Shown here piece by piece: positions 1-64,000 of a DNA stretch of 64,000 nt. This DNA is from a virus. The notes beneath the pieces were generated by a model, which was given only the letters and a program-made list of their open reading frames with translations, did no database searches and had not been told where the DNA came from. Position 1 is the stretch's first letter; the number at the start of each line of letters is the position of its first letter. The position numbers and the translations under genes are program-made. The stretch lies in IMG/VR virus record IMGVR_UViG_3300049020_000031, positions 77,501-141,500 of that record, one strand, 5' to 3'.

Positions 1-191
1 TCCATTTCAACCAAAACCTTTGCGATGTCCATTCCTGTTGGAATGTTTTCACCAAGGTCATGATCGAATGAGATGAAATGCGGGGCACCCAACTCCATGA
101 TGGTTGCCATGACTTCATCAAGATTTCGACAGATGACAAAGCTGTTGTCAACCGGGAATCGCTCGTCATCAATGAATAACTTATACGTCAT
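1..191 (-). CDS. Cyclic-phosphate-processing receiver-like domain protein (3' end outside window)
   Basis: Manual translation from ATG at 191: MTYKLFIDDERFP...HFISFDHDLGENIPTGMDIA, matching the LFxDDER / SFDHDLG..TG motifs. Not in the ORF track. Confidence 0.7.
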   Translation of the reverse strand, partial: MTYKLFIDDERFPVDNSFVICRNLDEVMATIMELGAPHFISFDHDLGENIPTGMDIAKVLVEM

Positions 192-231
192 TCAACCAGT
201 ATAACGCCATTCTTCAACTGGCGTTACGCCC

Positions 232-810
232 TTATGAAATAATCTGCATCACACGATCACAACGCTCATCAATTGGACCATCAAGGACATGAACGTTGTC
301 AACTCGGTGAATGGCGGTGAAGATCAAACTCATGTGATTTTCCAGAGTTTGAATCTGTTCTGGAGTTTGGTATCTGGTTCCGTCAGAAAGCATGTTGGGA
401 TTGCTCGCATATGTTTCAGCCATCGGAATGAAGAACACATGGGTGTAACGTTTCAGGAACAAATCATTGATGAGGAAACGATACATGTCAGCCAACACAA
501 TTCTCTGACGAGCGTCAGTGTTGTCAGCATACAGGCTGGCGTAGAAGTATGGGGTCAGGACTCCTGAGTCAGTCACCATGTATTCCACGTTCTTGGGGAT
601 AACATTTTCCAACTGTTCCTGATTGGAACGAGTGCGGTACTGCTCCCAGATGTTGGACATAGGTCCGTTGATTTGAATGTCAGAGCGAACGAACTCGGTA
701 ACGAGTTCTGCATTCTTATGCTGCTTCTTCAAACGAACATACACTTCTGCGCTCAGAGTCGACTTACCCGAACCCGCATTGCCGATAAAACAGATCTTGT
801 TGGTTTGCAT
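232..810 (-). CDS. NadR/AAA_28-like P-loop ATPase/kinase
   Basis: Walker A GNAGSGKST, then ELVTEFVR and VTDS motifs. Probable start MQTNK at 810. Confidence 0.7.
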   Translation of the reverse strand: MQTNKICFIGNAGSGKSTLSAEVYVRLKKQHKNAELVTEFVRSDIQINGPMSNIWEQYRTRSNQEQLENVIPKNVEYMVTDSGVLTPYFYASLYADNTDARQRIVLADMYRFLINDLFLKRYTHVFFIPMAETYASNPNMLSDGTRYQTPEQIQTLENHMSLIFTAIHRVDNVHVLDGPIDERCDRVMQIIS

Positions 811-861
811 GATTTCCCCTATTGGTCCCAATTATAGTGGAAGCAAATCTGCCAATCAATA

Positions 862-889
862 GAAAGGGGAGCAATCTGCTCCCCTTTTC
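862..889. terminator. GGGGAGC-loop-GCTCCCC hairpin terminator (dispersed family)
   Basis: gaaaggggagcaatctgctccccttttc, just downstream of hsp20. Confidence 0.75.
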
Positions 890-905
890 GTTATGTCAAG
901 ACTCT

Positions 906-1334
906 TTACAGAATGTCGTGAACCTTTGTTTTCTTTGTTTCAGGCTTGTTGATCTTCAGCTTGATGATCAGCAGTCCGTCCTCAAGAGAAACCTTGTCGA
1001 CTTCCATGTGATCTTCCAGCTTCCACTTTCTAGTGAAATCACGGAATGAAATTCCTTGATGAATCATCTTGGCGCCTTCGGGCATTTCTACATTACCCTT
1101 CACTCCACTGATAGTCAGTGAATCATTTTCTACTTCCACCTTGAGTTCGTTCTTGGCAAAGCCTGCGACCGCAAGAGTCAGAACGTAATTGGACTCATCC
1201 AGTGAAAGGATGCTGTGTGGTGGGTATTTTTCCGCCAAGTGCATGTCGAAGTTTCGTTCGATATTGGCGAGGGTTCCGATTGCGTTGCGGCGCAACCAAT
1301 CAGAAAGGTTGATGGTATCAATTCGCATAGTCAT
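906..1334 (-). CDS. Small heat-shock protein (Hsp20/IbpA family)
   Basis: YPPHSI, LAVAGF, HQGISFRDFTRKW and LEDGLLII motifs; AAGGAG SD before MTMRID. Confidence 0.92.
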   Translation of the reverse strand: MTMRIDTINLSDWLRRNAIGTLANIERNFDMHLAEKYPPHSILSLDESNYVLTLAVAGFAKNELKVEVENDSLTISGVKGNVEMPEGAKMIHQGISFRDFTRKWKLEDHMEVDKVSLEDGLLIIKLKINKPETKKTKVHDIL

Positions 1335-1408
1335 AGTTTTCTCCTTATTAAGCGAGTTATTTTGGGACCACAAGGGCTCCCAGGTATGGCCTTAAAAGCG
1401 CCATACCG

Positions 1409-1416
1409 TATTTATA
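1409..1416 (-). promoter_or_regulatory. T4-like late promoter motif TATAAATA
   Basis: Exact TATAAATA upstream of hsp20. Related (N)ATAAATA motifs precede the genes starting at 8132, 43933, 47226, 52264, 56505 and 63075. Confidence 0.5.
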
Positions 1417-1445
1417 CTGAATTGAACTGACTATCGCAATATTTT

Positions 1446-2150
1446 CTATAATTTCGTCAGATTGTTTGGATTACCCAATTCCACCCAGGTCTTAATCGCT
1501 TCCCTGGCTTCGTCACCAGTAATCCGTTGCTCTCTGGCTTTCACATAATTGAATAGAGCGTTGTAATATCTACCCCAACCAATATGTGGAATTCCACTCT
1601 TGAATTCATATCCATTGGTGATAAAGTTTCCCAAGCTGATGCTTCTCTCAACCGTGGTCTTTCCGGATTCCATCAGAGTCTTCTGAACTTGCTCACCAGT
1701 CATCATAAAGCCCGTGATATAACAATTGTGTTGCTTACTCATCAACACGTAGGCAGTTTCTTGTTTGTGATGTTCGTTCTGGGTTGTGGCGTAAACTCGA
1801 TACTTGGCGTTGTAGGCCTGATTCAAACTGGTGTCGCTCGCACCATAAAGCAAAGCGGTTCCACTGGTCCCGAAGTGTATCTGTGAAGCATCCATGAATG
1901 CCAGTTTGAGCTCATGGTAATTGCCCTTGGTGTCAACACAATCGTCACCACTGCCCTGATCTAAAGCAACTGAATGCATGTAGGCAGCGGCAATCCAATC
2001 GTTACCACGACGGAACATTTCCGGATTCTGCACCAGTTTGTTCTTGGTGGTATTGTAGAGTCGAACTCTACTGTAGTCATAGCTCAGCAACCAGTCCTGC
2101 ATAAACTCAGTTTGTTGAGCAACATATGATTTGATCGAATTGAAATCCAT
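1446..2150 (-). CDS. Hypothetical protein, possible PD-(D/E)xK nuclease
   Basis: GDDCVDTKGNYHELKL resembles the D-x(n)-E-x-K catalytic motif. Confidence 0.4.
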   Translation of the reverse strand: MDFNSIKSYVAQQTEFMQDWLLSYDYSRVRLYNTTKNKLVQNPEMFRRGNDWIAAAYMHSVALDQGSGDDCVDTKGNYHELKLAFMDASQIHFGTSGTALLYGASDTSLNQAYNAKYRVYATTQNEHHKQETAYVLMSKQHNCYITGFMMTGEQVQKTLMESGKTTVERSISLGNFITNGYEFKSGIPHIGWGRYYNALFNYVKAREQRITGDEAREAIKTWVELGNPNNLTKL

Positions 2151-2710
2151 TACAGGTTACCAAACTTGCAGGCGAAATACAATCTGTGTTGTTCTCTGAT
2201 AAGATCATCCACCTTCTCATCCAATGCAACACCCCAATCGGAATCTGGCTTGAAACCATATTCAATCTTGTCTTCGCGAGTTTCGATAGTCTTAGTGACG
2301 CCCAGGGGTTTTGGTTTCAAGAACTCCTCCAGATCGAAATCAAAAGTCATCACATTACCATCAACACTCATGAGAGCATCGTATTTTATCGCTTTGATTT
2401 GATCATCCACTGGTACTTGGATTACCTGGGTGTTTAGGAACAGCTGAACTCTTCCTTTTTGTGATGCCGGAACGGGGTTTGACATTGCATTTCTGGAGTT
2501 AAGAAATGTCAATGTGTAGAGCGTTCCTTTCTTCTTTACCATCACATGTCGGGGCTTTTCCAATCCCAAGTGGTCGACTACTGACTGAGTCATATTGATG
2601 CAAATCTTCTTTTCAGAACCTGATCCTTGGGTTCGATAGCTTATCGAAATCACTGCCGGGATTGTTATTGGGGACGCGGGTGCGATTGAAGTTGCCTGTA
2701 ATGCTTGCAT
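2150..2710 (-). CDS. Hypothetical protein
   Basis: 186 aa ORF overlapping the next start by 1 nt. Confidence 0.65.
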   Translation of the reverse strand: MQALQATSIAPASPITIPAVISISYRTQGSGSEKKICINMTQSVVDHLGLEKPRHVMVKKKGTLYTLTFLNSRNAMSNPVPASQKGRVQLFLNTQVIQVPVDDQIKAIKYDALMSVDGNVMTFDFDLEEFLKPKPLGVTKTIETREDKIEYGFKPDSDWGVALDEKVDDLIREQHRLYFACKFGNL

Positions 2711-2808
2711 AATTCACCTTTTCTAATTGTTACTTATCAGTTACAATTTTGCAATATTGCAGACTTGATGCCTCGGTAACTAGAATGGCAACCAGTAAGG
2801 GGAAAATT

Positions 2809-3279
2809 ATGCAAGACAAAACACCAGCGACTCCATCAAATATCAAATCGCTTTCCGAACAATACAAGGAAATGTGTCAAGATGATATGAAACGAATGGC
2901 TCAGATCAGAGATCCATATACTCTTGGCACTATTATTGGCAATGGTTCACATAATAAGTTGCCAACCCAGAGCGGGATGTCCAATTCTTCTATTGGAACC
3001 AACGTCACGTCTGGTTCCCCTAAGCTTCAGGGAACTATCAAATCATACACAAATAGTCAGAATGGAATTTCGTGGTCTGATAGCGGCACATATCTTTCTG
3101 AATCAGAACTCACCCAAGTGAAAAAGGATCTGGCTGCAATCAAGAAAAGACTGATGATTCTTGAACCCAATCTACAGAAGATGGAAAAGTTCCAAGCCCT
3201 CAAGGATGCATACGAGCATTATCTATGCATGGAGAAGCTGTGTGATGAGGATATGCCAGGCGCACAAGGTGGCACCTGA
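2809..3279 (+). CDS. Hypothetical phage protein with C-terminal coiled coil
   Basis: AAGGGG SD before MQDKTP; C-terminal LMILEPN...ALKDAYEHY. Confidence 0.65.
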   Translation: MQDKTPATPSNIKSLSEQYKEMCQDDMKRMAQIRDPYTLGTIIGNGSHNKLPTQSGMSNSSIGTNVTSGSPKLQGTIKSYTNSQNGISWSDSGTYLSESELTQVKKDLAAIKKRLMILEPNLQKMEKFQALKDAYEHYLCMEKLCDEDMPGAQGGT

Positions 3280-3288
3280 TATCAGAAT

Positions 3289-3654
3289 TTATTTGAGCTT
3301 CTGATTAGAATTGGTTCCTTGGACCGCTGATAACCCTGCGGCACAGATCGCGGCAGGAAGTGTGTTGCCATAACTGGCCAGGTATGAACGGCCATCATCT
3401 CTGGAGAAACTGGCTACCCATTGATATTCCCCATTCACTTGTTTATTTCTTGCGGCAAGTGAAAATCCATGTTTTTTCAACATCTCGACTATGAGTTGAG
3501 CCGTTTCCGTATCAGTACTGTATTGTGGTACTGGTAGGGGTTTTCTGTCCAAACCCATAATGTAGCTTTCATTCAGCTGGGTGTCTATGATAACCACATA
3601 TCCAAAGATATTCCTAGCTACCCTACTATCAAGTTCTGAACCTGCTATTTCCAT
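3289..3654 (-). CDS. BC1872-like / phage ABA-sandwich domain protein
   Basis: ELDSRVA...PQYSTD..TA..IVE...PAAICAAGL pattern. Confidence 0.55.
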   Translation of the reverse strand: MEIAGSELDSRVARNIFGYVVIIDTQLNESYIMGLDRKPLPVPQYSTDTETAQLIVEMLKKHGFSLAARNKQVNGEYQWVASFSRDDGRSYLASYGNTLPAAICAAGLSAVQGTNSNQKLK

Positions 3655-3732
3655 AAACTATCCTCGGTTTTTGCAGGTAGAAAACCCGCAGCCCTTTATT
3701 TAAGGTGCTGCGGGTGTGAATAACAATTCTGT

Positions 3733-4110
3733 TTAGTACGCGATGTATCGGAAGAGGTCGATTGCGTAACCGAAAGCGTGGAATGGAAGGAACAACAGGA
3801 ACAGAATGAAGTCTGTCAGATGCGAGGCACCGTTGTGAAACTTTTCAGCAACCCACGTACCAGGGAAAATCCACTGTGGGAGACCAAACACCAGCAGATA
3901 TACCAGGCCTAGCACCATGGGAACAATGCCACCGCTTGCGGTGGTCACTGATACGATCAGGCCCCACCAGGCAAATCCCACGAAAAACATACAGAAGAAG
4001 CAAACAAATGCGACGCCAAATGCGGCAATGAAAAGCAAAATAGCTAAAAACATTTCGTCCTCCCGTTGTTTCAATACACCAAGTATATATTCACTTGGTG
4101 ATTGAGTCAA
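3733..4110 (-). CDS. Hypothetical membrane protein
   Basis: Several hydrophobic segments. Confidence 0.6.
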   Translation of the reverse strand: MTQSPSEYILGVLKQREDEMFLAILLFIAAFGVAFVCFFCMFFVGFAWWGLIVSVTTASGGIVPMVLGLVYLLVFGLPQWIFPGTWVAEKFHNGASHLTDFILFLLFLPFHAFGYAIDLFRYIAY

Positions 4111-4463
4111 GAGGTAGGTGATATTTTGTTTCTATTCTTCCAGGCAACGATTTTGTCTTTCAATCTGAGTACTCGAATTGTGGCAGAATTGAGATTCTTC
4201 ACCACAACCCAGGTAATCAAAAAAAGCATGGGTACTGAAAATGCACCATATAGAGCCATGATCGTATTTTCAACCCAATTATCGTAAGGGAGAAACACCA
4301 TCAGGGCGATAGCACCCATGAAGATAATGATGGCTGCAATAAAGATTCCAATGTTGGCATACAAGGGGCTGAACCTTCTCGCCCGTGCCCTAGGATCGTC
4401 TTCTGGGTACGTTGCCAATATTGTTTCCAATACTGTGGCTGCTAGCTTCCTTGTATCCGCCAT
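4107..4463 (-). CDS. Hypothetical membrane protein
   Basis: Two predicted TM helices; directly follows infC. Confidence 0.65.
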   Translation of the reverse strand: MADTRKLAATVLETILATYPEDDPRARARRFSPLYANIGIFIAAIIIFMGAIALMVFLPYDNWVENTIMALYGAFSVPMLFLITWVVVKNLNSATIRVLRLKDKIVAWKNRNKISPTS

Positions 4464-4464
4464 A

Positions 4465-4992
4465 TCACACCTTGACTGGTTTTGGAGCGGCCGGTGCGAT
4501 CAGTAGGGTAATTTCCCTACCGCCGTCACTGGCTGGTTTTTCCATTTTGATATCACCGAGTTCGGCAATGAAATCACGGATTACTACATGACCCAACTCT
4601 TTATTCGCCACTTCACGACCTCGGAAGCGCAGAACAACCTTGACCTTGTCACCTTCAGCTAGGAATTCCTTCGCTTTTCGCGCCTTGATCTTGAGATCGT
4701 TTGTATCGATACTCACGCGAAGCTGGACTTCTTTGATGACGACCATGGCTTCGCGTTGTTTCTTTTCTGCCGCCTTTTGTTGCTTTTTCTGTTCGTAGAA
4801 GAACTTATTAGCATCCACCACCCGGCAAACTGGTGGATTCGCATCCGCGATCTTAACCAGATCAAGATCCAAATTCTTGGCATACGCCAAAGCAGATCTG
4901 AGATCCATGATTCCCTTTTGTTCATTGTTCTCATCGAGAACTCTGACGTTATATGCACGAATGCGTTCGTTTACTTCCGACTTAAAAGTCAC
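4465..4992 (-). CDS. infC: Translation initiation factor IF-3
   Basis: NERIR..VRV, LDLVKI...PPVCR, KEVQLR..ID.NDL..K and GDKVKVVLRFRGRE motifs. Confidence 0.95.
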   Translation of the reverse strand: MTFKSEVNERIRAYNVRVLDENNEQKGIMDLRSALAYAKNLDLDLVKIADANPPVCRVVDANKFFYEQKKQQKAAEKKQREAMVVIKEVQLRVSIDTNDLKIKARKAKEFLAEGDKVKVVLRFRGREVANKELGHVVIRDFIAELGDIKMEKPASDGGREITLLIAPAAPKPVKV

Positions 4993-5003
4993 AAAGACTA
5001 TCC

Positions 5004-6260
5004 TTAAAGAGCGATTGTTTTAATTGCATCGCCATAGATGACTGTTGGCTCTTCATCATTGGCAAATGTTTCCTTGGTCACGATAACCTTCGTTGCACCG
5101 GCTTCACGGTAGTCAATAAGGTTGAACTGCGTTTTGATCAATTTGTTTTCGATCACGCTACGAAGTCCCCGAGCGCCTGTTTTACGGTCTTTGGCGATTC
5201 TTGCGACTTCTTCCAAGGCGCCATCTTCAAATACCAGTTCCACTCCTTCAATTGAGAAGAGCTTCACGAATTGCTTTATAACTGCATTCTTTGGTTCTGT
5301 CAACACACGCACTAGTTGAGCTGCTGTAAGTTCTTCCAATGGTGCAGATACGGGCAAACGACCAATAAGTTCCGGGATGATACCAAATTGGATCAAGTGT
5401 TCAGGTTTGGCATGACGAAGCAAATCATCAATCGGCTTTGACTTGTCCATGACCTTGGAATTGAATCCCAAGCCCGCGTCTTTATTCAAACTCTTCTCAA
5501 CAACTTTGTCGAGGCCCACGAATGCACCACCAACGATGAACAGAATATTACGAGTATTGATTTTCACCAGATCAGCCTGTGGGCTCTTTTTCCCGCCAGC
5601 TGATGGAACCATGATGTCCGAGCCTTCGAGAATTTTCAACAGAGCTTGTTGAACGCCTTCACCAGACACGTCCTTGTTACCACCGCCACCCTCTTTCTTC
5701 TGCTTCTTGTCGATTTCATCCAGATAGATGATACCGCGTTCTGCCTTGGAAACATCACCACCAGCATTTTGGAGCAGTTTTGATACGATGCTTTCAACGT
5801 CATCGCCAACATATCCAGCTTCAGTCAATGAAGTGGCATCAGCAATTACGAATGGAACATCCAGATATCTGGCGATCGTTTGGGCGATGAGAGTTTTGCC
5901 ACTACCCGTGGGGCCGAAAATCAGAATGTTACTCTTCTCGATTTCAACTCCATCTACAACTGGATGGGCCAGTCTCTTGTAGTGATTGCTTACTGCGACG
6001 CTGACTACCATCTTGGTATAGTCTTGGCCGATAATGTATTGGTCTAGAAATTCTTTGATTTTTGTAGGATTGGGAATTGCTTCGTGTTCTTGAGGTTCTT
6101 CTTGTGGCTTATCCAAAGGAGATTCTGTGGACAAGATTGAGTGACACAAGCCCACACACTCATCACAAATGTAGACATTTGGACCAGCGATGAGCTTCTT
6201 AACTTCATTTGCACTTTTGCTGCAAAAGGAGCAATAAAGTTTCTTTTCTGTTTCTGACAT
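5004..6260 (-). CDS. clpX: ATP-dependent Clp protease ATP-binding subunit ClpX
   Basis: N-terminal zinc finger CSFC..ICDECV, GPTGSGKT, ADATSLTEAGYVGDDVE, DVSGEGVQQALLK, LGF loop, GARGLR. Confidence 0.97.
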   Translation of the reverse strand: MSETEKKLYCSFCSKSANEVKKLIAGPNVYICDECVGLCHSILSTESPLDKPQEEPQEHEAIPNPTKIKEFLDQYIIGQDYTKMVVSVAVSNHYKRLAHPVVDGVEIEKSNILIFGPTGSGKTLIAQTIARYLDVPFVIADATSLTEAGYVGDDVESIVSKLLQNAGGDVSKAERGIIYLDEIDKKQKKEGGGGNKDVSGEGVQQALLKILEGSDIMVPSAGGKKSPQADLVKINTRNILFIVGGAFVGLDKVVEKSLNKDAGLGFNSKVMDKSKPIDDLLRHAKPEHLIQFGIIPELIGRLPVSAPLEELTAAQLVRVLTEPKNAVIKQFVKLFSIEGVELVFEDGALEEVARIAKDRKTGARGLRSVIENKLIKTQFNLIDYREAGATKVIVTKETFANDEEPTVIYGDAIKTIAL

Positions 6261-6296
6261 GTAAGCTCCTTGTACCTATCAACTAACGCTTGATAT

Positions 6297-7580
6297 TTAT
6301 TTGGTTCGATCACTCTTAGCGTTAGCTAACCAAGTATTGGCTGAGCGGATGTTTGACTCAATTTGTTCTTGCGGAACGTTGGAAATAAGCGAATCAGCAT
6401 TTCGTTCTTTACCATCCGCTTCAATCATTTCACTGATTGGTAGAACCATCTTCTTCTTGGAGTCATCCATCACTACATCGATCACATCATTCAACAGGTC
6501 TGGGCGCCTCTCCAGAATCTCAACAAGCTCTTTGGCGTCTTGATTGATGGGAGTTTTGCCGTCTTCTTGGTACAGAGCTGCTACTTTCTGCAATTCCTTC
6601 TGATAGGGATTCTTCCGCTTATATTGTCTCTTTGGCTTCGTGGGCGTGGGTTCTTCAACCGGTGGCTCTTCGACTACAGGTTCGACAACTTCTTCAGGTT
6701 GGGTTTCGACCTCAGGCTCAACAATCAGTTCCTCCTGAATAACTGGTTCAGCCAGAGGTTCAGCAATCGGAGCGGTGATTGGTTCGATGATAGGCTCAAC
6801 AACTGGTGGTGTTGGCTCCTGATTCTTTTTGCGACTGTCCCTCCAATCCGAGAGGGTGATGAAACCACTCAACATCATAATCACGGCCAGCGGGTCGAAT
6901 GAAAACATAATCATGAGAATCAGCATTCTCACTGCGGCGCCAGTGTCCTGCCATCCAAACAGTTCTGCGACAAACTTGATTGGGCCCAACTTGGCAGTCA
7001 CATCGCTTGACTTCATCTTCAAAGGCAAAAGTTCAGAATTCAATGAATTGATCTTCTCATTGTTGGCCTTCATTTCCTTTTCGATATCACGACGTTCTGC
7101 CTGTTGTGTTCTTCTAACTTGGTTGGCTCGGTCAGCTTTGTCACCCTTGAGGAAGGAGTTGATATTGGCATCCAGTTGATCTAATCTGGATTGGAGTCTC
7201 GTATTGTCATTGCTAACTTGTGCAATGGATTGCTCTTTCTGAGCGACTTGAAGGGCTATACCCTCTATCGGGGCAGCATGCTCCAGATGGCTTTTTGCCA
7301 AGAAACCGTAGATACCAAAGGCAGTCACGATCATGAGTACCACAACTGCGGTAATCATGTATGCCTTATGAGCTATTGATACTTTCTTGTTGGTCCAGTT
7401 ACTCTTGAGCCATTGAGCTGCTACCAATTTACCAACTTCCAAGGTGGTAAACAGAATGTAACCGATGATGGGAGATGCTGCGAAAATTGCAACCATACCG
7501 TCAACCGAGACGTAGGCTGCGACTGCTGAAATTGCGAAAGCTGTGAGTAGAACTATGATGCCAGATATTAGTTGTGTCAT
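6297..7580 (-). CDS. Membrane protein with coiled coil and Pro/Glu-rich tail
   Basis: N-terminal TMs (AAYVSVDG, LEVGKLV, GIYGFLAKSH), coiled coil, LGPIKFVAE..FDPLAV. Confidence 0.7.
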   Translation of the reverse strand: MTQLISGIIVLLTAFAISAVAAYVSVDGMVAIFAASPIIGYILFTTLEVGKLVAAQWLKSNWTNKKVSIAHKAYMITAVVVLMIVTAFGIYGFLAKSHLEHAAPIEGIALQVAQKEQSIAQVSNDNTRLQSRLDQLDANINSFLKGDKADRANQVRRTQQAERRDIEKEMKANNEKINSLNSELLPLKMKSSDVTAKLGPIKFVAELFGWQDTGAAVRMLILMIMFSFDPLAVIMMLSGFITLSDWRDSRKKNQEPTPPVVEPIIEPITAPIAEPLAEPVIQEELIVEPEVETQPEEVVEPVVEEPPVEEPTPTKPKRQYKRKNPYQKELQKVAALYQEDGKTPINQDAKELVEILERRPDLLNDVIDVVMDDSKKKMVLPISEMIEADGKERNADSLISNVPQEQIESNIRSANTWLANAKSDRTK

Positions 7581-7607
7581 GATGTTTGTATTTGATGGTA
7601 CGAATCC

Positions 7608-7640
7608 ACCCGATTAGCCAGTTTACTGGCTAGGCGGGTT
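7608..7640. terminator. Hairpin / probable terminator
   Basis: Imperfect inverted repeat acccgattagccagt-tt-actggctaggcgggt. Confidence 0.45.
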
Positions 7641-7649
7641 GAATTCAAA

Positions 7650-8132
7650 TTAGAGTTCAGTTATGGTGATGAGTGATTCGGCGGCGTCCGCATCTGCTGC
7701 CAAAGGAGCAATCGTCAGAAGAGCAACAGAAGCCAATTTGGTTGCATGATAATAATCAACGGTGGCTTCTCTGGGTGCGGAGATGGCCTCGGCGATAAGA
7801 CGTTTCAAAGCGTCAACACCTTCCAGACGTTCCTCATCCCTGATGATCGCTAGTGATTCTTCGCTCACAAAGGTCATATTCATGTTGAATTCCGACCCTT
7901 CGTCAGCCTCAGATGCACCATCCGCAACGATATTATCAACAGTGGGATTGGATACTAGACCAACACCCATGATGATGGCGTTGTATCTGATGTTGGCTCT
8001 CTTCTTCGCGATGGCCTGATCGACTGTTATTTCTTCTGGTGTGTATTGTTCAATTCGCTTGTTATCAATAAATCCATTGGCATTTCCGGTAAGACCGGGG
8101 TTTGAGATTGATACTGAGTATGATTTTGTCAT
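7650..8132 (-). CDS. Hypothetical, possibly virion protein
   Basis: AGGAG SD and CATAAATA late-type motif upstream. Confidence 0.65.
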   Translation of the reverse strand: MTKSYSVSISNPGLTGNANGFIDNKRIEQYTPEEITVDQAIAKKRANIRYNAIIMGVGLVSNPTVDNIVADGASEADEGSEFNMNMTFVSEESLAIIRDEERLEGVDALKRLIAEAISAPREATVDYYHATKLASVALLTIAPLAADADAAESLITITEL

Positions 8133-8283
8133 AGGTGACTCCTGTTATTCGTGATATTTATGAAGATAAGGTACCAGTTAATAAATCCTCTGTGACTTGA
8201 TTTGCTACAAACTTTCATGACACTTATAATCAAACCAAGTTCGTCTACTAATCATATCGAACAAACATAACCATTCAATACAA

Positions 8284-10143
8284 ATGAGCGAAGAAATCAT
8301 CAAACTGTCAGACTGGCAACACACAAGGTTGCGTCTAGAAATGTATTACGGGTCACGAGACCCCCACACTCAGATCGTTCTGACTTACCCCGAAGGTTCA
8401 CCAGAACCACAAGAAGTAACTTGGGTTCCTGCCGTATTCACTGCATTCCGGGAAATCCTGGACAATGCTCTGGATGAAGTTGCCGGACATGGCCACGGTG
8501 ATCGTATCGATGTCACCTATGACCCCGACACTATGACATTCAGCGTGCAGGACAATGGTCGTGGTATCCCAATCACCTTCTCAAAGGAACACAACACTTA
8601 CATGGCTACTATGGCTCTGAGTCAAGCTCGAGCTGGTCGTAACTTCAAGGAACGTGGTCAAGTAGCTGGTACCAATGGTATCGGGGCTTCGGGTGTGAAC
8701 TTCTGTTCTGAATACTTCAACCTGGAAGTGGAACGTGATGGTCAATACTTTCTGCAAAAGTTCCGTGAAGGAACGGATTCTCTGATCATCGAAGATGCAA
8801 TTCTCAAGAAGAAAGCCGCGGCAAAGAATGGTACCAAGGTAACATTTAAGCTGTCACCCAAAGTGTTCCGTGATATGACGTTGCCATTGGACTTCTTGAA
8901 GTCCCGCATTTATGAAGTAGCGTTGTGCAACCCCAAGCTGAAGCTGTTTTTTAATGGTGAAAAGATCACAGCAAAGTCCGTGGAGAAAAGCCTGTTTGCT
9001 GGCATGAAGCCAATTCATGTTCAAGTTCAGGAAGGTACGTTCAATTCCAACTTTTGGATGCTACCAGGATTCTTTGATTCCGGTGAACATCAACACTCGA
9101 TGGTAAACAACATCCCGGCATTTGACGGCGGTGTTCACATGGATGCATTCAAGCGTCACTTCTTTGGTGGCATGCTGGTTGCCCTGGAGCGTGAGAACAA
9201 GAAGCGCAAGTTGGTTCCTAATCGTTCCGACCTTGCGGAAGGCATCATGATCTTCAATATAACGACCATGGAGGCTCCGAACTTCAATAGTCAGAGCAAG
9301 ACACGCCTCAACAACGAAGAGACTGCCAAACACATCAAGGCTACGTTGGAGGATCCCGAATTCTTCAAGAACATTATCAAGAAGTATCCGGAATGGATTG
9401 AAGCTATCTATGAACGTTGTGCTGCCCGTACATTCAAGAAAGACGCAAGCGAAGCTGATAAAGAAGCCAAGAAAATGCTGCGTGAGAAGGTTCCAGGTCT
9501 CATGGACGCAACCGGCAAGGATCGCTCAAAGTGCATTCTGTTCCTAGCTGAAGGGCTTTCCGCTATCTCGGGTATGGCGTCTGTTCGTGATCCAGAAGTC
9601 CATGGTGGCTTGGGTCTGGGCGGTAAGGTGATGAACGTTCACGGCGCGTCGATCAAGGACGTCCTGGAAGACGGTGCATTGCGGGACATCATGAACAGTA
9701 TCGGCATTTCACCCACTAAGAAACTTGATCGCAAAGACATGCGATATGGTCAGATCTACATCGCCCATGACATGGATCCGGACGGATTGAACATTGGTGC
9801 GTTGCTGAATAACTTCTTCTACACGTATTGGCCAGAAATGTACGATCCGAATGAGGAGCCAATCGTTCACGTATTCATGACGCCATTCATTATCGCAGAG
9901 AAGGGCAAGCAAAGGAAGTATTGGTACTCTGATGACTATCAGGAATTCAATCCAGAGGATTACAAGGGTTGGAGTATCACTAGAGCCAAGGGTCTGGGAA
10001 CACTCACCAAGGAAGATTGGCAACATTCGATCGATCAACCCAAGCTGATGGCGCTTACTGATGATGGTAAGATGGAAGAAGCTCTTGATCTAATCTTCAA
10101 TGGTAAGAGGGCAGACGACCGTAAGCAGTGGATCGGTTTGTGA
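8284..10143 (+). CDS. DNA topoisomerase II large subunit (GHKL ATPase + TOPRIM; T4 gp39+gp60-like, unsplit)
   Basis: EILDNALDE, DNGRGIP, GTNGIG, LFLAEG.SA, HDMDPDG, KGLGT. Confidence 0.95.
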   Translation: MSEEIIKLSDWQHTRLRLEMYYGSRDPHTQIVLTYPEGSPEPQEVTWVPAVFTAFREILDNALDEVAGHGHGDRIDVTYDPDTMTFSVQDNGRGIPITFSKEHNTYMATMALSQARAGRNFKERGQVAGTNGIGASGVNFCSEYFNLEVERDGQYFLQKFREGTDSLIIEDAILKKKAAAKNGTKVTFKLSPKVFRDMTLPLDFLKSRIYEVALCNPKLKLFFNGEKITAKSVEKSLFAGMKPIHVQVQEGTFNSNFWMLPGFFDSGEHQHSMVNNIPAFDGGVHMDAFKRHFFGGMLVALERENKKRKLVPNRSDLAEGIMIFNITTMEAPNFNSQSKTRLNNEETAKHIKATLEDPEFFKNIIKKYPEWIEAIYERCAARTFKKDASEADKEAKKMLREKVPGLMDATGKDRSKCILFLAEGLSAISGMASVRDPEVHGGLGLGGKVMNVHGASIKDVLEDGALRDIMNSIGISPTKKLDRKDMRYGQIYIAHDMDPDGLNIGALLNNFFYTYWPEMYDPNEEPIVHVFMTPFIIAEKGKQRKYWYSDDYQEFNPEDYKGWSITRAKGLGTLTKEDWQHSIDQPKLMALTDDGKMEEALDLIFNGKRADDRKQWIGL

Positions 10144-10448
10144 TCACAAACCCATACGATCACGTTCATAAACTTTATAACGTGGTCCGTTCCAAGGAAT
10201 TCATGGAATCCCAGATAGGAGAGTTCGTGTGTTCCTTGGATCGATCCAAGGAAAGTCTGTATGCATCATCTAAAAATTCTACGATTTTGTTTATTCAACA
10301 ATTGCAGAGTTTTACCATTATGATGGCATCAAACAATCTGAACTTGAAGGATGCGGTCATTCGCATCGACCCCTTCAGTGGAAATCTGGAGGCTTATCGA
10401 GTAACCGATGATGAGATGGTTACTCTACGTCTTTTAGGAATCTTATGA
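10128..10448 (+). CDS. Hypothetical protein (possible member of the C-terminal motif family)
   Basis: Ends VTDDEMVTLRLLG. Confidence 0.6.
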   Translation: MDRFVITNPYDHVHKLYNVVRSKEFMESQIGEFVCSLDRSKESLYASSKNSTILFIQQLQSFTIMMASNNLNLKDAVIRIDPFSGNLEAYRVTDDEMVTLRLLGIL

Positions 10449-10879
10449 AGGTCACCGTCAATGAAGGCCACGAACAAGCAATAGAGCAAGCTCAGAAGAC
10501 TCTAGCCATCAATATGGCCAATGGGCATCATCCCTTTCAAATGTTGGAACAATTCAATATCAAGAATAGAGGACGAGCGTCAGTCTATGCATATCAGTTC
10601 CTAATCGCAACCGTAAGGATTCATATGCTGCAAAATCAAAGAGATTACGACGCATGTCAACTTGATATATTGGAGAATGCCAAACCCATGTGGGATTTCG
10701 CGGAGGCGAATCTCTCTGGGAGGTTCTTCATAACCATGGATATCGAACGGAAACTAAGTAGCTTTGGCTATAACTTGGGTCTCACTTTGAGGTTGGAAAA
10801 CCAGGATGACGCTGATCAAATTGGAGTCATGATGAAACTTGGTGGCGTGAGTGACAGAATCGATCTTAAATACCAGTAA
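10445..10879 (+). CDS. Hypothetical protein (C-terminal motif family)
   Basis: LRLENQDDAD..MMKLGG. Confidence 0.6.
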   Translation: MKVTVNEGHEQAIEQAQKTLAINMANGHHPFQMLEQFNIKNRGRASVYAYQFLIATVRIHMLQNQRDYDACQLDILENAKPMWDFAEANLSGRFFITMDIERKLSSFGYNLGLTLRLENQDDADQIGVMMKLGGVSDRIDLKYQ

Positions 10880-10931
10880 TTGATAGACCACATCAATCAA
10901 CTATAATGAACCATTCAACAACAATAAGAAA

Positions 10932-12293
10932 ATGGCAAAATCAAAAAAGCAACCACTAACCAGTGACTATATCAAGGATTCGTCCAGAGAGTACAGCATT
11001 TATGTCTGCGAAAACCGGGCGATCCCCAAAGTAGCAGATGGCATGAAAGATGGTCCACGTAAAGCAATGTGGCTCATGAAATCTCGAGCAGACAAGATCA
11101 AGACTGTATCACTTGCGGGTGAAATGATTTCCAGCGGCTTGTATCTGCACGGTGATCAATCTGCTGGTGACAGCATCTCCATGTTGGCAGCACCATATGT
11201 TAACAACGTTCCTCTTCTAGAGGGTATCGGTTCTTTTGGAACTCGAGTTGCACCTGTGGAAGGTATTGGTGCCCCGCGTTACACATACGTGAAAAAGGGC
11301 AGAGCGGCGGAACTTCTGTTGTTCCAAGATCTCGATATCGTACCACTCAAGGATAATTATGACGGATCAAACAAGGAACCAATTCACTTCCTGCCACTGG
11401 TTCCATTGGTTCTCCTGAATGGTATCTCGGGAATCGCAGTTGGTTGGTCTACTTCTATTCTCCCCAGAAACCTGAAGAAGATCATCACTGCTACTCAGCA
11501 AGTTCTTGCTGGCGAAGAGCCGAAGGGTTTGGAGCCATCATTCGATTACCTGAACGTCAAGGTAAAGAAGCTCGAGGAAAATAGTTGGGAATTCCGTGGT
11601 AGATGCGAAATCCTGGACACCAGTACGGTAAAGATTACCGAATTGCCACCAGGAACCAATTTGCAATCTATGAAGAAGAGATTGAACAAGATGGAAGAAG
11701 ATGGCTTGATTCAAACTTACACGGATCGAAGCACTGACACCATCGCCATCACGGTGAAATTCAAGCGCGGTGAAGTCTCGGGATGGACAGAAGACAAAGC
11801 GATTGATTTTTTCAAGTTGAAGGAAAAGTCAAACGAGCGTATCGTAGTTGTTGACTGGAACAGTTCAAGCATTCGTCAATACGGTAGCCCGGAAGAAGTC
11901 GTAAAGGACTTCGTTCAATGGCGTCTGGGTTGGTATACTCTTCGCTTCCAAAAGAAGCTCGACGATGACAGCTATGAACTCAAGTATTGGCAAGGTATCA
12001 AGGCTTGCTTTGATGACAAGCTTCCAGAGCGCTTGGGTAAGAAGGCAGACAAGGCTGATGTGGAGTCCGAAGTAGCTAACATCACGTCAGCCGTGGGGCT
12101 GGATCAAAGCCAAATCGACAAGATTGTCAGCTTGCCAACATACCGTTGGGCAAAGGACTTTCTTGCTACTGTGAAAGAAAACATCGCCAGATTGCAAGCC
12201 AATATCAAGGATCACAAAGCAATGTTGAAGAGCCCTAGTGCAATCAAGGACGTCTACATGACAGAGTTGGAAGAGTTGAAGAAGCTCAAGTGA
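10932..12293 (+). CDS. DNA topoisomerase II medium subunit (T4 gp52 / GyrA-ParC-like)
   Basis: RAIP.VADGMK..PRK, YLHGDQS, GAPRYT (catalytic Tyr), NGISGIAVGWST, ITELP. Confidence 0.95.
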   Translation: MAKSKKQPLTSDYIKDSSREYSIYVCENRAIPKVADGMKDGPRKAMWLMKSRADKIKTVSLAGEMISSGLYLHGDQSAGDSISMLAAPYVNNVPLLEGIGSFGTRVAPVEGIGAPRYTYVKKGRAAELLLFQDLDIVPLKDNYDGSNKEPIHFLPLVPLVLLNGISGIAVGWSTSILPRNLKKIITATQQVLAGEEPKGLEPSFDYLNVKVKKLEENSWEFRGRCEILDTSTVKITELPPGTNLQSMKKRLNKMEEDGLIQTYTDRSTDTIAITVKFKRGEVSGWTEDKAIDFFKLKEKSNERIVVVDWNSSSIRQYGSPEEVVKDFVQWRLGWYTLRFQKKLDDDSYELKYWQGIKACFDDKLPERLGKKADKADVESEVANITSAVGLDQSQIDKIVSLPTYRWAKDFLATVKENIARLQANIKDHKAMLKSPSAIKDVYMTELEELKKLK

Positions 12294-12371
12294 ATTTAAA
12301 TTCACCCTCTAGATGTTAAAATGAAAGCAGGTGAATTCACCTGCTTTCATTATTTTCTAAAGGATTTCCAT

Positions 12372-12578
12372 ATGAGCAAATATGTTCAAGGAGTTATTTT
12401 CAGTTTCGATACTGAAGAAAAGCTGGCCCACTTTAAATCCGGGGATGAAGTTTTCGTTGTAGGGCCATTCAGTAATTTCGCAGAAGGATCATCTTTTAAG
12501 AAACTTCAAGTCGGTTCCAATATCAAAGCCGAAATTACTAGAGCTCCTACGAAATTAGTGAGTATTGAAATCACATAG
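12372..12578 (+). CDS. Small degenerate cold-shock/OB-fold-like protein
   Basis: QGVIFSFD..K...GDEVFV....F...SFKKLQVG..IKAEI resembles the CSD layout; AAGGA SD. Confidence 0.4.
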   Translation: MSKYVQGVIFSFDTEEKLAHFKSGDEVFVVGPFSNFAEGSSFKKLQVGSNIKAEITRAPTKLVSIEIT

Positions 12579-12606
12579 GAAAAGGGGAGCAACAGCTCCC
12601 CTTTTC
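12579..12606. terminator. Bidirectional GGGGAGC hairpin terminator
   Basis: gaaaaggggagcaacagctccccttttc between convergent genes. Confidence 0.8.
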
Positions 12607-12829
12607 ACCAAATCTTTGCAACGTCACCGTGTTGGAACACTTGCACGGTCGTTCCACGATCCACGAAATAACGCCAGTTGGATTCCGATTCCGCGGCTTC
12701 TAGGTTGCGATCCCACACTGCCTTGGCGACAACATCATACATGTCCAATGGGGCTACGGCAATTACTTCTGCTTGATCAATGTGTTGACCAGCTTGCCTG
12801 CGGAAGACCTTAACTGAAGCATTGAACAT
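12605..12829 (-). CDS. Hypothetical protein
   Basis: AAGGA SD before MFNASVK. Confidence 0.6.
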   Translation of the reverse strand: MFNASVKVFRRQAGQHIDQAEVIAVAPLDMYDVVAKAVWDRNLEAAESESNWRYFVDRGTTVQVFQHGDVAKIW

Positions 12830-12891
12830 TAGTGTTTCCTTGTTAATGTGTGCATCAAGTATAACACAAGATTCATCTGTGGATGAACTTT

Positions 12892-13137
12892 TCAATCCGT
12901 CAGCAGAAATTCTTTTATATTATTTTCAGCCATATAAGCAAGAAACACTTCGCACACTTCTGGGCTCCAACCATAAGCTGAATCTGGTCGTTCGCATGAA
13001 CCGCGATCAACCTCAACATGGTGACTTTCGTAGAACGGAATGATGCGATCTTTTTGCAGTTTGTCGATGAATGAGTTGTAATCACCACCGCGCGATGCTG
13101 CAAAGACTGCAATCGAGCTATATGAAATGTGCGTCAT
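12892..13137 (-). CDS. Hypothetical protein
   Basis: 81 aa ORF. Confidence 0.55.
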   Translation of the reverse strand: MTHISYSSIAVFAASRGGDYNSFIDKLQKDRIIPFYESHHVEVDRGSCERPDSAYGWSPEVCEVFLAYMAENNIKEFLLTD

Positions 13138-13211
13138 GAAATGAATGAATCTAGTTGTAGGTCATGCCATTCTAACGCCTTGTTGTAAATACTGTACGGG
13201 GAGGACATGCC

Positions 13212-13523
13212 GTGCATAATTTCTTCATAGCTCGATTTGGTATCGTGATTAGACAAGACATCGATTACATGTTCTATCAGGAATTGGTTGATGATCCACC
13301 CAAAGCACTGATGAAAGAGATGGAACCAGATGTCTATTCATGGCTTCTGGAGACGCAACCATCCACACAATTTGGAGTATCTGCCATACTCCTTGATCCC
13401 TACAGCATACTGACGCTGTCCTTTAGTGACGAAACAGATCTCGCGATGTACAGATTAACATTCGCCGACGTGTTTGTGAATCCTAGCAGAATCCCCAAGA
13501 ACATAATTGATCGGTACTTCTAA
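13212..13523 (+). CDS. Hypothetical protein (C-terminal motif family)
   Basis: LSFSDETDLAMYRLTF; GGAGG SD. Confidence 0.65.
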   Translation: MHNFFIARFGIVIRQDIDYMFYQELVDDPPKALMKEMEPDVYSWLLETQPSTQFGVSAILLDPYSILTLSFSDETDLAMYRLTFADVFVNPSRIPKNIIDRYF

Positions 13524-13553
13524 TTCACCTAGAGTTCATGCTAGAATGAACTT

Positions 13554-13949
13554 ATGGCAACCACACGACTTTTAATTGATGACGCTCTGATAGTCGTCAT
13601 CTTCCCGGAAACCCCGGCGTTTAATCAATGGATGATGCCCAATTACCAAAGCCTAGTACGAACTTGGACGTATGGAATTGAGGGCAAACCGTGGGTTAAT
13701 GAACAAGGGTATCGGAACCCAGTCACCATATTGGTGAATTGGGCTGATGGGGCGGATCGTTTGAATCTTCATGTTGCCAGCTATCCATATGGAGATACCA
13801 AGAACTTCGTTCATTCTAGTGAATTTGAATTTTTGAAATCCTCTTTTGACGGTGTGACAATGCGTGGGCGTGATCATGTGATCTTCAATGATCCCCAGGA
13901 TGTAATTATGTTCCGTCTTCGATACGGCGATTCCATTAAGGCAATATGA
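13554..13949 (+). CDS. Hypothetical protein (C-terminal motif family)
   Basis: VIFNDPQDVIMFRLRYG. Confidence 0.65.
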   Translation: MATTRLLIDDALIVVIFPETPAFNQWMMPNYQSLVRTWTYGIEGKPWVNEQGYRNPVTILVNWADGADRLNLHVASYPYGDTKNFVHSSEFEFLKSSFDGVTMRGRDHVIFNDPQDVIMFRLRYGDSIKAI

Positions 13950-14188
13950 AGAACGAAATCTTAGTGAGTTTGATTCATCCATCGGTGGCGGTAGCGGTAG
14001 CACCAAACCCTGACCCAACTCCGAACTCACTAGTGGTTCTGGTTGCCAATCCAACCTCGGCGTTTACCAAATGGGCTTCTGAAAGAAGCATCACCAGATA
14101 TAAATTCAAGATGGCCAATTGGCAAGAAGTCTCGATAGAATTCCTTGATGTCGAAGATCTAATTCAATTCAAGTTATTTTGGTCGTGA
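13946..14188 (+). CDS. Hypothetical protein (C-terminal motif family)
   Basis: IEFLDVEDLIQFKLFWS; ATGA overlap. Confidence 0.65.
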   Translation: MKNEILVSLIHPSVAVAVAPNPDPTPNSLVVLVANPTSAFTKWASERSITRYKFKMANWQEVSIEFLDVEDLIQFKLFWS

Positions 14189-14218
14189 AAAAAGGGGAGC
14201 AACAGCTCCCCTTTTTTC
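14187..14218. terminator. Bidirectional GGGGAGC hairpin terminator
   Basis: gaaaaaaggggagcaacagctccccttttttc. Confidence 0.8.
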
Positions 14219-14235
14219 ATCTGTCTACCTACCAA

Positions 14236-14538
14236 TTACGCGGGGGCCACAGTGGACCAGTACACCACACCAGCGTAGTTGTCACTGGCAATACGGATGT
14301 AGATATCCTTGTTCAACACGTCCTTGGTGTAGCGGCGAATGCGGCCGCCCAGATCGATGTTTTGTGCAGACGTGAGTCGCACTTGCTGCAGAGGAGCCCC
14401 GAAATCCACCACAACCACGGCGGTTGGATGCTCGCGTCCGTTAACATGAATGGTTGCCTTATTGGGCAGATTCAGGGAGTCCAGAAAGTCTTCCAGATCA
14501 ATACGGGATGCGGGCACGTTTGTGTTGGTCTTTGCCAT
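14236..14538 (-). CDS. Hypothetical protein
   Basis: Likely start MAKTNT; the upstream part of the track ORF looks non-coding. Confidence 0.6.
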   Translation of the reverse strand: MAKTNTNVPASRIDLEDFLDSLNLPNKATIHVNGREHPTAVVVVDFGAPLQQVRLTSAQNIDLGGRIRRYTKDVLNKDIYIRIASDNYAGVVYWSTVAPA

Positions 14539-14722
14539 TTTATTTTCTTTTTCTAACCACCGTCTTAATGAATCCGGGGATAACAAAGACGGGAATGTTA
14601 TCACTGGAGTAAGCAAGCTATCTTGCCACACCGCTATGATACATAATGGCAACAGGTAGGCAATAACTTTGTGGAAATATTTCACGCATTGACGATAATT
14701 TTCTTTTTCATATAATGAACCT

Positions 14723-15283
14723 ATGGAATACACATGGAAGAAACGAACTCTAATCGCTATTCGTTCATTACTGGATGAAGACGACATGACTCGTGCCAAT
14801 GTGGTGAAGCGGGCTCTTTATTTCAACAAGTACAGGATTGCCGTACACCTATCAGCAACGCCTCAATCATGGCCGGACTTCTCAGATATCGTCCGTGATC
14901 TGGAACACGCCTTGGTGGGGCTGGATTGCAAGCTGGTGAGTGTTTTACCAGCAATGTATACCAACCTCTACTGTAGTGATCCCAAGATATTGGATGAAAT
15001 TACCAATATGGAGCACCTGTTGGATATTCACAGCATTGATGTCGTGAGACCTGAGTGTTGGGGTCTTTCACCCAAACCCAGGAACAAGGGAAAGTTCTAT
15101 CACCAATATGGTTACAGAATCAAGATAGATGGTATGGGTTGGGATCATCCATTCCGTGATCTGATGGTTGGTACCTGGTATCAACATGGTTCATTCCTCT
15201 ACTGTACGGATAGTCGAGATGTGGTTATGATTCGACTACTCTACGGCGGAAAGATTCAACAAATCACCGAGAGACAATTATGA
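14723..15283 (+). CDS. Hypothetical protein (C-terminal motif family)
   Basis: LYCTDSRDVVMIRLLYGG; start uncertain. Confidence 0.65.
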   Translation: MEYTWKKRTLIAIRSLLDEDDMTRANVVKRALYFNKYRIAVHLSATPQSWPDFSDIVRDLEHALVGLDCKLVSVLPAMYTNLYCSDPKILDEITNMEHLLDIHSIDVVRPECWGLSPKPRNKGKFYHQYGYRIKIDGMGWDHPFRDLMVGTWYQHGSFLYCTDSRDVVMIRLLYGGKIQQITERQL

Positions 15284-15549
15284 ATTGGGCTAAGGAATTC
15301 CCTCATGGTTGCTGCTTTCGGATTCCCGCAAGTTCTGATCCCGCTGAAGCATATCATTATGTGAATGACTTGTTGATTACTCGCTATGGCGAAACTGTCA
15401 ATGGTGATAACAATCCGGATTGCAGGTGGTTGATGACCGCTTCAAGTATTTCACTTGATTATATTGCACATTTGAGATTCAAGCATTTGGAAGATGCAAT
15501 TGACTTTAGGCTGACATGCCAATATAGCGTCGATAATCCGTATCAGTGA
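15280..15549 (+). CDS. Hypothetical protein (C-terminal motif family)
   Basis: LRFKHLEDAIDFRLT. Confidence 0.65.
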   Translation: MNWAKEFPHGCCFRIPASSDPAEAYHYVNDLLITRYGETVNGDNNPDCRWLMTASSISLDYIAHLRFKHLEDAIDFRLTCQYSVDNPYQ

Positions 15550-15555
15550 GATGGT

Positions 15556-15583
15556 GAAAAGGGGAGCAATTGCTCCCCTTTTC
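15556..15583. terminator. Bidirectional GGGGAGC hairpin terminator
   Basis: Perfect palindrome gaaaaggggagcaattgctccccttttc. Confidence 0.8.
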
Positions 15584-15594
15584 CTTTTCTCCAA

Positions 15595-15966
15595 TTACTT
15601 GCGAATTGATAGCTTGGCCATCAGATCAATGGAATCAACATCACGATATCCGGGAATATCGTCAATGTATCTGCCTGCCATCCACACTTTGATGGTCTTC
15701 AGATAATAGTCCCATTTGACATGACTGGTCTGTAGTTCCCTGGCACTCATCTGTTCTAAATCACTCAACAGTTCGTATTTCCGATTCCCCAGATTGGATT
15801 CATGGAAATATACGAATGCCGTACCCTTCGTAGTCATGAAACCATTAGAATCACGATGAGAAACATTGGTGACCTTCTGAACGTGGACCAACTTCCAGTC
15901 TTCTGGGTTCACCGTTATTTCGTGACCCAGAATCCAACTAGCGAGTCGCAGTCGGATTTTGTTCAT
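15595..15966 (-). CDS. Hypothetical protein
   Basis: Likely start MNKIRL directly after the BI-1 stop. Confidence 0.6.
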   Translation of the reverse strand: MNKIRLRLASWILGHEITVNPEDWKLVHVQKVTNVSHRDSNGFMTTKGTAFVYFHESNLGNRKYELLSDLEQMSARELQTSHVKWDYYLKTIKVWMAGRYIDDIPGYRDVDSIDLMAKLSIRK

Positions 15967-15967
15967 A

Positions 15968-16660
15968 TCAGTCTGTCTTTGGTGCCAGGCCAAAGAGGCG
16001 CAGGATGAACAGGAACAAGTTCAGGAAGTCTAGGTACAGAGACAGAGCACCCATGATGATGGCTTTGCGGTTGTCTTCTTCCATCCACAGAGTGTCCTTG
16101 ATATTTTGAACGTCATAGGCGGTCAGCGCCATGAACAAAAGAATACCCGCACAGCTGATTACAATTTCCAGGATGGTTGAACCAAGGAACATATTCAGAA
16201 TCATGACGCCCAGAAGGACAATCAGACCCACAAACAAAATGCTACCCCAAGAACTCAAGTCCTTCTTTGTAAGGTAGCCATAAGCTGCCATACCTAGGAA
16301 CAATGCACTGGCACTCAGGAAGCTCAGAACCAAGGCACTGGCTGAATACATGAGGACAATCACACTAAGGGAAAGTCCATTCAATACTGCAAATGCTAGG
16401 AACAACGCCATCAGGGATTGGCGACTGAGCTTCTGGTAGCCAAAGCTCATGATCAGAACCATCACCAGAGGTGCAAACAGAATCACCCACTTCAGTGCAG
16501 TACCGGTGAACACGGCCATGAAAGCAGTTGAGGATGCGGCAAACATGGCCGTGATAGCAGTCAAGGCCAACCCACCACCCATAATGGTGAATACCTTCAT
16601 CAACGCATCGTTCAACCATCCGGCAGGATTGGTATCACGATTCAAAACAGTAGATGTCAT
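15968..16660 (-). CDS. Bax inhibitor-1 / YccA family 7-TM protein
   Basis: YGYLTKKDLSSWG, TAYDVQNIK, ALSLYLDFLNLFLFILR. Confidence 0.92.
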   Translation of the reverse strand: MTSTVLNRDTNPAGWLNDALMKVFTIMGGGLALTAITAMFAASSTAFMAVFTGTALKWVILFAPLVMVLIMSFGYQKLSRQSLMALFLAFAVLNGLSLSVIVLMYSASALVLSFLSASALFLGMAAYGYLTKKDLSSWGSILFVGLIVLLGVMILNMFLGSTILEIVISCAGILLFMALTAYDVQNIKDTLWMEEDNRKAIIMGALSLYLDFLNLFLFILRLFGLAPKTD

Positions 16661-16707
16661 TAAAAATCTCCAAAGATTAAGAACTCAGATGGTAGCATGA
16701 CTATCAC

Positions 16708-17196
16708 CTAAAAAACAAAATGATATTTGAATCTGGAGTCTATGGTCACGGATATAGTGTTCAAAACACTAAAGACCAATCGTTGATTGTCAACTTTCCT
16801 TTCCGATTCTAGCTTCGCACATACTATTTGATAAGTTCGAGCGATTCTCATGAGAGAGACAGATGGCACCATTCTGATTCGTTCTGCATTTTTCAATGTG
16901 CCATCACTCAGATCGAACTGGCATACGTGAGTGTCGTCAAACATGTACTGATGTAGTTTGGTGAGTTCTTTAGTGAAGAACTTTATGTCTTGGTTGAACA
17001 GGTACGGGGTGTCACCAGCAATCTGTCGAAACCTAAGTGAGCACTCTATGGTATGAGTGGCAATACTTCCATCCCCTTTATGAAGATGGAAGGTATGGGT
17101 GGGTAGCTCAATGATTCTCTCAAAGGTGTTCCTTACTTGGAGTGGTCCAGATAAGATGCCAAGTATTGATGATGGTATGGTATCACTCATGGGCAT
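16708..17196 (-). CDS. Hypothetical protein
   Basis: 162 aa ORF. Confidence 0.55.
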   Translation of the reverse strand: MPMSDTIPSSILGILSGPLQVRNTFERIIELPTHTFHLHKGDGSIATHTIECSLRFRQIAGDTPYLFNQDIKFFTKELTKLHQYMFDDTHVCQFDLSDGTLKNAERIRMVPSVSLMRIARTYQIVCAKLESERKVDNQRLVFSVLNTISVTIDSRFKYHFVF

Positions 17197-17254
17197 TCAC
17201 GAAGCTACCAGCAACGTTCCACATATTCAATGAGATTGTCGCGTTCCACTCCAG

Positions 17255-17284
17255 GAATCTCCAGGTAGATTTTGAGGAACTTGA
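17255..17284. repeat. Dispersed 30-bp repeat, copy 1 (inverted relative to 24063-24092)
   Basis: gaatctccaggtagattttgaggaacttga is the exact reverse complement of 24063-24092. Confidence 0.85.
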
Positions 17285-17289
17285 TGTAA

Positions 17290-17754
17290 TCACAGATTGT
17301 TGATGAAGAACACCGTGAGATCTGGATGCTGATGCAGATAACCCACTCCACCAGATGAAGACCAGGAATCAATGTTCCTCTTGTGGTCATCAAACAGAAT
17401 ATCACCCTTACTTCTCATGTGTAGGGCTTTGTCTTTTGACAGGCAGGTGATGACATCAACATCTGTTCCGAAGTTGGTTGCCCACCATTCTCTCTTGGCT
17501 TTTTCCGCATCGTCATAACCACTAGATGGGCATCCAGTAAGAATGGACAATTCCCTACCTTCGAGAGCACGCCATATTTCCTCCGCTCCTTTGAGGATGG
17601 GAAGTTTGGCATAGAAGTCAGGATTTTTACGAATCAGACTCCAAGCCTTTGAAGCATTGGTGCTGTGAAATTCTAATCCGAATTGTTCCTTGAAACCACC
17701 CTCGAAGTCGGCCATCACACCATCGCTGTCTAGGAAAATCTTAGGTGCGTTCAT
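17290..17754 (-). CDS. HAD-family 5'(3')-deoxyribonucleotidase
   Basis: FLDSDGVMADF, ILTG, K..W, ILFDD...N motifs. Confidence 0.85.
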   Translation of the reverse strand: MNAPKIFLDSDGVMADFEGGFKEQFGLEFHSTNASKAWSLIRKNPDFYAKLPILKGAEEIWRALEGRELSILTGCPSSGYDDAEKAKREWWATNFGTDVDVITCLSKDKALHMRSKGDILFDDHKRNIDSWSSSGGVGYLHQHPDLTVFFINNL

Positions 17755-17948
17755 TTGATGATCTTGCCATCACTAGCCAGGGACATTCCTGCGATCGTCC
17801 CGACATATTGATCACGTTGCCACATCAGGGTGGCCTTCAGATCTGCCGCGGTGAAATAAATCACCAACATTTGATCCGTTTTACTAACCAGGTTGGCTTC
17901 GACGGGAGCTGTATTCTTTCCATCAATCGCCACTTTTACTTTTTCCAT
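17751..17948 (-). CDS. Hypothetical protein
   Basis: Translationally coupled on both sides. Confidence 0.6.
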   Translation of the reverse strand: MEKVKVAIDGKNTAPVEANLVSKTDQMLVIYFTAADLKATLMWQRDQYVGTIAGMSLASDGKIIK

Positions 17949-18892
17949 TATGGTTTCCTTAACTTTTTAAGATTCATACTCATGTAAGTGTGAATCACTG
18001 TTGCCGCTGCCAGTGCAGTTATTTCTGAGTGATCATAGGCTGGTGATACTTCTACCGCATCCATACCAACCCAATTTAGAGTCTCCAGTCCTCGTAGCAA
18101 TCGCAATACCCAAGCCGTGGATAAACCGCCAACTTCTGGGGTTCCTGTTCCTGGTGCGAAAGCTGGATCCAAACCATCCACATCAAAGGTGAAATACGTT
18201 GGCTTTTGATCCATTGCCAGAGATATCTGAAGGGCCAAAGCATCTGGATCCATGAACACGGCATCATGTCCATAGACTGTGGTGCCACCATGATCTTTCA
18301 GGAAAGTGTTTCCGCTGATTGAGGTCGGGGCTCTGACTCCAATACTGTACATCATATTGGGATCAACCAAACCTTCCTCGATGGCAAGTTTAGCCCAAGT
18401 ACCATGTCCGATTGCATCACCGAAATTAGATGGCGAACAATCACTATGGGCGTCAATGTGGACGATATTGATAGGGCCATGGATTTCATGTAACGCCCGC
18501 AATATCCCCAAGGTTACCGAGTGATCACCGCCCAAGCCTATGATATGTGGGCCGTAATAGAAGTCATGTGAATTACTCTTCCTTACCAGTGTACCCACCA
18601 CCTGCTGGATATGATCTGTGATCCTCTCCAGATTGTTGTTCTGAAGTGGAACATCGCCATGATCGACTATTTCATCCACTGGGTTTATCAAGTAGATGGG
18701 GTGAACTCCATCTGTTAGCATGGCAGAAGCTCTTCTGATAGCTTCTGGGCCGTGTCTGGCCCCACCCCTATTTGTAGTTCCACAATCAACGGGTAGACCC
18801 AACACATTAAACAACGCCCACCATCCCTTAGATTTGGTGTCTGCCTTCAAGAACGTCTTTACGCCATGAAAGGGCAAGGGTGTAGTATTCAT
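17948..18892 (-). CDS. speB: Agmatinase (ureohydrolase family)
   Basis: GARHGPEAIR, GGDHS, HIDAHSD, HGT, TFDVDGLDPAFAPGTGTPEVGG, VEVSPAYD. Confidence 0.92.
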   Translation of the reverse strand: MNTTPLPFHGVKTFLKADTKSKGWWALFNVLGLPVDCGTTNRGGARHGPEAIRRASAMLTDGVHPIYLINPVDEIVDHGDVPLQNNNLERITDHIQQVVGTLVRKSNSHDFYYGPHIIGLGGDHSVTLGILRALHEIHGPINIVHIDAHSDCSPSNFGDAIGHGTWAKLAIEEGLVDPNMMYSIGVRAPTSISGNTFLKDHGGTTVYGHDAVFMDPDALALQISLAMDQKPTYFTFDVDGLDPAFAPGTGTPEVGGLSTAWVLRLLRGLETLNWVGMDAVEVSPAYDHSEITALAAATVIHTYMSMNLKKLRKP

Positions 18893-18904
18893 ACAACTAT
18901 TTAC

Positions 18905-19231
18905 TCAGAGCATCAATTTAAATCTGACGGCGTCGTTCCCATCACGGAACCAAATAACGCCCGCCTCGTCACTTATCCATTCCCAGGATTCAAAGTTGTC
19001 TACCATTATTTCAAATAGTTGGATTCTATCGGAAACGTTGGTCATGTAATTCGACAACTCAATTGGGAATTCCCACCCGTGAGACTTGATATCCAAGGGG
19101 CTTGGTCGATACCCCTTTACTGCTTTGAATAGGTCGATCCAGGAGTCGTATTCCTTTTCCGGAGCCCCAAAGAATTTATGCGACAACGTACTCAGAAAAG
19201 CACAAAGCTGCGTGAAGCATGTCTTCATCAT
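18905..19231 (-). CDS. Hypothetical protein (C-terminal motif family)
   Basis: IWFRDGNDAVRFKLML. Confidence 0.6.
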   Translation of the reverse strand: MMKTCFTQLCAFLSTLSHKFFGAPEKEYDSWIDLFKAVKGYRPSPLDIKSHGWEFPIELSNYMTNVSDRIQLFEIMVDNFESWEWISDEAGVIWFRDGNDAVRFKLML

Positions 19232-19529
19232 TTTGAAAATAAACCCTCTCTTTATATCTCACGTACTGGGTAAATTCCAGATTAACCTGACACCATCTGA
19301 AGATGCCAAGATTCGACATGTAATCATCCTTCATCAAATATTTGTGGCCCAGATAATCCAAACAATCAATCATCATGGCTTCATAAAGCACATATTCTGA
19401 AGTTCTCCCGATGATTTTTCGGCTGGCTATTATCGAATCAATCAATTCATAGTCTGCACCCTTATCTTGAAACGACTTCTTGAAATCGTTCAATTTGCTT
19501 ATCATGAGTTTTGAAAGTTCTCTAGCCAT
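19176..19529 (-). CDS. Hypothetical protein (C-terminal motif family)
   Basis: WC..N...VYFQNDEDMLHAALCF. Confidence 0.6.
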   Translation of the reverse strand: MARELSKLMISKLNDFKKSFQDKGADYELIDSIIASRKIIGRTSEYVLYEAMMIDCLDYLGHKYLMKDDYMSNLGIFRWCQVNLEFTQYVRYKERVYFQNDEDMLHAALCFSEYVVA

Positions 19530-20313
19530 ATTTTAACTTCAATGATACCATGACACTGTCATCGGTAAGGTAAATTTTACCCCCAACCCAAACCATATCG
19601 TCTTCTGACATGATATTGTCAGTCAACCAGGCTTTCACTTCCAAGGGAGTAATCGTCTCTTTCAAGGATGAGAATGGAATAAGGGTTACATTCTTGAAAT
19701 GTTCAGTAACCATTGAGCGCTGATATTGCACGCTCACTAGAAATTCAGAGATCGACATTCCTTGTGTCACCACTAGTTCGTGACTGAGTGTACGAAATTG
19801 ATCTCTGACAGAACCTGGTTTAAATTGGGTCTGAGACTTATGACAGTTCGCAACGAATTCAAAGTCATCAAAGATCTTGAGTTCTGGTCCTTCTAAAGAC
19901 AACCACATGATGGGAGAACCTGGCGATGCCCGCATGTAGTCCCGACCGCCATCCACAAAAGCTGACTTGTCGTTACTTTCCGCATAGTCATGTCGGAAAG
20001 CGCTATAGATGACTTCTCCATTATTGGCCAGGACTCCTTGAATCAACAATCCTTCCATAGACGCACCAGAAGTCACATACGGGTTCGCGCCACCAAAGGA
20101 CACGGCAAGATAATGGCTGTAACCATTGGGTGGATTTTCCTGATAGAAGATATGATATGGCTCAGTAGTCCAATAGTCAGAACGATACAGGGCGTGAACA
20201 AATACAAACTTGGCATTGAATTTGTCCTCAACCTTCTTAATCATACGTCCATAATGTTCCACATCTACTGAGTCAGTGATCAAGTGTTCCTGTTTGCAGA
20301 TTTGAATTTTCAT
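19522..20313 (-). CDS. Hypothetical two-domain protein
   Basis: YS..RHDY...FVDGGRDY.R motif; C-terminal IYLTDDSVMVSLKLKYG. Confidence 0.65.
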   Translation of the reverse strand: MKIQICKQEHLITDSVDVEHYGRMIKKVEDKFNAKFVFVHALYRSDYWTTEPYHIFYQENPPNGYSHYLAVSFGGANPYVTSGASMEGLLIQGVLANNGEVIYSAFRHDYAESNDKSAFVDGGRDYMRASPGSPIMWLSLEGPELKIFDDFEFVANCHKSQTQFKPGSVRDQFRTLSHELVVTQGMSISEFLVSVQYQRSMVTEHFKNVTLIPFSSLKETITPLEVKAWLTDNIMSEDDMVWVGGKIYLTDDSVMVSLKLKYG

Positions 20314-21200
20314 CGATACTTCCGCAATACGGCCTCAAGTTCAAGAACCAAAGATGGTGCTCGGTCATTGGCGGTTACCAAACCATCCAATGAACCATAA
20401 TGTTCTTCCAAGCATTGCATCAACAAGTTCTTGATCCCATCTTCGTCGGGTGAGTACCGGAGCGTTGATGTGTTGTAAACCTTTTCCAGTTCAGCTTCTT
20501 TGCTCTTGGCATACTCTTCCAATTGTGTCATCGTCCATTCACCACGGCGGATGGATTTCAATTGTTCGCGAGACCGCTCGATATCGAGAGTATGTTCGGT
20601 CATGATCATTTCGGACTCGTTGATGAGTCGAACTACGTGATAGGCAAACTTCACGTCATAGCCGTATTTGGCGATGCTCTCGGCACGTTTTGGATTCGAG
20701 GAGTTTGCTTTGTCACGGATCTTCTTCATCTGTTGGTAAGCGTAACCCTTGAATTTGTGCCAGCTTCCCTTGTGGAGAAACATGTCACGATTTTCACGAA
20801 CCATCTTACCGATGTTGGTGATGTGGGTGATGCATCGATCTGGAGTGTAGAGGGAATCAACCATATTGGGGTTGTTTTCCATACACAGTTGGAAAAACTT
20901 CACGATGTTGTAGATGGTCACATCGTATTCGGTTTGACCATCTAGGCTTTTCACATGGTGTTGCTGGAATTGTTCAAAACGTGGCAGCTTGGTGCCGAAC
21001 CCCTCAACTTCACCACGAGTATGAGGGAACACGGTTCCTTTGTCTGGGATGCAGAACCCCATGATGTCCATGTCGGATGAATCGCTGCTAACACCGTAGC
21101 TCATCGAACCCGTGATGGTTTCGTATTGAACGGCGCCATTCATGAACAGTGGCGGGGCGATCAACTTTTGATCAGTGAGTTTTTGAGCTACGGAGGCCAT
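20310..21200 (-). CDS. DNA polymerase-beta superfamily nucleotidyltransferase (YcgL/RlaP-like)
   Basis: GSMSYG.S..SSDMDIMG, KFF.L...NNPN, F.GYA..Q, YDVKFAYHVVRL. Confidence 0.85.
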   Translation of the reverse strand: MASVAQKLTDQKLIAPPLFMNGAVQYETITGSMSYGVSSDSSDMDIMGFCIPDKGTVFPHTRGEVEGFGTKLPRFEQFQQHHVKSLDGQTEYDVTIYNIVKFFQLCMENNPNMVDSLYTPDRCITHITNIGKMVRENRDMFLHKGSWHKFKGYAYQQMKKIRDKANSSNPKRAESIAKYGYDVKFAYHVVRLINESEMIMTEHTLDIERSREQLKSIRRGEWTMTQLEEYAKSKEAELEKVYNTSTLRYSPDEDGIKNLLMQCLEEHYGSLDGLVTANDRAPSLVLELEAVLRKYR

Positions 21201-21233
21201 TTTGATTCCTTTGTCTATTGCATTCTATAGCCA

Positions 21234-21262
21234 ATTATATGTTCATTTGGTATATTTTGCAA
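21234..21262 (-). promoter_or_regulatory. Sigma70-like promoter with CCAAATGAA motif in spacer
   Basis: TTGCAA-17-TATAAT. Confidence 0.65.
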
Positions 21263-21359
21263 GTGTGACGTTGAAGTACAATAGAAAGACAGAAAGCCCT
21301 AGGCATTGGCAGAATCATTTCTGCCAGTCTAGAAGCTATCAATCACACAAGACCTCATG

Positions 21360-21386
21360 AAAAAGGGGAGCAACTGCTCCCCTGTT
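21360..21386. terminator. GGGGAGC hairpin terminator
   Basis: aaaaaggggagcaactgctcccctgtt. Confidence 0.75.
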
Positions 21387-21401
21387 AAATCAACGAATTT
21401 A

Positions 21402-22181
21402 TTACAATGAGTCCTTGAAAATCCGGTTAGTGATGCGTTGGAACGTTCGACCCAAATTGTTGTAGACGAATGTCGCGAACTGTACCGTGAAATCACGAAC
21501 CAGGAACCAAACAATACTGAACGGCCAGTAGATGATCCATACGGCTATGGTTGAGCTCAGGTTACTAGCCTTTGGCTTAATGGACTCCAGCAATTCTTGC
21601 GGGAGGTGGCCTCGTGGATACACTCGCTGGAAGTCGCCACCGTTCTTGATACGTTGACCAAGAGCTTGCGTTGCGCGAGCCCAAACTTCTAAATCAACCG
21701 GAATCGCCATCTTTGCCATTCCCGATGTCAGCTTGGCTACATCTTCAAACGTCAATTTGTTGGTGACTAGCCAATTAGCATGCGTGGTGGCCAGGTATTC
21801 CTGATACTCCAAAGTGAATGCATTAGCTGGAACCACGTAATCACGAAGAACAGATTGTTTGATATGTTGGAATACCTGTGAGTTGTGGCGGTTCAGCAAC
21901 ACCCAGTAAACCAAAGACCAGACCACGCCAGCGATTGCATAAAGGATCAGTTTGGCAATATTGCCAAGTTCAAAACCCGCCACGTTCCATGGTTTCAGAA
22001 GTTCTTGCAGTGGTTCCCATCGTTGGAACAAGAGAAACACCAGGATTCCAAAGAACAACATGGACCAGAATTCATGCTTCTTACGGACCAGCACAACTGA
22101 CAGCAGAGCGAAGCCGATAATAATAGGCCAGAAGAAAAAACCACCAAGAATAAAGGCGGTGAAGGTAGACATCATTTCCAT
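21402..22181 (-). CDS. Hypothetical membrane protein (paralogue of 32277-32951)
   Basis: N-terminal TMs, Y..AG..WS..YW, C-terminal WIIYWP. Confidence 0.65.
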   Translation of the reverse strand: MEMMSTFTAFILGGFFFWPIIIGFALLSVVLVRKKHEFWSMLFFGILVFLLFQRWEPLQELLKPWNVAGFELGNIAKLILYAIAGVVWSLVYWVLLNRHNSQVFQHIKQSVLRDYVVPANAFTLEYQEYLATTHANWLVTNKLTFEDVAKLTSGMAKMAIPVDLEVWARATQALGQRIKNGGDFQRVYPRGHLPQELLESIKPKASNLSSTIAVWIIYWPFSIVWFLVRDFTVQFATFVYNNLGRTFQRITNRIFKDSL

Positions 22182-22192
22182 TTTCGTTCCTT

Positions 22193-22423
22193 TCAGCGAG
22201 CTGCGATCTTCTTACGCACGTCGTGCCAGAATTTGGTGTGGAATGGATACAGCATCTGCTTCCAATGTTGGAGGACGGTGCCCCAGTTCAGATAACTGAA
22301 GACGCCATAAAGGATGATGCCGATCAGATCAATTCGAACCAGGGATCGCATCAGCATTACCGCCATGATGACTCCTAGGATAAAATTGATCCAGAAGGAT
22401 TGTTTGACTGTCAAATTGAACAT
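22193..22423 (-). CDS. Hypothetical membrane protein
   Basis: Two TM segments. Confidence 0.55.
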   Translation of the reverse strand: MFNLTVKQSFWINFILGVIMAVMLMRSLVRIDLIGIILYGVFSYLNWGTVLQHWKQMLYPFHTKFWHDVRKKIAAR

Positions 22424-22806
22424 TAGATGATCCCGTGTTTAATGAAAATCGATGTTAACATCTTTTCAAGATGTTTCACATGCCGTATTTTTCTTTTCCG
22501 CTCGTATTCGCGAATTTCTGGCGTCAAACCAACTTCAAGCTGTCCCTTTGCATGCAAATGTCGTATCAAGTTCAATCTGGTTAGATGAGTCAAGTTGGCT
22601 AAAAATCTAGCCGCACTCTGAGGTTTCGTCGTGACCATACCACATTCCGGGGCTTTGATTCCCTGCTTCTTTGCACCACCACTAAATTCAACAAACATCA
22701 GCGCACCTCTTGATTGATGGTAGACTTGAAAAGCACTGATGCTGCTAGTCCTAGCCAATTTTGATATCATAGAGGTTGAAAGTCTCTCGATCAAATAGTT
22801 CTCCAT
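22423..22806 (-). CDS. Hypothetical protein
   Basis: ORF in a coupled gene string. Confidence 0.5.
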   Translation of the reverse strand: MENYLIERLSTSMISKLARTSSISAFQVYHQSRGALMFVEFSGGAKKQGIKAPECGMVTTKPQSAARFLANLTHLTRLNLIRHLHAKGQLEVGLTPEIREYERKRKIRHVKHLEKMLTSIFIKHGII

Positions 22807-23050
22807 ATTTGTTTAGGGTGAAGATGCTAATTTGATCCATGAGATCGTCGATGAAGTCCGCCTTTGACAGATCAAGTTCACCCCGAATCGAGATAGACAA
22901 ATCAATCACTCTACCACCCACTGTGACTCCACAAACATCAACGCACCCTGATCCAGTCAAACTGAGTACGAAGTTTTTTATTTCGTAACCTAAGTTACGC
23001 AGTACGATAAAGATGGTTCGCGGCATCCACATGGCTGGAGAAAATTTCAT
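22751..23050 (-). CDS. Hypothetical protein
   Basis: ORF in a coupled gene string. Confidence 0.45.
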   Translation of the reverse strand: MKFSPAMWMPRTIFIVLRNLGYEIKNFVLSLTGSGCVDVCGVTVGGRVIDLSISIRGELDLSKADFIDDLMDQISIFTLNKYGELFDRETFNLYDIKIG

Positions 23051-23366
23051 CTCTTGGTTTCCAAATTAAACTCAAACCACGTCTTGACTGTATCTGATAT
23101 CGCCCAGAACCCAGATATTCAATTCGATAGAATATCGATTTGTAGTCATCCCTCAGATCGTTCACCATATCGTACGCTAATGAAGCTACTACGAAGGATG
23201 CACACAACAGGTAGAAGATCATTGGTGTTGGGTTCTCATGTACCTTGTCAGGAGACGACCCCAACACCGTGAAGAAAATCTGATGAACTATCATGCAAAT
23301 GATAGTGATCAATCCAATTGAATACAGATATCGCAATACCGTTGACCATTCAATTCTTGATCTCAT
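22995..23366 (-). CDS. Hypothetical membrane protein
   Basis: Start MRSRIE overlapping the previous stop; two TM segments. Confidence 0.55.
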   Translation of the reverse strand: MRSRIEWSTVLRYLYSIGLITIICMIVHQIFFTVLGSSPDKVHENPTPMIFYLLCASFVVASLAYDMVNDLRDDYKSIFYRIEYLGSGRYQIQSRRGLSLIWKPRDEIFSSHVDAANHLYRTA

Positions 23367-23572
23367 TTTGCGCTTTCTACTAAGAGTTTGAGGAACCACA
23401 TCATCACTGGCTCCTCAACCAAAACTTCCGTGAGTCCGCCTTGTGGGGATTCCTTTATCTTGTCATTGATGAATCGAACAGCTTGATTGTTCTCTGGCCC
23501 CAAGGTTTGCGCAATCTGGAGATAGGACTCAAAAGTGGAGTCTCTGCCATCTAGTAGTTTCAATAACGTCAT
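23363..23572 (-). CDS. Hypothetical protein (tandem paralogue of 23569-23775)
   Basis: ST...Y......GPE...A..F...KI.ESP.G...EV. Confidence 0.65.
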   Translation of the reverse strand: MTLLKLLDGRDSTFESYLQIAQTLGPENNQAVRFINDKIKESPQGGLTEVLVEEPVMMWFLKLLVESAK

Positions 23573-23775
23573 GCCGCTTCACCCCGCATTTGATGCATGA
23601 TGAGATGCATCATTTGACTTTCATCGGCGATCACCTCTTCATCACGGCCATTCGGACTCTCGGCAATCTTGACATCAAAGAACTTGGTTGCTTTCGACTC
23701 CGGACCGAAGAGAGCGTTGCAGTAATCACGATACACACCGAGGGTAGAAAGTTCGCCAGTCGAGAGAAGCTTCAT
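23569..23775 (-). CDS. Hypothetical protein (tandem paralogue of 23363-23572)
   Basis: STLGVY...FGPESKATKFFDVKIAESPNGRDEEVIADESQM. Confidence 0.7.
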   Translation of the reverse strand: MKLLSTGELSTLGVYRDYCNALFGPESKATKFFDVKIAESPNGRDEEVIADESQMMHLIMHQMRGEAA

Positions 23776-23784
23776 GATGACCTC

Positions 23785-23979
23785 TTATTCGTAGTGTGCC
23801 CGGAAGCGAGTGAGATCTTCTTCGCTGAGCTTTCCCCCGTCCCAGTCCAGAATGCCCAGGTTGAAATCAATCTGCCACTGATGTTCTTCAGTCAGATTGA
23901 AGTAATCCTTGGGGCGACGAAACGACTTTTCGAACATTTCACGTTGTTGATCTCGTACGGGATTCACATCAGCTGTCAT
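23785..23979 (-). CDS. Hypothetical protein
   Basis: AAGGAG SD. Confidence 0.65.
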   Translation of the reverse strand: MTADVNPVRDQQREMFEKSFRRPKDYFNLTEEHQWQIDFNLGILDWDGGKLSEEDLTRFRAHYE

Positions 23980-24062
23980 ATTTTCACTCCTTTAAAGTTC
24001 ATTCTAACATGGCATAAGGTGCCCATTACGAGCACCAAATGAATAATTGGGGTCAATTCATG

Positions 24063-24092
24063 TCAAGTTCCTCAAAATCTACCTGGAGATTC
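24063..24092. repeat. Dispersed 30-bp repeat, copy 2
   Basis: tcaagttcctcaaaatctacctggagattc. Confidence 0.85.
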
Positions 24093-24166
24093 AGGGGAGC
24101 TTGCGACCAATCCCATTGAATATTGCTTGTAGGAACCTGGAACGAAGTGACAAATCCCATCATATC

Positions 24167-24223
24167 TTCGTGAAGAAGTTCGTGAAGAAGTTCGTGAAGA
24201 AGTTCGTGAAGAAGTTCGTGAAG
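24167..24223. repeat. Tandem repeat of 12-bp unit TTCGTGAAGAAG, about 4.75 copies
   Basis: Directly visible perfect repeats. Confidence 0.95.
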
Positions 24224-24229
24224 GATTGT

Positions 24230-24562
24230 CTATTTCTTCTCATTCATCCATAGCCACAATGACTCATGTCGAACGATCAGATCACGTAACAGTAATTCCA
24301 CAGCATCATCAGGATTCTTAAACAGAACCAATCTGGACACGGAGGGATGAGACTTGAACAAAATCTTACTCTGCCAATCCAGGAGATTCTCCTTTATCAA
24401 TTCCTTGATAGTAGAGGATTCACCATTACTGCTATTCACCAGGAATACGTATTTGAAGTCTGGGTTAATCGTCTGAATATCCCCCAGACGATCCACTGTC
24501 TCCATATAGAAATCAGGGTTGTTAGTAACATACCGGATTAGATCATCAATGGTTTCCATGTT
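24230..24562 (-). CDS. Hypothetical protein (tandem paralogue triplet)
   Basis: TI..LI.Y...NPDF..VFL....VLFKNPDDAVELLL; start approximate. Confidence 0.6.
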   Translation of the reverse strand, partial: NMETIDDLIRYVTNNPDFYMETVDRLGDIQTINPDFKYVFLVNSSNGESSTIKELIKENLLDWQSKILFKSHPSVSRLVLFKNPDDAVELLLRDLIVRHESLWLWMNEKK

Positions 24563-24911
24563 GTTCCTTAACCCAAGTCTCCAAAACTTGATACGGTTCG
24601 ATGGCATCTAGGAGGATCAGATCCAAGGCGTCATCATCTTCCCTTACCAATACCGCCCTACAAATCTCTTGGTATTTGGACAATCGGATTCGGTCCATCC
24701 ACCGATCACCTAGATGCTCTATCAATTGATCTCGACTCTTAGCGATCGACGCCTTATCAGTTTTTCCCTTGATCAGGAAGATTTTCGGAAAGCCCTCGTT
24801 TTCATTCATCATCTCAATCAATTTCTGATTGAGAGAATGGGCAGGCTGCAACCCAGATGATGGATTCGTAGTCCAGTCGATTGCTTGTTGAATAGTTGCC
24901 ATGATCAACAC
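24546..24911 (-). CDS. Hypothetical protein (tandem paralogue triplet)
   Basis: NEGFPKIFLIK...HLGDRW.DRIRL...VLVREDDDALDLILL. Confidence 0.65.
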   Translation of the reverse strand: MLIMATIQQAIDWTTNPSSGLQPAHSLNQKLIEMMNENEGFPKIFLIKGKTDKASIAKSRDQLIEHLGDRWMDRIRLSKYQEICRAVLVREDDDALDLILLDAIEPYQVLETWVKEQHGNH

Positions 24912-25255
24912 TCATTAAAAGATGTAATGTATCCTAGGAGGAATAGATCTACGGCATCATCATCCTCTCTTAGCAGTATGACTTTGCCAATCTCCGCATA
25001 TCCACCTAAGCGAATCCTCTCACTCCAATTCTCACCCAAGTATTCCTTTATCAGACTTCGGATTTCCCCGGTGTTTAATTCATCGTGGTCCTTGATTACC
25101 AGGAATCGTGGAAATTCCGGATTGGCATCTCGGAAAGTTTCCAAACACAACTTATTTGACGAAGCAGGCTCTCCCTGCCCCTCCAAATATTTAATCACTT
25201 GATGGATCGTTGTGACTTTATTTGAAGTCGCTGTCATAGACTGGCAATTCACCAT
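24905..25255 (-). CDS. Hypothetical protein (tandem paralogue triplet)
   Basis: NPEFPRFLVIK...YLGENWSERIRL...ILLREDDDAVDLFLL. Confidence 0.65.
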   Translation of the reverse strand: MVNCQSMTATSNKVTTIHQVIKYLEGQGEPASSNKLCLETFRDANPEFPRFLVIKDHDELNTGEIRSLIKEYLGENWSERIRLGGYAEIGKVILLREDDDAVDLFLLGYITSFNEC

Positions 25256-26039
25256 TAAACAGGATATTGACGCCTGAATTAGTGTGCTTACCCAACCAGA
25301 TATCCATAGATTCCACGCTGGAACGAATTACTTCCTTGGGGTGAATCTCCAAGTTCCTTGTTGGGATCTTTGCCATTTCTTCATCCGTCAATGGTCTCAG
25401 AGTCCGTACTTTCTTCACAAAGGTTCCTCGTTTGAATCCCGGTGGGTAGTCGTTGAAGTTGATACCCTTCTCGGACCACATACGTTCTTGCATCTGAGGG
25501 CCCTTCAGTCCACTGAGGCTCTTGTGCGTGAACATACTCTGGGCAGCCATGGATATGGCGTTCTTCGTGCAGTCTTGTTGACGCCAAAGGAAAGCATTGT
25601 ATGCTTCAACCAGAGTCGGGGTGCTGAATGCTCGTGCGTCAAAGGTTGGCAACAGGTGGGCTTTTTCAGGAATCCGTTCAGCCAATTTGGTGGCGAAGAA
25701 CACTGAACAGAATGCCGCAGTCAGGGACTCGATCTTTTGCAACCGACCCTTGAACGGGTATTCTGAATCTGAATTGGTTTCGTGATACCAAGCCAACGTG
25801 ATCTCGTCACTTTGGCAGTACCCCACTGATGCGTGGAATCGGTCAACCAAGGCCTTAGTGGTATCAACCATGAGGTCTGACAGCCTCTGATCATACGGAC
25901 GCGCCAGCCCCTTGGTAAACGTGTGGAAGCTCTTACCATCCAGGCGGACAACAAGTGGCTGACCCTTAAATGCAACCCGACTCGTGGTCGGTGCTTCGTA
26001 CGATTTCATGCGATCGCCGAAGTCATCACTGTGACTCAT
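25218..26039 (-). CDS. tRNA(His) guanylyltransferase Thg1-like protein
   Basis: RMKSYE, VRLDGKSFHTFT, YCQSDEITL, FDAR, WRQQDCTKNAI, FKRG. Confidence 0.93.
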   Translation of the reverse strand: MSHSDDFGDRMKSYEAPTTSRVAFKGQPLVVRLDGKSFHTFTKGLARPYDQRLSDLMVDTTKALVDRFHASVGYCQSDEITLAWYHETNSDSEYPFKGRLQKIESLTAAFCSVFFATKLAERIPEKAHLLPTFDARAFSTPTLVEAYNAFLWRQQDCTKNAISMAAQSMFTHKSLSGLKGPQMQERMWSEKGINFNDYPPGFKRGTFVKKVRTLRPLTDEEMAKIPTRNLEIHPKEVIRSSVESMDIWLGKHTNSGVNILFNGELPVYDSDFK

Positions 26040-26187
26040 ATTTCATTCCTTTGAATTGCTCCCCTGGGTTACTCACCAAGATATAATGGAGCGTCTGGCG
26101 TTATTGCCAGAAGATCATTCTACAGTAAATATTTCCACCATCTGGTAAATATTCATGTTATCATATGATTTTTAAGGAACGAACCCA

Positions 26188-26433
26188 ATGCCTAATCCCA
26201 CCTACAGTATGGTTGAATTTAAACCACGGAAAGCTCCTTGGGGATTCAAAGTTCGAGTTGATGGGGCGAATCTGTTCCACGTCAGTGGATTGATTCAAAT
26301 GGCGACGGGTCCTAACCCGGGTGATCTGCTGGTCGTTGAATTGATGACTGAAGGATATAACAAATGGGCTACTGTTATCCTCTATGTGCATGACGCCGAT
26401 CTGGCATCAAGTTTGCGTCAACTGATGGAATGA
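26188..26433 (+). CDS. Hypothetical protein
   Basis: AAGGA SD; followed by the hairpin tgacccccatggggtca. Confidence 0.55.
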   Translation: MPNPTYSMVEFKPRKAPWGFKVRVDGANLFHVSGLIQMATGPNPGDLLVVELMTEGYNKWATVILYVHDADLASSLRQLME

Positions 26434-26444
26434 CCCCCATGGGG

Positions 26445-26723
26445 TCATTGAGGCCTTGCTTGGATAAGCCTCAGAAAAACGTTGTATTGAGAATCGTATT
26501 GATCGCTACATGTTATATAAAAGATGCGATTCTCTCCAGTAATACTTTCATAATCCCAAAGCCGAACGCCAATTGCATCTGAACTTTCGGACCTGTACAG
26601 TTTTATTATGATAAAGAACTTGAGAGAGATAGTTTGAACTTCATCACCAACCTGGGGGATCCAACCACCATTGAGTCTTAGAGTTTCGATCCTCCACTCT
26701 TTCTCAATGGTGGTTATCTTCAT
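26445..26723 (-). CDS. Hypothetical protein
   Basis: 92 aa ORF. Confidence 0.5.
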   Translation of the reverse strand: MKITTIEKEWRIETLRLNGGWIPQVGDEVQTISLKFFIIIKLYRSESSDAIGVRLWDYESITGENRIFYITCSDQYDSQYNVFLRLIQARPQ

Positions 26724-26909
26724 GCTTGGGGTGCTGGTGGACCCACGAATTCTGTCGGTGCCGGCTCCAGGGGATTGTCCACGTAATCGACATTGGAATC
26801 AGGATCGCCCCCGCCACATGCCACGAGGAAAGCACATACCAGGCCAATCAGGGTCATCTTACCAATGTTCATTTCTCACTCCAGTTAATTATGGTGTGCC
26901 AGTATAACA

Positions 26910-27290
26910 TCATTTGGTGGGATCTTGAGATTTTTCAACTAGAAGTCTGTGAACAATCAATGATTCACGAAAAGAAAAAGGACCATATACATTTTCTCTA
27001 TCGAGGACTTTCCCGACAAACCACCCCACGTCAGTCTCCTGCATACCCTCACCCATTATCACATAACTTTCAGGGTACCAGTTGTCGTTAAAGTTGATCA
27101 AGTATCTGACGTCAAGGCCCTGTATTGGGGTGGTGTCAAATGAACGACGAAACGTATACGCCACAGATTCAGTGATCTTGAGAACGCATTGACCGCTGGG
27201 ATTATCATCCACAGAAAAGTTCCTTGAGATTGTTGTGGCGATATCTCGTTGAACCATCACTGTATGTGATGCGGGTACGATTGACTTCAA
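26910..27290 (-). CDS. Hypothetical protein
   Basis: ORF; start uncertain. Confidence 0.45.
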   Translation of the reverse strand: MKSIVPASHTVMVQRDIATTISRNFSVDDNPSGQCVLKITESVAYTFRRSFDTTPIQGLDVRYLINFNDNWYPESYVIMGEGMQETDVGWFVGKVLDRENVYGPFSFRESLIVHRLLVEKSQDPTK

Positions 27291-27525
27291 ACTCCTTACC
27301 CACTAGAGCTTTTGTCTTCCAGTTACTACACCGCTTCGATACGTAAATGTCCTGGTATACCTGACCGTTGGAATCAGTGAAGGTCGCGTATGCGCGCTTT
27401 GGTGGCTTGAAACCAGTTAAGGTTAGTGTTACCGTTTCGTTGAAACCAGAAACTTCTTCTGGCCCTTTGCTGCACCCGGCAACCAGAACGGCCAAAACCA
27501 GGGCGGTGACAATACTCTTCTTCAT
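27205..27525 (-). CDS. Putative lipoprotein
   Basis: MKKSIVTALVLAVLVAG-C lipobox; AGGA SD. Confidence 0.75.
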   Translation of the reverse strand: MKKSIVTALVLAVLVAGCSKGPEEVSGFNETVTLTLTGFKPPKRAYATFTDSNGQVYQDIYVSKRCSNWKTKALVGKEFEVNRTRITYSDGSTRYRHNNLKELFCG

Positions 27526-27582
27526 TTGATATCCTGTAAAGTTGATAAAGCCATTATACAACCAACCGCATCAAATGATTCG

Positions 27583-27834
27583 TTATTTCAAACGAACAAC
27601 ATCTTCAACAACTAGGGTAGAGATCTTGAGTTCTTTGTGATGCGCATCCCAAGTCTGCCAATACAGTTCTGCGAACAATTCCCGAAGTTCATCGATGTTG
27701 GTCTTATCAAATTCAACGTTGTACGGCACGGTGAGTTTCACATTGTCACCGTCGATTGTCTTCCCCCTGACTACGATGTGAATCTTGTAGTCGGGCAGGA
27801 AGCGTTTGAAGAACTTGATAAGACTCATAGTCAT
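27583..27834 (-). CDS. Hypothetical protein
   Basis: Likely start near MTMSLIK. Confidence 0.5.
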   Translation of the reverse strand: MTMSLIKFFKRFLPDYKIHIVVRGKTIDGDNVKLTVPYNVEFDKTNIDELRELFAELYWQTWDAHHKELKISTLVVEDVVRLK

Positions 27835-27835
27835 A

Positions 27836-28123
27836 TTAGCCCTTAGGAATACCACCCTCGTCACCTTCCCGGTCATCAACTGGTATTTCGCCGCGCCCCA
27901 ATGGGGTCGAAAAGACTGTAACCACGTATTTGTTCCCACACAACTGGCAGGGCTTACCATTGAGCATACTCGCGTGACCGCAAGTTTCTTTCGTGTATGA
28001 ATTCCATTTCGTTACCGCGTCATTCGGAAATGAGTGATAGCCGTATCCATGCGTAGGGAGCTCACTATCCTTGTGGAGCCAATAAAGATATTTAGGTTTT
28101 GAATGATTTGTGGTATCGCTCAT
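27836..28123 (-). CDS. Hypothetical protein with CxH/CxxC zinc-finger-like motif
   Basis: ETCGH....PCQLCG. Confidence 0.5.
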   Translation of the reverse strand: MSDTTNHSKPKYLYWLHKDSELPTHGYGYHSFPNDAVTKWNSYTKETCGHASMLNGKPCQLCGNKYVVTVFSTPLGRGEIPVDDREGDEGGIPKG

Positions 28124-28177
28124 GATCTTAGTAGGTGTTTGATGAAAGTTCATAATGACGTTAAACAAGAACTGTTA

Positions 28178-29404
28178 TTAACCCTTAACGCAGAGTACCG
28201 CCTTCAGAGTTTCCACCGTATCGACCAGATCAGTTTGGTTGGCCATCACTTGATCGATCGACTTGTAGGCTGATGGAATTTCGTCCAACACACCGTCATC
28301 CTTACGACATTCAACACCAGCGGTCTGAGCTTCCAGATCAGCCAAGTTGAACAGCTTGCGAGCTTGGTTGCGAGAATGAACTCGACCAGCACCATGACTG
28401 CAAGAACAGTAGGCTTCGTGGTTACCCTTACCCTTCACGATGTAGCTCTTTTGTCCCATCGATCCAGGGATAATTCCCATTTGACCAACCTTTGCCTGGA
28501 TTGCTCCCTTACGAGTAACCCAGGTTTCTTCACCGAAGTGATCTTCCAAGGAAGTGAAGTTGTGGTGGCAGTTGATGATCTCACCAACCACCTTCATGTT
28601 GGCAAACTTCGTGCGCAAAACTGCCAACACTAGGTTCATCATGGTGTCACGATTGAATCGAGCGTAGTCTTGTGCCCAGTGCATTGCCGTGATATAGTCA
28701 TCGAAGTCTTGCGTACCTTCATCCAACCAAGCAAGATCCTTATCTGGGAGACCCCAGTCACGTTGTGCTGCTTGAGCCTTTGCCATCTCGATAGCCACAG
28801 TACCGATTTGATTTCCGATACCACGTGAACCACTGTGCAGCATCACCCACACGCATGAGTTGGCATCCAGACACAGCTCGATGAAGTGATTACCACCACC
28901 AAGAGTTCCGATCTGACGGCCGATCTTGTTGATATCGGCGCGTCCCAGACGCTCCTTGAGCGCAAGCTGATCGAATGAATCCATGGTCTTACGCAGGTTC
29001 TTTCGCAGAACATCAGCGTAAGGGCCAGTCACGGTTGGGATACCAGCCTTGTGCTCGTTGAAGCCAACTGGAACATCACGTTCAATCGCGTTGCGGAGAG
29101 AAAACAGGGAGTCAGGCAGATCTTCTGCCATCAGGTTGGTCTTTGCTGCGATCATCCCACAGCCGATATCAACACCCACGGCAGCGGGGATGATAGCTGA
29201 ACGAGTAGCAATCACGGAACCAACAGTGGAACCCTTACCAGCATGAACGTCTGGCATAACAGCCACACCATTGGGTGCAATGATAGGCAGGCTTGCCAGA
29301 TTACGCAGTTGCTCCAGAGCCGAGTCTTCGATCTGTGGAGAACCATCTGCATTCACGCCCACCCATGCCTTAATGGGGTGGGTTCCTTGATTGATTGTGA
29401 TCAT
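28178..29404 (-). CDS. rtcB: RNA-splicing/repair ligase RtcB
   Basis: MPDVHAGKG, GVDIGCG, GTLGGGNHFIE, HSGSRG, CHHN, RKGA, IPGSMG, SCSHGAGR, DEIPSAYK, final VKG. Confidence 0.96.
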   Translation of the reverse strand: MITINQGTHPIKAWVGVNADGSPQIEDSALEQLRNLASLPIIAPNGVAVMPDVHAGKGSTVGSVIATRSAIIPAAVGVDIGCGMIAAKTNLMAEDLPDSLFSLRNAIERDVPVGFNEHKAGIPTVTGPYADVLRKNLRKTMDSFDQLALKERLGRADINKIGRQIGTLGGGNHFIELCLDANSCVWVMLHSGSRGIGNQIGTVAIEMAKAQAAQRDWGLPDKDLAWLDEGTQDFDDYITAMHWAQDYARFNRDTMMNLVLAVLRTKFANMKVVGEIINCHHNFTSLEDHFGEETWVTRKGAIQAKVGQMGIIPGSMGQKSYIVKGKGNHEAYCSCSHGAGRVHSRNQARKLFNLADLEAQTAGVECRKDDGVLDEIPSAYKSIDQVMANQTDLVDTVETLKAVLCVKG

Positions 29405-29431
29405 TCATGCTCCTCGTTTAATGATGGAATC

Positions 29432-29460
29432 ATTATACATTCAAATGAATGACTTGGTAA
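29432..29460 (-). promoter_or_regulatory. Sigma70-like promoter with TTCATTTG in spacer
   Basis: TTACCA-17-TATAAT upstream of rtcB. Confidence 0.55.
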
Positions 29461-29478
29461 CACCTTGAGAAAAATATT

Positions 29479-29994
29479 TCAATCGTATATTGCCAAGAAT
29501 TTTCCGGGGCGCATTTTATCAAGAAGATACAAACGCTCCCAGCATTCAAATTGAACTGAATCGTGAGTTACAATTTGTTTCTTCACCAAATCCCGCAGCC
29601 CATCCAAATAATTGAATTCACGTTGATAGTCATCATTGAAGCTGGCAATCTTCCTCGCCAGGTAACCCGCTGGTTTGCCCGTCAATATGATTTGAACCAT
29701 CGCTTGATCGGTATTATCAAATGGTCCAATCTCTGGAGGTTTTACACCATGAGTTGCGTTAAATTCACGAGTGTATGTTCCCATAATGTACCAACCATCA
29801 GAGTATTTCATCATACAAACTCTGAAGTCTTCTACTGAATAGAGAAGTTCCAATTCAACACCGAATGAACTCTTCTCCACCAGAATAGCCAAGTCCTCAT
29901 ATCCGGGTTTGCGATCGCCCGCCCACCAAGAACCGTGAGCGTTCTTTGTAAAGTAGGACGTATCGACGTGCTTGATTTCTCGATGCAGTTTCAT
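29479..29994 (-). CDS. Hypothetical protein (GPF paralogue cluster)
   Basis: IGPFDNTDQAMVQIILTG. Confidence 0.65.
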   Translation of the reverse strand: MKLHREIKHVDTSYFTKNAHGSWWAGDRKPGYEDLAILVEKSSFGVELELLYSVEDFRVCMMKYSDGWYIMGTYTREFNATHGVKPPEIGPFDNTDQAMVQIILTGKPAGYLARKIASFNDDYQREFNYLDGLRDLVKKQIVTHDSVQFECWERLYLLDKMRPGKFLAIYD

Positions 29995-30275
29995 TCAAAA
30001 GTTCCCAGGAGTCTCAATTGCACCATGGCTGAATCTGAATCGTCAAATGGGCCAATATCAGCAACCTCCCAATCCTTCTGAAGAATTGGGCAAATCCACC
30101 ATTCACCACCTTTTTGCATTACCGTAACTCTCACCCCGTCAATGCGAGTTGCATGAACGGTTGTCCGGTCTTCGCCTATTGACATATAGGCTGCAATATG
30201 TTCGATGTCTATACCACGATGCTTTGGTTTGATTGCATCAAACCTGGTAATTTCTAGATTCATAGTTTCATTCAA
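29991..30275 (-). CDS. Hypothetical protein (GPF paralogue cluster)
   Basis: IGPFDDSDSAMVQLRLLG. Confidence 0.65.
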   Translation of the reverse strand: MNETMNLEITRFDAIKPKHRGIDIEHIAAYMSIGEDRTTVHATRIDGVRVTVMQKGGEWWICPILQKDWEVADIGPFDDSDSAMVQLRLLGTFE

Positions 30276-30534
30276 AGTCCGCGACGACTAGCAAATAGAA
30301 CATCGCTTGATTCCTGGTTGTGAATGGGCCAATACTCGTTTTTTCGTCTTGTGAATCTTCATTCGGAACTAACCACCAACTGTGATCTTCAACATAACAA
30401 ACAGCTACGATTTCTATTTCGTTCAGAAGAGGGTCTTCAGTAAACCAAGCCACTTGGTACCACAGTCTGTTGTTATGAAAACCAAGTGATCTGTTCTCTT
30501 CAACCAAATCGTTTGCTTTGATCTCGATTTTCAT
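30268..30534 (-). CDS. Hypothetical protein (GPF paralogue cluster)
   Basis: IGPFTTRNQAMFYLLV. Confidence 0.65.
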   Translation of the reverse strand: MKIEIKANDLVEENRSLGFHNNRLWYQVAWFTEDPLLNEIEIVAVCYVEDHSWWLVPNEDSQDEKTSIGPFTTRNQAMFYLLVVADFE

Positions 30535-30872
30535 GATCTGTATTTCCGGTCACAAATCAGAAACAACGAAATCATCGCATCATCCAATGAATCAAACGGA
30601 CCAACATCATCAAATATGTCATCATCATTGATCAACTGCGGACCAATGACCCATCCATCTTCAGCAGTAAGGATAACTGTCACCAAGATGCCGTTGATCG
30701 ATGGTTCAAACCAAGTTTTATCGTCATTGAAGAATGACGATCCGATAGCTTGAATCCGGTTATTTCGATGTTTAGGACTGTAACTATTGGTTCGGTGATC
30801 GATACTGCAATTTGGATGGGAGTATTTTGGCAGGGCTTCAGTCATACCACCATTATACGACTGATATGCCAC
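30531..30872 (-). CDS. Hypothetical protein (GPF paralogue cluster)
   Basis: VGPFDSLDDAMISLFL. Confidence 0.65.
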   Translation of the reverse strand: MAYQSYNGGMTEALPKYSHPNCSIDHRTNSYSPKHRNNRIQAIGSSFFNDDKTWFEPSINGILVTVILTAEDGWVIGPQLINDDDIFDDVGPFDSLDDAMISLFLICDRKYRS

Positions 30873-30880
30873 AAATTGTC

Positions 30881-31243
30881 TTAGAACTTACCAGTACGAA
30901 CTATTTCAACGGCCACGATGTAGTTCAAGTGGATGACACCACGAATACCATTCGTTCCCTTGGTAATAATAGTGTCCATGAATTGGCGAATCATGTGATT
31001 CTTGAATGACTGACTGGCACGATCAGTCATTGTCTTTTTTGCCGCATCATTGACGTGTTGGCCTTGATCAATGTGATCAAGAGCGAATTGATACAAGGTG
31101 TCAATTACATCTTGGGAACCAGCAACGACGCCATCACGACCATGACTCATGAACCGAAGGAACCAATGTTCGGTCAGGCCTTCAACCACTTCGTCAAATG
31201 TGCAATTTGCCAAGTTCTTACAATTGATGGCGTGCAGAATCAT
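30881..31243 (-). CDS. Hypothetical protein
   Basis: AAGGAG SD and promoter upstream. Confidence 0.65.
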   Translation of the reverse strand: MILHAINCKNLANCTFDEVVEGLTEHWFLRFMSHGRDGVVAGSQDVIDTLYQFALDHIDQGQHVNDAAKKTMTDRASQSFKNHMIRQFMDTIITKGTNGIRGVIHLNYIVAVEIVRTGKF

Positions 31244-31270
31244 GTATTACTCCTTAGTGGTTTTTCGTTC

Positions 31271-31298
31271 ATTATACGCCAAATGAACGAAAAGTCAA
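31271..31298 (-). promoter_or_regulatory. Sigma70-like promoter with TTCATTTGG in spacer
   Basis: TTGACT-16-TATAAT. Confidence 0.7.
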
Positions 31299-31622
31299 TA
31301 CACGATTGTCGCAATGATGGTGGCGATTACGACTACAATCCAAAAATACGGACTCCGCATAGGAAGAAAATAAAGATGAACTGCTTCCTTGGCACCGTCC
31401 TTAAACGCAATCCATCCTTCACCTAATGTCATTTCTTTCTCCCTATGGTTTTGGCGTATTCGTCTCGTTCCTTCGAGATTTTCGAACAATATCGTTCAGT
31501 AGCTGATTGAATTCGTTTTACGATTTTCTGATTAGTCCATTCAGAATGTTGTGAGATTTCAACTGACGCTTTGATTGTATCATCAAAGGAATCAAGTTTC
31601 TTTTTGGTTCGTCTCACAGACA

Positions 31623-32267
31623 TCAAACTGGATCCACGTAGCCCCTGAACGTCAACGAAATTCTGGGTCCACAAACATGCAGGGATGATTTGGGGATGCG
31701 ATGGTGGTGAGTGTCCTGCATCCCGGGATACATCAAACACAGACTGCCACTTTCCAATGAAACCTTGTCAACCGTGTTGTGAGTTGATGCAAGGGAGTTC
31801 ATTGTCTCACCCAGATTAATATTTCCCTGAATGCCAGTCAGACCATCCAAAACACTCCTCGCAGCGAAGTTTGGATTCTTTCTAAACCAGATTTCACGAG
31901 TGGCGCCCAGACTCACAATTGCGATTGGTCGCTTGTCATCCATTTCCGGACTGTCATCAGCGTGCCATCCCAAGTGGTCAGTGCCGTCCTGATAACCATT
32001 CAAGAAGCACGCCTCGAACGCGCACCCCATTTCATTTTCCAGGAGTGATTTGATGTTCAGAATATCTGCGTGATATGGCTGAACACCGTATTCCCTCACT
32101 CCAGCACCTTTGCCATAAGTGTAGGGGACTTTGACATCATTGCAGTAATATTCACGCCTGGGAGTGTTGCCTACACGAACCCAGGCTAGTTCTTCCCAGA
32201 GTCGATTGAAAACTTCCTGATGATTCACCAACCAGTTTGGCGTGTATTTTACAGGCAAGTCACCCAT
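31623..32267 (-). CDS. AlkB-like 2OG-Fe(II) dioxygenase
   Basis: FLNGY.DG.DHLGWHAD, IAIVSLGATR, H.IPK, RISLTFR. Confidence 0.9.
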   Translation of the reverse strand: MGDLPVKYTPNWLVNHQEVFNRLWEELAWVRVGNTPRREYYCNDVKVPYTYGKGAGVREYGVQPYHADILNIKSLLENEMGCAFEACFLNGYQDGTDHLGWHADDSPEMDDKRPIAIVSLGATREIWFRKNPNFAARSVLDGLTGIQGNINLGETMNSLASTHNTVDKVSLESGSLCLMYPGMQDTHHHRIPKSSLHVCGPRISLTFRGYVDPV

Positions 32268-32276
32268 ACGATTCTC

Positions 32277-32951
32277 CTAGAAATTGTCCCCGAAATGTTT
32301 CCTAACAGTCGAGGAATAAAAGTTACCGAACAGATTCATTGTAGCATGAAACCCAGCTATCAGGAGATCAGTCACTAGATATATCAGGAGAGCAACTGGC
32401 CACCAAACAACCACAAACGCAAGCAAGATCTTGTGGTCTTTTATTGATGGCACCAGCATTTCAACAAGATGTTTCCAATCATTTGGCCGACCTTGATATG
32501 AAACTTTAAACTCTTTCACCAATGAGTCATGCAACTGACGCAGATGATAATGGTATTCAGCGTTGCTGCCAGTTTTGAAATAATCCAAATCAAATTGCTT
32601 TTCCAACAAGTAATTGTTCTGAACCATCAGAAATTTGTTTCTAAAGTCGATGATGAGATTGTTCCAATAATATTTGGAACAAGCCATACCTATGATGAAA
32701 TAAAGTAAGTACCCACCAATGGCTTCCCAGCCATTGAAGGCGTAAAAGAATCTGATTCCGCCACCAACGAACCATAGACCTATTGAACTCCAAATCAGAG
32801 TCCAGAACAAAGGTAAGTTTTGATGATCCTCTTTAACATGACTGATCATGGTGAGGACTGGCCCGACCACCAACAGGGCGATTCCTAGCAGGAATCCGAA
32901 CCAAAATTCACGAAGTAGTTCAGTTCCAATAAAGAACAAAGTATCCATCAC
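32277..32951 (-). CDS. Hypothetical membrane protein (paralogue of 21402-22181)
   Basis: N-terminal TMs, YF.IG..CS.YYW, C-terminal VVWWP. Confidence 0.65.
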   Translation of the reverse strand: MMDTLFFIGTELLREFWFGFLLGIALLVVGPVLTMISHVKEDHQNLPLFWTLIWSSIGLWFVGGGIRFFYAFNGWEAIGGYLLYFIIGMACSKYYWNNLIIDFRNKFLMVQNNYLLEKQFDLDYFKTGSNAEYHYHLRQLHDSLVKEFKVSYQGRPNDWKHLVEMLVPSIKDHKILLAFVVVWWPVALLIYLVTDLLIAGFHATMNLFGNFYSSTVRKHFGDNF

Positions 32952-33292
32952 ATATCCTTGTAGAAGTTTTCATTGTACAGGGATGAAACTCTCCTGTAAC
33001 CACGTTTTTCAAAGAAGTCAATCAAACGTGGTTCAATCACCGACTCCACGAAAATACCCATGTATCCATTGTCTTTGGCGATGACTTCGATATCGTTCAC
33101 CACTGAGGTGAACAAACCTTTTCCACGTTGTGAAAATTTGACTACGATATTTGCGACATCGAGTACATTGTCGATTGGTACACCCTCAACAGCTCGGAAT
33201 GCTTTCCGGAAATAGACTTCAACGTTTCCATCATCACTCAACAACCAAGCGTTTCTTCGCTCTGAAGCCATGAAATCTCGAAGGGCTTCCAT
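32948..33292 (-). CDS. GNAT-family acetyltransferase
   Basis: V...QRGKGLFT and FFEKRGY motifs. Confidence 0.7.
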   Translation of the reverse strand: MEALRDFMASERRNAWLLSDDGNVEVYFRKAFRAVEGVPIDNVLDVANIVVKFSQRGKGLFTSVVNDIEVIAKDNGYMGIFVESVIEPRLIDFFEKRGYRRVSSLYNENFYKDM

Positions 33293-33293
33293 C

Positions 33294-33770
33294 TTAGCAA
33301 GCACCCAAACTTCCATTCAAGTGTGGAATACACCTGGCGTATGGATTAGATGTGACGCCATTAGAAGGAGGATTTGCATTATTCCCTTTTTGTATCTCAA
33401 CTATTCTAGATGGAATAGATTGATTGGTGGTTAACGACGAGCATTTTGCTTTGACTTGCGCCGTCTCCAATGCTTCCATTTCACCCTTTAGGTGAGCGAT
33501 TTCTGCCTCATGATCACCAGACAACTTACTAAACGGAATACCCAATAGAAAAACACCAATGGCATCACCAGTAGCTTTGCCGTCTTGTTCACGACTTAAT
33601 CGCTCTAAACGAATATGAGTTGATAGCTGGCGGGTTATCAATTGATCACATGTTAAATCTGCAAATTTTTCATGCGATACGTATGAAGCATGAATACTAC
33701 CTGGCCTGTTGGCACAGGCCAACAGGAAGAAAGTCGAAACTACGATTGAAATATACTTTAAGTTTTTCAT
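33294..33770 (-). CDS. Putative lipoprotein
   Basis: FFLLA-C lipobox; DAIGVFLLGIP..GDHEAEIAHLKGE. Confidence 0.7.
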   Translation of the reverse strand: MKNLKYISIVVSTFFLLACANRPGSIHASYVSHEKFADLTCDQLITRQLSTHIRLERLSREQDGKATGDAIGVFLLGIPFSKLSGDHEAEIAHLKGEMEALETAQVKAKCSSLTTNQSIPSRIVEIQKGNNANPPSNGVTSNPYARCIPHLNGSLGAC

Positions 33771-34117
33771 TATTGTGGTGGCACCAAGGTCAAGCTAGTT
33801 CCTGATATCAAGTTCAGGAAGCAATCAATGGTATTGTTGGGAAAGTGATATCTAGCCAGTTCATATTGATGCTCGATAGTTTGGGCGAATTTGTCAACTA
33901 CTGCTGAGATGAATGCCACGTCTTCAAACAGGTCGTCGTCAACCATGATGTCGATCTTCGATGCAGCCAACTCACCCGCATCGATCCCAATCAGTTTTTC
34001 TAACCGAGTCTTCAACATGATTCGAGTGAGACCGGAACTAGTGTGATGCAATGGGCCATTTGCAGAATCGAGTTGCTGCAGAATGATCTCTTTGTATTGG
34101 GCGTAGATATCAGACAT
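33770..34117 (-). CDS. Hypothetical protein
   Basis: AAGGA SD, coupled stop/start. Confidence 0.6.
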   Translation of the reverse strand: MSDIYAQYKEIILQQLDSANGPLHHTSSGLTRIMLKTRLEKLIGIDAGELAASKIDIMVDDDLFEDVAFISAVVDKFAQTIEHQYELARYHFPNNTIDCFLNLISGTSLTLVPPQ

Positions 34118-34346
34118 CGGTTTTCCTTTGACTCTCAGTATAACGCCTAAACATTGCCACCTTTCGAAGTCTGGGATAAAGAACTAGAAATCCACTCATG
34201 CCACCATTCACAAACAGATACGAGGCATAAAGATTCCATTTGCCTTGAAAGGTCACGTATTGATACAGCCCAAACAATGACCAAACCCAAACAGAAACGC
34301 CCAGAGCGATCCAGAATCTAATTCTGACGTTTCTGAGCGTGTTCAT
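34110..34346 (-). CDS. Small membrane protein
   Basis: Start MNTLRN just downstream of the tRNA; two TM segments. Confidence 0.55.
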   Translation of the reverse strand: MNTLRNVRIRFWIALGVSVWVWSLFGLYQYVTFQGKWNLYASYLFVNGGMSGFLVLYPRLRKVAMFRRYTESQRKTDV

Positions 34347-34348
34347 AT

Positions 34349-34423
34349 TGGTGACTCCTAGGGGATTCGAACCCCTGCTTCCGGTTTTAGAGACCGCCAC
34401 TCTGGCCGCTGAGTTAAGGAGTC
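34349..34423 (-). tRNA. Amber suppressor tRNA (anticodon CUA), CCA encoded
   Basis: Cloverleaf GACTCCT-TA-ACTC AGCGGCCA GAGT-G-GCGGT CTCTAAA ACCGG-AAGC-AGGGG TTCGAAT CCCCT-AGGAGTC-A-CCA; anticodon at 34388-34390. Confidence 0.92.
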
Positions 34424-34430
34424 AAATCAT

Positions 34431-34652
34431 TTAATTGAGATCAGCATCCTTGCGAAACTGCTCAATACACCATTCGTATGGATCACCATCCCGAGCCTTG
34501 GCTACACCGTAGGGCATTTCCCCATTACCAGTGTAGTAATCGTACAGCCATGTCAAAAATGCTGGGGTGGGATCATGGCCCAAAATCAATTCCTGAATGT
34601 CATCACGGAACAGATGACAGATCTTGTTGAATTCTGGGTTGTTCTTAATCAT
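34431..34652 (-). CDS. Hypothetical phage protein
   Basis: LYDYY...GEMPYGVAKARDGDPYEW motif, which I recall as recurring in large phages. Confidence 0.65.
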   Translation of the reverse strand: MIKNNPEFNKICHLFRDDIQELILGHDPTPAFLTWLYDYYTGNGEMPYGVAKARDGDPYEWCIEQFRKDADLN

Positions 34653-34684
34653 ACATCAAATGATATGGCAAACAATTATCTGAG

Positions 34685-34903
34685 TCAAGCGCTTTTTGTG
34701 ATGCCACCCACCGTACATACGACAGTGGTATCAGAACCAAAAACAGGCGACAGTGGTGTGACGCTTTGATAATGGTAGTCACTGAACGACAGGCAATCAA
34801 TCGTCACTCCCATGGCAAACGATGTGTCCTCGAAGTCAATGATGCAGTTGGACCACAAGGAATTATTTTCATCCTTGGGTTGGGCAGGCTTGACGAGCTT
34901 CAT
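34685..34903 (-). CDS. Hypothetical protein
   Basis: 72 aa ORF. Confidence 0.45.
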   Translation of the reverse strand: MKLVKPAQPKDENNSLWSNCIIDFEDTSFAMGVTIDCLSFSDYHYQSVTPLSPVFGSDTTVVCTVGGITKSA

Positions 34904-34904
34904 A

Positions 34905-35189
34905 TCAAAGTTGCGCGAAAACTACTTTGATATGGGCATCATCTTTCTTGTACCCATCCTTGGGGTTGGGGAAAGATTCCTGACTAGCCTTCACTTCAGT
35001 GATTTTGTCTTCACTGAACAGTCGCCATCCGGAGTGCGCGGGATCATCGCTGATCTGATATCCGCGTAGCTTCGATGCCCCGCTGGAGTCAGTCCCGTAG
35101 GTATGCGGTTCTACCAAACGTTCAGCACCGTTGTATGTGATGCTGATGCGTTTACGACTGTTGATTGATTCCACGATTGTGTTATTCAT
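34905..35189 (-). CDS. Stand-alone WYL-domain protein
   Basis: ISITY....RLVEPHTYG......LRGYQ......WRLF..DKI. Confidence 0.8.
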   Translation of the reverse strand: MNNTIVESINSRKRISITYNGAERLVEPHTYGTDSSGASKLRGYQISDDPAHSGWRLFSEDKITEVKASQESFPNPKDGYKKDDAHIKVVFAQL

Positions 35190-35325
35190 ATAGCCTTTGT
35201 TTTCAGATGGAGTGTCTGGGAGGGCGCGTTCTAAACATGCTGATCATCAACGCTATTGGTACTTCCCGAAGCCATTCTATGTTACAGTTCACACCGCTAC
35301 TTGATTAACGTGTAGCCATATGTAA

Positions 35326-35754
35326 TCAGTGGTTACACTCTCGAATCCACCAAACTATCGTTGCTTTTCTACTGGGTTCTCTTGATCTCTCACGAAAACC
35401 CAAGCTAATTAGAACTTTGACTGACGCCGTATTGTCAGACCAGGAGCCGGCATATACGTCACACTCTATTGAGCTGAGGAACATTTTCCCAGCCTGGACC
35501 GCTATGCCTTTGCGTCTATACGGACCAGCCACCCAGAATCCGAAATTGGATTCATTGTCATATGAAATTGTCCCCACGGGTACGCCATCCAAAAGGATGG
35601 CAGTTTCGCAGTTACAACCTTGAATCCATGAGTCCAGGGTTTCCATTTCCCAAGTAGATGAACCCTGACACCATTTTGAATCTTCCACCGTGTAGTAGGC
35701 GTAAAGATCCAGCGCCAAGCTAGGCGTCATGGGCGTCAGGGTTATCTGATTCAT
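35326..35754 (-). CDS. GNAT (RimJ/RimL-like) acetyltransferase
   Basis: GFWV..PYRRKGIA, N.AS.KVL..LGF. Confidence 0.75.
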   Translation of the reverse strand: MNQITLTPMTPSLALDLYAYYTVEDSKWCQGSSTWEMETLDSWIQGCNCETAILLDGVPVGTISYDNESNFGFWVAGPYRRKGIAVQAGKMFLSSIECDVYAGSWSDNTASVKVLISLGFRERSREPSRKATIVWWIRECNH

Positions 35755-35770
35755 CCGTTGGATGATACAT

Positions 35771-36346
35771 TCATTCCGTAGCTTCGGTGGCTTTCACTTC
35801 GGTAAGAAACGCGGTACCCTCTGCATCAATTCTGAGATCACATCGACGAACTCGAATCGATCCCTTCGTGGATGGGTGACTGGGGTTCTCCCTAGTTGTC
35901 CATGGGGCAGTGGCATCCACGTGATTCACATAGTAGGATTGTCCCTTGGCTTTCACCACCCACATGGGAACCCATGAAAATTCCAAATGCTTCTTGTTGA
36001 AGTGAAACTCAACATTTCGGACATCGTTGAGCTCAAGAGGGAATTGAGCACGATGTTCAGCCATCTCCTTTTTCATGGTGTAGATCTGGGTTGCCCTCTT
36101 CTTGCCTTCATCTCGCACCGTGAGCAGCTTTCTAGCCATAACTCGTTGCTCGCGCAGCTTTCTAGCAATCGAGCCCGCGGCCGGGTTTCTGGCTTTCTCA
36201 GCGAGTACCAGAGAACGCTTTGTTTCTCGGATTCGATTCGAGATCTCACTATAAACTTCACGATACGCTGTCCGCCACTCCAGGTATTCTTCGCGAGTCT
36301 TGAACACTGGTTTCATTCCATATACTGACATTATTTGCTCCCCCAA
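35771..36346 (-). CDS. Hypothetical two-domain phage protein
   Basis: F.TREEYLEWR..Y..IS..IR coiled coil; FHFNKKHL..PMWV.K.KG..YYVNHV. Confidence 0.7.
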   Translation of the reverse strand: MGEQIMSVYGMKPVFKTREEYLEWRTAYREVYSEISNRIRETKRSLVLAEKARNPAAGSIARKLREQRVMARKLLTVRDEGKKRATQIYTMKKEMAEHRAQFPLELNDVRNVEFHFNKKHLEFSWVPMWVVKAKGQSYYVNHVDATAPWTTRENPSHPSTKGSIRVRRCDLRIDAEGTAFLTEVKATEATE

Positions 36347-36603
36347 ATCAATCTAAAAGTTACCGCATCCGTGAGGCCTTCAAAAATTACGCCCACGGTG
36401 TACGAACAATCTGAACCCCAACCAACTTGTTCATAAGAACCCGTACAGTTGTCTCTACACCAATCCTTCACATCCAGCAAAGTGTTTTCAGTGAAGTTGA
36501 TGATCTTGACTAGACTCCAACTATCTGGATACTTTGCCTTGATCGACTCGACGGTGTTGTAATCCTCCCACTCGTCCTCTTCCATGAATTCATCTATATT
36601 CAT
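36331..36603 (-). CDS. Hypothetical protein (C-terminal motif family)
   Basis: VKDWCRDNC.G...VIFEGLTDAVTFRLIWG. Confidence 0.7.
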   Translation of the reverse strand: MNIDEFMEEDEWEDYNTVESIKAKYPDSWSLVKIINFTENTLLDVKDWCRDNCTGSYEQVGWGSDCSYTVGVIFEGLTDAVTFRLIWGSK

Positions 36604-36851
36604 TTCTTCCCCCGTTGTCCATGTTGGGTGATCTCATCACCCCTTGCCAAATAGAATGCAAGTGCATCACGTTCGTCGTTTATTAACCAGAAGTGATAGC
36701 GCTTTTCATCCTTAACTCTTCCCCTACCCTTGTACCAAGTGATCTGAATACCCATTGATTCTGCCAATTCCTTGAAATACGCTTGTGCATCTTTCCAAGT
36801 TGCAATTTGATCCGGAGTAAAGGGTGTTCTAACTACCCATGGATGAATCAT
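36600..36851 (-). CDS. Hypothetical protein (C-terminal motif family)
   Basis: WLINDERDALAFYLARG. Confidence 0.6.
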   Translation of the reverse strand: MIHPWVVRTPFTPDQIATWKDAQAYFKELAESMGIQITWYKGRGRVKDEKRYHFWLINDERDALAFYLARGDEITQHGQRGKK

Positions 36852-37123
36852 TTGTTCACCTCACCGACAATACGTCCACCCATAAGAGCAATGATCATCG
36901 CTTCCTCCTTGGTTTCCACGTAGAAGAAGTGAAACGACAAGTTGACTCCGGGTGATGGATTGGCATCACTGTATCCCAACCAATTACCTGGCGTTGTTTT
37001 ACCATTCGACCACTTGATGCTCTTGCCGCCAAGTTCATAGAATTGACGCATCATTTGTTCTCGCGAGGACCAGAATGATTCCAGGGAGTCGTCATACTGC
37101 AAGCAAACTCTGATTACTGGCAT
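36848..37123 (-). CDS. Hypothetical protein (C-terminal motif family)
   Basis: FYVETKEEAMIIALMGG. Confidence 0.6.
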   Translation of the reverse strand: MPVIRVCLQYDDSLESFWSSREQMMRQFYELGGKSIKWSNGKTTPGNWLGYSDANPSPGVNLSFHFFYVETKEEAMIIALMGGRIVGEVNK

Positions 37124-37542
37124 AGTGAGAACCTCTTGGTGAATGCGCGAACTTCATCCTTGCGAGCTGGGCCGATACCCAGAGCCGTGATGATTGGATC
37201 TCCGGTGAAATGCGGAGGCATGATGTGATGCTCATCGATAATCAATGAACATGGGATGCCAGCTTCCTTCGCAGCCTCGTAGGCTTTCAGGATGGCGTCT
37301 TGGTTCTTAGCTTTGAGGCAAACCTTAGTTCCAATTCCATCGCGCTGGTAGAACTGGTTGATTTCCGGCCTCTTGAGCCCTGAGTCGATGAATGAATTGA
37401 GATAAGCGTGCCCAGCTTGACTGGCGAGTTTGCCAGGGGGCATTGACAAGTCTTCGCGAATGATCGCGTACAGACGATACGGGTCTTCCTCTGATGGGGA
37501 CCGCGAGTGATTGATGTATTGGGAAACCTATTGCTTGTTCAT
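37114..37542 (-). CDS. pth2: Peptidyl-tRNA hydrolase type 2 (Pth2), with in-frame TAG at codon 5 (37528-37530)
   Basis: RLYAIIREDLSMPPGKLASQAGHA, KVCLKA and TALGIGP motifs. GAAAGG SD, then ATG AAC AAG CAA TAG GTT..., in frame with the rest (37542-37449 = 93 nt). Confidence 0.85.
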
Positions 37543-37681
37543 GATATACCTTTCAGTTAGTTGTTGAGGTTCATCCTCGGAATCTATTTAAGCACCGTTT
37601 CATTTTGATCGCAAGAACAATTTTGAATTGTTCGATATGGTCTTTATACTAAGAGTTGGTTATACTAATCAAGTCTTTTAT

Positions 37682-38749
37682 ATGAATGCCATCCAAAAAC
37701 TAAAATCCCTTCCCCATAAAACGTTTGCCCACTTGTTGATACGAGTTCAAAATTCATCCTGGTGGAAAGAATCTCTGATTGCTGAATCCAACAAGATCTC
37801 CAATCAAAGAATTGAAGCAGCACGAGCTCTACTTCCTCAACGATCCGGAGATAACGACTGGACAAATCAGGTCTTTGAAAACCTGGTTGCCTATATGACG
37901 TCAGAACAGGCTCTACATAAAATCCAGGAACCTATCAACCAACACATGTTGAATTTTGGTGCCCTTGTTATCAAGAATTTGACTCCATTGAATCAATTGA
38001 TTCCAATCGTGGCTCTCCACAATCCAGTAAGCAACGCGATGCTCATGAGAGCAAATAATTCTGGAAATACCACTTCAAAATCTTATGAAGTTCTTAAGGT
38101 AGTGGTCGATGCCGTGACTAGAAAACTCAACACCAAGTTGAATAGAGAAGGTTTGATTGATACCGATCTCTCCTACCTTGAAGGATCTGCGCAAGAAGCT
38201 GCCGGTGACATCATGAAACTTGTCATTGATCAACTGAAAATGATCGCAGGAGAACCAGACGTCTTAAACATTGAACAATGGATGAGCGGTGAGGTCGGGA
38301 GCAAGTTGCTTCAGGTTATCGATACCAATGTACAAAGATTGGCGATTGATACTGGTAGAACCCCAACAGTAGTCATTCACACTTCAAAGGAAGTGGCGGA
38401 GATTCTGATTGAACAGAATGCCCTGGACTTGAATGAATATGCCAGCTTGGTGCCAACCAATATGGATTTTGTTGGAAAACTCAAGAGCTCAGGCAACAAA
38501 GTGTATGTCACTCCTCATATTGGTAAGGGTGAAATCCTGATTGCTTACAAGACGTCGTCCAACATGGATTCAGGATGCATTTTCATGCCCTATATGCCAG
38601 TAGTCAAGAGTGGCTTGGTAATGGATCAAGCCACGTTTGTTCCAAGTGAAACCTTTATCACCCGCTATGCACTCGCTAGTGATAAGGATTCAAAGAAGTA
38701 TTACCGACTCATTGACGCATCAAAAGTGCTGTCACATAAATCGGTGTAA
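37682..38749 (+). CDS. Divergent T4 gp23/gp24-family capsid protein paralogue
   Basis: C-terminal ILIAYK...DSG.IFMPYMPV....DQATFVP...FITRYAL matches the gp23 tail motif. Confidence 0.7.
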   Translation: MNAIQKLKSLPHKTFAHLLIRVQNSSWWKESLIAESNKISNQRIEAARALLPQRSGDNDWTNQVFENLVAYMTSEQALHKIQEPINQHMLNFGALVIKNLTPLNQLIPIVALHNPVSNAMLMRANNSGNTTSKSYEVLKVVVDAVTRKLNTKLNREGLIDTDLSYLEGSAQEAAGDIMKLVIDQLKMIAGEPDVLNIEQWMSGEVGSKLLQVIDTNVQRLAIDTGRTPTVVIHTSKEVAEILIEQNALDLNEYASLVPTNMDFVGKLKSSGNKVYVTPHIGKGEILIAYKTSSNMDSGCIFMPYMPVVKSGLVMDQATFVPSETFITRYALASDKDSKKYYRLIDASKVLSHKSV

Positions 38750-39031
38750 CGAATACTTGTTGATGTAGGCGACACTAACCTTCTGGCGACAGAATTTTCT
38801 CTCCCAGAAGGTTATCATGTTTTTGTGAATCTTCTGATTGATAATCGGAGAATGACAAGCATAGGTATGCGCCTTGCTATTGATCCTGATAGCAACAATT
38901 TGATTCAACGGCATGCGGAATTTGTATCCGGGCCCACGAGGTTGAACTGACGACCAACGACGCCCGGGATACAAATAGATTGACGGACCATGGCTCCTAG
39001 CCAGAAAGCGAATGCCTGTTGAATTGTTCAA
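38732..39031 (-). CDS. Hypothetical protein
   Basis: TTG start with GGGGA SD. Confidence 0.4.
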   Translation of the reverse strand: MNNSTGIRFLARSHGPSIYLYPGRRWSSVQPRGPGYKFRMPLNQIVAIRINSKAHTYACHSPIINQKIHKNMITFWERKFCRQKVSVAYINKYSLHRFM

Positions 39032-39040
39032 AACTTCCCC

Positions 39041-39262
39041 TTAATGTGCGACGGCTTGACTATGCCATTTGCCGTGTTCATCCTGATCGGTAGACCATGC
39101 GACACGGCGATTGCCACAATCACATCTCGAATCACCCGACCACCCATCGCAGGTGATAGCGCAGTCATCATCTCCCTGGAATTCAATTGATCCCAATTCC
39201 TCAATTTGGAGATTGCCAGCGGCGATGGCTTCTTCCCTGGTATCGTATCCGGCTTCGTTCAT
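39041..39262 (-). CDS. Small Cys-rich hypothetical protein
   Basis: C...CDGW.G..RCDCGNRRV.W. Confidence 0.65.
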   Translation of the reverse strand: MNEAGYDTREEAIAAGNLQIEELGSIEFQGDDDCAITCDGWSGDSRCDCGNRRVAWSTDQDEHGKWHSQAVAH

Positions 39263-39271
39263 AGGGTCTCC

Positions 39272-39535
39272 TTATTCAGCATTCTTATCTTTGATAAGAT
39301 CATCAACTGTCAAACCCTTGTCCCTTGCTTCGAGCACGATTGACAACAGATACAACAATTGTTCCCCGTAATCACCATCGCCACCAGTGCGGATGTCCGT
39401 GCTTCCGTTGTTGAAAGCCCAGTCAATTCGATCCATGTCTCGGATGATTTGTTCCGCTTCTGGGTGGTGGTCGGTACCATCTTCCCATCTCTTACCGATA
39501 TCCACTACGATACCTTGGACAATTTTCTTAGTCAT
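39272..39535 (-). CDS. Hypothetical protein
   Basis: RWEDG.DHHP...GGDGDYGE.L.YLL. Confidence 0.65.
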   Translation of the reverse strand: MTKKIVQGIVVDIGKRWEDGTDHHPEAEQIIRDMDRIDWAFNNGSTDIRTGGDGDYGEQLLYLLSIVLEARDKGLTVDDLIKDKNAE

Positions 39536-40043
39536 TTCTTACTACCAATTCCACGACGTCAATCTTAAATTCAACATGTTCTCTTCGATATTCACCGAAG
39601 TTACGAGGATCAAGACGCAAATCCAAATCCATTATTTCTGGGTGTGAACTACAGAGTGGATCCTCGTAAGCATATGGTACACGCCCCATAGCTGCCAATT
39701 TATCTGTCAACAATCCGTACCAACTTTCAAACCATTCGTCCCATTCTTGTCTATGGATTGATTCATAGACCGGCTCATAAAATGTCGTCTTATCGATGTA
39801 TTCTTCCTGATTTTTACAGGAGCTTCGGTTGACACGTTGACACATTGGTTCCGGGTACGACATCAGGAAGTCTTTATATTCTTCACGAATCCAGTCCAAC
39901 AACTGACATTCATCTTGATAGTCGGCTTCAGCTTCATCGGCAAACCGCTCAGCCGCTCTCATAGAGGTAAATGCTTTAAGATTTAGGTGGTATCGATTAT
40001 CATATTCACCAGAATATCGGACGACTAGGTAAATATTGGCCAT
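39528..40043 (-). CDS. Hypothetical protein
   Basis: IYLV....GEYD......KAF.S...AE N-terminal motif. Confidence 0.65.
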   Translation of the reverse strand: MANIYLVVRYSGEYDNRYHLNLKAFTSMRAAERFADEAEADYQDECQLLDWIREEYKDFLMSYPEPMCQRVNRSSCKNQEEYIDKTTFYEPVYESIHRQEWDEWFESWYGLLTDKLAAMGRVPYAYEDPLCSSHPEIMDLDLRLDPRNFGEYRREHVEFKIDVVELVVRND

Positions 40044-40096
40044 TTAGAATCTCGAAACAATGAATGAATTCATGGTACATTCAGATGGCGCAACAA

Positions 40097-40255
40097 TCAA
40101 GGCTTAGCCAAGTTGCTGAACCAAAAGAATGATGCGATACAAGCTGCGACTATGTTCAAAACGTATAGGTACCAAAGTCCCACGGTCCAATCCATATAGA
40201 GGAAAGCTCTAGAACTTATGGCTGTCATCACACCCAAGATCGCAATTGTTTTCAT
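40097..40255 (-). CDS. Small membrane protein (52 aa)
   Basis: Manual translation MKTIAILGVMTAISS...; ATGA overlap with the upstream gene. Confidence 0.45.
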   Translation of the reverse strand: MKTIAILGVMTAISSRAFLYMDWTVGLWYLYVLNIVAACIASFFWFSNLAKP

Positions 40256-40572
40256 CTTGTGATGTTCAATCCAATAAGCAGTCTTTGTGGAGAATGGCCC
40301 CTCCTGTCTAGTTCATCCCACACTACATTTGCCACAACCATCCAATGTGGAATCGCATCTTTCAATCTTGCCGTGATACGAACCAACGTCATCATCGAAA
40401 AAACCGATAATCTAGTCACATCAACCTTTTCCAAGAGATCTTGAATCAAGGAGGTTTCCCCGTAATGAATAGATTCCTCAATCAATTTGAGGATGATTTC
40501 CGATGATTCACGTGGGTTAGTTCTAGCAGCTCGATACGAGAGGAATAGAACTGCGTCAACGATGTTAGCCAT
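40252..40572 (-). CDS. Hypothetical protein
   Basis: 106 aa ORF, TATAAT upstream. Confidence 0.6.
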   Translation of the reverse strand: MANIVDAVLFLSYRAARTNPRESSEIILKLIEESIHYGETSLIQDLLEKVDVTRLSVFSMMTLVRITARLKDAIPHWMVVANVVWDELDRRGHSPQRLLIGLNITR

Positions 40573-40592
40573 AATGAAGATTATACAGTCGT

Positions 40593-40620
40593 GATGATGG
40601 CCCCCTAGGGGGCCATCATC
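40593..40620. terminator. Perfect palindrome / hairpin
   Basis: gatgatggccccctagggggccatcatc. Confidence 0.6.
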
Positions 40621-40631
40621 AGTTTGGTGGG

Positions 40632-41027
40632 TTAGACCTTGGTCTTGTGCAGTTGTGCGGCCGAGAGCTTGAAACGATCACCAGTTACCGTCTTCACAAT
40701 ATAGGGATATTCACGAGCGCGAGAATTGTAACCAATCACAGTGACCACGCCCAGTCGATTGTCTTTGAACATTGCATTGGGTGCAATATCGTCAAAACGA
40801 CCGTACACATTCAGTGCGGCGGCAAACTTGATATCACTAACGCTTTCACCTTCTGGGGCTGTTTCTTTGCTGACGATTTCCAGCTTGAACGTTCCGGAAC
40901 TACCATCACGCGCAAACGAAGCATTTCCAGCTTCAATCGTCACGCCGTGCTTTTGTGCAATCGCCTCCAGAGCAGCATTGATTTCCAGACGAACAGCTTT
41001 GATAAAGTCGCGATCGATTGTGGTCAT
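40632..41027 (-). CDS. Hypothetical protein
   Basis: Start MTTIDR after AGGG SD; GYNSRAREYP motif. Confidence 0.7.
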   Translation of the reverse strand: MTTIDRDFIKAVRLEINAALEAIAQKHGVTIEAGNASFARDGSSGTFKLEIVSKETAPEGESVSDIKFAAALNVYGRFDDIAPNAMFKDNRLGVVTVIGYNSRAREYPYIVKTVTGDRFKLSAAQLHKTKV

Positions 41028-41062
41028 TTTGTGTTCCCTAAGTTGTTTGTTGCGATGTATCA

Positions 41063-41093
41063 AGTATAACACCAGATGAACGCATTCGATCAA
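41063..41093 (-). promoter_or_regulatory. Promoter-like element with TTCATCTGG
   Basis: TTGATC...TATACT with a longer spacer. Confidence 0.45.
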
Positions 41094-41107
41094 CTATTTG
41101 AAAAGAA

Positions 41108-41347
41108 TCACAACATTTTTGTAACCACTTTGACGTTGGGTGGTGTATCGTGATCCACTTGACACTTTATACAATAAAGACAACCAGATACCGCACGCCT
41201 ACGGAGCTCAGGTATAGGTTCCCCACAGTCAAGGCAGAAGGGCCGGGAAGGGCCCTTTCTGATCATAAGTCTAGCGAGGCCTATCCCGTTATCCACAATT
41301 GCTTGTGCGTTCTCTGCCTCTTCATCCGGTTTGCCCATTCCACTCAT
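41108..41347 (-). CDS. DksA/TraR C4-type zinc finger protein
   Basis: CLDCGEPIPELRRRAVSGCLYCIKCQ. Confidence 0.88.
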   Translation of the reverse strand: MSGMGKPDEEAENAQAIVDNGIGLARLMIRKGPSRPFCLDCGEPIPELRRRAVSGCLYCIKCQVDHDTPPNVKVVTKML

Positions 41348-41356
41348 GGGCGTATT

Positions 41357-42466
41357 TTACACGATACGGTAAGTAGTCTTGAAGTAGTGTGTATTCTTGA
41401 ATTGATTGAAGTCAATGGAGTTATGACGAATCGCACCCTTGAGACCATGATTGACAATCAATTCCAACGTAGCCAAAGCACCACCAGCAGTGGTCAACTG
41501 AATACCGGTCAGATCAAGGAATCCGGGTTGATATCGAGCAGAGAATGATTCGATTTCCTTTCGACCATTACGCATGCCCAAGGCTTCACCGTAGACAACA
41601 ATGACATCATCTCTGGTGTATGGATAGAGTTCGAGAAAGCGCTTTTTCAATGCATCGAAGTCAGGACCCACTCGCTTGATGGTAGCCTTGATGAACCCGT
41701 AATGCCCAGGATATCGAATTGTCTTGTAGTTGATATTCTTCACATCAGGAAGATCATGAATCAAACTACCCACTCCACCACTGGTGGTTGCGGCTTCGTA
41801 TTTGACACCATCAAGAATCAGTTCTTCTGGCCAGATCAATGGATCCACGGTCTTCACTTCGCCATTGACTTTCACTTGACAAGAACGGATGTATTCATTC
41901 ACCAATCCATCAACACTCCATGAAAGGGCGTAGGTGCCATCCTGATACATTTGGGTTTCATAACGGATATTCTTCGGCAACGCGCCGACTCTGATGTTCA
42001 GAGTATCCACTGAATCAAAGTCTTTTACCAAGGAATGACCCAAGTAATTGATGAAACCTGGAGCCAACCCGCACTTGGGTGCGCAAGCCAGTTCAGGACT
42101 ATTGGCATAGATGTCATAAACGGCAGCGGCTTGTGCGTCATCTTCCGTGAAGTCCAGATAATTACATCCTGCATTTACCGCCGCCTGTGCAATTTTGGAA
42201 TTAAGGAAGAACGGCATCGCATTGATGACGTGCGTGATAGTGTGCTCTTTGAACACATCAGTGAGTTGTTCTACATCACAATCTTGAACATTCAACACGA
42301 CGGAACCAGCAAAATCATTCTCACGAACGTCGATGCTCAAAATCGTGGAGTTTTCCAAACCACCAGTTTTGATCGTCACGTCACCGGGTGGATTTCTTAA
42401 CAACAGGGTGATTACTGCAGAGCCAATATTACCAGCCCCACCCATTACTGCGATTACATTTTTCAT
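41357..42466 (-). CDS. Saccharopine dehydrogenase / lysine 6-dehydrogenase family oxidoreductase
   Basis: GGAGNIG Rossmann motif, NAMPF, YLDFTED, CGLAPG, VGALP, SWSVDGLVNEY, YKTIRYPGH. Confidence 0.85.
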   Translation of the reverse strand: MKNVIAVMGGAGNIGSAVITLLLRNPPGDVTIKTGGLENSTILSIDVRENDFAGSVVLNVQDCDVEQLTDVFKEHTITHVINAMPFFLNSKIAQAAVNAGCNYLDFTEDDAQAAAVYDIYANSPELACAPKCGLAPGFINYLGHSLVKDFDSVDTLNIRVGALPKNIRYETQMYQDGTYALSWSVDGLVNEYIRSCQVKVNGEVKTVDPLIWPEELILDGVKYEAATTSGGVGSLIHDLPDVKNINYKTIRYPGHYGFIKATIKRVGPDFDALKKRFLELYPYTRDDVIVVYGEALGMRNGRKEIESFSARYQPGFLDLTGIQLTTAGGALATLELIVNHGLKGAIRHNSIDFNQFKNTHYFKTTYRIV

Positions 42467-42508
42467 TGTTTTCCTTCGTAAAAAGAGCCACTAATGTGGC
42501 TCTTTGGA

Positions 42509-43270
42509 TTATGGTCTCCAACCTGGAGGAGGTTTGCATCCTATACTGGATGCAGGAAATGGATTCGGAGCCGTTTGATAGTGTAAACGATTTGAATTCA
42601 TTAGTACAATACCGCGTGCTTTCAATCCCTTGGCATCGTCATAATACATTACCACCGTTTCAGTCATGGTATCGATTTCAAACTCAGTATTAGTGGTGTT
42701 GAAATCTGCGGCAGAACCAAAACCAGTTCCCATATTGTTGGTAGTAGCCGATGTCGCGTGTGCTGATACACCCTTGGACACTGACAGATAATCCTGATTA
42801 CTACCATAATATGGTGATGCTCCGTTGCTATTTGCCATACCGCCGATATTCAAACCACGGAACACCGTATTGATATATTGTGGCTGAACAACTTTCTCCG
42901 AGAAGACCATGGCACCAATCACACCACAATTCACGTCAGAGCCCTGGGATGAATTTGCGTAGCTTTCTTTCCTTGACGCGAATAGAAATTTCGCGACTTG
43001 GCTTGAGCTCAAAGTCCAACCAGGAATGATCACCTCTTTGAATGGTTCCACGAGATAACCAGGACTTTGCTCACCCGCTGGTTGCCCATCAGTAACCGAC
43101 AAGCCATCAACACTCAGTACAACCATTTTCCTGGTTCCACTTAGGTTCTGGATGTGGATCTTGAAATCAGAACCGGGCCTACCTTCAATGAAGGTGAGAC
43201 CTTGGTGTTGATACTCACTCACCGGATTCCCATTCACGGAGACTCTCAAGTTTATTTGATTGCCTCTCAT
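42509..43270 (-). CDS. Hypothetical protein (partner of vWA gene)
   Basis: VLSVDGLSV.DG, IPGW....VAKF.F, GVIGAMVF.E, GTGFG. Confidence 0.7.
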   Translation of the reverse strand: MRGNQINLRVSVNGNPVSEYQHQGLTFIEGRPGSDFKIHIQNLSGTRKMVVLSVDGLSVTDGQPAGEQSPGYLVEPFKEVIIPGWTLSSSQVAKFLFASRKESYANSSQGSDVNCGVIGAMVFSEKVVQPQYINTVFRGLNIGGMANSNGASPYYGSNQDYLSVSKGVSAHATSATTNNMGTGFGSAADFNTTNTEFEIDTMTETVVMYYDDAKGLKARGIVLMNSNRLHYQTAPNPFPASSIGCKPPPGWRP

Positions 43271-43273
43271 GAT

Positions 43274-43933
43274 TTACTCCTTGGGCAGATTGGAGAAGAA
43301 ATTGTCTTCTGATCCAACCGTACTAGCCATTGAACGAACGTTTCGGTAGTTGGTAGTTGCGGCACTCAAAGTACCCATTGCACCTTTGATGTTTGTCGTG
43401 TCATAGCTCATGGTATTACCCACAGTCATGCCGAATTGTTGGCCTACTGCCCAAGCGTCTTGGTTCGCACCCATGTAGACGAAGGACCAGCCCAGAGCTT
43501 CCTTCTCTTTGATCATCGCCTTGACGGATTCAGCAGTATATTCACGGCTACAATTATCATATCCGTCGGTCATGATGACCATCAGGATGTTATTTGCATC
43601 AGCGAATGATTCCAGAGCCTTGATGCGGAAACCAATCGCATCATAGAGGTTCGTAGATGAATTCGGAGCGTATGTGTTTCGATTCAAGTCTTCAACATCA
43701 AGGATGGATTTTGCCATATAGACCGAATTGACTCCACGACTATCAAACTTTGTCAAAGACAACAGGCAGTTGTCCGCATTGTTGATTTTCTGACCATGAA
43801 CGTATTCATTGAAGCCGCTGATCGTTGCATCTCGGCATGATTCCATGGAACCAGTTTCATCGAGAAGAAACTCAATCAGAGTAGTGGAGTTGGTAGAAGA
43901 AGAAGGTGTTTCCACCTTGAGAGCGATTGCCAT
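43274..43933 (-). CDS. von Willebrand factor A domain protein
   Basis: MIDAS-like LLDETGSM, T.LYDAIG, IMTDGYDN.S.E, YMGANQDA. Confidence 0.88.
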   Translation of the reverse strand: MAIALKVETPSSSTNSTTLIEFLLDETGSMESCRDATISGFNEYVHGQKINNADNCLLSLTKFDSRGVNSVYMAKSILDVEDLNRNTYAPNSSTNLYDAIGFRIKALESFADANNILMVIMTDGYDNCSREYTAESVKAMIKEKEALGWSFVYMGANQDAWAVGQQFGMTVGNTMSYDTTNIKGAMGTLSAATTNYRNVRSMASTVGSEDNFFSNLPKE

Positions 43934-44113
43934 AAATTTTCCTTACACGTCTTACTGCCAGCCGACTTGCTGGACTTCTGCGTGTTTACATGTGACACCA
44001 TTGTCACATGGTATTTATTATAGCGATTGTCTATTAACTAGCAATATTATTTTTGAAAAGGCTATCAGTGAATTTTCTGTGATTTACTGCGATTATCATG
44101 CTATTATATTCAT

Positions 44114-44764
44114 ATGCCCAAGATTCAAATATGGAAAATCCTCGACGACGGTGACTTGGAAGAAGCGTTCATCTCGAGTAAAAGACCCGGGGAGCCAAAA
44201 CCCTTTAAACCGGACGTTCGTGAACACGAAACCATAGAACGCATGCGAAGGGTATGTTCTTCCCCCAGTGATGTTGCTCTATTCATCAAGGGTGAATGGA
44301 AGCTATTCTTCAATCGTGGTTTGCGATTGCTTCCTGATGAGCAAAAGTGGGGATCGAATAAAACTCCCAAAATGGTAGATCTTGTTTACCGCGTTACCTG
44401 GTTTGGTGAATATCCCTGTTCAAAGATAGCCCCTTTGGGGAAGCCAACCAATTGGTTGGGATTGAACAAGGATCACCCGCCCACATACTTGGCGTATTCC
44501 CTTTTCATGGAAATGATATTTGATGCGCCCTTGCCTGTCCCACCCAGGATTATGTTCCAGAATACGGGCGTCAATGTCGAGGGATCATCTACAAAGGTAC
44601 GCCTCCCATACAACCGTGATCAGAATGTGAATCAAACAGTAGTCAGTATGGACTTGGTTTTATTCCTGGATGATTGGGTGGAAATAGGGAAAGCAGCCAC
44701 AGTCAGTAGATTGACTGGTGACGATCCTATGATCAATCGCCACTATGCGAAAAGAGACAATTAG
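44114..44764 (+). CDS. Hypothetical protein
   Basis: 216 aa ORF. Confidence 0.6.
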   Translation: MPKIQIWKILDDGDLEEAFISSKRPGEPKPFKPDVREHETIERMRRVCSSPSDVALFIKGEWKLFFNRGLRLLPDEQKWGSNKTPKMVDLVYRVTWFGEYPCSKIAPLGKPTNWLGLNKDHPPTYLAYSLFMEMIFDAPLPVPPRIMFQNTGVNVEGSSTKVRLPYNRDQNVNQTVVSMDLVLFLDDWVEIGKAATVSRLTGDDPMINRHYAKRDN

Positions 44765-45219
44765 GAACTTTCCTGAAGATTGACGTCATATTTCGCAGCA
44801 GCACGTCGCATTACTGATCGCAAATACAGCTTCCCCTCTGGCTCATACGGTGTGCTCCGCACTTGCTTACCATGAAGCAGGGCTAGGTGGAAGAATGCGT
44901 CAACGAGGAAAGTACCCACTCCTTGATTTTTGAATCTGGGAGACACCGTGACTGCTCCGAGTCCGAATGCATTCTCCATCCATTGGGTGTTTTCCACAAA
45001 CACCACCATCCCGGCAACCTCACCATTGATTTCGCAAAGCAGATAGCTTCGATATTCCACGACATCGTGAGAGAAATATGCAAAATCTTCCTCAGGCAAT
45101 GCTTTCACCGAGGACTTGTCACTGCCTTGCAAAATAGTGATGAGTTTCATGTGGTTCATTATAGCATGAAATGAAAAAGATGGTGTGGGGTCCACACCAT
45201 CTTTTATAAAATCACCCAA
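44761..45219 (-). CDS. GNAT-family acetyltransferase
   Basis: VTVSPRFKNQGVGTFL; start uncertain. Confidence 0.75.
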   Translation of the reverse strand: MGDFIKDGVDPTPSFSFHAIMNHMKLITILQGSDKSSVKALPEEDFAYFSHDVVEYRSYLLCEINGEVAGMVVFVENTQWMENAFGLGAVTVSPRFKNQGVGTFLVDAFFHLALLHGKQVRSTPYEPEGKLYLRSVMRRAAAKYDVNLQESS

Positions 45220-45687
45220 TTAGTAAGGGCGATTCAACAGACCCAGTGCCTTGCGAGCATCTGGAGTCAGCTCATCCCAAGTCTTCTTAGCCAATTCACG
45301 CAAACGCGACGCTTCTGCTCGTTCAGCGTCCTTCTTGTCCAAAAATTCAACCACCTCTTCAAATGTGTGGGATTCAGAAGTGAGTGTAAGGTTGCCAAAC
45401 CAGAACAGATCAGCATTCGACTTGAACGAGTCGGAATCGGTGATCTTCAGTTCCGGGCCATCAGCACCTTCCACCACATTGACGTTCAGGTTGCCATAAT
45501 TACCGAGGCGAACCATCAGAGCCAGCATCTTACCAGCAGTGGAATTCTTGCTTGCTTCGAGATTGGCCTTACGAGCTGCCAGTTCCCGGGCTTCTTGTTC
45601 AGCTTGTTCCTTCTCACGCAGCTCACGATTCAGCTTCGCGGTTTGTGCACGAGTCAGGGGTTTTGCAGCTTCAGTCATTTTCATCAT
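45220..45687 (-). CDS. Hypothetical protein
   Basis: Coiled coil, ends LTPDARKALGL. Confidence 0.65.
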   Translation of the reverse strand: MMKMTEAAKPLTRAQTAKLNRELREKEQAEQEARELAARKANLEASKNSTAGKMLALMVRLGNYGNLNVNVVEGADGPELKITDSDSFKSNADLFWFGNLTLTSESHTFEEVVEFLDKKDAERAEASRLRELAKKTWDELTPDARKALGLLNRPY

Positions 45688-45710
45688 CCTATTGCGTTTG
45701 CGATAAGTTG

Positions 45711-45738
45711 ATTATAGTTCATTTGGTGAACTAGTCAA
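45711..45738 (-). promoter_or_regulatory. Sigma70-like promoter with palindromic GTTCA-CCAAA-TGAAC spacer
   Basis: TTGACT-16-TATAAT. Confidence 0.7.
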
Positions 45739-46030
45739 GCGCTTTTGCCAACAGTTCACGCCAATTGAATAAAAATTCAAAATAATCAGAATCTTCGTCG
45801 AATCCGATTTGTGTTCGATTCAAACCAACTCGTTCTCTTTGTATCTCGCCCCTGGATTCAAAGTGACGCACGCATCCAGTCAAAGCTGTTTGAAACACAA
45901 CCCCTGCCACAGAAGATTCATTGTGTATTTCAAATTCCACAACTCTGGGATAGATAGTCATGGTGTCATCAAGAATCGGAATATCATCCCGGTCCTTGAT
46001 GGTGATACGAAAGCCCTTGATACTGATCAT
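45731..46030 (-). CDS. Hypothetical protein (C-terminal motif family)
   Basis: IGFDEDSDYFEFLFNW. Confidence 0.55.
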   Translation of the reverse strand: MISIKGFRITIKDRDDIPILDDTMTIYPRVVEFEIHNESSVAGVVFQTALTGCVRHFESRGEIQRERVGLNRTQIGFDEDSDYFEFLFNWRELLAKALD

Positions 46031-46449
46031 TAGATGAACGAGTGGTTTTCCGTATCGTCACTCTTCACCGCAGACGACCACTTCGCAGCCAGAAGCTGGT
46101 TCTCAAACGCTTCGGCAAACCCTGGATAGATGCTCTCGATATCCTTGATGGCGATTTCCTTGTAGGGAGCCTTATCACCGCTTGGATGCGTCTTCTTGCG
46201 AGCCAGTCGTTGCAGCTCTGCATATTGGTACGAACCAAAGTGACGCTTGAACGACAAGGATTTACCACGAGCTCCCCAGAAGTTATAGACGGAGCCTGGT
46301 TCTGGAGGGTACCAATATGGATGCTTCTTTTCATATTCAGTACGCTCGTCCGCGGATGCGTTCTTGAATTCCACGAAACCCCAGATCTTGTCAGAGGTGC
46401 CTTCATTACACCATGCGAAAAACTTGATCGTGTAGCTATCCAGTGCCAT
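46030..46449 (-). CDS. Hypothetical protein (WGR-like)
   Basis: SDKIWG, FWGARGK.L.FK; start MALDSY after GGAG. Confidence 0.6.
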   Translation of the reverse strand: MALDSYTIKFFAWCNEGTSDKIWGFVEFKNASADERTEYEKKHPYWYPPEPGSVYNFWGARGKSLSFKRHFGSYQYAELQRLARKKTHPSGDKAPYKEIAIKDIESIYPGFAEAFENQLLAAKWSSAVKSDDTENHSFI

Positions 46450-46480
46450 ATTGGAATCTCCAGTTGTCGTTGATGTAACT

Positions 46481-46509
46481 ATTATACAACCGCAGATGAA
46501 ATTTCGCAA
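46481..46509 (-). promoter_or_regulatory. Sigma70-like promoter with TTCATCTG in spacer
   Basis: TTGCGA-17-TATAAT. Confidence 0.65.
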
Positions 46510-46518
46510 GCCACAAAT

Positions 46519-46544
46519 GAAAAAAGGGACCGAAGTCCCTTTTT
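46519..46544. terminator. Rho-independent terminator
   Basis: aaaaaagggac-cgaa-gtccctttt. Confidence 0.75.
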
Positions 46545-46557
46545 GGATTCAAACAGA

Positions 46558-47226
46558 TTAGACTGGATCAGTTACATCAAAAGTAGCTGATGTGGCGCTA
46601 ACGCCGATTACATCGCCTGAGAAGTCACGAACTGAAACAGTTACGCCAGTGCCAGCTTGTGCAATGGTGATTGCAAAGGAGAATTCAATTCCTTCAACTG
46701 TCAGACCAGTCACGTTGGTCCAAGTACCAGCATCGACCCGATATTGCATCTTCGTAGGAGCAGCGCCTTCGAAGGAACCACTCACGGTGAATGCTACGCC
46801 AGTTTCCTGATCTTCGATTGTGTCGAGAGCCATCACTTCGGTGACTTCTGGTTCTGGTTCTGGTTCTGGTTCTGTACCAACCACGCCCAAAGTAGCGGCG
46901 TCAACATTGTTGGCGTTGTTCCAGTTGATGGCCAGACCTTCGGTCGTCCATGCTGTGAAGTTTTGCAGGTTCTTGACGAACACTTCGCTGTCGTCAGCCA
47001 GTGTGGCTACGATGGTAGCCATACCAGCAACCAGAGTTTCAGCTTCGTCAGTAGTTTGGGCCAGGGATACTACGAACATAGTCGTACCGTCTACAGTTAC
47101 TTGGTAACGTGTAGAACCCATTTGCTTTACGATGTAGCCAGTGACTACAGATGTTCCGTTGTGGAATTGGATTGCGATCTTGCCGTCTTCGGCACCAAAG
47201 AAAGCGTTTGACAATGGACGTCCCAT
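46558..47226 (-). CDS. Putative virion protein with (PE)n linker and Ig-like C-terminal domain
   Basis: MGRPL...FFG...YIVKQ.G..RY.V N-terminus, EPEPEPEPE linker, beta-rich C-domain, late-type CATAAATA upstream. Confidence 0.65.
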   Translation of the reverse strand: MGRPLSNAFFGAEDGKIAIQFHNGTSVVTGYIVKQMGSTRYQVTVDGTTMFVVSLAQTTDEAETLVAGMATIVATLADDSEVFVKNLQNFTAWTTEGLAINWNNANNVDAATLGVVGTEPEPEPEPEVTEVMALDTIEDQETGVAFTVSGSFEGAAPTKMQYRVDAGTWTNVTGLTVEGIEFSFAITIAQAGTGVTVSVRDFSGDVIGVSATSATFDVTDPV

Positions 47227-47292
47227 AATATTCTCCTTGATAGGGCCATCAACATGATGGCTAATGTCAAGTCTATTTATGGTTTTCCATAG

Positions 47293-47589
47293 TCAAACTG
47301 TATCATTTTCCCGTTCATCCTTAATCGTCTTAGCCATCTTGGACACATCAGAAATAATGCGAGTCATCCGTCTTTTCCTGGTTGCCGTTTTATTGATCTG
47401 AAACGACACCAGACATAACACAGTCGGGATGGCGTAGAGCAGAATCAACATGAATTGCCACTCAGAAAACCTAGAATGAATGAATAGGTTCCACAAAACT
47501 CCCACCAGCATACTGCCGTTGATAAACGCGGCAATAGCTAGGATCATTTGAGTTCCAAAGTACATTCTTACTCCCAGAATTTCCACCAA
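47293..47589 (-). CDS. Hypothetical membrane protein
   Basis: Two TM segments. Confidence 0.5.
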   Translation of the reverse strand: MVEILGVRMYFGTQMILAIAAFINGSMLVGVLWNLFIHSRFSEWQFMLILLYAIPTVLCLVSFQINKTATRKRRMTRIISDVSKMAKTIKDERENDTV

Positions 47590-47975
47590 GGACGAGTCAT
47601 TTTCACGAAGTCTGGATCTTCAGGACGAACCCAACCATAGGGATTCTTCTTACCGGCCTCGGTTTGCAGATAAGCTAGTTCATCTTCCAGTTGCTTCACC
47701 TTCCAATCAAGCTCAGCCTGATATGCAGGGAGATTACCGTCATCGTAGATTCTAACAAGTTTGCGACATTCAAGGAATGTCATCCCTGATTGAACGCATC
47801 CGCTCTCAAGACCAGCTCGATATTGAACCGTGTGCAGGCGATGCAACGAGAATCCCAACAGCACCAGAACGACTACGATACAAGCTAGGGCGCTGGCGAT
47901 TGTCCAATCAATTTTAAACTTTTTCACTGATAGCTCCAATGGGAAATGATGATATGCCAGTATACGACACATCAT
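47568..47975 (-). CDS. Hypothetical membrane-anchored protein
   Basis: TM plus C-terminal RPWWKFW; start uncertain. Confidence 0.55.
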   Translation of the reverse strand: MMCRILAYHHFPLELSVKKFKIDWTIASALACIVVVLVLLGFSLHRLHTVQYRAGLESGCVQSGMTFLECRKLVRIYDDGNLPAYQAELDWKVKQLEDELAYLQTEAGKKNPYGWVRPEDPDFVKMTRPWWKFWE

Positions 47976-48002
47976 CAGTTAATGTGGTAAGATGAACTTA
48001 AT

Positions 48003-48224
48003 TTAAACCGCTTGATACATTTCAGGGCCCGTTACCTCACCAACACGTTGGATAGCACCGTCGTTGATAAGTTCTTGCAGTGGGCCCCGGACTTCACTCA
48101 ACCAATTGGTGACTGTGTGGCCGTCAGCCTTCACTGCTTCGCTGATCTGTGCCCAAGTAGCGGTTCCGCTCTTTGCGATGAAGTTATCCAGAGTGCTCAA
48201 CATTTTGCGACGATTTACGGCCAT
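48003..48224 (-). CDS. Small hypothetical (possible winged-helix) protein
   Basis: AAGGAG SD and promoter upstream. Confidence 0.6.
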   Translation of the reverse strand: MAVNRRKMLSTLDNFIAKSGTATWAQISEAVKADGHTVTNWLSEVRGPLQELINDGAIQRVGEVTGPEMYQAV

Positions 48225-48249
48225 TTTGATCTCCTTGTTGCGATAGTTG

Positions 48250-48277
48250 ATTATACTTCATTTGGTGAAAAACGCAA
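48250..48277 (-). promoter_or_regulatory. Sigma70-like promoter with TTCA-CCAAA-TGAA spacer
   Basis: TTGCGT-16-TATAAT. Confidence 0.65.
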
Positions 48278-48296
48278 CAAGTATTTGAATCCAATG

Positions 48297-48323
48297 AAAA
48301 AGAGTGGCTTGCGCCACTCTTTT
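48297..48323 (-). terminator. Terminator of the tmRNA gene
   Basis: aaaaagagtggc-ttgc-gccactctttt. Confidence 0.8.
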
Positions 48324-48324
48324 A

Positions 48325-48682
48325 AGGTCATGTTGTTACACAGTTGACCGAACTATGAATCAGGCCGCGATGGCTTGATTGTAGGAATTATCGTTTGCAG
48401 ATAAAAGTTTCGCATCCTTAACGACGTCGCATGTCGTGTTGTCAAGCTCCGATATCTCGCCGAGTCGATAGCCAGTTCACCCCCATCACAAGCGCTCTAG
48501 CGTTCCAAACTGCCTCAGCGAGAGTTGAACTCGCCCGCGTCTACATCGCAACAACTTTGACCCCGTAAGCGCCGGAATCGAACCGACGTGCTGGAGCGCT
48601 TGTGGTGGAGGTGGGGAGAGTCGAACTCCCGTGTTCGCCGCCTTCACTTTACCATCTGGTGGGTGATCCCACCTACAACAAT
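48325..48682 (-). ncRNA. ssrA: Two-piece (circularly permuted) tmRNA, tag (A)ANDNSYNQAIAA
   Basis: Acceptor piece ends GGGAG TTCGACT CTCCC CACCTCC A CCA (48603). Coding piece starts GGGGGTGAACTGGCTATCGAC (48484), giving G3.U70. Tag ORF GCA AAC GAT AAT...GCG GCC TGA at 48360-48398. Outer ends approximate. Confidence 0.9.
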
Positions 48683-48689
48683 TTCAATT

Positions 48690-48718
48690 AGTATAACACC
48701 ATGATATTTACACCGCAA
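48690..48718 (-). promoter_or_regulatory. Sigma70-like promoter of tmRNA
   Basis: TTGCGG-17-TATACT. Confidence 0.65.
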
Positions 48719-48847
48719 GTCATAAATCCAACCAATTTAAAAGACTGTCAAGTGCGGGAATGAGTACCATGATTATGATGAATATAACCAAGATCAAGGC
48801 AATGAAGTCAAACCACCCAGTGGGTGGTTTACTGCCATCAGGATGAT

Positions 48848-49192
48848 TCACTTTACCACCAGAGTTGAATTGGAACAACAATCTACCAACTTATCGTAGA
48901 CGTCTGGCATGACGTTTATACACCCGTTTGTTATACTCTTGCGCTGACGCGGATCACTGCTTTGTAGACGCTCAATGCGTCTTTGGCTGGGGCTAAGGGT
49001 CCATACGCGATGTATCGCCATGATTGAATCCCTGTCTTCATGGAATTTCAATACGTCTCCACCGTATCCCTTCATATCAGTAGTTCGCTGAATGAGGGAG
49101 AATTCACCCCTAGGAGTTGTGGGACCAACTAAGGCAGGATAGCACTGCCCCAGAAAGCAGATAGTAGCTAGGGCTAAATCAACCGTTACCAT
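48848..49192 (-). CDS. L,D-transpeptidase (YkuD)-like protein
   Basis: ALVG..TPRGEF, AIHRVW, SITNGCINV catalytic His/Cys pattern. Confidence 0.75.
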   Translation of the reverse strand: MVTVDLALATICFLGQCYPALVGPTTPRGEFSLIQRTTDMKGYGGDVLKFHEDRDSIMAIHRVWTLSPSQRRIERLQSSDPRQRKSITNGCINVMPDVYDKLVDCCSNSTLVVK

Positions 49193-49246
49193 GAGTACTC
49201 CAAAGCAAAGACCCCTGGTAACAATAACCAAGAGCCTTTAATTCGA

Positions 49247-49645
49247 TCACTCGCGAATCTTCTTTGGAGAAACTTCCACTTCACGGATTTCACGGATGAT
49301 TTGTGGAGGAGATTGAATCACCTGTGGTTGAACTGGAGTAGCGACTACTGGTTTGAAAAACAAGTATTCACCACGGCCAAGTCGAGGTTGCCACACGTAG
49401 CCATCACATCGGATCGCACCACCGACATTCGTGCAAGGGACTTCCACTACACGAGGCCAGATGCTCGCTGCCGTGGGCGAACCAGGCAGGTATTGTGGAG
49501 CATGAAACACGTTGTTGTCAACGAGTGTTGCATTCTCCGGACCTGTGGCGCCGGGAGTACCGGAACCATAGGGCTGGTTGTTGATCGTTTGGGCGCCCAA
49601 GGAACCCACCATCAACGCCATAAAAATGCCCAATACGGTTTTCAT
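49247..49645 (-). CDS. Secreted hypothetical protein
   Basis: Signal peptide; HAPQYLPG.PTAASIWPRV.EVPC....CDGY.W.P.LGRGEYL. Confidence 0.7.
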   Translation of the reverse strand: MKTVLGIFMALMVGSLGAQTINNQPYGSGTPGATGPENATLVDNNVFHAPQYLPGSPTAASIWPRVVEVPCTNVGGAIRCDGYVWQPRLGRGEYLFFKPVVATPVQPQVIQSPPQIIREIREVEVSPKKIRE

Positions 49646-49657
49646 GGTGGTGTTCCT

Positions 49658-50413
49658 TTACTTTGCGCGACCAGCGATGTAGGGGTCGCTCATATTAGCA
49701 CCAGCAAAGCTAGCTGGAACTGTTTGAGCGCGCCACGCCGTAGGGGCCACGGTGCCTTGAGCTGGAGCTTCCGCAACTGGACGGTTTGCACGAGCTTGTT
49801 CGGTTTGTGGGCAGACGAAGCCGGTCAGTTCCAGAGCAGTCTTTGCATCTGGATCCATGCAGTCCATGGCCAGGCTTGCGGCCTTCATGCCCTTGTTCCA
49901 TAGTTCGCGGCTCATCTTGATACGCTTGCAATGTTCGTCAGCGTAAGTGGAACCACCACCCAGACCGAAACCTGCCACCGACACAGCACCGCTGGCAGAG
50001 CCCATGCAGGTGTCGTTGCTGGAAGTTAGGTTGGGAGCGTTCATGGACGGGACGTTCTTCACCTTGTAGTCGCCGCTGTACACGACCTTTTCAGTACGTT
50101 CGCCACTCAGTACTTGTTCAGTACGGCCGTTCACGTTCTGGTTTTGAGTCGTTGTGCCGGAAACGTTCTGGTTCACGGTCGAGACTTCAGGCGAGTTGAA
50201 GTTGATCGAGGGGTTGAATGTCTGGTTGTTACCAGCATTCACCGCAGAGCCACCAGCACCACCGCCACCGCCTTGTGCGACTGCTTGCGAGCTCGAACCA
50301 GAGGTCACATTGGTTGTCTGGCCTTGACCGGCGAGGCCGTTGGCGACTGCCTGGGCGTGAGCACCTACGGAGAAAACCGCGGCGATTGCAAATGCGAGAA
50401 CTGTCTTTTTCAT
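49658..50413 (-). CDS. Secreted protein with Asn/Thr/Gln-rich repeats and Cys-rich C-domain
   Basis: Signal peptide AHA; NQTFN..NQNV repeats; DTCMGS.SG..S..GFG...G....DEHC.RIK. Confidence 0.75.
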   Translation of the reverse strand: MKKTVLAFAIAAVFSVGAHAQAVANGLAGQGQTTNVTSGSSSQAVAQGGGGGAGGSAVNAGNNQTFNPSINFNSPEVSTVNQNVSGTTTQNQNVNGRTEQVLSGERTEKVVYSGDYKVKNVPSMNAPNLTSSNDTCMGSASGAVSVAGFGLGGGSTYADEHCKRIKMSRELWNKGMKAASLAMDCMDPDAKTALELTGFVCPQTEQARANRPVAEAPAQGTVAPTAWRAQTVPASFAGANMSDPYIAGRAK

Positions 50414-50498
50414 GAAAACTCCTTGAGTTGGAATATAGGGGGACGGGGTGTGGGTGAACTAGAGGTCATGACTTTAGAGGCCATGACCTCCAAGCCGC

Positions 50499-51275
50499 TT
50501 AGTGGGAAGCGGAAACCTTGCCAGCAACGCTAGCGTTTGCAGCGGCGTTACCAACGCTGATGTTGGTGATGTAACCAGTAGCAGTTCCGCTGGTCATGTT
50601 AGCCGTACCAGCAAATCCGCCGTTAGATACAGCGGTTGCGCCAGCGGCGGTGTTCACGTTCTTCACGTCGCTTTGCGATGCCGTTGGGAAACCCCAGGTA
50701 ACATTGCGAACAGTGGTATTCGTGATATCTGCGGAGGCAGTAGCACCGAACGAACCACTCATGCCAGCGTTGCGAACTGCCGCACCGTTACCCACGGAAG
50801 CAACACCAGTAGCAGTCAGGGACGAGCTGTTACCAGAAACACTGCCGATCGGGCCAGTACCCGTGGTGTGGAATTCACCAACACCTTGGGCTTGCGAACT
50901 TGCGACACCAGAAGCAGCGCCGACAGCCAGGGCCGAGCCACTTTGGGTAGTGCGAACTCCGGAAGCGTTCAGGGTGAACGTGGAACCACCGGTCGATACG
51001 TTACCGTACTTGCCGTCAGTCGTAGTAACCGTTCCTGGGTTGGTGGTGATGGTTGTAGGCAAGCTACCAGCAGCACCGTTACCATTGACCGAAGTCGCTG
51101 CACGGCCTTGATTCCAGGCTTCGGAAGTTGCAGAACCAGTGCCACTTGCAGCAGCGGACGTCGCGGAATTGGACGTCAGGGAATTGGAACCTGTGGCTGT
51201 ACCACTGGAACCGTGAGCGAATGCAGTACCTGCGGACAGGGCCAGGATGGACAGCGCAATCAGAGACTTCTTCAT
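50499..51275 (-). CDS. Secreted Gly/Ser/Ala/Thr-rich low-complexity protein
   Basis: Signal peptide AFA; beta-strand-like small-residue repeats. Confidence 0.75.
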   Translation of the reverse strand: MKKSLIALSILALSAGTAFAHGSSGTATGSNSLTSNSATSAAASGTGSATSEAWNQGRAATSVNGNGAAGSLPTTITTNPGTVTTTDGKYGNVSTGGSTFTLNASGVRTTQSGSALAVGAASGVASSQAQGVGEFHTTGTGPIGSVSGNSSSLTATGVASVGNGAAVRNAGMSGSFGATASADITNTTVRNVTWGFPTASQSDVKNVNTAAGATAVSNGGFAGTANMTSGTATGYITNISVGNAAANASVAGKVSASH

Positions 51276-51636
51276 ATTGATCCTTTAATACAGCGGAATT
51301 GATGAATGATGTCACAAAGCCCGCTGACCGCTTAGTGAATCGTTTGCTTGCTTAACTTGTAAGTTTCAGCACAGCGCCAAATATATAACCTAGATTCATA
51401 AGCGCAAGTGAAATATTCGTTTAATTTGCAAATGAATGTAACAAGAACATTCTTAAACTATCACGTCTACATTCTTACAATCGTTACTTGGTCGATATGC
51501 AACTTTTCTTATCGTTGTGAATATTAAGAGTCTTCTTCTAGACAACAAAGATTTTTATTGCTGTTTTGTAAAGACGTGTAACGACTTTCGTCATATGGTA
51601 GAGGAAATATTTGCCAATGTTTCAGCCAGCCATGAG

Positions 51637-51657
51637 AAAGGGGAGCTTTGCTCCCCT
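51637..51657. terminator. GGGGAGC hairpin terminator
   Basis: aaaggggagctttgctcccct. Confidence 0.65.
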
Positions 51658-51675
51658 ACCGTAATTTCCAGAAGA

Positions 51676-51894
51676 TTAATCTGGATACACGACTGTCATT
51701 GGATCCTTCATCTGTACATCATTACATGAATGATACTTGATGAATTCAGCCGCGCCATTCATCCCCTCCAGGATGGCGTGGATTGCTCGGGCGTTTGGTC
51801 TAACGCCATCATAGACTACATCACCGAGAAAAATCACACAGACGCGATCGTCCGCTCCCTTGTCATTTCCCACGATGTGAAGTGTGTCCGACAT
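51676..51894 (-). CDS. Hypothetical protein
   Basis: AGGGGG SD. Confidence 0.55.
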   Translation of the reverse strand: MSDTLHIVGNDKGADDRVCVIFLGDVVYDGVRPNARAIHAILEGMNGAAEFIKYHSCNDVQMKDPMTVVYPD

Positions 51895-51934
51895 ATATCC
51901 CCCTGTTGTTGAAAAAAGGGGATTCTACGGCGTA

Positions 51935-52264
51935 TCAATGCTTTCTGTAAACGTGTGGTACGATGACACCAAGATCACTCAGTGTCAATTGATCGAAGTG
52001 AGCTTGTGCTTTGATAGATGATTCTTTGTCGTATTCACTGATGGAATCGATGTAGATAGCGATCTCGATATCACTCTCTTCGGTGAATTTGACCACATCC
52101 ATGATGTCACCAAGAGGGCGAATACCTCTAACCTTAACACCCAGAACTTTCTCTGCTTCTGATTTGATTCGCTGCGTGTTGCAGCTTATCGCGTCCAAGA
52201 GGTCTAAGCGGAAGCATTCAAGCTCCGTATCGGATTCGATGAGAATCAAGTCATTGAAACGCAT
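51935..52264 (-). CDS. Hypothetical, degenerate minimal nucleotidyltransferase-like
   Basis: LGD.....FTEESDIEIAI resembles GS...F...SDIDI; AAGGAG SD and TATAAATA upstream. Confidence 0.45.
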   Translation of the reverse strand: MRFNDLILIESDTELECFRLDLLDAISCNTQRIKSEAEKVLGVKVRGIRPLGDIMDVVKFTEESDIEIAIYIDSISEYDKESSIKAQAHFDQLTLSDLGVIVPHVYRKH

Positions 52265-52330
52265 AATGGGCTCCTTAGGTGACTAGGTATTTATAGCCAT
52301 CTTGCCATTATGCGATTCTTAATCAGACAA

Positions 52331-54700
52331 TCAAACAATAGAATTCTTGATCGCCGTCCTCAGTAGTGCTGCCAGTTTGTTGCTGTTTTCCTGAGTAGGA
52401 TGAATGCCATCAATAGTATTGCGTGCGTCAGAGTTGTACGCGCTGTTGAAGTTCGCAAACTTGCAATTCAAGCTGGTCGCAACCTGGGCGCATACGTTAT
52501 TGAACGCGATCACCTTATCTCTGACTTGGGTATTTCTCCCAGCAAAGATCTGACTCTGCCAATTGATATTAGGCAAACCAGTAATGATTGGAATCCTACC
52601 TTCATCAATTGCTCGATTAACCACTGCTCTGAGATCCACTTCGAAATCCTGGGCTGTGAATGTGACTTGTGGATAGGTGATGCCCATCGCGTCATTGAGA
52701 CCCACAGCGATAACCGTGTACTTACCAGCCTTGGCTACGGTTCCAAAAGGTGGCATTGGGCCCAAGGGGAATTCGGATGCCGGAGCACCGGGGTACGATT
52801 CCGCATAACCAAATCTAACCGCTTTCAAAGTGACGCCATTGGCTGAACGATTGATGAAATTCCATGTTGGTTCCAGGACAGAATTTGTATCAACCAAGTT
52901 CTTGGTGATGCCGTAACCCCTAGAGATTGAGTCACCAAACACGTCAATGACTGCTGGTGTTACTGGTGCTGTTGGCGTTGTTCCATTGGAATTGTATTCA
53001 GCCTGCGAGATCTTCCAGAAGATAGGATTATTCGTTGCACCTCTACCACCACCAGGAGTTGAATATGCGTATGACCACAGGGTGTAGTAGGCATACAGGT
53101 TACCGGTGAACAAAGACTTGTAGACTTTGTATGGTCCAGGGTTCGTAGCTGGAGCCAAACCAGCTGGGATTGGCCCACTATACATACCATAGATCAACTC
53201 AGGTTTAACACTTTGCGGTGATGACATATCGAACGTGGTAAACACGTCATCCGTCCAAGTATTGGTGGCTTGGTTGTACTCGGATGTGATATGGTAATAA
53301 CCGTAGGGATACGCAGGGCGCACTCTTTGATAGTAGATACTCTCGGTGATAACACTTGGGTTCGTGGGGAGTCCACTGAACACGTTCATACCAGGAGACC
53401 AAGTATTTGGAAATCCTTGCATGTTTGGTGCTTCTCTGTATTTCAACCTAGTCCAGACGCTACTGAGATAGATACCGTCAGCATCGACCTTGATACCATT
53501 GCCCCTAGTGGCAGCAGCGGCGGAACCTGGATTACCTGGCGCATATGGTGGTCCTGGATTAGCTGGATACGTTATGCTTGTGCCATAGGTAGAAGCCTTT
53601 GTTGTCACCAAACTACCATTACTAGTCACGCCCAATCTGGCAATAATCGGAGCCAGTCTGGCTCTAGTAGCCGCACTCATGGCAGAAACAGGAGTTCTGA
53701 GTCCTCTATCCAGTGACTTGTGCGCCAAAGAATCAGGCTTCAACTGGCTGCATCTTTTCACAGCTTCGATGAGAATCATCCTGGCGTTGTGGAAATTGAT
53801 TTCCCGGATATCATCGCGGGTTTTCATTTTCTCAGTCCAATTGTTCCCCAACGGATATGGGACACTGCAATCTTCTTCAGTAACCAAACCCAAAGTCGCA
53901 TATGCGATCTCAGCTTCCTTGGCCAGTTTGGCTTCAGGCATATCAGTCATACTCATGATGGAACATCCAGCCAATTTGAAGTTGGTGGTTTCACCATAGG
54001 TAGGCAGTGCTGGCCCATCAATACTGGCTGATGTTCCAGTGGAAAAGATGTTGGGCTTTTCGTTGGTCTTGTGGCGATTCCGCAGATTGGGTTTTACCTT
54101 TCTGTATGCGCTGTCAAGCATGTATGCCAGAGATGGGCACACGGGTTCACTCATACTCACGTGTGCGACTGCGCCATCACCAAAGAAAGTGTCACCTCGA
54201 TGGATACCAAGGTTGATCATAGTCCATGCCGTTGTCTGTTCAATATTGTGAACGCTAGTGTTGTGAGCCCAAGCTGATGATCCAAAGAAAGGAGAGCCTC
54301 GATTCTTTGTGTAATCAATGAATTGATCTGGCAAGTAGATATCATTCACTTGCACGCTTTCTTTAAGTCGTCCAACATGTGCAACACTAAACAGGTATTT
54401 CACACCCATTTGTTTGAATGCGTATATGATTGCTCGATAAGGAACTTCTGTTTCAATCCGTTCTTCGGTGTGGACTCTAGGATAGACAGACGTGCTGCCG
54501 GTGGAAGCCTTATCACGACGGGCTAGGACTACATCGACTGTGACTGATGTGTTGTTGGCATTCTGATAAGTGATACGGCCTGAATACAAGTATGTGGCTG
54601 GGCCATATGGTGTATTCATAGTTGGCAACAAGATCCAACTTGCGGCTGAGGGTGAAAACTGAAGGAGCTCTTCGTCACCGATGATTGCAATTTCTGGCAT
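52331..54700 (-). CDS. Fusion of degenerate methylthioadenosine phosphorylase (MTAP)-like domain and C-terminal SGNH/GDSL hydrolase
   Basis: VPYRA.IYA.K.MGV, PDQFID.TK.R, FFG.G.VAHVSM.EPVCP, MT.MPEAKLAKEAEIAYA; C-terminal FGDSIS, G.T, GLND, DGIHP. Confidence 0.85.
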   Translation of the reverse strand: MPEIAIIGDEELLQFSPSAASWILLPTMNTPYGPATYLYSGRITYQNANNTSVTVDVVLARRDKASTGSTSVYPRVHTEERIETEVPYRAIIYAFKQMGVKYLFSVAHVGRLKESVQVNDIYLPDQFIDYTKNRGSPFFGSSAWAHNTSVHNIEQTTAWTMINLGIHRGDTFFGDGAVAHVSMSEPVCPSLAYMLDSAYRKVKPNLRNRHKTNEKPNIFSTGTSASIDGPALPTYGETTNFKLAGCSIMSMTDMPEAKLAKEAEIAYATLGLVTEEDCSVPYPLGNNWTEKMKTRDDIREINFHNARMILIEAVKRCSQLKPDSLAHKSLDRGLRTPVSAMSAATRARLAPIIARLGVTSNGSLVTTKASTYGTSITYPANPGPPYAPGNPGSAAAATRGNGIKVDADGIYLSSVWTRLKYREAPNMQGFPNTWSPGMNVFSGLPTNPSVITESIYYQRVRPAYPYGYYHITSEYNQATNTWTDDVFTTFDMSSPQSVKPELIYGMYSGPIPAGLAPATNPGPYKVYKSLFTGNLYAYYTLWSYAYSTPGGGRGATNNPIFWKISQAEYNSNGTTPTAPVTPAVIDVFGDSISRGYGITKNLVDTNSVLEPTWNFINRSANGVTLKAVRFGYAESYPGAPASEFPLGPMPPFGTVAKAGKYTVIAVGLNDAMGITYPQVTFTAQDFEVDLRAVVNRAIDEGRIPIITGLPNINWQSQIFAGRNTQVRDKVIAFNNVCAQVATSLNCKFANFNSAYNSDARNTIDGIHPTQENSNKLAALLRTAIKNSIV

Positions 54701-56505
54701 TAGAAGTCTATGTCAATGTTATAAAGTTGTGGAGCTTCTCTCACGAGTTCTCCCATTTCTGGAGACAAGATACCTGGTGTGCCGCCCAGAGTGTCGCCAA
54801 GCAATACGCCACTGGCACATGGATTCAATTGGTTCAGTGATCTGATCATACCAGCGGTACTTTCACGGATCAACTGTTCCATTGCATCACCAATGTTCTT
54901 GATACAATTGATTGCACCATTCATCATGTCGCTCATTACTTGGCTGATCTTTGCGACGGCCGCACCAATCATTGACGTGATCTTGGCGATTGATTGGCCA
55001 ACTTGGCTTACGATACCCTTGATCTCATTGGCGATTGATCCAATCTTATCCACCATATCAGAGCCCAATTGTAGGAGGCCACCAGCAATATCCCGAATAG
55101 CAGAACAAGCGTCTTGAGTTCTTTCGCCATAATAGTTACTCGTCTGTTTGTATTGGGCGATACTCAATACCGTATTGACGGTTGGAATGTTAGTACCAAT
55201 GACTGGAGCTGCGGTCTTCGCGAATGAATATGGCATTGAAATCAATTCCTTATCACCAGCATTGCCAAACATTTGACTACTGATAGCCTGCATGTCACGA
55301 GAGAAAATACCAAAGTTGATGACCTTGTTGAACAACTCCTTGAAGTTGACAGATGATTTATAGGGTGAAACCAATATGGAATCAATCATGGAATCAAGCC
55401 CTGACTCGGCTCCAATGCACATATCCTTCAAAGGATCTTTGAGCATGTTACCCTTGCTCGCCAAATCCAACGCGGTATTCATGTACTGGGTGTTGGGATT
55501 CTTTGGAGGAAACTCATCACCATATGGCAACTGTGGTGGAAAATCTATGGATGGCTTGAATGGCTTCGGGAATGGAGTCAGAGCTGGTGGCTCGTAATCC
55601 GGATAATCCTCTGGGTTGTATTCACCCTCAAAGACGTGAATTCTGCTGGTAACCGTCAGCGCCTTCCCGGAAGGGAAATCAAAGTCGATGTATAACCAAC
55701 GACTACGATCTGCGATGAAGTTGTTAGCTAGGAAATCTGTCATGCTGACGGGAACGGTGAGTTCGCCCTGCATGGCAATTGCCTTCATTTGTTCCCCAGC
55801 CCACAAACGAGTCAGAGACGTCTTTTCGTCAGTGATTGATGTTGCGATATCCTTGACTGGAGGGGCATCGAATGCCAAATATATCTTGGCATTTTGATTT
55901 GGAGCTGACAACAGATTTACAGAAAGCTCCCACCCAACGGCAGCCTGTGGAATCATCACTCGATACGGACCAGAAGGCATATCAGAGAAACGGGAGATCA
56001 GAATGTTCTCCTCAAACTCATGCACCAATTCCGGATAGTCGGTGTTTGCTGGTGGGGATCCACCAACGCGCCAAGCTTCATACAACGCTGGATCTGAAAT
56101 CAGGAACGAGACCTTGATATTAAGGATCTTGATGTCCTTCAGCGGTCTGATTTTGAACGTGGTGGCCTTGATCAGCTTGATCGTTTCCAGCGAAGCCACT
56201 GGTGGCTTGGGATTCATTTGATCGTATCCCATAGGCCAAAGAGTTTCCTCCTTGCCCTTTTCCGGATACGTGTTGGTTTTGAGCATCACGATGCGTTCAT
56301 CGTAAGTGCTTTCCCAAGTGACCATGCTGACGCCAGGAGGAACGGCAATGTTCCATTGAACAGTGTCGCCCTGTCGCAAGTCCAAAACAGGATCATCTTC
56401 CAACTGTTTATTGGTGATGGCATCCTGCATATCGAAGACGAACGTTTTCTGTCCAGTCTTCAACTGTTTGAAATATTCAAGAGGGAGTGTGTATTGGTAA
56501 TCCAT
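54700..56505 (-). CDS. Hypothetical, probable virion/tail-associated protein
   Basis: 601 aa; beta-rich N-half, Pro-rich linker, amphipathic helical C-half; GATAAATA upstream. Confidence 0.65.
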   Translation of the reverse strand: MDYQYTLPLEYFKQLKTGQKTFVFDMQDAITNKQLEDDPVLDLRQGDTVQWNIAVPPGVSMVTWESTYDERIVMLKTNTYPEKGKEETLWPMGYDQMNPKPPVASLETIKLIKATTFKIRPLKDIKILNIKVSFLISDPALYEAWRVGGSPPANTDYPELVHEFEENILISRFSDMPSGPYRVMIPQAAVGWELSVNLLSAPNQNAKIYLAFDAPPVKDIATSITDEKTSLTRLWAGEQMKAIAMQGELTVPVSMTDFLANNFIADRSRWLYIDFDFPSGKALTVTSRIHVFEGEYNPEDYPDYEPPALTPFPKPFKPSIDFPPQLPYGDEFPPKNPNTQYMNTALDLASKGNMLKDPLKDMCIGAESGLDSMIDSILVSPYKSSVNFKELFNKVINFGIFSRDMQAISSQMFGNAGDKELISMPYSFAKTAAPVIGTNIPTVNTVLSIAQYKQTSNYYGERTQDACSAIRDIAGGLLQLGSDMVDKIGSIANEIKGIVSQVGQSIAKITSMIGAAVAKISQVMSDMMNGAINCIKNIGDAMEQLIRESTAGMIRSLNQLNPCASGVLLGDTLGGTPGILSPEMGELVREAPQLYNIDIDF

Positions 56506-56556
56506 GATAGAATCTCGTATGTGGGATTATTTATCGCACAAAAGTGCTGATTCCAA

Positions 56557-57573
56557 TTACCTACGTATCAAACCAGCTTTATAACTTTCGCCCGGGAATA
56601 TGCTTAAGACTTGTCTGCGATTGGTGCCAGTTCTGTTGTAACTGAGGTGGAACCATGGTCGGTTACCCAGATACTCCAGAATGAACTGATCGTACATCAC
56701 ATTGTCACGAACCCATTTAGCTCGTTCCCACATCATGTCACTCAGTTTGTTACCACCACCCTGATCGGTAAATTGAACATCACATGCCTTTCCTTCCTCG
56801 TGCTGAGAACGGCCATTCTGTTGTGTTCTGAACCCACTAGTGAGAATCATCTTCCCTCTACCACCAACATGAGCAGCGAGTGGCTCCAAGGTATTGACAC
56901 AAAGAGCGCGCAAGTTGCAGATGATTTCATCTCTCTTTAAACCACGCTGAGCGACAACTTTGTTTCTGGAGATTGCAGTATTGGTAGACACATCGGACAA
57001 TTTGAAGCTGGGACTCAGCTGCATGGCTTCCTTTTGTGCCGCATACTCAGCTTCCACGTTTTCGCAACCCACTGGGGCTGGGGTCTTGGGAGGCGGCTCC
57101 TTGGGATCTTCCTCAACTACTGGTGGTTTTCCACCAACCAGTTTATCGTTTTTTCGTTGATCGGGTTCACTCAATGGCGTGGGTTTTGGATCTCGCAATA
57201 CATGCCCCAAGTAGTTCGTAGGCTCATCACGCAGCCCACCAAGGTCACGTTCGTTGTATTTGAATAACTGTGCATCCTGGCTCCAATAAACCGACAGTGG
57301 GGCTGGCGCTGGGTCATTACCCACGTACCGATCAGGACTACCGCTTATGATGATGGACCCGCAGTTTGATCTGTCACCAATACGAGCATCCTGGAATCCA
57401 TTTGATGAATGATGGGATGCACCGGCAATGATGGGATTGGTGCCATGGATAGGACATGACACTAGATCGCCGATTCGTGCATTCCCGAACCCGTTAGTCA
57501 GGGTGTCTGGACTACAAGTAATCACGAACCCACCGTGTGAAGTGGGGTCGCCCAATCTGGCTTTTGCTGGCAT
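56557..57573 (-). CDS. PAAR-repeat spike protein fused to peptidase M15 (Zn D-Ala-D-Ala peptidase-like) domain
   Basis: ARLGD.TSHGG, ARIGD.V.CP.HG, ARIGD...CG; C-terminal TSGFR...SQH..G.ACD, DQFILE, WFHLSY. Confidence 0.85.
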   Translation of the reverse strand: MPAKARLGDPTSHGGFVITCSPDTLTNGFGNARIGDLVSCPIHGTNPIIAGASHHSSNGFQDARIGDRSNCGSIIISGSPDRYVGNDPAPAPLSVYWSQDAQLFKYNERDLGGLRDEPTNYLGHVLRDPKPTPLSEPDQRKNDKLVGGKPPVVEEDPKEPPPKTPAPVGCENVEAEYAAQKEAMQLSPSFKLSDVSTNTAISRNKVVAQRGLKRDEIICNLRALCVNTLEPLAAHVGGRGKMILTSGFRTQQNGRSQHEEGKACDVQFTDQGGGNKLSDMMWERAKWVRDNVMYDQFILEYLGNRPWFHLSYNRTGTNRRQVLSIFPGESYKAGLIRR

Positions 57574-57884
57574 TACAGAGCGATACCAGTCGTGGATTGG
57601 ATGTATTGCTTGGCCGCGTCGTTACGCGCCTTGACCGGGGAAGTAACCATCTTGGATTCGTCGATAGTGATTTCGTTATCCAGATCAATACCCAACATGA
57701 ACGGAGCAAAGCTCACTTGTGCTTGACCGCCACCACTTGGAGTCAGAACCAGAATAACTGGTCGTGACACGGTTACTTTGGATCCTTCCGCGGATACAAA
57801 CTTGGCAATAATTTCTTCACCATTGATCAGCTTCACTGCAATGATATCACCCGCCGAAGGGGCGGAACTCAAATTCAACAACAT
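57573..57884 (-). CDS. Sm-like fold hypothetical phage protein
   Basis: GDIIAVKL.NGEEIIAK...P.........F.PF...QY.Q.TTGI. Confidence 0.65.
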   Translation of the reverse strand: MLLNLSSAPSAGDIIAVKLINGEEIIAKFVSAEGSKVTVSRPVILVLTPSGGGQAQVSFAPFMLGIDLDNEITIDESKMVTSPVKARNDAAKQYIQSTTGIAL

Positions 57885-57893
57885 ATTTTTCCT

Positions 57894-58364
57894 TTAGATT
57901 AAGCCTGCGGCTTTTAAGATGGCTTCCGCCTTTTTGTGTGATGCTGCACTGGGTAGACGAATAATATTACCCTTATCCATCGCTCTTTTAGCAATAGTGG
58001 CAGCTTTTGCTTGTTCTTCCAATTCAAGCTCACGACGTCGAATTTCATCGAGGTGCGCTGCAACTTCCTGCCTGAAGACGGTATGACAATCGTCTTCTGC
58101 CATATAACTTACTTCGATATTGGAAATCGCTTCACTTAGATCAGATCTATAGTGGGATTCGAAATTGGCATAAACCTTTGGATTTTTGATAATATCCTGG
58201 AGTTCAATTTGAAGTTTATGATTTGAAAACAATTCATCCTTCAAACAGTCGCAATATTCTTCGTATTGATCCCATGAAACTTCATGAGTGACCGAAAAGG
58301 TCACCCCCTTCAATTTCATAATTGCCAATTCTTCTTCAGTGATTAAAGTCTTTGATTTGGTCAT
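57894..58364 (-). CDS. Hypothetical protein
   Basis: AAGGA SD. Confidence 0.6.
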   Translation of the reverse strand: MTKSKTLITEEELAIMKLKGVTFSVTHEVSWDQYEEYCDCLKDELFSNHKLQIELQDIIKNPKVYANFESHYRSDLSEAISNIEVSYMAEDDCHTVFRQEVAAHLDEIRRRELELEEQAKAATIAKRAMDKGNIIRLPSAASHKKAEAILKAAGLI

Positions 58365-58414
58365 ATTGATTCCTTACCAGCCAATTTTAACCATAACTGG
58401 CAAGGAACTCAAAA

Positions 58415-59422
58415 TTAGAAATCCAGATCGGAATCAAAAGATACATCACCACCAATTCCAACCGCATATTCGGATACCGTGCGCTCGAAGAAGTTAGTCA
58501 GTGATTGCATGTCTTGCAATTCCATGAAAGAGAACGGATTCTGGGTATTGAACTTCTTACCCATACCCAATCTGGTGTAACGGATGTCAGCGATGAATTC
58601 CAAGTATTCACGCATTTGCTTCTTGTTGAAGCCTGGCATGCCTTTACTCAGTACGTCTTCTGCAAATTGTTCTTCACAATCAATAGCTTCGTTGATCATC
58701 TGTTCGATTTCATCTTCCAAACTAGCATCCCACAGATCAGGATATTCACTACGAATGGTATCAACCACATCGAAAGCAAAGTTCATGTGCAAGGATTCGT
58801 CACGGAACACCCAATTGGTGCCTGATGCCAAACCGTGCAGAAGTCCACGACTACGCAGATAGTAGACATACGCAAATGCTGCGAAGAAGAACATACCTTC
58901 AATAACTGCCGCGAACGCGATCAGGTTCAAGAGGAACTTTCTACGATCTTCGTTGGTACGGCATTCGTCCATGTCAACCACGGTATCAATCCACTTAAAG
59001 CAGAAGTCAGCCTTCTTCTTGATGCTTGGAATGTTGTTGATGGCATCAAACGCTTCAGCACGTTCTTGTGGGTCCTTGATGTATTCGTCAAGCAACGTCA
59101 GGTAGAACTGAACGTGTAGTTGTTCTTCAAACAACTGACGGCCGTAATACATTCTGGCTTCTGGAGAGTTGACATGCTTGTAAAGACTCAGAACCAGATT
59201 GTTACCCACGATGGTGTCGCCAGTGGCGAAGAACGCAACCAATCTGCTGATCAGATGTTGCTCCGCGGGGGTGATTTTATCTCTGAGATCAGCTACGTCG
59301 GTGTTGAAACTCACTTCTTGAACTGACCAATTGTTCTGTTGAGAATCCACAAACGCCTGAAAAAATTGTGGATATTTCATTGGTCTTAAAGTGAGGTGAA
59401 ACCCGGGATCCAAAATTGCCAT
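58415..59422 (-). CDS. nrdB: Ribonucleotide reductase class Ia beta subunit
   Basis: LRPMKYP, W...EV, FFATGD.IV, E.LH..FY, EGMFFF, RDESLH, NFFER.V.EY. Confidence 0.96.
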   Translation of the reverse strand: MAILDPGFHLTLRPMKYPQFFQAFVDSQQNNWSVQEVSFNTDVADLRDKITPAEQHLISRLVAFFATGDTIVGNNLVLSLYKHVNSPEARMYYGRQLFEEQLHVQFYLTLLDEYIKDPQERAEAFDAINNIPSIKKKADFCFKWIDTVVDMDECRTNEDRRKFLLNLIAFAAVIEGMFFFAAFAYVYYLRSRGLLHGLASGTNWVFRDESLHMNFAFDVVDTIRSEYPDLWDASLEDEIEQMINEAIDCEEQFAEDVLSKGMPGFNKKQMREYLEFIADIRYTRLGMGKKFNTQNPFSFMELQDMQSLTNFFERTVSEYAVGIGGDVSFDSDLDF

Positions 59423-59470
59423 TTAACTAACTCCTGTTCTTTTTGTTATTCAAGTATTCTAGGCTACGAT

Positions 59471-59495
59471 GCCCCGACAATCTATTTGTCGGGGC
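59471..59495. terminator. Hairpin between acb1-like gene and nrdB
   Basis: gccccgacaa-tctat-ttgtcggggc. Confidence 0.5.
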
Positions 59496-59511
59496 TGTCG
59501 TTCGCCGATAT

Positions 59512-59970
59512 TTAGTCGTCCGTGGAGTCCAATACTTCACTGTATTCACCCACTACATTGATATCAAAATCAATTGTGGGTAGATGATCGATCGTGAAGT
59601 CCGGTCCCACATCATAACTCAATGAGATATGTGGTTTGTATTCGTCATAGTCATATGAAGCTCCCAGTGCCATAGCTTCATTGAATCGAATCAAAAAGTA
59701 AGGACTGAAAAACTTCAAGACTAGAGTTCTCCCTGATGGAGTATCCCAGATTTCCAAGTGACAATTTGATGCTGGGATCAAAACGTCAATTGTGTGAATG
59801 GGTTCCATCTCAACTGGAGCTCTCGAATACACGATAGTGGTGTGTAGGCTAGATCTCGCCACCGAATTGGGAATCTTGTTCCCAATCAGATATTCTTCAA
59901 TGCGCTGCGTGGTCTCGTCGCTGAAGAAGGCTGCAAGGTACAACCCTTGTTGAGTTGTACTTTCGATCAT
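59512..59970 (-). CDS. acb1: 2H phosphoesterase, Acb1/T4 gp57B-like (anti-CBASS nuclease)
   Basis: GLY.A..FS..T, LHTTIVYSR and DY..YKPHISLSY (two HxT/S motifs). Confidence 0.8.
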   Translation of the reverse strand: MIESTTQQGLYLAAFFSDETTQRIEEYLIGNKIPNSVARSSLHTTIVYSRAPVEMEPIHTIDVLIPASNCHLEIWDTPSGRTLVLKFFSPYFLIRFNEAMALGASYDYDEYKPHISLSYDVGPDFTIDHLPTIDFDINVVGEYSEVLDSTDD

Positions 59971-61199
59971 TGGCAGCTTTCACAGACTTCTGGTTCTGGT
60001 GGATTAGCATCCAGTGTTGCCGAGCTGGTTGTGACTTTGTTGATCTTAGTCTTGGAACGACCACGCAGGTAGTAGGACGTCTTCAAGCCTTTCTCCCATG
60101 CCAACATATACATGGAACTCAGAACTGAGATTCGCTTCTCTTCTGGGAACTTGTTGAGATCCAGGAAGAAGTTCAGAGATTGGCTTTGATCGATATACGG
60201 ACCACGTGCGGCAGCATGTTCGATAACCTTCTTCTGTGAAATTTCCCAAACAGTCTTGTAGAGTTCGTAAAACTCAGCAGGCAGATCTGGAACTGTTTCC
60301 AGTGAACCTTCACTGGTGATAAGTTGATTCTGCGTCGTCGCATCCCAACGACCAATCTTCTTCAGATCAGCAACCAAGTATTTGTTGATGACGACAAATT
60401 CACCACTCAGTGTTTCTCTCTTGATCAGATTGCTCTTCTGCGCTTCGATGCATTCCTCAGCAGCCGTGATAGAAGCAATCGTGGCAGTTGGTGCAATGGC
60501 AATCAGCAAGCTGTTGCGCAGACCATACTTCTTGATGTCTTCCTTGAGTGCATCCCAACGAGCTACATCTTGAGGGACAACACCCGCGAGATCAAACTGC
60601 AGAAGACCCTTTGCCGCATGAGTGTATTCGAAGTCACGGTGAGCTCCGTTTTCTTTTGCCAACTCCATGCTGGTTTGTAGAGCTTGGAAGTAAATTTCTT
60701 CCTGAACTTGAGCTGACAAGGCAATCGCTGCATCGGACTCAAAAGGCAGACGCAATTGGAAAAACAGATCTTGCAGACCCATCAAACCCAGTCCGATTGG
60801 ACGCAGGCGATTGTTACTTGCCTTGGCTTCCTGAATCGGATAGAAGTTACGATCGATGACTCGATCCAAATACTTCACAGCCACTGCCACATTTCTGTGG
60901 AGCTTTGCCACATCCAGCTTGCCATTCTTCACATATCCGCGAGCAAGGTTGATAGACCCCAGGTTACAAACTGCGGTCTCACCACCGATGATTGCCTCGA
61001 ACATGTTCTTCTCAGTGTTGAAGGCAACGATGTTGATGCTGTGATCGATATAATCCTGAGGAGTCAATGCTGCCAATTGCTTTACGGTGAAGTATGCATA
61101 CTTGCCACCATGAGTGGGCTCCAGGATTTCAGTGCACAGATTGGAAAGGTGAACTACGTGATCGTGTGCTTCGATGTTGATGATTTTCTTAATTTTCAT
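59967..61199 (-). CDS. nrdA: Ribonucleotide reductase alpha subunit, C-terminal fragment
   Basis: HLSNLCTEI (catalytic N/C/E), ETAVCNLGSINL, RPIGLG, RNS...AIAPTA, IDQSQS.N, GLKTSYYLR, terminal CESCQ. Confidence 0.95.
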   Translation of the reverse strand: MKIKKIINIEAHDHVVHLSNLCTEILEPTHGGKYAYFTVKQLAALTPQDYIDHSINIVAFNTEKNMFEAIIGGETAVCNLGSINLARGYVKNGKLDVAKLHRNVAVAVKYLDRVIDRNFYPIQEAKASNNRLRPIGLGLMGLQDLFFQLRLPFESDAAIALSAQVQEEIYFQALQTSMELAKENGAHRDFEYTHAAKGLLQFDLAGVVPQDVARWDALKEDIKKYGLRNSLLIAIAPTATIASITAAEECIEAQKSNLIKRETLSGEFVVINKYLVADLKKIGRWDATTQNQLITSEGSLETVPDLPAEFYELYKTVWEISQKKVIEHAAARGPYIDQSQSLNFFLDLNKFPEEKRISVLSSMYMLAWEKGLKTSYYLRGRSKTKINKVTTSSATLDANPPEPEVCESCQ

Positions 61200-61216
61200 T
61201 TTCTTATTCTTTTCGT

Positions 61217-62593
61217 TTACAGGTCCAACAGATCATCATCTTGTGTCAGATCACGGATCGCAACCATACCACGTTGAGTATTCATCAAGACGTCACCATC
61301 CGTGAACACCATAGTCTTGTCGTTTTCCAGTGTGATATGGAACTTTTCGGGAACAGAAACTGCGCTGTTGCAACGCTTGTTACTCGCATCCTTCCAACAC
61401 ATCCAACCATTACCTGTCTCAGCCAATGTTCTCATCATACGGCCATAGATCTTGGCAGCTGGTGCTTGAACAGAGAACTTACCTTCTGCTTCCAGTTCCA
61501 AGTAGCGAGCGTTATAGGCATCACCAAACAGGTCGGTGAGTTCCGGGGCGATAGCTGGGTCGAACATGGACCATACGCCACCTTCTTTGACACGTTGCAT
61601 GAACAAGTCAGGAATCCAGTTAGCGATGTTCAGGTTGTAGGCTCGCTTTTCCTTTTCACCCACGTTGTCACGGAGTTCCAAGAAGTCCATGATATCTGGG
61701 TGGTGGGTCTCCAGATAAACACAGGCTGCACCCTTTCTCTTACCGCCTTGGTTAACGGCCGCAACGCTTCCGCTTAAAGTGTGCAACCAAGGAACGATAC
61801 CGTTCGACTTGCCATTAGTACCCTTGATCAACGAACCGGATGAACGGATTCTTGATGCAGACACGCCGATACCACCAGCAAACTTGGACATCAATGCGAT
61901 ATCCTGATAACGCTTGTAAATGTCCTTGAGGTCATCCATAGACGAATCCAGGAGATAGCACGAACTCATTTGGCTGTGATTGGTAGCAGAGTTGAACAAT
62001 GTTGGAGTTGACGTCATGTATTCCAATGAAGACACCAAATTGTAGAATTCAACCACGTCTTGCGCATTGTCAGCCAAACCCACAGCAACTCGCATCAGAA
62101 AATACTGAGGAGTTTCAATGACTGCACGGCTTGTGGGATGCTTCAACAGATATCGATCGTACAATGTACGGACGCCAAAGTATTCAAAATAGTCGTCACG
62201 TTCCGTCTTCACGGCTGCGTTCAGTTTCCGCTTGTTATCCATTACCAGCTTGTATGCTTCTGGGCTGATGAGGCCTTGATCGAAGCCAACTTGGATACTT
62301 TGGCTGAAGCTGTGAATTTCTTGGTTTGCCACTTCTTTGTTGATGAATTCAACTTGGAGACGAGCAGCACCACGGCTATAGACTGGATCTTCCTTGATAA
62401 AACCAACTGCGGTTTGGATGCTCAACAGAGACAATTCTCTGGTCGTAACGCCGTCATATAGACCACCGATTGTTTTGATTGCGATCTTTGTGGGATCAAA
62501 GTCAACCAAACCATCACAAACGCGAGTCACACTGTTGACGATTTTGTCTAGATTTACTGGCTCTAGACTACCATTGCTTTTCGTTACTTTCAT
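61217..62593 (-). CDS. nrdA: Ribonucleotide reductase alpha subunit, N-terminal fragment (with ATP cone)
   Basis: VTKSNG..E ATP cone, DRYLL, ETPQ...MRVA, TPTLFN, SSCYL, GGIG, NQGGKRKGA, ETG. Confidence 0.95.
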   Translation of the reverse strand: MKVTKSNGSLEPVNLDKIVNSVTRVCDGLVDFDPTKIAIKTIGGLYDGVTTRELSLLSIQTAVGFIKEDPVYSRGAARLQVEFINKEVANQEIHSFSQSIQVGFDQGLISPEAYKLVMDNKRKLNAAVKTERDDYFEYFGVRTLYDRYLLKHPTSRAVIETPQYFLMRVAVGLADNAQDVVEFYNLVSSLEYMTSTPTLFNSATNHSQMSSCYLLDSSMDDLKDIYKRYQDIALMSKFAGGIGVSASRIRSSGSLIKGTNGKSNGIVPWLHTLSGSVAAVNQGGKRKGAACVYLETHHPDIMDFLELRDNVGEKEKRAYNLNIANWIPDLFMQRVKEGGVWSMFDPAIAPELTDLFGDAYNARYLELEAEGKFSVQAPAAKIYGRMMRTLAETGNGWMCWKDASNKRCNSAVSVPEKFHITLENDKTMVFTDGDVLMNTQRGMVAIRDLTQDDDLLDL

Positions 62594-62622
62594 TTCTTCT
62601 TCTTGTTATTTTGGGTGAGTAT

Positions 62623-63075
62623 TTATGACACGAGTTCATAAGCACGACCATTCCACCTATACGCTTGCTGAGTTTCCACTTCGTCAGTTAGATCCTCAAC
62701 TCCAATCACTTCAGCGTAACTGTAATTTAGAACCTGATTGGCATCAATTATCAGAGTTAGAAACTCCTCACAATCAACCAGATTTTTTACCATAGTGAGC
62801 TTGAGCCTTTCTGGGGCCCAGCCCGACAATCTCAGAGTTGCTTCCATCCCAATAGCAATCGCATTCTTGCAATAGTCACCGTGATGCAACATTTCCCAAA
62901 CTGACGGCCATGTTTTCGGAGCGTCAGGATCAACTGTCCATTTTGCGAATGGACAGAGAGCCCAAAATTTGGCAACATTGTTCAATTGGGTTTCTTCATC
63001 CACCGTTGGAAGGCCGTCGCGAAACTGGCCCCAGGATTGGATCCTTTCAGGAGATGAGAGCATGAAGTGGTTCAT
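62623..63075 (-). CDS. Hypothetical phage protein
   Basis: R...W..FR, D...WP..WE.L....YC, VLNY. Confidence 0.7.
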   Translation of the reverse strand: MNHFMLSSPERIQSWGQFRDGLPTVDEETQLNNVAKFWALCPFAKWTVDPDAPKTWPSVWEMLHHGDYCKNAIAIGMEATLRLSGWAPERLKLTMVKNLVDCEEFLTLIIDANQVLNYSYAEVIGVEDLTDEVETQQAYRWNGRAYELVS

Positions 63076-63175
63076 ATATTTCCTAAGTGAAATCCGGGCA
63101 TACTCACACCGGAATGCATTTCAGTATTCTAAAAATGCGTGATATTTATGTCACTTTTTATGTTACCATTTCCAG

Positions 63176-63448
63176 ATGAGCTCACAAGTTACCATTCAAA
63201 TGTCTATCAACATTGGTTATCGATGTCTGCTAGATCTCATCAAGAAATATCCTGAATTCAATATCAGGTATAAGGAAACTATCAGTGAGACCCATGCCCC
63301 CGATGATCGTGGATACACGACCATGACTTGGAAGATGTATTTCACATTTCAGAATGAACACGATGCCGTTCAGTTCAAGCTGATGGAACCAGAAGCGTGC
63401 CTGGATGTGGTAGAGTTCCAACCAGGAGAACTCACTTGGAACTTGTGA
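63176..63448 (+). CDS. Hypothetical protein (C-terminal motif family)
   Basis: FTFQNEHDAVQFKLM. Confidence 0.65.
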   Translation: MSSQVTIQMSINIGYRCLLDLIKKYPEFNIRYKETISETHAPDDRGYTTMTWKMYFTFQNEHDAVQFKLMEPEACLDVVEFQPGELTWNL

Positions 63449-63777
63449 GTCGATGGAATAGAAAAGTTCGACATCTGGTGAGGAAGACGCAACCAGGGAT
63501 GGACGAATTTTGGTATCGTGAACATCTGCATCATGCTCTCTCTGTTTGGGGTATCAAACACGGTCCGATCAAGATACCACTCAAGAAGAAAGAAGTAGAC
63601 AAGACTATGGAGTGGGCTAAGGAATATTTGGAAGGAACCGGTGGGCACTCGGGCGGATATCACTATGGTCTTTCTTTTGATGGCAATGAATATCACTTGT
63701 GGGTAATCACTGAAACCAGCCACCTAAGGACTGGGTTTTCGCAGTCTTACATTCTCTATGAGATGGTACTAGAATAG
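63445..63777 (+). CDS. Hypothetical protein
   Basis: Probable GTG start overlapping the previous TGA. Confidence 0.55.
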   Translation: MSRWNRKVRHLVRKTQPGMDEFWYREHLHHALSVWGIKHGPIKIPLKKKEVDKTMEWAKEYLEGTGGHSGGYHYGLSFDGNEYHLWVITETSHLRTGFSQSYILYEMVLE

Positions 63778-63783
63778 ACCGCA

Positions 63784-64000
63784 ATGACCCATCTTATAAA
63801 GATAACGACCCAATTATCACTGGATGTTGCGGCAGAAGCAATTCGTGACGTCTTTCTCAAATTGCGTGAGTCTGGGGTGTCTATGTCAGCCACTCTCCAA
63901 ATCTACGGTATAGAAGACACTCCTGATATCAAGTGTATTTTTGACGATGATCAATCAGAGGTAATTTTTCGAATACTTTATGGTGAAACCACAATAGAGA
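63784..64000 (+). CDS. Hypothetical protein (C-terminal motif family), 3' end outside window
   Basis: Manual translation MTHLIKIT...CIFDDDQSEVIFRILYG. Confidence 0.55.
   Translation, partial: MTHLIKITTQLSLDVAAEAIRDVFLKLRESGVSMSATLQIYGIEDTPDIKCIFDDDQSEVIFRILYGETTIE

Follow-up and report, generated by a model that had tools for sequence, protein, structure and literature searches.

Which UAG codon does a viral tRNA with the anticodon CUA decode, when the genome that encodes it uses the standard genetic code? The question is raised by the window analysed here, a stretch of 64,000 nt corresponding to bases 77501-141500 of a 141.5-kb IMG/VR virus record (G000) that CheckV estimates to be ~33% complete. 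Its GC content is 45%, and small genes are densely packed along it. ARAGORN called one tRNA in the window, a 75-nt gene on the minus strand (34349-34423) with the anticodon CTA (34388..34390, minus strand, reading UAG), and this is also the only tRNA called in the whole record. A first-pass annotation, which gave no strand, had proposed it as a genuine amber-suppressor-type tRNA in a genome that is not TAG-recoded, and the ARAGORN call, the Rfam match and the analysis of the code all bear this out.

Scored against the Rfam tRNA family (RF00005), the sequence reaches 63.8 bits, well above the gathering score of 29 (E 4e-14, model positions 1-71), and the D- and T-loop elements of the family are present. 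The core is that of a class I tRNA, with U8, A14, G18G19, a T-loop TTCGAAT, and a variable loop of 4 nt. The acceptor stem begins with G1-C72, A2-U71, and C3-G70, followed by the discriminator A73 and an encoded CCA. In the Rfam alignment, the sole non-standard pair is 27:43, a G27.G43 mismatch at the top of an anticodon stem of five positions (GCGGU/ACCGG). This stem carries a 7-nt loop, C-U-CUA-A-A, in which U33 and a purine, A37, flank CUA at positions 34-36, as in an amber suppressor. The complete cloverleaf, the CCA, the anticodon loop, the mismatch, the acceptor pairs and the discriminator had all been described correctly beforehand. Minimum-free-energy folding alone misses the cloverleaf (z = -1.2), which is recovered by the covariance model. 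The label tRNA-Pyl attached by ARAGORN reflects the anticodon only. A tRNA-Pyl has a short D-loop lacking G18G19, a 6-bp anticodon stem, and a 3-nt variable loop, and this identity is ruled out here by G18G19, TTCGAAT, the five-position stem, and the 4-nt variable loop.

The tRNA lies between two small genes on the same strand. A 73-codon ORF (orf73, 34431..34652, minus strand) stops 7 nt ahead of it, with a sigma-70-like promoter match at 34688-34660, and a homologue of orf73 likewise directly precedes the tRNA-CUA of the complete relative G001. On the other side, a 78-codon ORF without family match (34110..34346, minus strand; ATG 34346-34344) begins 2 nt past the CCA. The Shine-Dalgarno (SD) sequence of this ORF, AGGAG (34359-34355), is the 3' acceptor strand of the tRNA itself, so the two are probably co-transcribed. 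On any one transcript, maturation of the tRNA 3' end and translation of the 78-codon ORF should be mutually exclusive over this segment (34344-34359).

To establish the genetic code, we compared the record with two complete relatives that have terminal repeats, G001 (424.5 kb, with a tRNA-CUA) and G004 (523.8 kb, with a tRNA-UCA). A greedy ORF cover of the 141.5-kb record gives a coding density of 0.905 under code 11, against 0.904 if TAG is treated as sense, and the stops used are 105 TGA, 106 TAA, and 25 TAG. In G001 and G004, the density is ~0.90 under code 11 in every 20-kb bin, and gains upon readthrough are confined to the tRNA arrays, where spurious ORFs lengthen. The standard code is used throughout the fragment and the two complete relatives. 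A code-15 (stop-recoded) phage is rejected, as the first pass had anticipated, by the lack of any density gain in the record, of any regional gain in G001 or G004, and of any other interrupted conserved gene. The genes with stops at 1446, 19522, 24230, and 32277 do end in TAG, as listed there. TAG terminates 10.5-11.6% of the genes in the record, G001, and G004, and TGA terminates 39% of those in G004 despite its tRNA-UCA; these genomes therefore do not avoid the cognate stop.

The two complete relatives encode 56-59 tRNAs each, in large arrays, and the suppressor stands apart from these, beside a tmRNA and a gene for a Pth2-like protein. In G004 (L062-L088; complete, 524 kb), no tRNA-Trp(CCA) is found among the 59 tRNAs called by ARAGORN, and its tRNA-UCA might also serve UGG. 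The tmRNA of the window is circularly permuted, in two pieces (48269-48695, minus strand; ARAGORN and Rfam), with the tag ANDNSYNQAIAA, and a permuted tmRNA also occurs in G001, G002, G003, and G004, within ~8-12 kb of the hydrolase gene. No class II (PF00587) or CysRS (PF01406) synthetase was detected in the 141.5-kb record, and a megablast query with the 10-kb surroundings of the tRNA matched no GenBank phage.

The candidate for the decoded codon lies in the window's own Pth2-like gene (37542-37114, minus strand), located 2.7 kb upstream of the tRNA on the same strand and in the same conserved gene block. The PTH2 family PF01981 matches two genes in the 141.5-kb record, of which one, outside the window, is normally started. 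At 1.3 kb from the latter there is a weak tRNA match of 134 nt and 29.2 bits (L002:1466-1634, which is 2927-3095 of the record and also outside the window), for which ARAGORN gives no call; it overlaps a partial Y RNA-like (YrlA) match of 33.5 bits, below the gathering score of that family. In the gene within the window (37114-37479, minus strand), the domain begins upstream of the first ATG, GTG or TTG. Its score of 77.4 bits against a cut-off of 23 places it in the family, and the product is by this match a predicted PTH2-type peptidyl-tRNA hydrolase. The catalytic-type residues K33 and D98 are invariant across 18 homologues. The gene has a single SD-ATG, composed of a ribosome-binding site GAAAGG (37554-37549), a 6-nt spacer, and the ATG at 37542-37540 (together 37540..37554, minus strand), and this start lies four codons upstream of an in-frame TAG. 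The leader thus reads SD-ATG-AAC-AAG-CAA-TAG, with the TAG as codon 5 (37528..37530, minus strand), the proposed site of decoding by the tRNA-CUA. The gene body that follows (37114..37527, minus strand; PF01981, PHROG 1866) comprises 137 codons and a stop. The first ATG, GTG or TTG after the TAG is a TTG at 37449, already downstream of the start of the PF01981 match, and relatives of the gene have a similarly placed SD-ATG.

The stretch directly past the stop bears the mark of translation. Over codons 13-28 past the TAG, pairwise comparison of the window with L005, L007, and L008 gives 42 synonymous and 13 non-synonymous differences, and the nucleotide differences are distributed as 11/10/53 over codon positions 1/2/3. 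This bias shows that the stretch is translated in that frame, with initiation upstream. The stop is not an assembly error, since a contig from an independent freshwater metagenome spans 37414-37564, TAG leader included, with 0 differences; the tRNA itself is covered by the probable source sample only. Upstream of the leader, a promoter-like sequence (TTCTTGC ... TGCTTAAATA; 37585..37620, minus strand) occurs in one copy in the window for an expectation of 0.07, and similar motifs are found upstream in L005 and Phosso; judged from sequence, it is a putative promoter.

If this TAG is what the tRNA reads, stop and anticodon should change together, and they do. We collected 93 distinct homologues from IMG/VR, GenBank phages, GTDB genomes, and JGI metagenomes; a first scan of genome contigs with a strict pattern had found nothing. 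Within the IMG/VR set, TAG is accompanied by CUA in the window, L005, and L009, and TGA by UCA in L007 and L008. Across the whole sample, 60 of the 93 homologues have an in-frame TAG leader, and 42 of these 60 have a tRNA-CUA in the locus or record. A TGA leader is present in three, all with a tRNA-UCA, and a TAA leader in two (L098 and L304), one of them with a tRNA-UUA. In L098, this tRNA is directly upstream, and the leader has two in-frame TAA, each after TTC-ACG (L098:9806-10000); no suppressor tRNA is found within the 12 kb of L304. At no locus among the 93 homologues is a non-matching suppressor the sole one present. Those in-frame loci that lack a suppressor (19/65) are mostly short contigs or fragments, with a median locus of 5.2 kb. 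The earlier proposal that the pth2 gene is the target of the tRNA is thereby strengthened, leader stop and anticodon covarying across dozens of genomes.

The physical association of the pair is also close. The suppressor is located at most 300 nt upstream of the leader stop in 41 loci, forming a two-gene cassette, and most homologues are such tRNA and hydrolase cassettes without a tmRNA. In the 141.5-kb record, G001, and G004, the order hydrolase gene-orf83-orf191-orf94-orf73-tRNA is collinear, and the GNAT acetyltransferase gene between tRNA and hydrolase gene is not conserved in G001 or G004. On a quick maximum-likelihood protein tree, TGA leaders have two origins: Atu_ph07 (TGA/UCA) groups with Phosso (TAG/CUA) as its sister (99% support), and L007 and L008 (TGA/UCA) are nested in the clade of the window. 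TAA leaders appear twice on the same tree. Independent co-switches are few in number: two led to TGA, and one or two led to TAA. Two loci show further peculiarities. In L091 (857-1225), one TAG in the leader is followed by a second inside the conserved domain, in a column that is mostly Glu or Asp, and in L009 (10001-10380) the hydrolase gene shifts frame mid-gene, through either an indel error or pseudogenization.

Among cultured phages, a matched pair of stop and suppressor is found in Atu_ph07, Phosso, and RsoM2USA. The Pth2-like gene of Atu_ph07, whose product is 48% identical to that of the window, reads SD-ATG, five codons, and TGA, matching a tRNA-UCA. The annotated coding sequence begins at an internal ATG in Atu_ph07 and Phosso; in RsoM2USA, the gene lacks an annotation. 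In Phosso (L120:2361-5532), the tRNA-CUA, annotated as 'tRNA-Undet', sits between genes annotated as a cysteinyl-tRNA synthetase and a short serine-tRNA synthetase, and a phage enzyme might charge it. XacN1 encodes two tRNA-CUA genes and a PTH2 that is normally started only, with no gated gene, which indicates that not every phage tRNA-CUA serves a Pth2-like gene.

We consider it likely that the tRNA-CUA is a dedicated phage-encoded amber suppressor, selected for reading the UAG that forms codon 5 of the Pth2-like gene. This reading starts from the anatomy of the tRNA, the standard code, the covariation, and the coding constraint past the stop; from these we infer expression, charging, readthrough, and the purpose of the gate. 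Ribosomes would initiate at the SD-ATG of the four-codon leader and arrive at the UAG, where charged tRNA-CUA would compete with release factor 1. If the tRNA wins, translation would continue in frame into the hydrolase; if it loses, a tetrapeptide would be released and no enzyme made. The pair would thus act as a translational AND-gate or dosage valve, the output of which requires both the mRNA and an active suppressor. An efficient suppressor would be costly, and ordinary TAG stops are not avoided, so suppression must be modest, context-dependent or brief; at ordinary TAG terminators it is probably weak or tolerated. Some evidence runs counter to a dedicated suppressor: in L007 and L008, a GTG directly follows the TGA, and re-initiation at this GTG could make a suppressor dispensable. 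The tRNA-CUA genes of XacN1, the 19 in-frame loci that lack a suppressor, the small number of independent co-switches, and the two thirds of the genome that lie outside the record also count against it.

A dedicated suppressor should have no other obvious target, and we found none. A tblastn search of all ORFs among the 141.5-kb record, G001, and G004 revealed no other conserved gene interrupted by a stop; the 71 alignments that suggested interrupted genes are antisense frames, in which TAG lies opposite Q (CTA/CTG reversed), or upstream read-ins. The scan recommended in the first pass, for an SD-ATG and short ORF ending in a stop before a long start-less open frame, returned the hydrolase gene as the only convincing case. 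A frame at 40632-41183, whose codon 30 is TAG, was rejected as a further gated gene, its real start being a later ATG. The first-pass annotation had also suggested that TAG-ending genes gain C-terminal extensions, an idea that found no support: the next in-frame stop follows after a median of 12 codons for TAG and of 10 and 12 for TAA or TGA, none of the TAG-gene extensions is conserved in relatives, and neither selected extensions nor back-up stops are seen. The adjacent same-frame ORFs 32277-32951, encoding a membrane protein, and 31623-32267, whose product we take from its sequence to be a putative AlkB-like 2OG oxygenase, are not a fusion joined through the TAG, as homologues of the second protein never cross it and align only from a few residues past its own ATG. 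Directly past the TAG that ends the gene 24230-24607, the same frame (24053-24229, minus strand) reads a repeat, HELL four times, which corresponds to a short tandem DNA array in intergenic space.

These searches weigh most on the strongest of the alternatives, according to which the tRNA is a general suppressor with a genome-wide role, either in recoding late genes that lie in the remaining two thirds of the genome or in deliberate readthrough of host or phage TAG terminators, and the Pth2-like gene is merely tied to it. It draws on the observation that suppressor tRNAs of phages are known chiefly from those with a recoded TAG or TGA (bioRxiv 10.1101/2021.08.26.457843). The sequence at hand is moreover about a third (~33%) of the genome, XacN1 retains its tRNA-CUA genes in the absence of a gated gene, and no more than 12 kb separate the permuted tmRNA from the pair in the window, G001, G003, and G004. 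One form of the tie would be a hydrolase and tmRNA that scale with readthrough damage. Against such a role stand the even code 11 density of G001 and G004, with no readthrough gain outside the tRNA arrays, the absence of another interrupted conserved gene in the tblastn and leader-pattern screens, TAG genes devoid of selected extensions or back-up stops, and the prevalence of cassettes lacking a tmRNA. We therefore regard a general suppressor as improbable.

A second class of homologues stands in contrast to the in-frame type. In 28 of the 93, the leader ORF is in the -1 frame relative to the hydrolase frame (+1-type leader). They are mostly on large contigs, several of which are records of Mesorhizobium, Sphingomonas, Pararhizobium, and Psychromonas (L202:9985-10020; L203, L206, L207, L295, L301, L307, L315, and L351-L368). 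In the 21 of 28 loci resolved by script, as a stop followed by C, the leader consists of an SD-ATG, 2-19 codons, and a stop that may be TAG, TGA or TAA with C always next, and the hydrolase frame resumes one base later. Suppressor tRNAs are found in 0/28 loci of this type and in 46/65 of the in-frame type (Fisher p = 2e-11, on rows that are not independent). Suppressors accompany solely the arrangement that needs them. The +1-type leader looks like a +1 shift at a weak stop in the manner of prfB. Near this class, some unusual tRNAs were noted. L006 and L290, the closest relatives of the window hydrolase (up to 80% identity), read CAG-TAG-G with the hydrolase frame at +1, and an AGG codon overlaps the leader TAG (L006, 9940-9990, and L290). 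L006 also encodes a tRNA, called as Arg(CCU), whose loop CGCCUAA has an unusual G33 (L006:16829-16906). In the Psychromonas locus L203, where the leader ends in TAA-C, a peculiar tRNA, called as Asn(AUU), precedes the gene by ~115 nt (L203:9753-9830). The Arg(CCU)-type and Asn(AUU)-type tRNAs may match the +1 codon or a four-base codon.

This distribution bears on a less probable alternative still, in which hydrolase synthesis does not require the tRNA, ribosomes re-initiating after the mini-ORF or using a non-canonical start codon, and the role of the tRNA is unrelated, for example as a decoy or spare against host tRNA-cleaving defences. Besides the GTG after the TGA in L007 and L008, it can point to the ATG, GTG or TTG with which the first beta strand opens in L207, L203, L093, and L094, and to the large tRNA sets that jumbo phages have for other reasons. 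The window, L005, Atu_ph07, Phosso, and RsoM2USA nonetheless offer no ATG, GTG or TTG between the stop and the domain, and L008 has CTT at the candidate start position. An unrelated role would also leave unexplained why the anticodon changes with the leader stop among TAG, TGA, and TAA, and why suppressors are absent at +1-type leaders, so that we hold this alternative to be quite unlikely. Mere decay, in which the tRNA gene has suffered a change of anticodon and the hydrolase gene is a pseudogene with a nonsense codon, would take one base change from CCA to CUA or from a sense codon to TAG, and finds a parallel in the frameshift within the L009 hydrolase gene, but is already very unlikely given the intact cloverleaf at 63.8 bits, the recurrence of the arrangement in 65 distinct in-frame homologues down to ~40% identity, the purifying selection downstream of the stop, the invariance of K33 and D98, and the identical TAG-leader region (37414-37564) in an independent sample.

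The origin of the tRNA and the amino acid it inserts were considered next to its target. Its anticodon arm, GCGGUCU-CUA-AAACCGG, is one base apart, outside the anticodon, from that of the tRNA-Trp of G001 and Atu_ph07, GCGGUCU-CCA-AAACCG(U/C), in line with the Trp-like arm seen in the first pass, yet Cys(GCA) and Ser(UGA) arms are equally close. Trp (CCA) is the sole anticodon one step from both CUA and UCA. The acceptor does not follow that of Trp: the window tRNA has A73, compared to G73 in all 6 phage tRNA-Trp genes examined, and its highest overall similarities, of 72-74%, are shared among tRNAs for Val, Asp, Trp, Met, and Arg. The suppressors of different genomes are polyphyletic, one in L090 being class II and Ser-like. 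As the stop lies in a short, non-conserved leader and the suppressors have several origins, the inserted residue is probably irrelevant, and any amino acid would serve; the earlier proposal of Lys or Gln rests on E. coli rules. A mismatch at 27:43 is found in 7/25 suppressors and 34/282 other tRNAs, a difference that is not significant (p = 0.058; rows not independent). Unpaired 27:43 has been reported to raise readthrough by CUA suppressors in bacteria (2026 paper; PMC13092985), and the idea that it aids readthrough here is suggestive only.

Taking the in-frame and +1-type leaders together, a broader and more tentative reading is possible, namely a circuit that senses failed termination. The frequency with which the leader stop escapes release factors would determine how much hydrolase is made, with bacteria appearing to gate by a +1 shift at 'stop-C' and phages by their own cognate suppressor, co-evolving through three stops; the hydrolase would then handle the consequences of readthrough or of stalling at stops, or act back on the suppressor. 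If true, this circuit would represent a new class of translational control, centred on a private tRNA.

The pairing of suppressor and target has consequences beyond this locus. The suppressor tRNAs of standard-code jumbo phages, hitherto reported as puzzles, gain a concrete and testable function, and the dedicated suppressor would be a natural example of gene-specific control by nonsense suppression. Gene annotation is corrected in cultured phages, where the Pth2-like gene is truncated in Atu_ph07 and Phosso and missing in RsoM2USA. The virus of the window is a giant soil phage with a normal code and one UAG-reading tRNA; for annotators, a CUA or UCA tRNA alone does not signify an alternative genetic code. 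Co-evolving pairs of stop and anticodon could also be used as orthogonal switches.

Several known systems resemble parts of this arrangement. In the autoregulation of prfB, the gene of release factor 2, an early in-frame UGA followed by C is passed by a +1 frameshift. As in prfB, an early in-frame stop would tie the output of a translation-factor gene to poor termination, and the 28 homologues with +1-type leaders are formally similar to it. In contrast to prfB, the gate in the window would be passed in frame by a co-encoded cognate tRNA, and the product is not a release factor. Stop-recoded phages, among them crAss-like and Lak phages in which TAG is read as Gln ('code 15') or TGA as Trp ('code 4'), encode suppressor tRNAs (bioRxiv 10.1101/2021.08.26.457843, PMC9523058). 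The virus of the window shares with them a tRNA of its own whose anticodon is complementary to a stop, in a host of standard code. Whereas recoded phages have hundreds of in-frame stops in late genes and a density that rises under the alternative code, here the code is standard and a single stop lies in the short leader of one gene.

XacN1 and Atu_ph07 are phages of the same kind with the same kind of tRNA, Atu_ph07 being a relative. For XacN1, target genes of its two tRNA-CUA could not be identified (PMC5852040), and for Atu_ph07 no specific target was named, the authors pointing only to the abundance of UGA stops (PMC6102473). Unlike these studies, we name a target, the Pth2-like gene with a TGA leader in Atu_ph07; XacN1 has no gated gene. 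A full-text search of the literature returned no account in which a suppressor tRNA is coupled to a hydrolase gene gated by a stop. Lastly, the Trp-like anticodon arm recalls E. coli su7 (supU), a tRNA-Trp turned into an amber suppressor by a change from CCA to CUA, and the G27.G43 mismatch recalls suppressors with an unpaired 27:43 (PMC13092985). Unlike su7 and laboratory mutants, the tRNA of the window combines A73 with G1-C72, where the phage tRNA-Trp compared has G73, and it is a natural gene conserved in a virus.

What the first reader, a model, noticed from the sequence alone, without database searches (positions are those of the whole stretch)
37114..37555. Peptidyl-tRNA hydrolase gene gated by an in-frame amber codon (MNKQ-TAG), in a phage encoding an amber suppressor tRNA
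Seen: the ORF caller starts pth2 at a TTG (37449), which omits the first beta-strand RLYAIIREDL. That frame stays open upstream to a TAG at 37528-37530. Four codons further up is an ATG (37542) with a GAAAGG SD. No ATG/GTG/TTG lies between the TAG and the strand, so full Pth2 apparently needs UAG readthrough. Established: Pth2 enzymes begin with a hydrophobic strand plus R.DL.M..GK.AAQ..HA; very short minigenes cause peptidyl-tRNA drop-off; prfB uses an internal stop as a release-factor sensor. Inference: this is a translational switch. Pth2 would be made only when UAG termination is weak, either because the phage CUA tRNA 3 kb away is expressed or because RF1 is inhibited or depleted. Otherwise only the MNKQ minigene peptide is made. 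I know of no described stop-codon-gated phage Pth circuit.
Basis: partly seen in the sequence, partly recalled or inferred. Interest (0 to 1): 0.9.

Follow-up and report, generated by a model that had tools for sequence, protein, structure and literature searches.

The report
Suppressor-tRNA-gated phage Pth2 gene
A giant soil phage places a UAG stop at codon 5 of a peptidyl-tRNA-hydrolase (Pth2) gene, so the enzyme can probably be made only when the phage's own UAG-reading tRNA overrides that stop; related and cultured jumbo phages share this design, which gives their puzzling suppressor tRNAs a concrete target.

Summary
A GAAAGG ribosome-binding site and ATG-AAC-AAG-CAA are followed by TAG (37530-37528). 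That TAG is in frame with a complete Pth2 domain that has no ATG, GTG or TTG before its first strand. The TAG is present in contigs from three studies.

It is a conserved design. About 30 related loci keep a short ATG-led ORF (mostly 2-9 codons), one stop, then a Pth2 or Pth2-like frame. These include Phosso, Atu_ph07, RsoM2USA, GAP32, CBB, Serratia BF, XbC2, ME3, Arash and XacN1.

In all 22 phages where a tRNA could be checked, the stop matches a suppressor tRNA of that phage, the sole one wherever every detected tRNA was read:
- TAG with CUA: 18.
- TGA with UCA: 3, from two independent switches.
- A UAGG/+1-frame leader with a tRNA whose anticodon loop holds CCUA: 1.

One subclade carries a second TAG inside the domain, so TAG must be translated there. 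Two ungated relatives have no suppressor. The genome is not recoded, and I found no other target.

Best reading (about 0.8): Pth2 synthesis needs the phage suppressor tRNA. Why it is gated remains an inference, and nothing here is experimental. I found no publication making this link. This scan had already noted the same module in other genomes.

The parts
37549..37554 (-). Shine-Dalgarno-like GAAAGG, 6 nt upstream of the leader ATG
   Evidence: Sequence read. Relatives have AGGAG/AAGGA/GAAAGG-type sites at the same spacing before their leader ATG.
37531..37542 (-). Mini-ORF ATG AAC AAG CAA (MNKQ)
   Evidence: Relatives have mini-ORFs, mostly of 2-9 codons (a few loci have a longer upstream ORF), of unrelated sequence (MKY, MKEL, MSL, MT, MAQ, MIGEHF and others), always in frame with the stop.
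37528..37530 (-). In-frame amber codon TAG, the gate (codon 5)
   Evidence: Present in contigs of three studies. Relatives have TAG, TGA or UAGG(+1) at the equivalent place, matching their suppressor tRNA.
37117..37527 (-). Pth2 coding frame after the gate (137 codons; N-terminal 17 residues probably disordered, then the full Pth2 fold). The predicted full product is MNKQ-X-VSQY..., 142 residues.
   Evidence: PF01981 at 77.7 bits. AF2 pLDDT 86.5. Foldseek matches to 2zv3, 1wn2 and 1q7s with TM 0.86-0.93 over the whole target. Residues E13-L27, upstream of the called TTG start, are invariant or conserved in relatives with synonymous codon changes.
37114..37116 (-). TAA stop of pth2
34349..34423 (-). 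Suppressor tRNA, anticodon CUA in a normal 7-nt loop (C-U-CUA-A-A), encoded CCA end; proposed reader of the gate
   Evidence: ARAGORN. It is the positional orthologue of the CUA, UCA and CCU(A) tRNAs of G001, G002, G003 and G004, which lie in the same gene order.
34905..37123 (-). Genes between pth2 and the tRNA: four of them (91, 83/90, 191 and 94 aa) are conserved in that order in relatives, plus a non-conserved GNAT gene
   Evidence: Synteny blast; Pfam scan.
48269..48695 (-). Two-piece (permuted) tmRNA gene, 11 kb upstream on the same strand; the same neighbourhood in G001-G004. Context only, not shown to be part of the switch.
   Evidence: ARAGORN.

Best explanation
This is a tRNA-gated translational switch. 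Ribosomes load at the GAAAGG site, start at the ATG at 37542 and translate Asn-Lys-Gln. UAG then enters the A site at codon 5. If release factor 1 wins, only a tetrapeptide is released, or it drops off as peptidyl-tRNA, and no enzyme is made. If the phage's own tRNA(CUA), encoded 2.7 kb downstream on the same strand, wins, an amino acid is inserted. Translation then continues into a 142-residue protein that holds the complete Pth2 fold. Pth2 output therefore reports the activity of the phage suppressor tRNA relative to termination.

Shown here: the architecture, its conservation, the covariation of stop codon and anticodon, the translated internal TAG in a subclade, joint absence of gate and suppressor in two ungated relatives, and the lack of other conserved targets.

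Inferred: that the tRNA is expressed, charged and reads the codon. The inserted amino acid is unknown; the internal TAG of the subclade aligns with Glu/Asp.

Inferred, with less confidence, is the purpose. The gated hydrolase is a distinct paralogue; an ungated canonical Pth2 also exists in this genome. It may be dosed in proportion to suppressor activity or termination weakness, to clear by-products of readthrough or slow termination. Placing the gate in the first few codons would make failed attempts cheap, and release factors act poorly on very short nascent chains.
For: 1) The domain starts upstream of any canonical start.

2) The same layout occurs in all close relatives (L001-L007, L141-L143, L150-L167). 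It also occurs in a divergent Pth2-like clade of cultured jumbo phages: RsoM2USA, GAP32, CBB, Serratia BF, XbC2, ME3, Arash and XacN1. Those genes are mostly unannotated in GenBank.

3) Wherever a tRNA could be examined, the stop matches a suppressor tRNA of that phage. It is the sole suppressor wherever every detected tRNA was read: whole-genome ARAGORN for G001, G003 and Atu_ph07, tRNA regions for GAP32, CBB, BF, XbC2 and Arash, and most but not all tRNA matches for RsoM2USA. TAG/CUA: window, G001, Phosso, G005, RsoM2USA, L142, L154, L159, L160, L166, L167, GAP32, CBB, BF, XbC2, Arash, ME3, XacN1. TGA/UCA: G002, G003, Atu_ph07. UAGG(+1)/CCUA loop: G004. No mismatches were found (papers PMC6102473, PMC8504454, PMC5852040).

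4) On the Pth2 tree, TGA arose twice and the +1 form once, each time with the matching tRNA change. The three tRNA types occupy the same syntenic slot.

5) L155, L157, L158, L159, L161/L162 and L166 carry a second TAG inside the domain, at a Pro-Glu/Asp position. Their contigs are not TAG-recoded overall.

6) The ungated relatives RaK2 and Kikimora have no suppressor among all the tRNAs detected in them.

7) No other conserved in-frame TAG or TGA and no other such leader was found in G000, G001 or Atu_ph07.

8) In several loci the tRNA ends 20-450 nt upstream of the leader, which suggests one transcript.
Against: Nothing is experimental. Expression, charging and identity of the tRNA are unknown, and no peptide or ribosome-profiling data exist. 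TAG ends 17 of 150 long ORFs of this phage. TGA ends about a third of the genes in the UCA-carrying phages G003 and Atu_ph07, with only a modest drop compared with G001 (34% against 43%) and no extra back-up stops. An efficient general suppressor should therefore be costly, so suppression must be weak or context-favoured at the leader. A few loci (L164, XacN1, and GTG right after TGA in G002/G003) also offer a start codon shortly after the stop, so some product could arise without readthrough there. The record is only about 33% of the genome, so further tRNAs or targets of this particular phage may lie outside it.
Confidence: 0.8

Rival explanations
1. Termination-reinitiation. The mini-ORF only loads ribosomes. 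After release at the stop, the ribosome restarts at a nearby, often non-canonical, codon and makes Pth2 without any suppressor tRNA.
For: The stop is followed by GTG in G002/G003, ATT in Atu_ph07, RsoM2USA, ME3 and L152, and an ATG 4 codons later in L164 and XacN1. Stop-start coupling is common in phages.
Against: In the window the next codon is GTT, which is not a known start; others have ACT, GAA, AAA, AAT or CTG. This model does not explain why the stop type tracks the tRNA anticodon in 22 of 22 phages across three independent switches. It also does not explain the in-domain TAG of the L155-L166 subclade, or the +1 arrangement of L150/L151.
Confidence: 0.1
2. The suppressor does read the gate, but the gate has no regulatory role. 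It is a neutral or 'addictive' dependency that merely ties the retention of the tRNA and the hydrolase gene to each other, and the tRNA's real job is elsewhere, such as readthrough of host or phage terminators.
For: Module-like co-inheritance across very different phages. In some loci the tRNA and pth2 are probably co-transcribed, which leaves little room for timing control. phiM12 carries a UUA suppressor without a gated pth2, so suppressors can have other uses.
Against: Switches of anticodon (CUA to UCA twice, and to a UAGG/+1 reader) change every genome-wide target, yet were tolerated as long as the leader changed too. That points to the leader as the constrained target. No other conserved target was found.
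Confidence: 0.07
3. Decaying or pseudogenised pth2, or a sequencing error at the TAG.
For: One relative (L007/L165, G005) has a frameshifted pth2 body.
Against: The TAG is seen in three studies. The frame after it is intact, with 70-77% amino-acid identity to relatives and many synonymous changes. The stop is kept in about 30 loci.
Confidence: 0.01
4. UAG serves as an initiation codon, read by an initiator-like tRNA(CUA).
For: Engineered initiator tRNAs with a CUA anticodon can start at UAG in E. coli (from memory, not checked here).
Against: The window's tRNA has a paired 1:72 end and lacks three G-C pairs at the base of the anticodon stem. The ribosome-binding site is spaced for the ATG, not the TAG. 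Mini-ORF length varies (mostly 2-9 codons) but always stays in frame. Internal TAGs exist.
Confidence: 0.02

Closest known systems
Stop-codon-recoded phages with their own suppressor tRNAs (TAG read as Gln, 'code 15'; TGA read as Trp; crAss-like and Lak phages; bioRxiv 10.1101/2021.08.26.457843, PMC7886860, PMC9523058)
   Same: A phage-encoded suppressor tRNA is needed to translate in-frame stops in phage genes, and this dependence is proposed to control when those genes are made.
   Different: Here the genome keeps the standard code: TAG ends 11% of long ORFs. One gene is affected. The stop sits in the first few codons after a mini-ORF. The stop and the anticodon co-vary as a pair, including one +1/quadruplet variant.
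prfB (RF2) autoregulation through an early in-frame UGA
   Same: An early in-frame stop makes the yield of a translation-termination-related protein depend on competition between release factor and an alternative decoding event.
   Different: prfB uses a +1 frameshift by ordinary tRNAs and senses its own product. Here the alternative event is decoding by a dedicated phage tRNA, and the product is a Pth2-type hydrolase, not the factor that reads the stop.
Lambda bar and other minigenes, which cause peptidyl-tRNA drop-off and need Pth
   Same: A very short ORF with a good ribosome-binding site, of the kind that yields short peptidyl-tRNAs, and a direct thematic link to peptidyl-tRNA hydrolase.
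   Different: Minigenes are stand-alone and toxic when Pth is limiting. Here the mini-ORF is fused in frame, through a stop, to a hydrolase gene. Drop-off was not tested.
Leaky-stop readthrough in viruses (Q-beta A1 protein, MuLV gag-pol)
   Same: A single stop codon is read through to make a longer protein.
   Different: Those cases use host near-cognate tRNAs at low frequency to set a ratio of two functional proteins. Here the short product is a 2-9-residue peptide, and a cognate, virus-encoded suppressor is present.
Suppressor tRNAs reported without a target in jumbo phages Atu_ph07, RsoM2USA, XacN1 and AP-J-162 (PMC6102473, PMC8504454, PMC5852040, PMC11242549)
   Same: These are the same tRNAs. 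The papers list a UCA or CUA tRNA and Pth genes separately.
   Different: None links the two. The XacN1 paper states that no target could be identified. The gated gene is truncated or missing in the GenBank annotations.

Membership tests
PTH2 peptidyl-tRNA hydrolase family (PF01981) | Sequence match to the family profile above Pfam's gathering score, over the whole domain | tested here: met
   77.7 bits against a cut-off of 23; profile positions 1-115 align to residues 17-136.
PTH2 peptidyl-tRNA hydrolase family (PF01981) | Pth2 alpha/beta fold | tested here: met
   AF2 model with pLDDT 86.5. Foldseek matches to 2zv3, 1wn2, 1q7s and 1xty with target TM-score 0.83-0.93.
PTH2 peptidyl-tRNA hydrolase family (PF01981) | Conserved Lys of the G-K motif and Asp of the I-x-D motif, held to be catalytic (assignment recalled from memory) | tested here: inconclusive
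   K33 and D98 are invariant in 15 sequences. However, the canonical D-A-G-x-T is replaced by D-E/Q-H-H in this clade, and the catalytic assignment was not checked against a paper.
PTH2 peptidyl-tRNA hydrolase family (PF01981) | Hydrolysis of peptidyl-tRNA | not testable with these tools
Stop-codon-recoded phage (code 15 / code 4) | Phage-encoded suppressor tRNA for the reassigned stop | tested here: met
   tRNA(CUA) at 34349-34423.
Stop-codon-recoded phage (code 15 / code 4) | The reassigned stop occurs in frame in many genes and is not used as a terminator in the recoded part | tested here: not met
   Reading TAG through does not improve coding coverage more than reading TGA or TAA through. 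TAG ends 17 of 150 long ORFs. No conserved internal TAG was found in coding frames.
prfB-type autoregulatory recoding | Early in-frame stop within the regulated gene | tested here: met
   TAG at codon 5.
prfB-type autoregulatory recoding | The gene product is the factor that decodes that stop, and bypass is by +1 frameshift at a slippery site with an internal SD | tested here: not met
   The product is Pth2 and the downstream frame is frame 0. Only the L150/L151 lineage needs a +1 shift.
Termination-reinitiation (stop-start coupling) | A usable start codon overlapping or adjoining the stop | tested here: not met
   GTT follows the TAG, and the first ATG/GTG/TTG comes 27 codons later, inside the fold.
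Amber suppressor tRNA | Cloverleaf with a 7-nt anticodon loop, U33, CUA at positions 34-36 and a purine at 37 | tested here: met
   ARAGORN fold, loop C-U-C-U-A-A-A, encoded CCA.
Amber suppressor tRNA | Aminoacylated and active in decoding UAG | not testable with these tools
   No RNA run holds the locus. The identity elements are not diagnostic, because the tRNA bodies are very diverse.
Frameshift-suppressor (quadruplet-reading) tRNA; applies to relative G004 only | Enlarged anticodon loop or arm carrying a 4-base complement of the shifted codon | tested here: inconclusive
   The loop C-G-C-C-U-A-A contains CCUA, the complement of UAGG, and has G33. Infernal aligns 9 loop positions where the model has 7. 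ARAGORN reads a 7-nt loop with CCU on a longer stem. The same result would follow from out-of-frame reading of AGG.

The most novel reading that the evidence does not exclude
The suppressor tRNA is a dedicated regulatory RNA whose main or only conserved job is to open this one gene. Leader and tRNA would form an orthogonal codon-anticodon pair that works as a ratiometric sensor of termination capacity (tRNA against release factor) and sets the dose of a specialised Pth2-like hydrolase. In one lineage (G004/L150) the pair would have evolved into natural quadruplet (UAGG) or +1 decoding. As far as I know, that would be the first natural frameshift-suppressor tRNA with a defined cis target.
Probability: 0.35. 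Interest if true: 0.9.

Novelty: new variant of a known kind. Interest (0 to 1): 0.8.

Why it matters
Several papers list a lone suppressor tRNA in standard-code jumbo phages and say its target is unknown or merely 'several potential genes' (Atu_ph07, RsoM2USA, XacN1). This result names a specific, testable target that cultured phages of Agrobacterium, Sinorhizobium, Ralstonia, Xanthomonas, Cronobacter, Pectobacterium, Serratia, Acinetobacter and Salmonella all keep. It also shows that gene callers systematically truncate or miss this gene.

The result gives a minimal natural example of tRNA-dependent gene control: one tRNA, one codon, one gene. That may be a stepping stone toward whole-genome stop-codon recoding. 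The stop and anticodon have co-evolved as a pair, and in one lineage the pair needs a +1 or four-base reading. Such pairs are of direct interest for genetic-code expansion.

Tried and rejected
- **Whole-genome recoding.** Rejected: reading TAG through gains no more coding coverage than reading TGA or TAA through, and TAG is used as a terminator.
- **Other in-frame TAG targets.**
  - The TAG at 32279 between two same-frame ORFs is an ordinary junction (TAGGAG, then ATG), and the downstream gene stands alone in G001.
  - The TAG at 34186 is not a leader.
  - My first homology screen for stops inside alignments was swamped by antisense and off-frame ORF matches. After filtering by coding potential it left no TAG or TGA case.
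  - Leader scans found only pth2. The filters are rough, so the search is not exhaustive.
- **megablast of the locus against phage records.** No match.
- **First AlphaFold run, with 5 sequences.** Too weak to use (pLDDT 47). A 15-sequence alignment fixed this.
- **tRNA identity.** Neither acceptor and discriminator bases nor blastn against 88 phage tRNAs points to an isoacceptor family, so the inserted amino acid stays open.
- **Promoter scan.** No convincing sigma-70 site before the leader. A 10/12 match at 34688-34660 lies upstream of the tRNA, but hits were no more frequent than in shuffled sequence.
- **RNA evidence.** No RNA holder was listed for the locus, so expression could not be examined.
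- **Remaining tRNAs of the G004 phage.** The metagenome records behind L151, L156, L160 and L164 are not held, so they could not be searched whole.
- **G006 (L143).** This is a 17% fragment without a suppressor on it and is uninformative.
- **GNAT gene between pth2 and the tRNA.** It is not conserved in relatives and was dropped as a module part.
- **L156 (1.1-Mb contig).** Its upstream region was not resolved.
Full report
**1. What is in the window**

All features below lie on the minus strand:
- GAAAGG at 37554-37549.
- Six bases later, ATG at 37542-37540, followed by AAC AAG CAA.
- TAG at 37530-37528.
- Then 137 open codons that end at TAA, 37116-37114.

The first ATG, GTG or TTG after the TAG is the TTG at 37449, which is codon 27 and is the start an ORF caller picks.

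The domain begins well upstream of that TTG:
- Pfam PTH2 aligns profile position 1 to residue 17 of the post-TAG frame (E 1e-21).
- The solved Pth2 chain 2zv3 aligns from its residue 3 to residue 19.
- With a 15-sequence alignment, AlphaFold gives a confident model (pLDDT 86.5). Residues 1-17 are disordered, and the first strand is residues 18-24, RLYAIIR.
- Foldseek superposes the model on Pth2 structures over their whole length, with target TM-score up to 0.93.

A TTG start would therefore remove a core strand. Relatives read CTT, CTC or CTG at that Leu codon, so the TTG is not a conserved start.

Contigs from three separate studies cover the leader with no difference at the TAG.

**2. Genome context**

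The window is the last 64 kb of a 141.5-kb viral record, estimated to be 33% complete. The record holds one tRNA, with anticodon CUA, at window 34349-34423. It also holds a permuted tmRNA gene at 48269-48695. Both are on the pth2 strand.

The genome uses the standard code:
- TAG ends 17 of 150 long ORFs.
- Reading TAG through does not extend coding more than reading TGA or TAA through.
- After filtering by coding potential, no TAG or TGA lies inside a conserved protein alignment in this genome, G001 (424 kb), Atu_ph07, G004 or G005.
- The other same-frame TAG, at 32279, is a plain gene junction.

The record also carries a second, canonical Pth2 with an ordinary ATG at G000:1223-1633. It is 25% identical to the gated one.

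**3. The leader is conserved**

The two closest cultured relatives have the same layout, and both GenBank annotations start the gene at the internal Met.
- Sinorhizobium phage Phosso: ATG AAG TAT TAG GTT..., in frame with pth2.
- Agrobacterium phage Atu_ph07: ATG ATT GGC GAA CAC TTT TGA ATT....

IMG/VR and metagenome relatives (39-77% amino-acid identity) show leaders such as:
- MKEL-TAG and MSL-TAG
- MQPHT-TAG
- MT-TAG and MTES-TAG
- MTIEKDYGY-TAG
- MKHLDHR-TGA and MNHLDHR-TGA

The mini-ORF peptides are unrelated in sequence, mostly 2-9 codons long, and preceded by a ribosome-binding site. A few loci (L155, L157, L166, L167) have a longer upstream ORF instead.

A much more divergent Pth2-like clade repeats the design in cultured jumbo phages. 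PF01981 scores are 25 bits for RsoM2USA and 16-18 bits, below the cut-off, for GAP32 and ME3.

| Phage | Leader |
|---|---|
| RsoM2USA | ML-TAG |
| GAP32, CBB | MAQ-TAG |
| Serratia BF | MTH-TAG |
| XbC2 | MAH-TAG |
| Acinetobacter ME3 | MT-TAG |
| Salmonella Arash | ML-TAG |
| XacN1 | MK-TAG, four codons before the annotated ATG of ORF364 (an HD plus Pth2-like fusion) |

In most of these records the gene is unannotated or truncated.

Canonical phage Pth2 genes have ordinary starts. This holds for phiM12, Xoo-sp13, XacN1 ORF295, Phabba, prophi86-1, Astolliot and two uncultured huge phages.

**4. Stop and anticodon co-vary**

Wherever a tRNA could be examined, the leader's stop matches a suppressor tRNA of that phage.

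It is the sole suppressor wherever every detected tRNA was read:
- by whole-genome ARAGORN scan for G001, G003 and Atu_ph07;
- by scan of the tRNA-bearing regions for GAP32, CBB, BF, XbC2 and Arash.

For RsoM2USA, loci around 30 of its 42 tRNA matches were read, and the published annotation lists CUA as its only suppressor (PMC8504454).

| Leader stop | tRNA | Phages or loci |
|---|---|---|
| TAG | CUA | window, G001, Phosso, G005, RsoM2USA, L142 (two copies), L154, L159, L160, L166, L167, GAP32, CBB, BF, XbC2, Arash, ME3, XacN1 |
| TGA | UCA | G002, G003 (complete genome), Atu_ph07 |
| UAGG, +1 frame | loop C-G-C-C-U-A-A | G004 |

- The XacN1 entry rests on its paper, PMC5852040.
- For Atu_ph07, the UCA tRNA lies 230 kb from pth2 and is the genome's only suppressor.

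The tRNA usually lies 0.02-6 kb from pth2 on the same strand.

In G000, G001, G002, G003 and G004 the gene order is shared: tmRNA, pth2, four conserved small genes, then the tRNA. The CUA, UCA and CCU(A) tRNAs are therefore positional orthologues.

On a tree of 31 Pth2 sequences:
- The gated genes form one clade (SH-aLRT 99), and TAG is the commonest state.
- TGA arose twice: once in Atu_ph07, sister to TAG-type Phosso (99), and once in G002/G003 (97).
- The +1 type arose once.
- Each switch is matched by the tRNA.

Two ungated relatives have no suppressor among all the tRNAs detected in them:
- RaK2, which has gained an ATG.
- Kikimora, which sits inside the gated clade.

**5. The +1 variant**

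In L151 (the G004 phage) and in the independent contig L150, the mini-ORF reads ATG AAC ... ATG CAG TAG GTY CTN TAG. Here pth2 lies in the +1 frame, beginning at the AGG that overlaps the TAG. The two sequences differ at several leader positions but keep this arrangement, so it is not an assembly error.

The syntenic tRNA of G004 is unusual in two respects:
- Its anticodon loop is C-G-C-C-U-A-A, which holds CCUA, the exact complement of UAGG, and has G where U33 is almost universal.
- Infernal aligns nine loop positions where the tRNA model has seven.

Both a four-base reading and out-of-frame reading of AGG would put the ribosome into the pth2 frame. I cannot tell which occurs.

**6. TAG is translated**

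L155, L157, L158, L159, L161/L162 and L166 have a second in-frame TAG inside the Pth2 domain (...DP-TAG-LAKEYQ...). It aligns with Glu or Asp in the other members. These contigs are not TAG-recoded overall. Where a tRNA lies on the contig (L159, L166), it is CUA. No restart downstream of the leader could produce a folded enzyme there.

**7. Mechanism and its limits**

The best-supported reading is that the phage suppressor tRNA decodes the leader stop, so the hydrolase is made in proportion to suppressor activity relative to release factor.

Why the gene is gated is an inference. Three facts bear on it:
- The suppressed stop still ends many phage genes. TGA ends 34% of genes in UCA-carrying G003, against 43% in CUA-carrying G001, and no extra back-up stops follow it. 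General suppression is therefore probably weak.
- From established minigene work, release factors act poorly on very short peptidyl-tRNAs. That would favour the tRNA at codons 3-10 and make failed attempts cheap.
- Anticodon switches were tolerated as long as the leader followed. This suggests the leader is the constrained target, perhaps the only one.

Plausible purposes are dosing a specialised hydrolase to the load created by readthrough or slow termination, or sensing termination capacity. The neighbouring phage tmRNA fits the first idea. No tool result separates the two.

**8. Rivals**

- Reinitiation is contradicted by GTT after the stop in the window, by the covariation, by the internal TAGs and by the +1 lineage.
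- A pseudogene or sequencing error is contradicted.
- Initiation at UAG by an initiator-like tRNA is unlikely, given the tRNA's paired 1:72 end and the spacing of the ribosome-binding site.
- A non-regulatory 'dependency' cannot be excluded.

**9. Prior knowledge**

- The Atu_ph07, RsoM2USA, XacN1 and AP-J-162 papers report the suppressor tRNA and, except the RsoM2USA paper, Pth genes, but never link the two. The XacN1 authors state that they could not identify a target.
- A jumbo-phage comparative review notes PTH2 but does not mention suppressors.
- Four full-text searches found no description of the link.
- Within this scan, the same module was already noted from the tRNA side in this genome and in at least 26 other genomes. 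Those are unchecked AI notes. I reached the result independently before reading them, and they do not count as evidence.

Noticed in passing
G000:C1:1223-1633 (+), 76 kb before the window: A second, canonical Pth2 gene with an ordinary ATG start (MNMQDYEKQIIVLRKDLDMGKGK...), 25% identical to the gated one. The phage therefore has one ungated and one gated paralogue, as Atu_ph07 does (gp680 and gp256).
   Followed up: partly
window 35326-35754 (-): A GNAT acetyltransferase gene (PF13302, E 1.7e-7) lies between pth2 and the suppressor tRNA. It is not conserved at this place in G001-G004. GNAT toxins that acetylate aminoacyl-tRNA are countered by Pth in bacteria (from memory), so the neighbourhood may be worth a look.
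   Followed up: partly
G001 (IMGVR_UViG_3300017565_000001), minus strand near 282572: An RF1-like ORF (RVPPTERKGRVHTS ... GGQ) that has no ATG/GTG/TTG for 100 codons after an in-frame TGA preceded by MKHFTKNG. It may be another unusual start or recoding site. No RF-1 domain was found in the held part of G000.
   Followed up: no
L151:9959-10020 and L150:240-300; tRNA at L043:1501-1578: The leader needs a +1 shift at CAG-UAG-G. The syntenic tRNA has the loop C-G-C-C-U-A-A (G33, CCUA) and an enlarged anticodon arm. It is a candidate natural four-base or +1 decoder.
   Followed up: partly
L142:1944-2020 and G001:215231-215318: ARAGORN reports tRNAs with four-base 'anticodons': ggaa directly downstream of pth2 in the 608-kb phage, and caca in G001. 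Their function is unknown.
   Followed up: no
L219:400-470 (XacN1, AP018399.1 near 243740): ORF364 of XacN1 is an HD-domain plus Pth2-like fusion. It is preceded by AGAGG, 9 nt, then ATG AAG TAG in frame, four codons before its annotated ATG. This is a candidate target for the CUA suppressors that the XacN1 paper could not place.
   Followed up: partly
phiM12 (KF381361.1) 106714-106786: A tRNA with anticodon UUA (ochre suppressor) in a phage whose Pth2 has a normal start. No TAA-gated gene was looked for.
   Followed up: no
L007 / L165 (G005): The pth2 body is frameshifted after KAKNL, and the ORF ends at 81 residues, although the leader and the adjacent CUA tRNA are intact. This is either decay or an assembly error.
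   Followed up: no
L163:80-130: The leader has two in-frame TAGs (MKEFG-TAG-ILDT-TAG-VSP...).
   Followed up: no
window 37543: The base just before the leader ATG differs (G>A on the plus strand) in the contig of one other study (X4). The TAG itself is unchanged.
   Followed up: yes
window 48269-48695 (-): A permuted two-piece tmRNA gene is kept 5-11 kb upstream of pth2 in G000, G001, G002, G003 and G004. Together they form a conserved 'ribosome-rescue' neighbourhood.
   Followed up: partly

Follow-up and report, generated by a model that had tools for sequence, protein, structure and literature searches.

The nrdA gene of a giant phage, in the window analysed here (64,000 nucleotides, positions 77,501–141,500 of IMG/VR virus record IMGVR_UViG_3300049020_000031) is divided into two adjacent genes whose facing ends carry residues foreign to ribonucleotide reductase (RNR). 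This raises the questions of what these residues are, how they came to lie there, and how an RNR large subunit made in two pieces might be assembled.

Organization of the nrdA locus

Both nrdA genes are on the minus strand and were defined from the ORF list and Pfam matches. The N-gene (61217–62593; 458 aa) codes for the ATP-cone, the all-alpha domain and the first 200 positions of the RNR barrel (PF03477, PF00317, and PF02867 positions 1–200), followed by a 46-aa tail and a stop codon; the C-gene (59967–61199; 410 aa) codes for a 14-aa head, barrel positions 201–523, the thiyl-radical motif, the redox Cys, the Tyr-Tyr pair, and the C-terminal Cys pair. Positions 1–200 of the Ribonuc_red_lgC profile correspond to N-gene residues 210–410 and positions 201–523 to C-gene residues 11–378; the break thus falls exactly at Pfam barrel position 200/201, with 48 N-gene and 10 C-gene residues outside the match. 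All class Ia RNR alpha features (ATP-cone, all-alpha and barrel domains) are present by Pfam, and the catalytic Cys, Asn and Glu, the Tyr-Tyr pair and the C-terminal Cys pair can be read in the two translations. The N-gene is 81% identical to residues 1–413 of the contiguous NrdA in L014, and the C-gene 77% identical to L014 residues 409–812. An intact small subunit gene, nrdB (58415–59422, minus strand; 335 aa; PF00268, E = 1e-81), codes for the partner of the two-chain NrdA.

The N-gene TAA is followed by a 17-nt A-rich spacer (61200–61216) and the ATG of the C-gene, and the spacer, which with the stop codon spans 61200–61219 (minus strand), serves as the C-gene leader; it resembles the leader preceding the N-gene start in being purine-rich and followed by ATGAAA. 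The stop-to-start distance of 20 nt places the two genes in different frames. No ORF lies in the 17-nt spacer and an endonuclease gene is absent there, so that the ORF list and the spacer sequence confirm an earlier note on this DNA, which had described two nrdA genes in different frames, 17 nt apart, with no endonuclease gene between them. An Rfam scan of the region between the native parts of nrdA found no intron or other RNA family, with sub-threshold noise only. A ribosomal bypass or frameshift joining the two genes was considered and rejected, the spacer having no matched take-off and landing codons, and a terminator-like hairpin at 61362–61376 is not above chance.

An insertion into a contiguous gene

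In all twelve relatives that are readable through the split site nrdA is one contiguous gene; the closest, a complete 424-kb phage with contiguous nrdA, shares 81% identity. Comparison with these twelve relatives sets the exact borders of an insertion at 61158–61357, which are precisely the coordinates that the note had given. The insert is 200 nt long, replaces 9 nt coding for three native residues (Asn-Gly-Ser), and comprises the tail (61220–61357), the stop codon, the spacer, and the head (61158–61199). Native sequence extends to N-gene residue 412 and resumes at C-gene residue 15, and the nrdA loop that holds the insert varies in length among the relatives. The native active-site motif Ser-Asn-Leu-Cys-Thr-Glu-Ile is located nearby (61125–61145, minus strand, from the sequence), and the canonical NrdA intein point described in PMC2677866, between its Leu and Cys, is 21 nt (seven codons) downstream of the right junction of the insert; the same Leu|Cys site is used in loci L034 and L135–L140.

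Neither the insert nor the tail occurs again elsewhere in the contig, and five related phage records have no copy of them either; with the element a singleton from one phage, covariation and conservation cannot be used. As the data are metagenomic, the split could be suspected of being an assembly artefact or chimera, and an assembly frameshift had been named in advance as a way in which the earlier interpretation might fail. The insert is 200 nt of distinct sequence with no frameshift, and a 5.6-kb contig in a separate Logan assembly of sequencing run SRR35217136 carries the same pair of genes, of 458 aa and 410 aa, with the 17-nt gap between them. The identical split in a second assembly makes a frameshift unlikely, and we regard an artefact of any kind as extremely improbable.

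The N-gene tail

The tail (61220–61357, minus strand) is absent from all relatives compared and has a net charge of −6, in agreement with the earlier description of 46 acidic, non-RNR residues at the end of the N-gene. Sequence comparison shows homology between the tail and the C-terminal ~45 residues of N-inteins from phage split inteins of the NrdA type, represented by loci L034 and L135–L140 (proteins P0108–P0149). The tail scores 8.0 bits against an HMM of 35 NrdA N-inteins (IntN), matching the end of the model, a score reached by 2 of 5000 shuffles and by none of 9094 natural peptide windows. Smith-Waterman alignments with the IntN of seven loci give z = 7.2, 6.8, 5.9, 4.5, 4.3, 2.7 and 2.0, all in the same register and with coinciding stop codons, and hhalign with NrdA IntN gives P = 2.2e-4, with 35% identity over 37 columns. 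The match spans 37–41 residues, from N-intein position ~54 to the end, and includes a degenerate block B, Phe-Thr-Asp-Gly-Asp (61292–61306, minus strand), located by alignment with NrdA split inteins. There block B reads Cys-Thr-Pro-Glu-His, invariant in six aligned N-inteins; the tail retains the Thr but has Asp in place of the catalytic His.

Mapped onto the structure of gp41-1 (PDB 6QAZ), the tail comprises beta3, the block B strand, and the globular part of the second lobe. An AF2 model of the tail alone has four strands (pLDDT about 83), and its protein-language-model neighbours are viral Intein_splicing, Hint_2 and PT-HINT fragments. Tail and head together align with the gp41-1-type IntN end plus IntC with a score of 50 (p = 2e-4), matched by only 2 of 10,111 natural windows, both of them true inteins. 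A profile of 105 atypically split inteins (the L091 family, related phage) places the tail at the block B register, weakly (p = 0.07 against shuffles, 0.009 against natural windows). The earlier proposal of a split-intein N-fragment remnant therefore stands on the HMM, pairwise and hhalign results, with the correction that the best relatives are NrdA-type inteins and not gp41-1.

Broader searches were largely silent. No intein or HINT family was found in the whole genes, the tail or the head (Pfam and NCBIfam, E up to 10), and PF14890, TIGR01445 and PF13403 gave no candidates in the whole contig. For the tail, phmmer against the PDB gave one irrelevant match (E = 0.54), tblastn against 50,697 phage records (E up to 10) gave none, and the tail region, run against 5.8 billion proteins in a word-indexed search, matched only its own protein; blastn of the locus against phages likewise found no match. 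The sole match in an exhaustive phmmer search of 1.84 billion representatives, a cadherin-like repeat protein whose hairpin motif is 43% identical over 23 residues, was judged spurious because its E-value stems from seven copies of the 23-residue motif. Searches with the AF2 tail model (Foldseek against PDB and BFVD; VIA-align wide) returned generic four-strand beta-meanders with no HINT entry listed.

The silence of curated HMMs and fold searches, a hairpin-bearing cadherin-like repeat as the best phmmer match, and a p of only about 0.07 with the profile of an unrelated intein family could all be taken to mean that the appendages are unrelated foreign or de novo sequence, comparable to those of phage Aeh1 NrdA (see below), and that their resemblance to inteins reflects beta-hairpin convergence. 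The NrdA N-intein match, however, is long, ends at the same C-terminus, involves inteins of the same gene, and scores above all natural control windows, and silence of PF14890 is expected, because in PF14890 records even genuine NrdA N-inteins are 'weak' or 'faint' or are missing. Such convergence is thus very hard to credit.

The C-gene head

The head (61158–61199, minus strand) is also absent from all relatives compared, and may be what remains of the first strand (beta6) of the C-fragment of a split intein. With a net charge of +1 and three Lys among its first five residues, it is indeed the basic C-gene start noted before. It resembles the first 13 residues of the gp41-1-type C-intein (IntC; z 4.7, p = 4e-4, with Met held fixed), and the gp41-1 sequence given in the earlier note proves letter-perfect against PDB 6QAZ residues 49–128. 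There is no significant similarity to NrdA-type C-inteins (p 0.5–0.9), and the protein-language-model neighbours of the head region are RNRs only. The idea that the C-gene opens with the start of a C-intein is thus favoured by the gp41-1-type comparison and not by the NrdA-type one; intein ancestry of the head is suggestive at best, and the 13-residue gp41-1 match could be due to chance or convergence.

Loss of splicing functions

The insert has lost every catalytic element of a working intein. The block A Cys/Ser nucleophile is absent, the first ~53 N-intein residues, including Cys1, having no counterpart in the tail; the Thr-x-x-His of block B is incomplete, with Asp at the place of His; and blocks F and G and the terminal His-Asn are absent, as the 14-residue head runs directly into native RNR sequence. 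Natural NrdA C-inteins are 33–37 residues long and end in His-Asn followed by Cys, whereas the native RNR sequence here begins with Val, so that a +1 nucleophile (Cys, Ser or Thr) is also missing. Splicing is therefore impossible, as the earlier view of a catalytically dead intein had held, and the two chains of NrdA, made from co-transcribed genes, must come together non-covalently.

That nrdA is instead a young pseudogene, killed by an aberrant homing event in a phage that uses the RNR of its host or a further enzyme whose gene lies in the two thirds of the genome not sequenced, would fit with the element being a singleton and with a contig only 33% complete, which leaves room for other RNRs. 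Against this, 868 codons are open across both halves with every catalytic motif kept and 77–81% identity to the closest relative, nrdB is intact, and the C-gene has a proper start and leader. The tail, too, is open at ~35% identity to any sampled N-intein, which points to a period of selection, unless sampling has merely missed the donor lineage. We consider loss of function improbable.

A proposed origin and role for the insert

We propose that the insert is the middle, non-catalytic portion of an NrdA-type split-intein locus of a phage: it contains the last 46 N-intein residues, a stop codon, a short leader, and probably the first C-intein strand. The pieces retained correspond to strands beta3 and beta6, the strand of block B, and, from the second HINT lobe, its globular part; beta3 and beta6 would exit and re-enter the RNR loop side by side, so that the remnant could act as a docking clasp for the two barrel halves. 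The most economical origin would be one faulty round of homing or repair in which no more than the central part of the donor cassette was copied, with the endonuclease gene either missing from the donor or lost later. Taken as a whole, with a dead split-intein middle, a two-chain NrdA docked by it, and an origin through aberrant homing or repair, this reading seems to us reasonably likely; at the least, the tail is a leftover of a non-splicing split-intein middle, which probably does no more than hold the two NrdA halves together.

The insert could also be an intein-derived scar with no part in docking, the barrel halves assembling through their own large interface and the appendages being neutral passengers or acting at a different stage, for instance in alpha2 dimerisation or in forming the holoenzyme, as in Aeromonas phage Aeh1. 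The head's weak intein ancestry favours such a scar, and the Aeh1 NrdA pieces bind each other without their tails, so that a clasp may be unnecessary. On the other side, tails are known to be essential for a split NrdA (PMC3045599), the acidic charge of the tail complements the Lys-rich beginning of the head, and the segments retained are those described as pairing across the gp41-1 split, where antiparallel beta3 and beta6 form a 'charge zipper' proposed to start fragment association in a capture-and-collapse model (Beyer et al., bioRxiv 10.1101/546465). We regard a scar without a clasp role as unlikely, though it merits more weight than the other alternatives.

If the remnant does dock the NrdA halves, intein fragments can be domesticated as pure protein-protein clasps, which would explain how homing elements colonise sites without a splice-competent residue and protein engineers would gain a natural heterodimerisation pair of very small size (46 + 14 residues). 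Lying off-site, 21 nt upstream of the canonical point, the insert also hints at how imprecise homing makes new gene architectures. To our knowledge, rescue of split genes by short tails has one biochemically studied case, Aeh1 NrdA, whose tails are of unexplained origin; here, sequence comparison identifies the source of a tail as one particular segment of a split intein, with every catalytic element lost. More tentatively, and with doubts that outweigh our confidence, we suggest that the 'capture' module (beta3, block B strand, second-lobe globule and beta6) may be a natural transferable heterodimerisation domain, which one aberrant homing event could drop into a nucleophile-free site to give a self-assembling two-chain enzyme at once, and that this may be a general, splicing-free way for endonuclease and intein cassettes to neutralise gene fragmentation. 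If true, the module could account for the unexplained tails of Aeh1 NrdA and T4 gp39/gp60.

Comparison with known systems

The closest parallels are the NrdA-type phage split inteins in 'fractured genes' (Dassa et al. 2009, PMC2677866). As in the window, the host gene is nrdA, divided into two adjacent genes, several loci are endonuclease-free (L034, L138 and L139), and the N-fragment ends in an acidic stretch at the same point as the tail. They differ in that they are inserted at Leu|Cys directly before the radical Cys, seven codons downstream of the window's insert, and in that they carry Cys1, Thr-x-x-His, blocks F and G, His-Asn and a +1 Cys and presumably trans-splice, whereas the window's copy is without the first ~53 N-intein and the last ~20 C-intein residues and cannot splice. 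In gp41-1 (PDB 6QAZ), a fully active helicase intein, residues ~41–101 align collinearly with tail and head across the natural split site, and this structure supplies the assignment of beta3, beta4, the second lobe and beta6, but the tail is closer to NrdA-type N-inteins.

The nrdA-a / mobE / nrdA-b arrangement of Aeromonas phage Aeh1 (Friedrich 2007; Crona et al. 2011, PMC3045599) similarly yields a class Ia NrdA in two pieces, one with a non-native tail at its C-terminus and the other at its N-terminus, the two tails being opposite in charge; function is regained with no splicing of RNA or protein. In Aeh1 the break follows the Cys439/Glu441 equivalents (PMC3045599), placing it between the radical Cys and the redox Cys462 equivalent; in the window it comes seven residues before the Asn437 equivalent in the Asn-Leu-Cys motif, a different position. 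Aeh1 keeps an HNH endonuclease gene and the window has none; the charge polarity is reversed, the Aeh1 tail being basic and its head acidic; and the Aeh1 tails have no database match, whereas the window tail has demonstrable intein homology. A degenerate split-intein origin for such tails was already speculated on by Crona et al. 2011 (PMC3045599), which makes the concept of intein-derived tails less new than the earlier note had presented it; the window turns a 15-year-old speculation into a testable example. The MobA/MobE elements, with conserved C- and N-terminal extensions and 'hit and run' endonuclease loss, and T4 gp39/gp60 (Manning & Atkins, bioRxiv 10.1101/2022.08.31.505936) are also like the window in that a split gene keeps extension peptides after the endonuclease has gone; host gene and element differ, the window has no bypass cassette, and the extensions are not tied to inteins in that account.

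Genome organization of the split nrdA

The source contig is a 141.5 kb IMG/VR virus with a completeness rated at 33%, and the window is its final 64 kb. The nrdA gene is present as two leftwards-transcribed genes, a first ORF of 458 aa (61217-62593, minus strand) and a second of 410 aa (59967-61199, minus strand), which are in different reading frames and separated by TAA and 17 nt; the Pfam profile Ribonuc_red_lgC is divided between them, with positions 1-200 matching the first and 201-523 the second. Neither the ORF list nor the sequence contains an ORF between the two, confirming the split without an intervening endonuclease described in an earlier note. An assembly frameshift is unlikely, since an independent Logan assembly, made from a sequencing run, has the same two genes, again 17 nt apart. 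A 152-aa gene coding for the anti-CBASS phosphodiesterase Acb1 (59512-59970, minus strand; PF23474, E = 3e-37) lies between the nrdA C-gene and an intact nrdB (Pfam) further downstream, with the Acb1 start overlapping the nrdA stop. We also note a 338-aa ORF (56557-57573, minus strand) that has a PAAR motif (PF05488) at its N-terminus; its long C-terminal extension matches no family.

Of 80 related loci fetched from viral contigs, the 12 relatives readable through this site place the borders of the insert at exactly 61158-61357, a length of 200 nt. The nrdA gene is uninterrupted in all 12, including the closest, L014 (81% identity to the first nrdA half and 77% to the second), which comes from a complete phage of 424 kb with terminal repeats. 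Relative to these, native sequence in the first ORF ends at residue 412 and in the second restarts at residue 15; in place of three native residues stand a 46-residue tail, the stop, the 17-nt spacer and a 14-residue head. The loop holding the insert is variable in length among the relatives, and the insert has a GC content of 0.35-0.41 compared to ~0.47 in its flanks. The canonical intein insertion point lies seven codons, or 21 nt, downstream of it, and the Asn-Leu-Cys-Thr-Glu motif is thus wholly within the second chain. A terminator-like hairpin at the insert's left junction (61362-61376, minus strand) was rejected as a candidate, the regional count being not above chance; its T-run derives from the insert and its stem lies within native nrdA codons.

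Intein ancestry of the tail and, possibly, of the head

None of the 12 relatives readable through the insert site has an intein there. Among the fetched nrdA loci, L034 has a true split intein at the canonical Leu|Cys site, without an endonuclease gene. The L034 N-intein as query identified 42 NrdA proteins with that intein, complemented by six complete loci, L135-L140. Against an HMM of 35 NrdA N-inteins the tail scores 8.0 bits, covering the last third of the model; 2/5000 shuffles score this high, and not one of 9094 natural windows of 46 residues, taken from phage ORFs, does. Smith-Waterman alignments of the tail to the N-inteins of seven loci (z of 7.2, 6.8, 5.9, 4.5, 4.3, 2.7 and 2.0) share one constant register with coinciding C-termini, and an hhalign comparison with six N-intein halves has P = 2.2e-4 (37 columns, 35% identity). 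At the sequence level, these HMM, pairwise and hhalign comparisons make the descent of the tail from an intein, as the earlier note had proposed, well supported.

Curated models detect nothing in the appendages: Pfam and NCBIfam have no match to tail or head, and three intein/HINT models searched against the whole contig have none in the appendages. PF14890 is recorded as weak, faint or absent even on genuine NrdA N-halves, so that curated models would miss a truncated, diverged tail. Searches on the appendages by phmmer against PDB, by words against 5.8 billion proteins, and by tblastn against phages returned nothing useful, and the lone match from exhaustive phmmer of 1.84 billion representatives, a repeat protein, was judged spurious. 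Among named clusters, a protein-language-model look-up places residues 411-458 nearest to viral Intein_splicing, Hint_2 and PT-HINT fragments; the scores, 0.75-0.86, rank as leads only. The head region retrieved RNR only.

The sequence given in the earlier note for the active phage split intein gp41-1 agrees with PDB 6QAZ, and 39 gp41-1-type loci were gathered by DNA pattern scan. Tail and head together are collinear with the end of the gp41-1-type N-intein and the start of the C-intein (score 50, p = 2e-4, with Met held fixed), a score reached by just two of 10,111 natural windows, both real inteins. The proposed likeness to gp41-1 stands to this extent, although NrdA-type N-inteins match the tail better. 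The head resembles residues 1-13 of the gp41-1-type C-intein (z 4.7, p 4e-4) but not NrdA-type C-inteins (p 0.5-0.9); since it comes immediately after an N-intein remnant, a C-intein origin of the head is plausible.

The insert certainly cannot splice, as had been claimed: it lacks ~53 residues from the start of the N-intein (including block A and Cys1) and ~20 from the end of the C-intein (blocks F/G with His-Asn), the block B His is replaced by Asp (Phe-Thr-Asp-Gly-Asp versus the invariant Cys-Thr-Pro-Glu-His of NrdA N-inteins), and Val directly follows the head.

A proposed docking role

The gp41-1 intein is composed of two pseudo-symmetric units, and its beta3 and beta6 strands, the latter being the first of the C-intein, form an antiparallel 'charge zipper' that fits a capture-and-collapse model of fragment association (Beyer et al., bioRxiv 10.1101/546465). 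Aligned to gp41-1, the window retains strands beta3 and beta6, together with the block B strand and the globular portion of the second unit. For the tail by itself, AF2 predicts four strands where the aligned gp41-1 elements lie (pLDDT ~83 across the core); the tail is acidic (net charge -6) and the head is Lys-rich at its start. The antiparallel course of beta3 and beta6 would bring the first residues of the tail next to the last of the head, as insertion into a three-residue loop would require. The retained and predicted strands, this geometry and the complementary charges suggest that the remnant may dock the two NrdA chains and aid closure of the RNR barrel, and such a clasp role is plausible. 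The 17-nt spacing and the leader type common to both genes could provide coupled expression.

Possible origin and related inteins

Intein-bearing nrdA genes are only ~40% identical to that of this phage, so they would be poor donors for ordinary homologous repair. GIY-YIG endonucleases, for example I-TevI, cleave upstream of the insertion site at a distance of ~20-30 nt, and a break there, if only the central part of a donor cassette were copied during repair, could generate the present structure in one step; this origin by partial copying is speculative. Within this NrdA intein family, GIY-YIG genes are present between the nrdA halves in L135 and L137, and other 300-315-aa ORFs in L136 and L140. 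Possible endonuclease-free donors are the genuine NrdA split-intein loci L034 (3989-6933, 86-nt gap between halves), L138 (3001-5741, 47-nt gap) and L139 (3001-5864, 7-nt overlap). In MobA elements, extension peptides outlast endonuclease loss (bioRxiv 10.1101/2022.08.31.505936).

Other inteins are present among the fetched loci. L025 has a contiguous intein at another nrdA site (~4820-6100) with Cys first and His-Asn last, whose +1 residue appears to be Gly (native Gly-Gly-Lys-Arg-Lys-Gly loop), which is odd compared with Cys/Ser/Thr. In L091 (479-2076), from the more distant 301-kb jumbo phage G003, a Vsr-like endonuclease ORF (479-1447) precedes a 210-aa ORF (1444-2076) whose first ~136 residues belong to an atypically split intein, everything from block B to the terminal His-Asn being in the C-fragment; 105 homologues in the protein collection all have PF14890. 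The intein N-terminal model TIGR01445 has four match sites in G003, both inside and outside helicase-like genes, and zero matches in G001, the complete 424-kb closest relative.

Comparison with known systems

The NrdA of Aeromonas phage Aeh1 is the sole studied two-chain class Ia RNR, and its tails are essential yet dispensable for heterodimer formation (PMC3045599). The earlier contrast with both Aeh1 and splicing split inteins holds, as the residues for splicing are absent and the split position and endonuclease content differ. Aeh1 NrdA is split after the radical Cys, retains mobE, and has tails with no database match, which the authors of that study speculated might derive from a degenerate intein (PMC3045599), whereas the window has its split upstream of Asn-Leu-Cys-Thr-Glu, no ORF between the halves, and a tail matching NrdA-type N-inteins. 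Full-text literature searches found no paper on a natural non-splicing intein remnant in clasp-like use. The insert joins features of split inteins with those of genes-in-pieces with tails.
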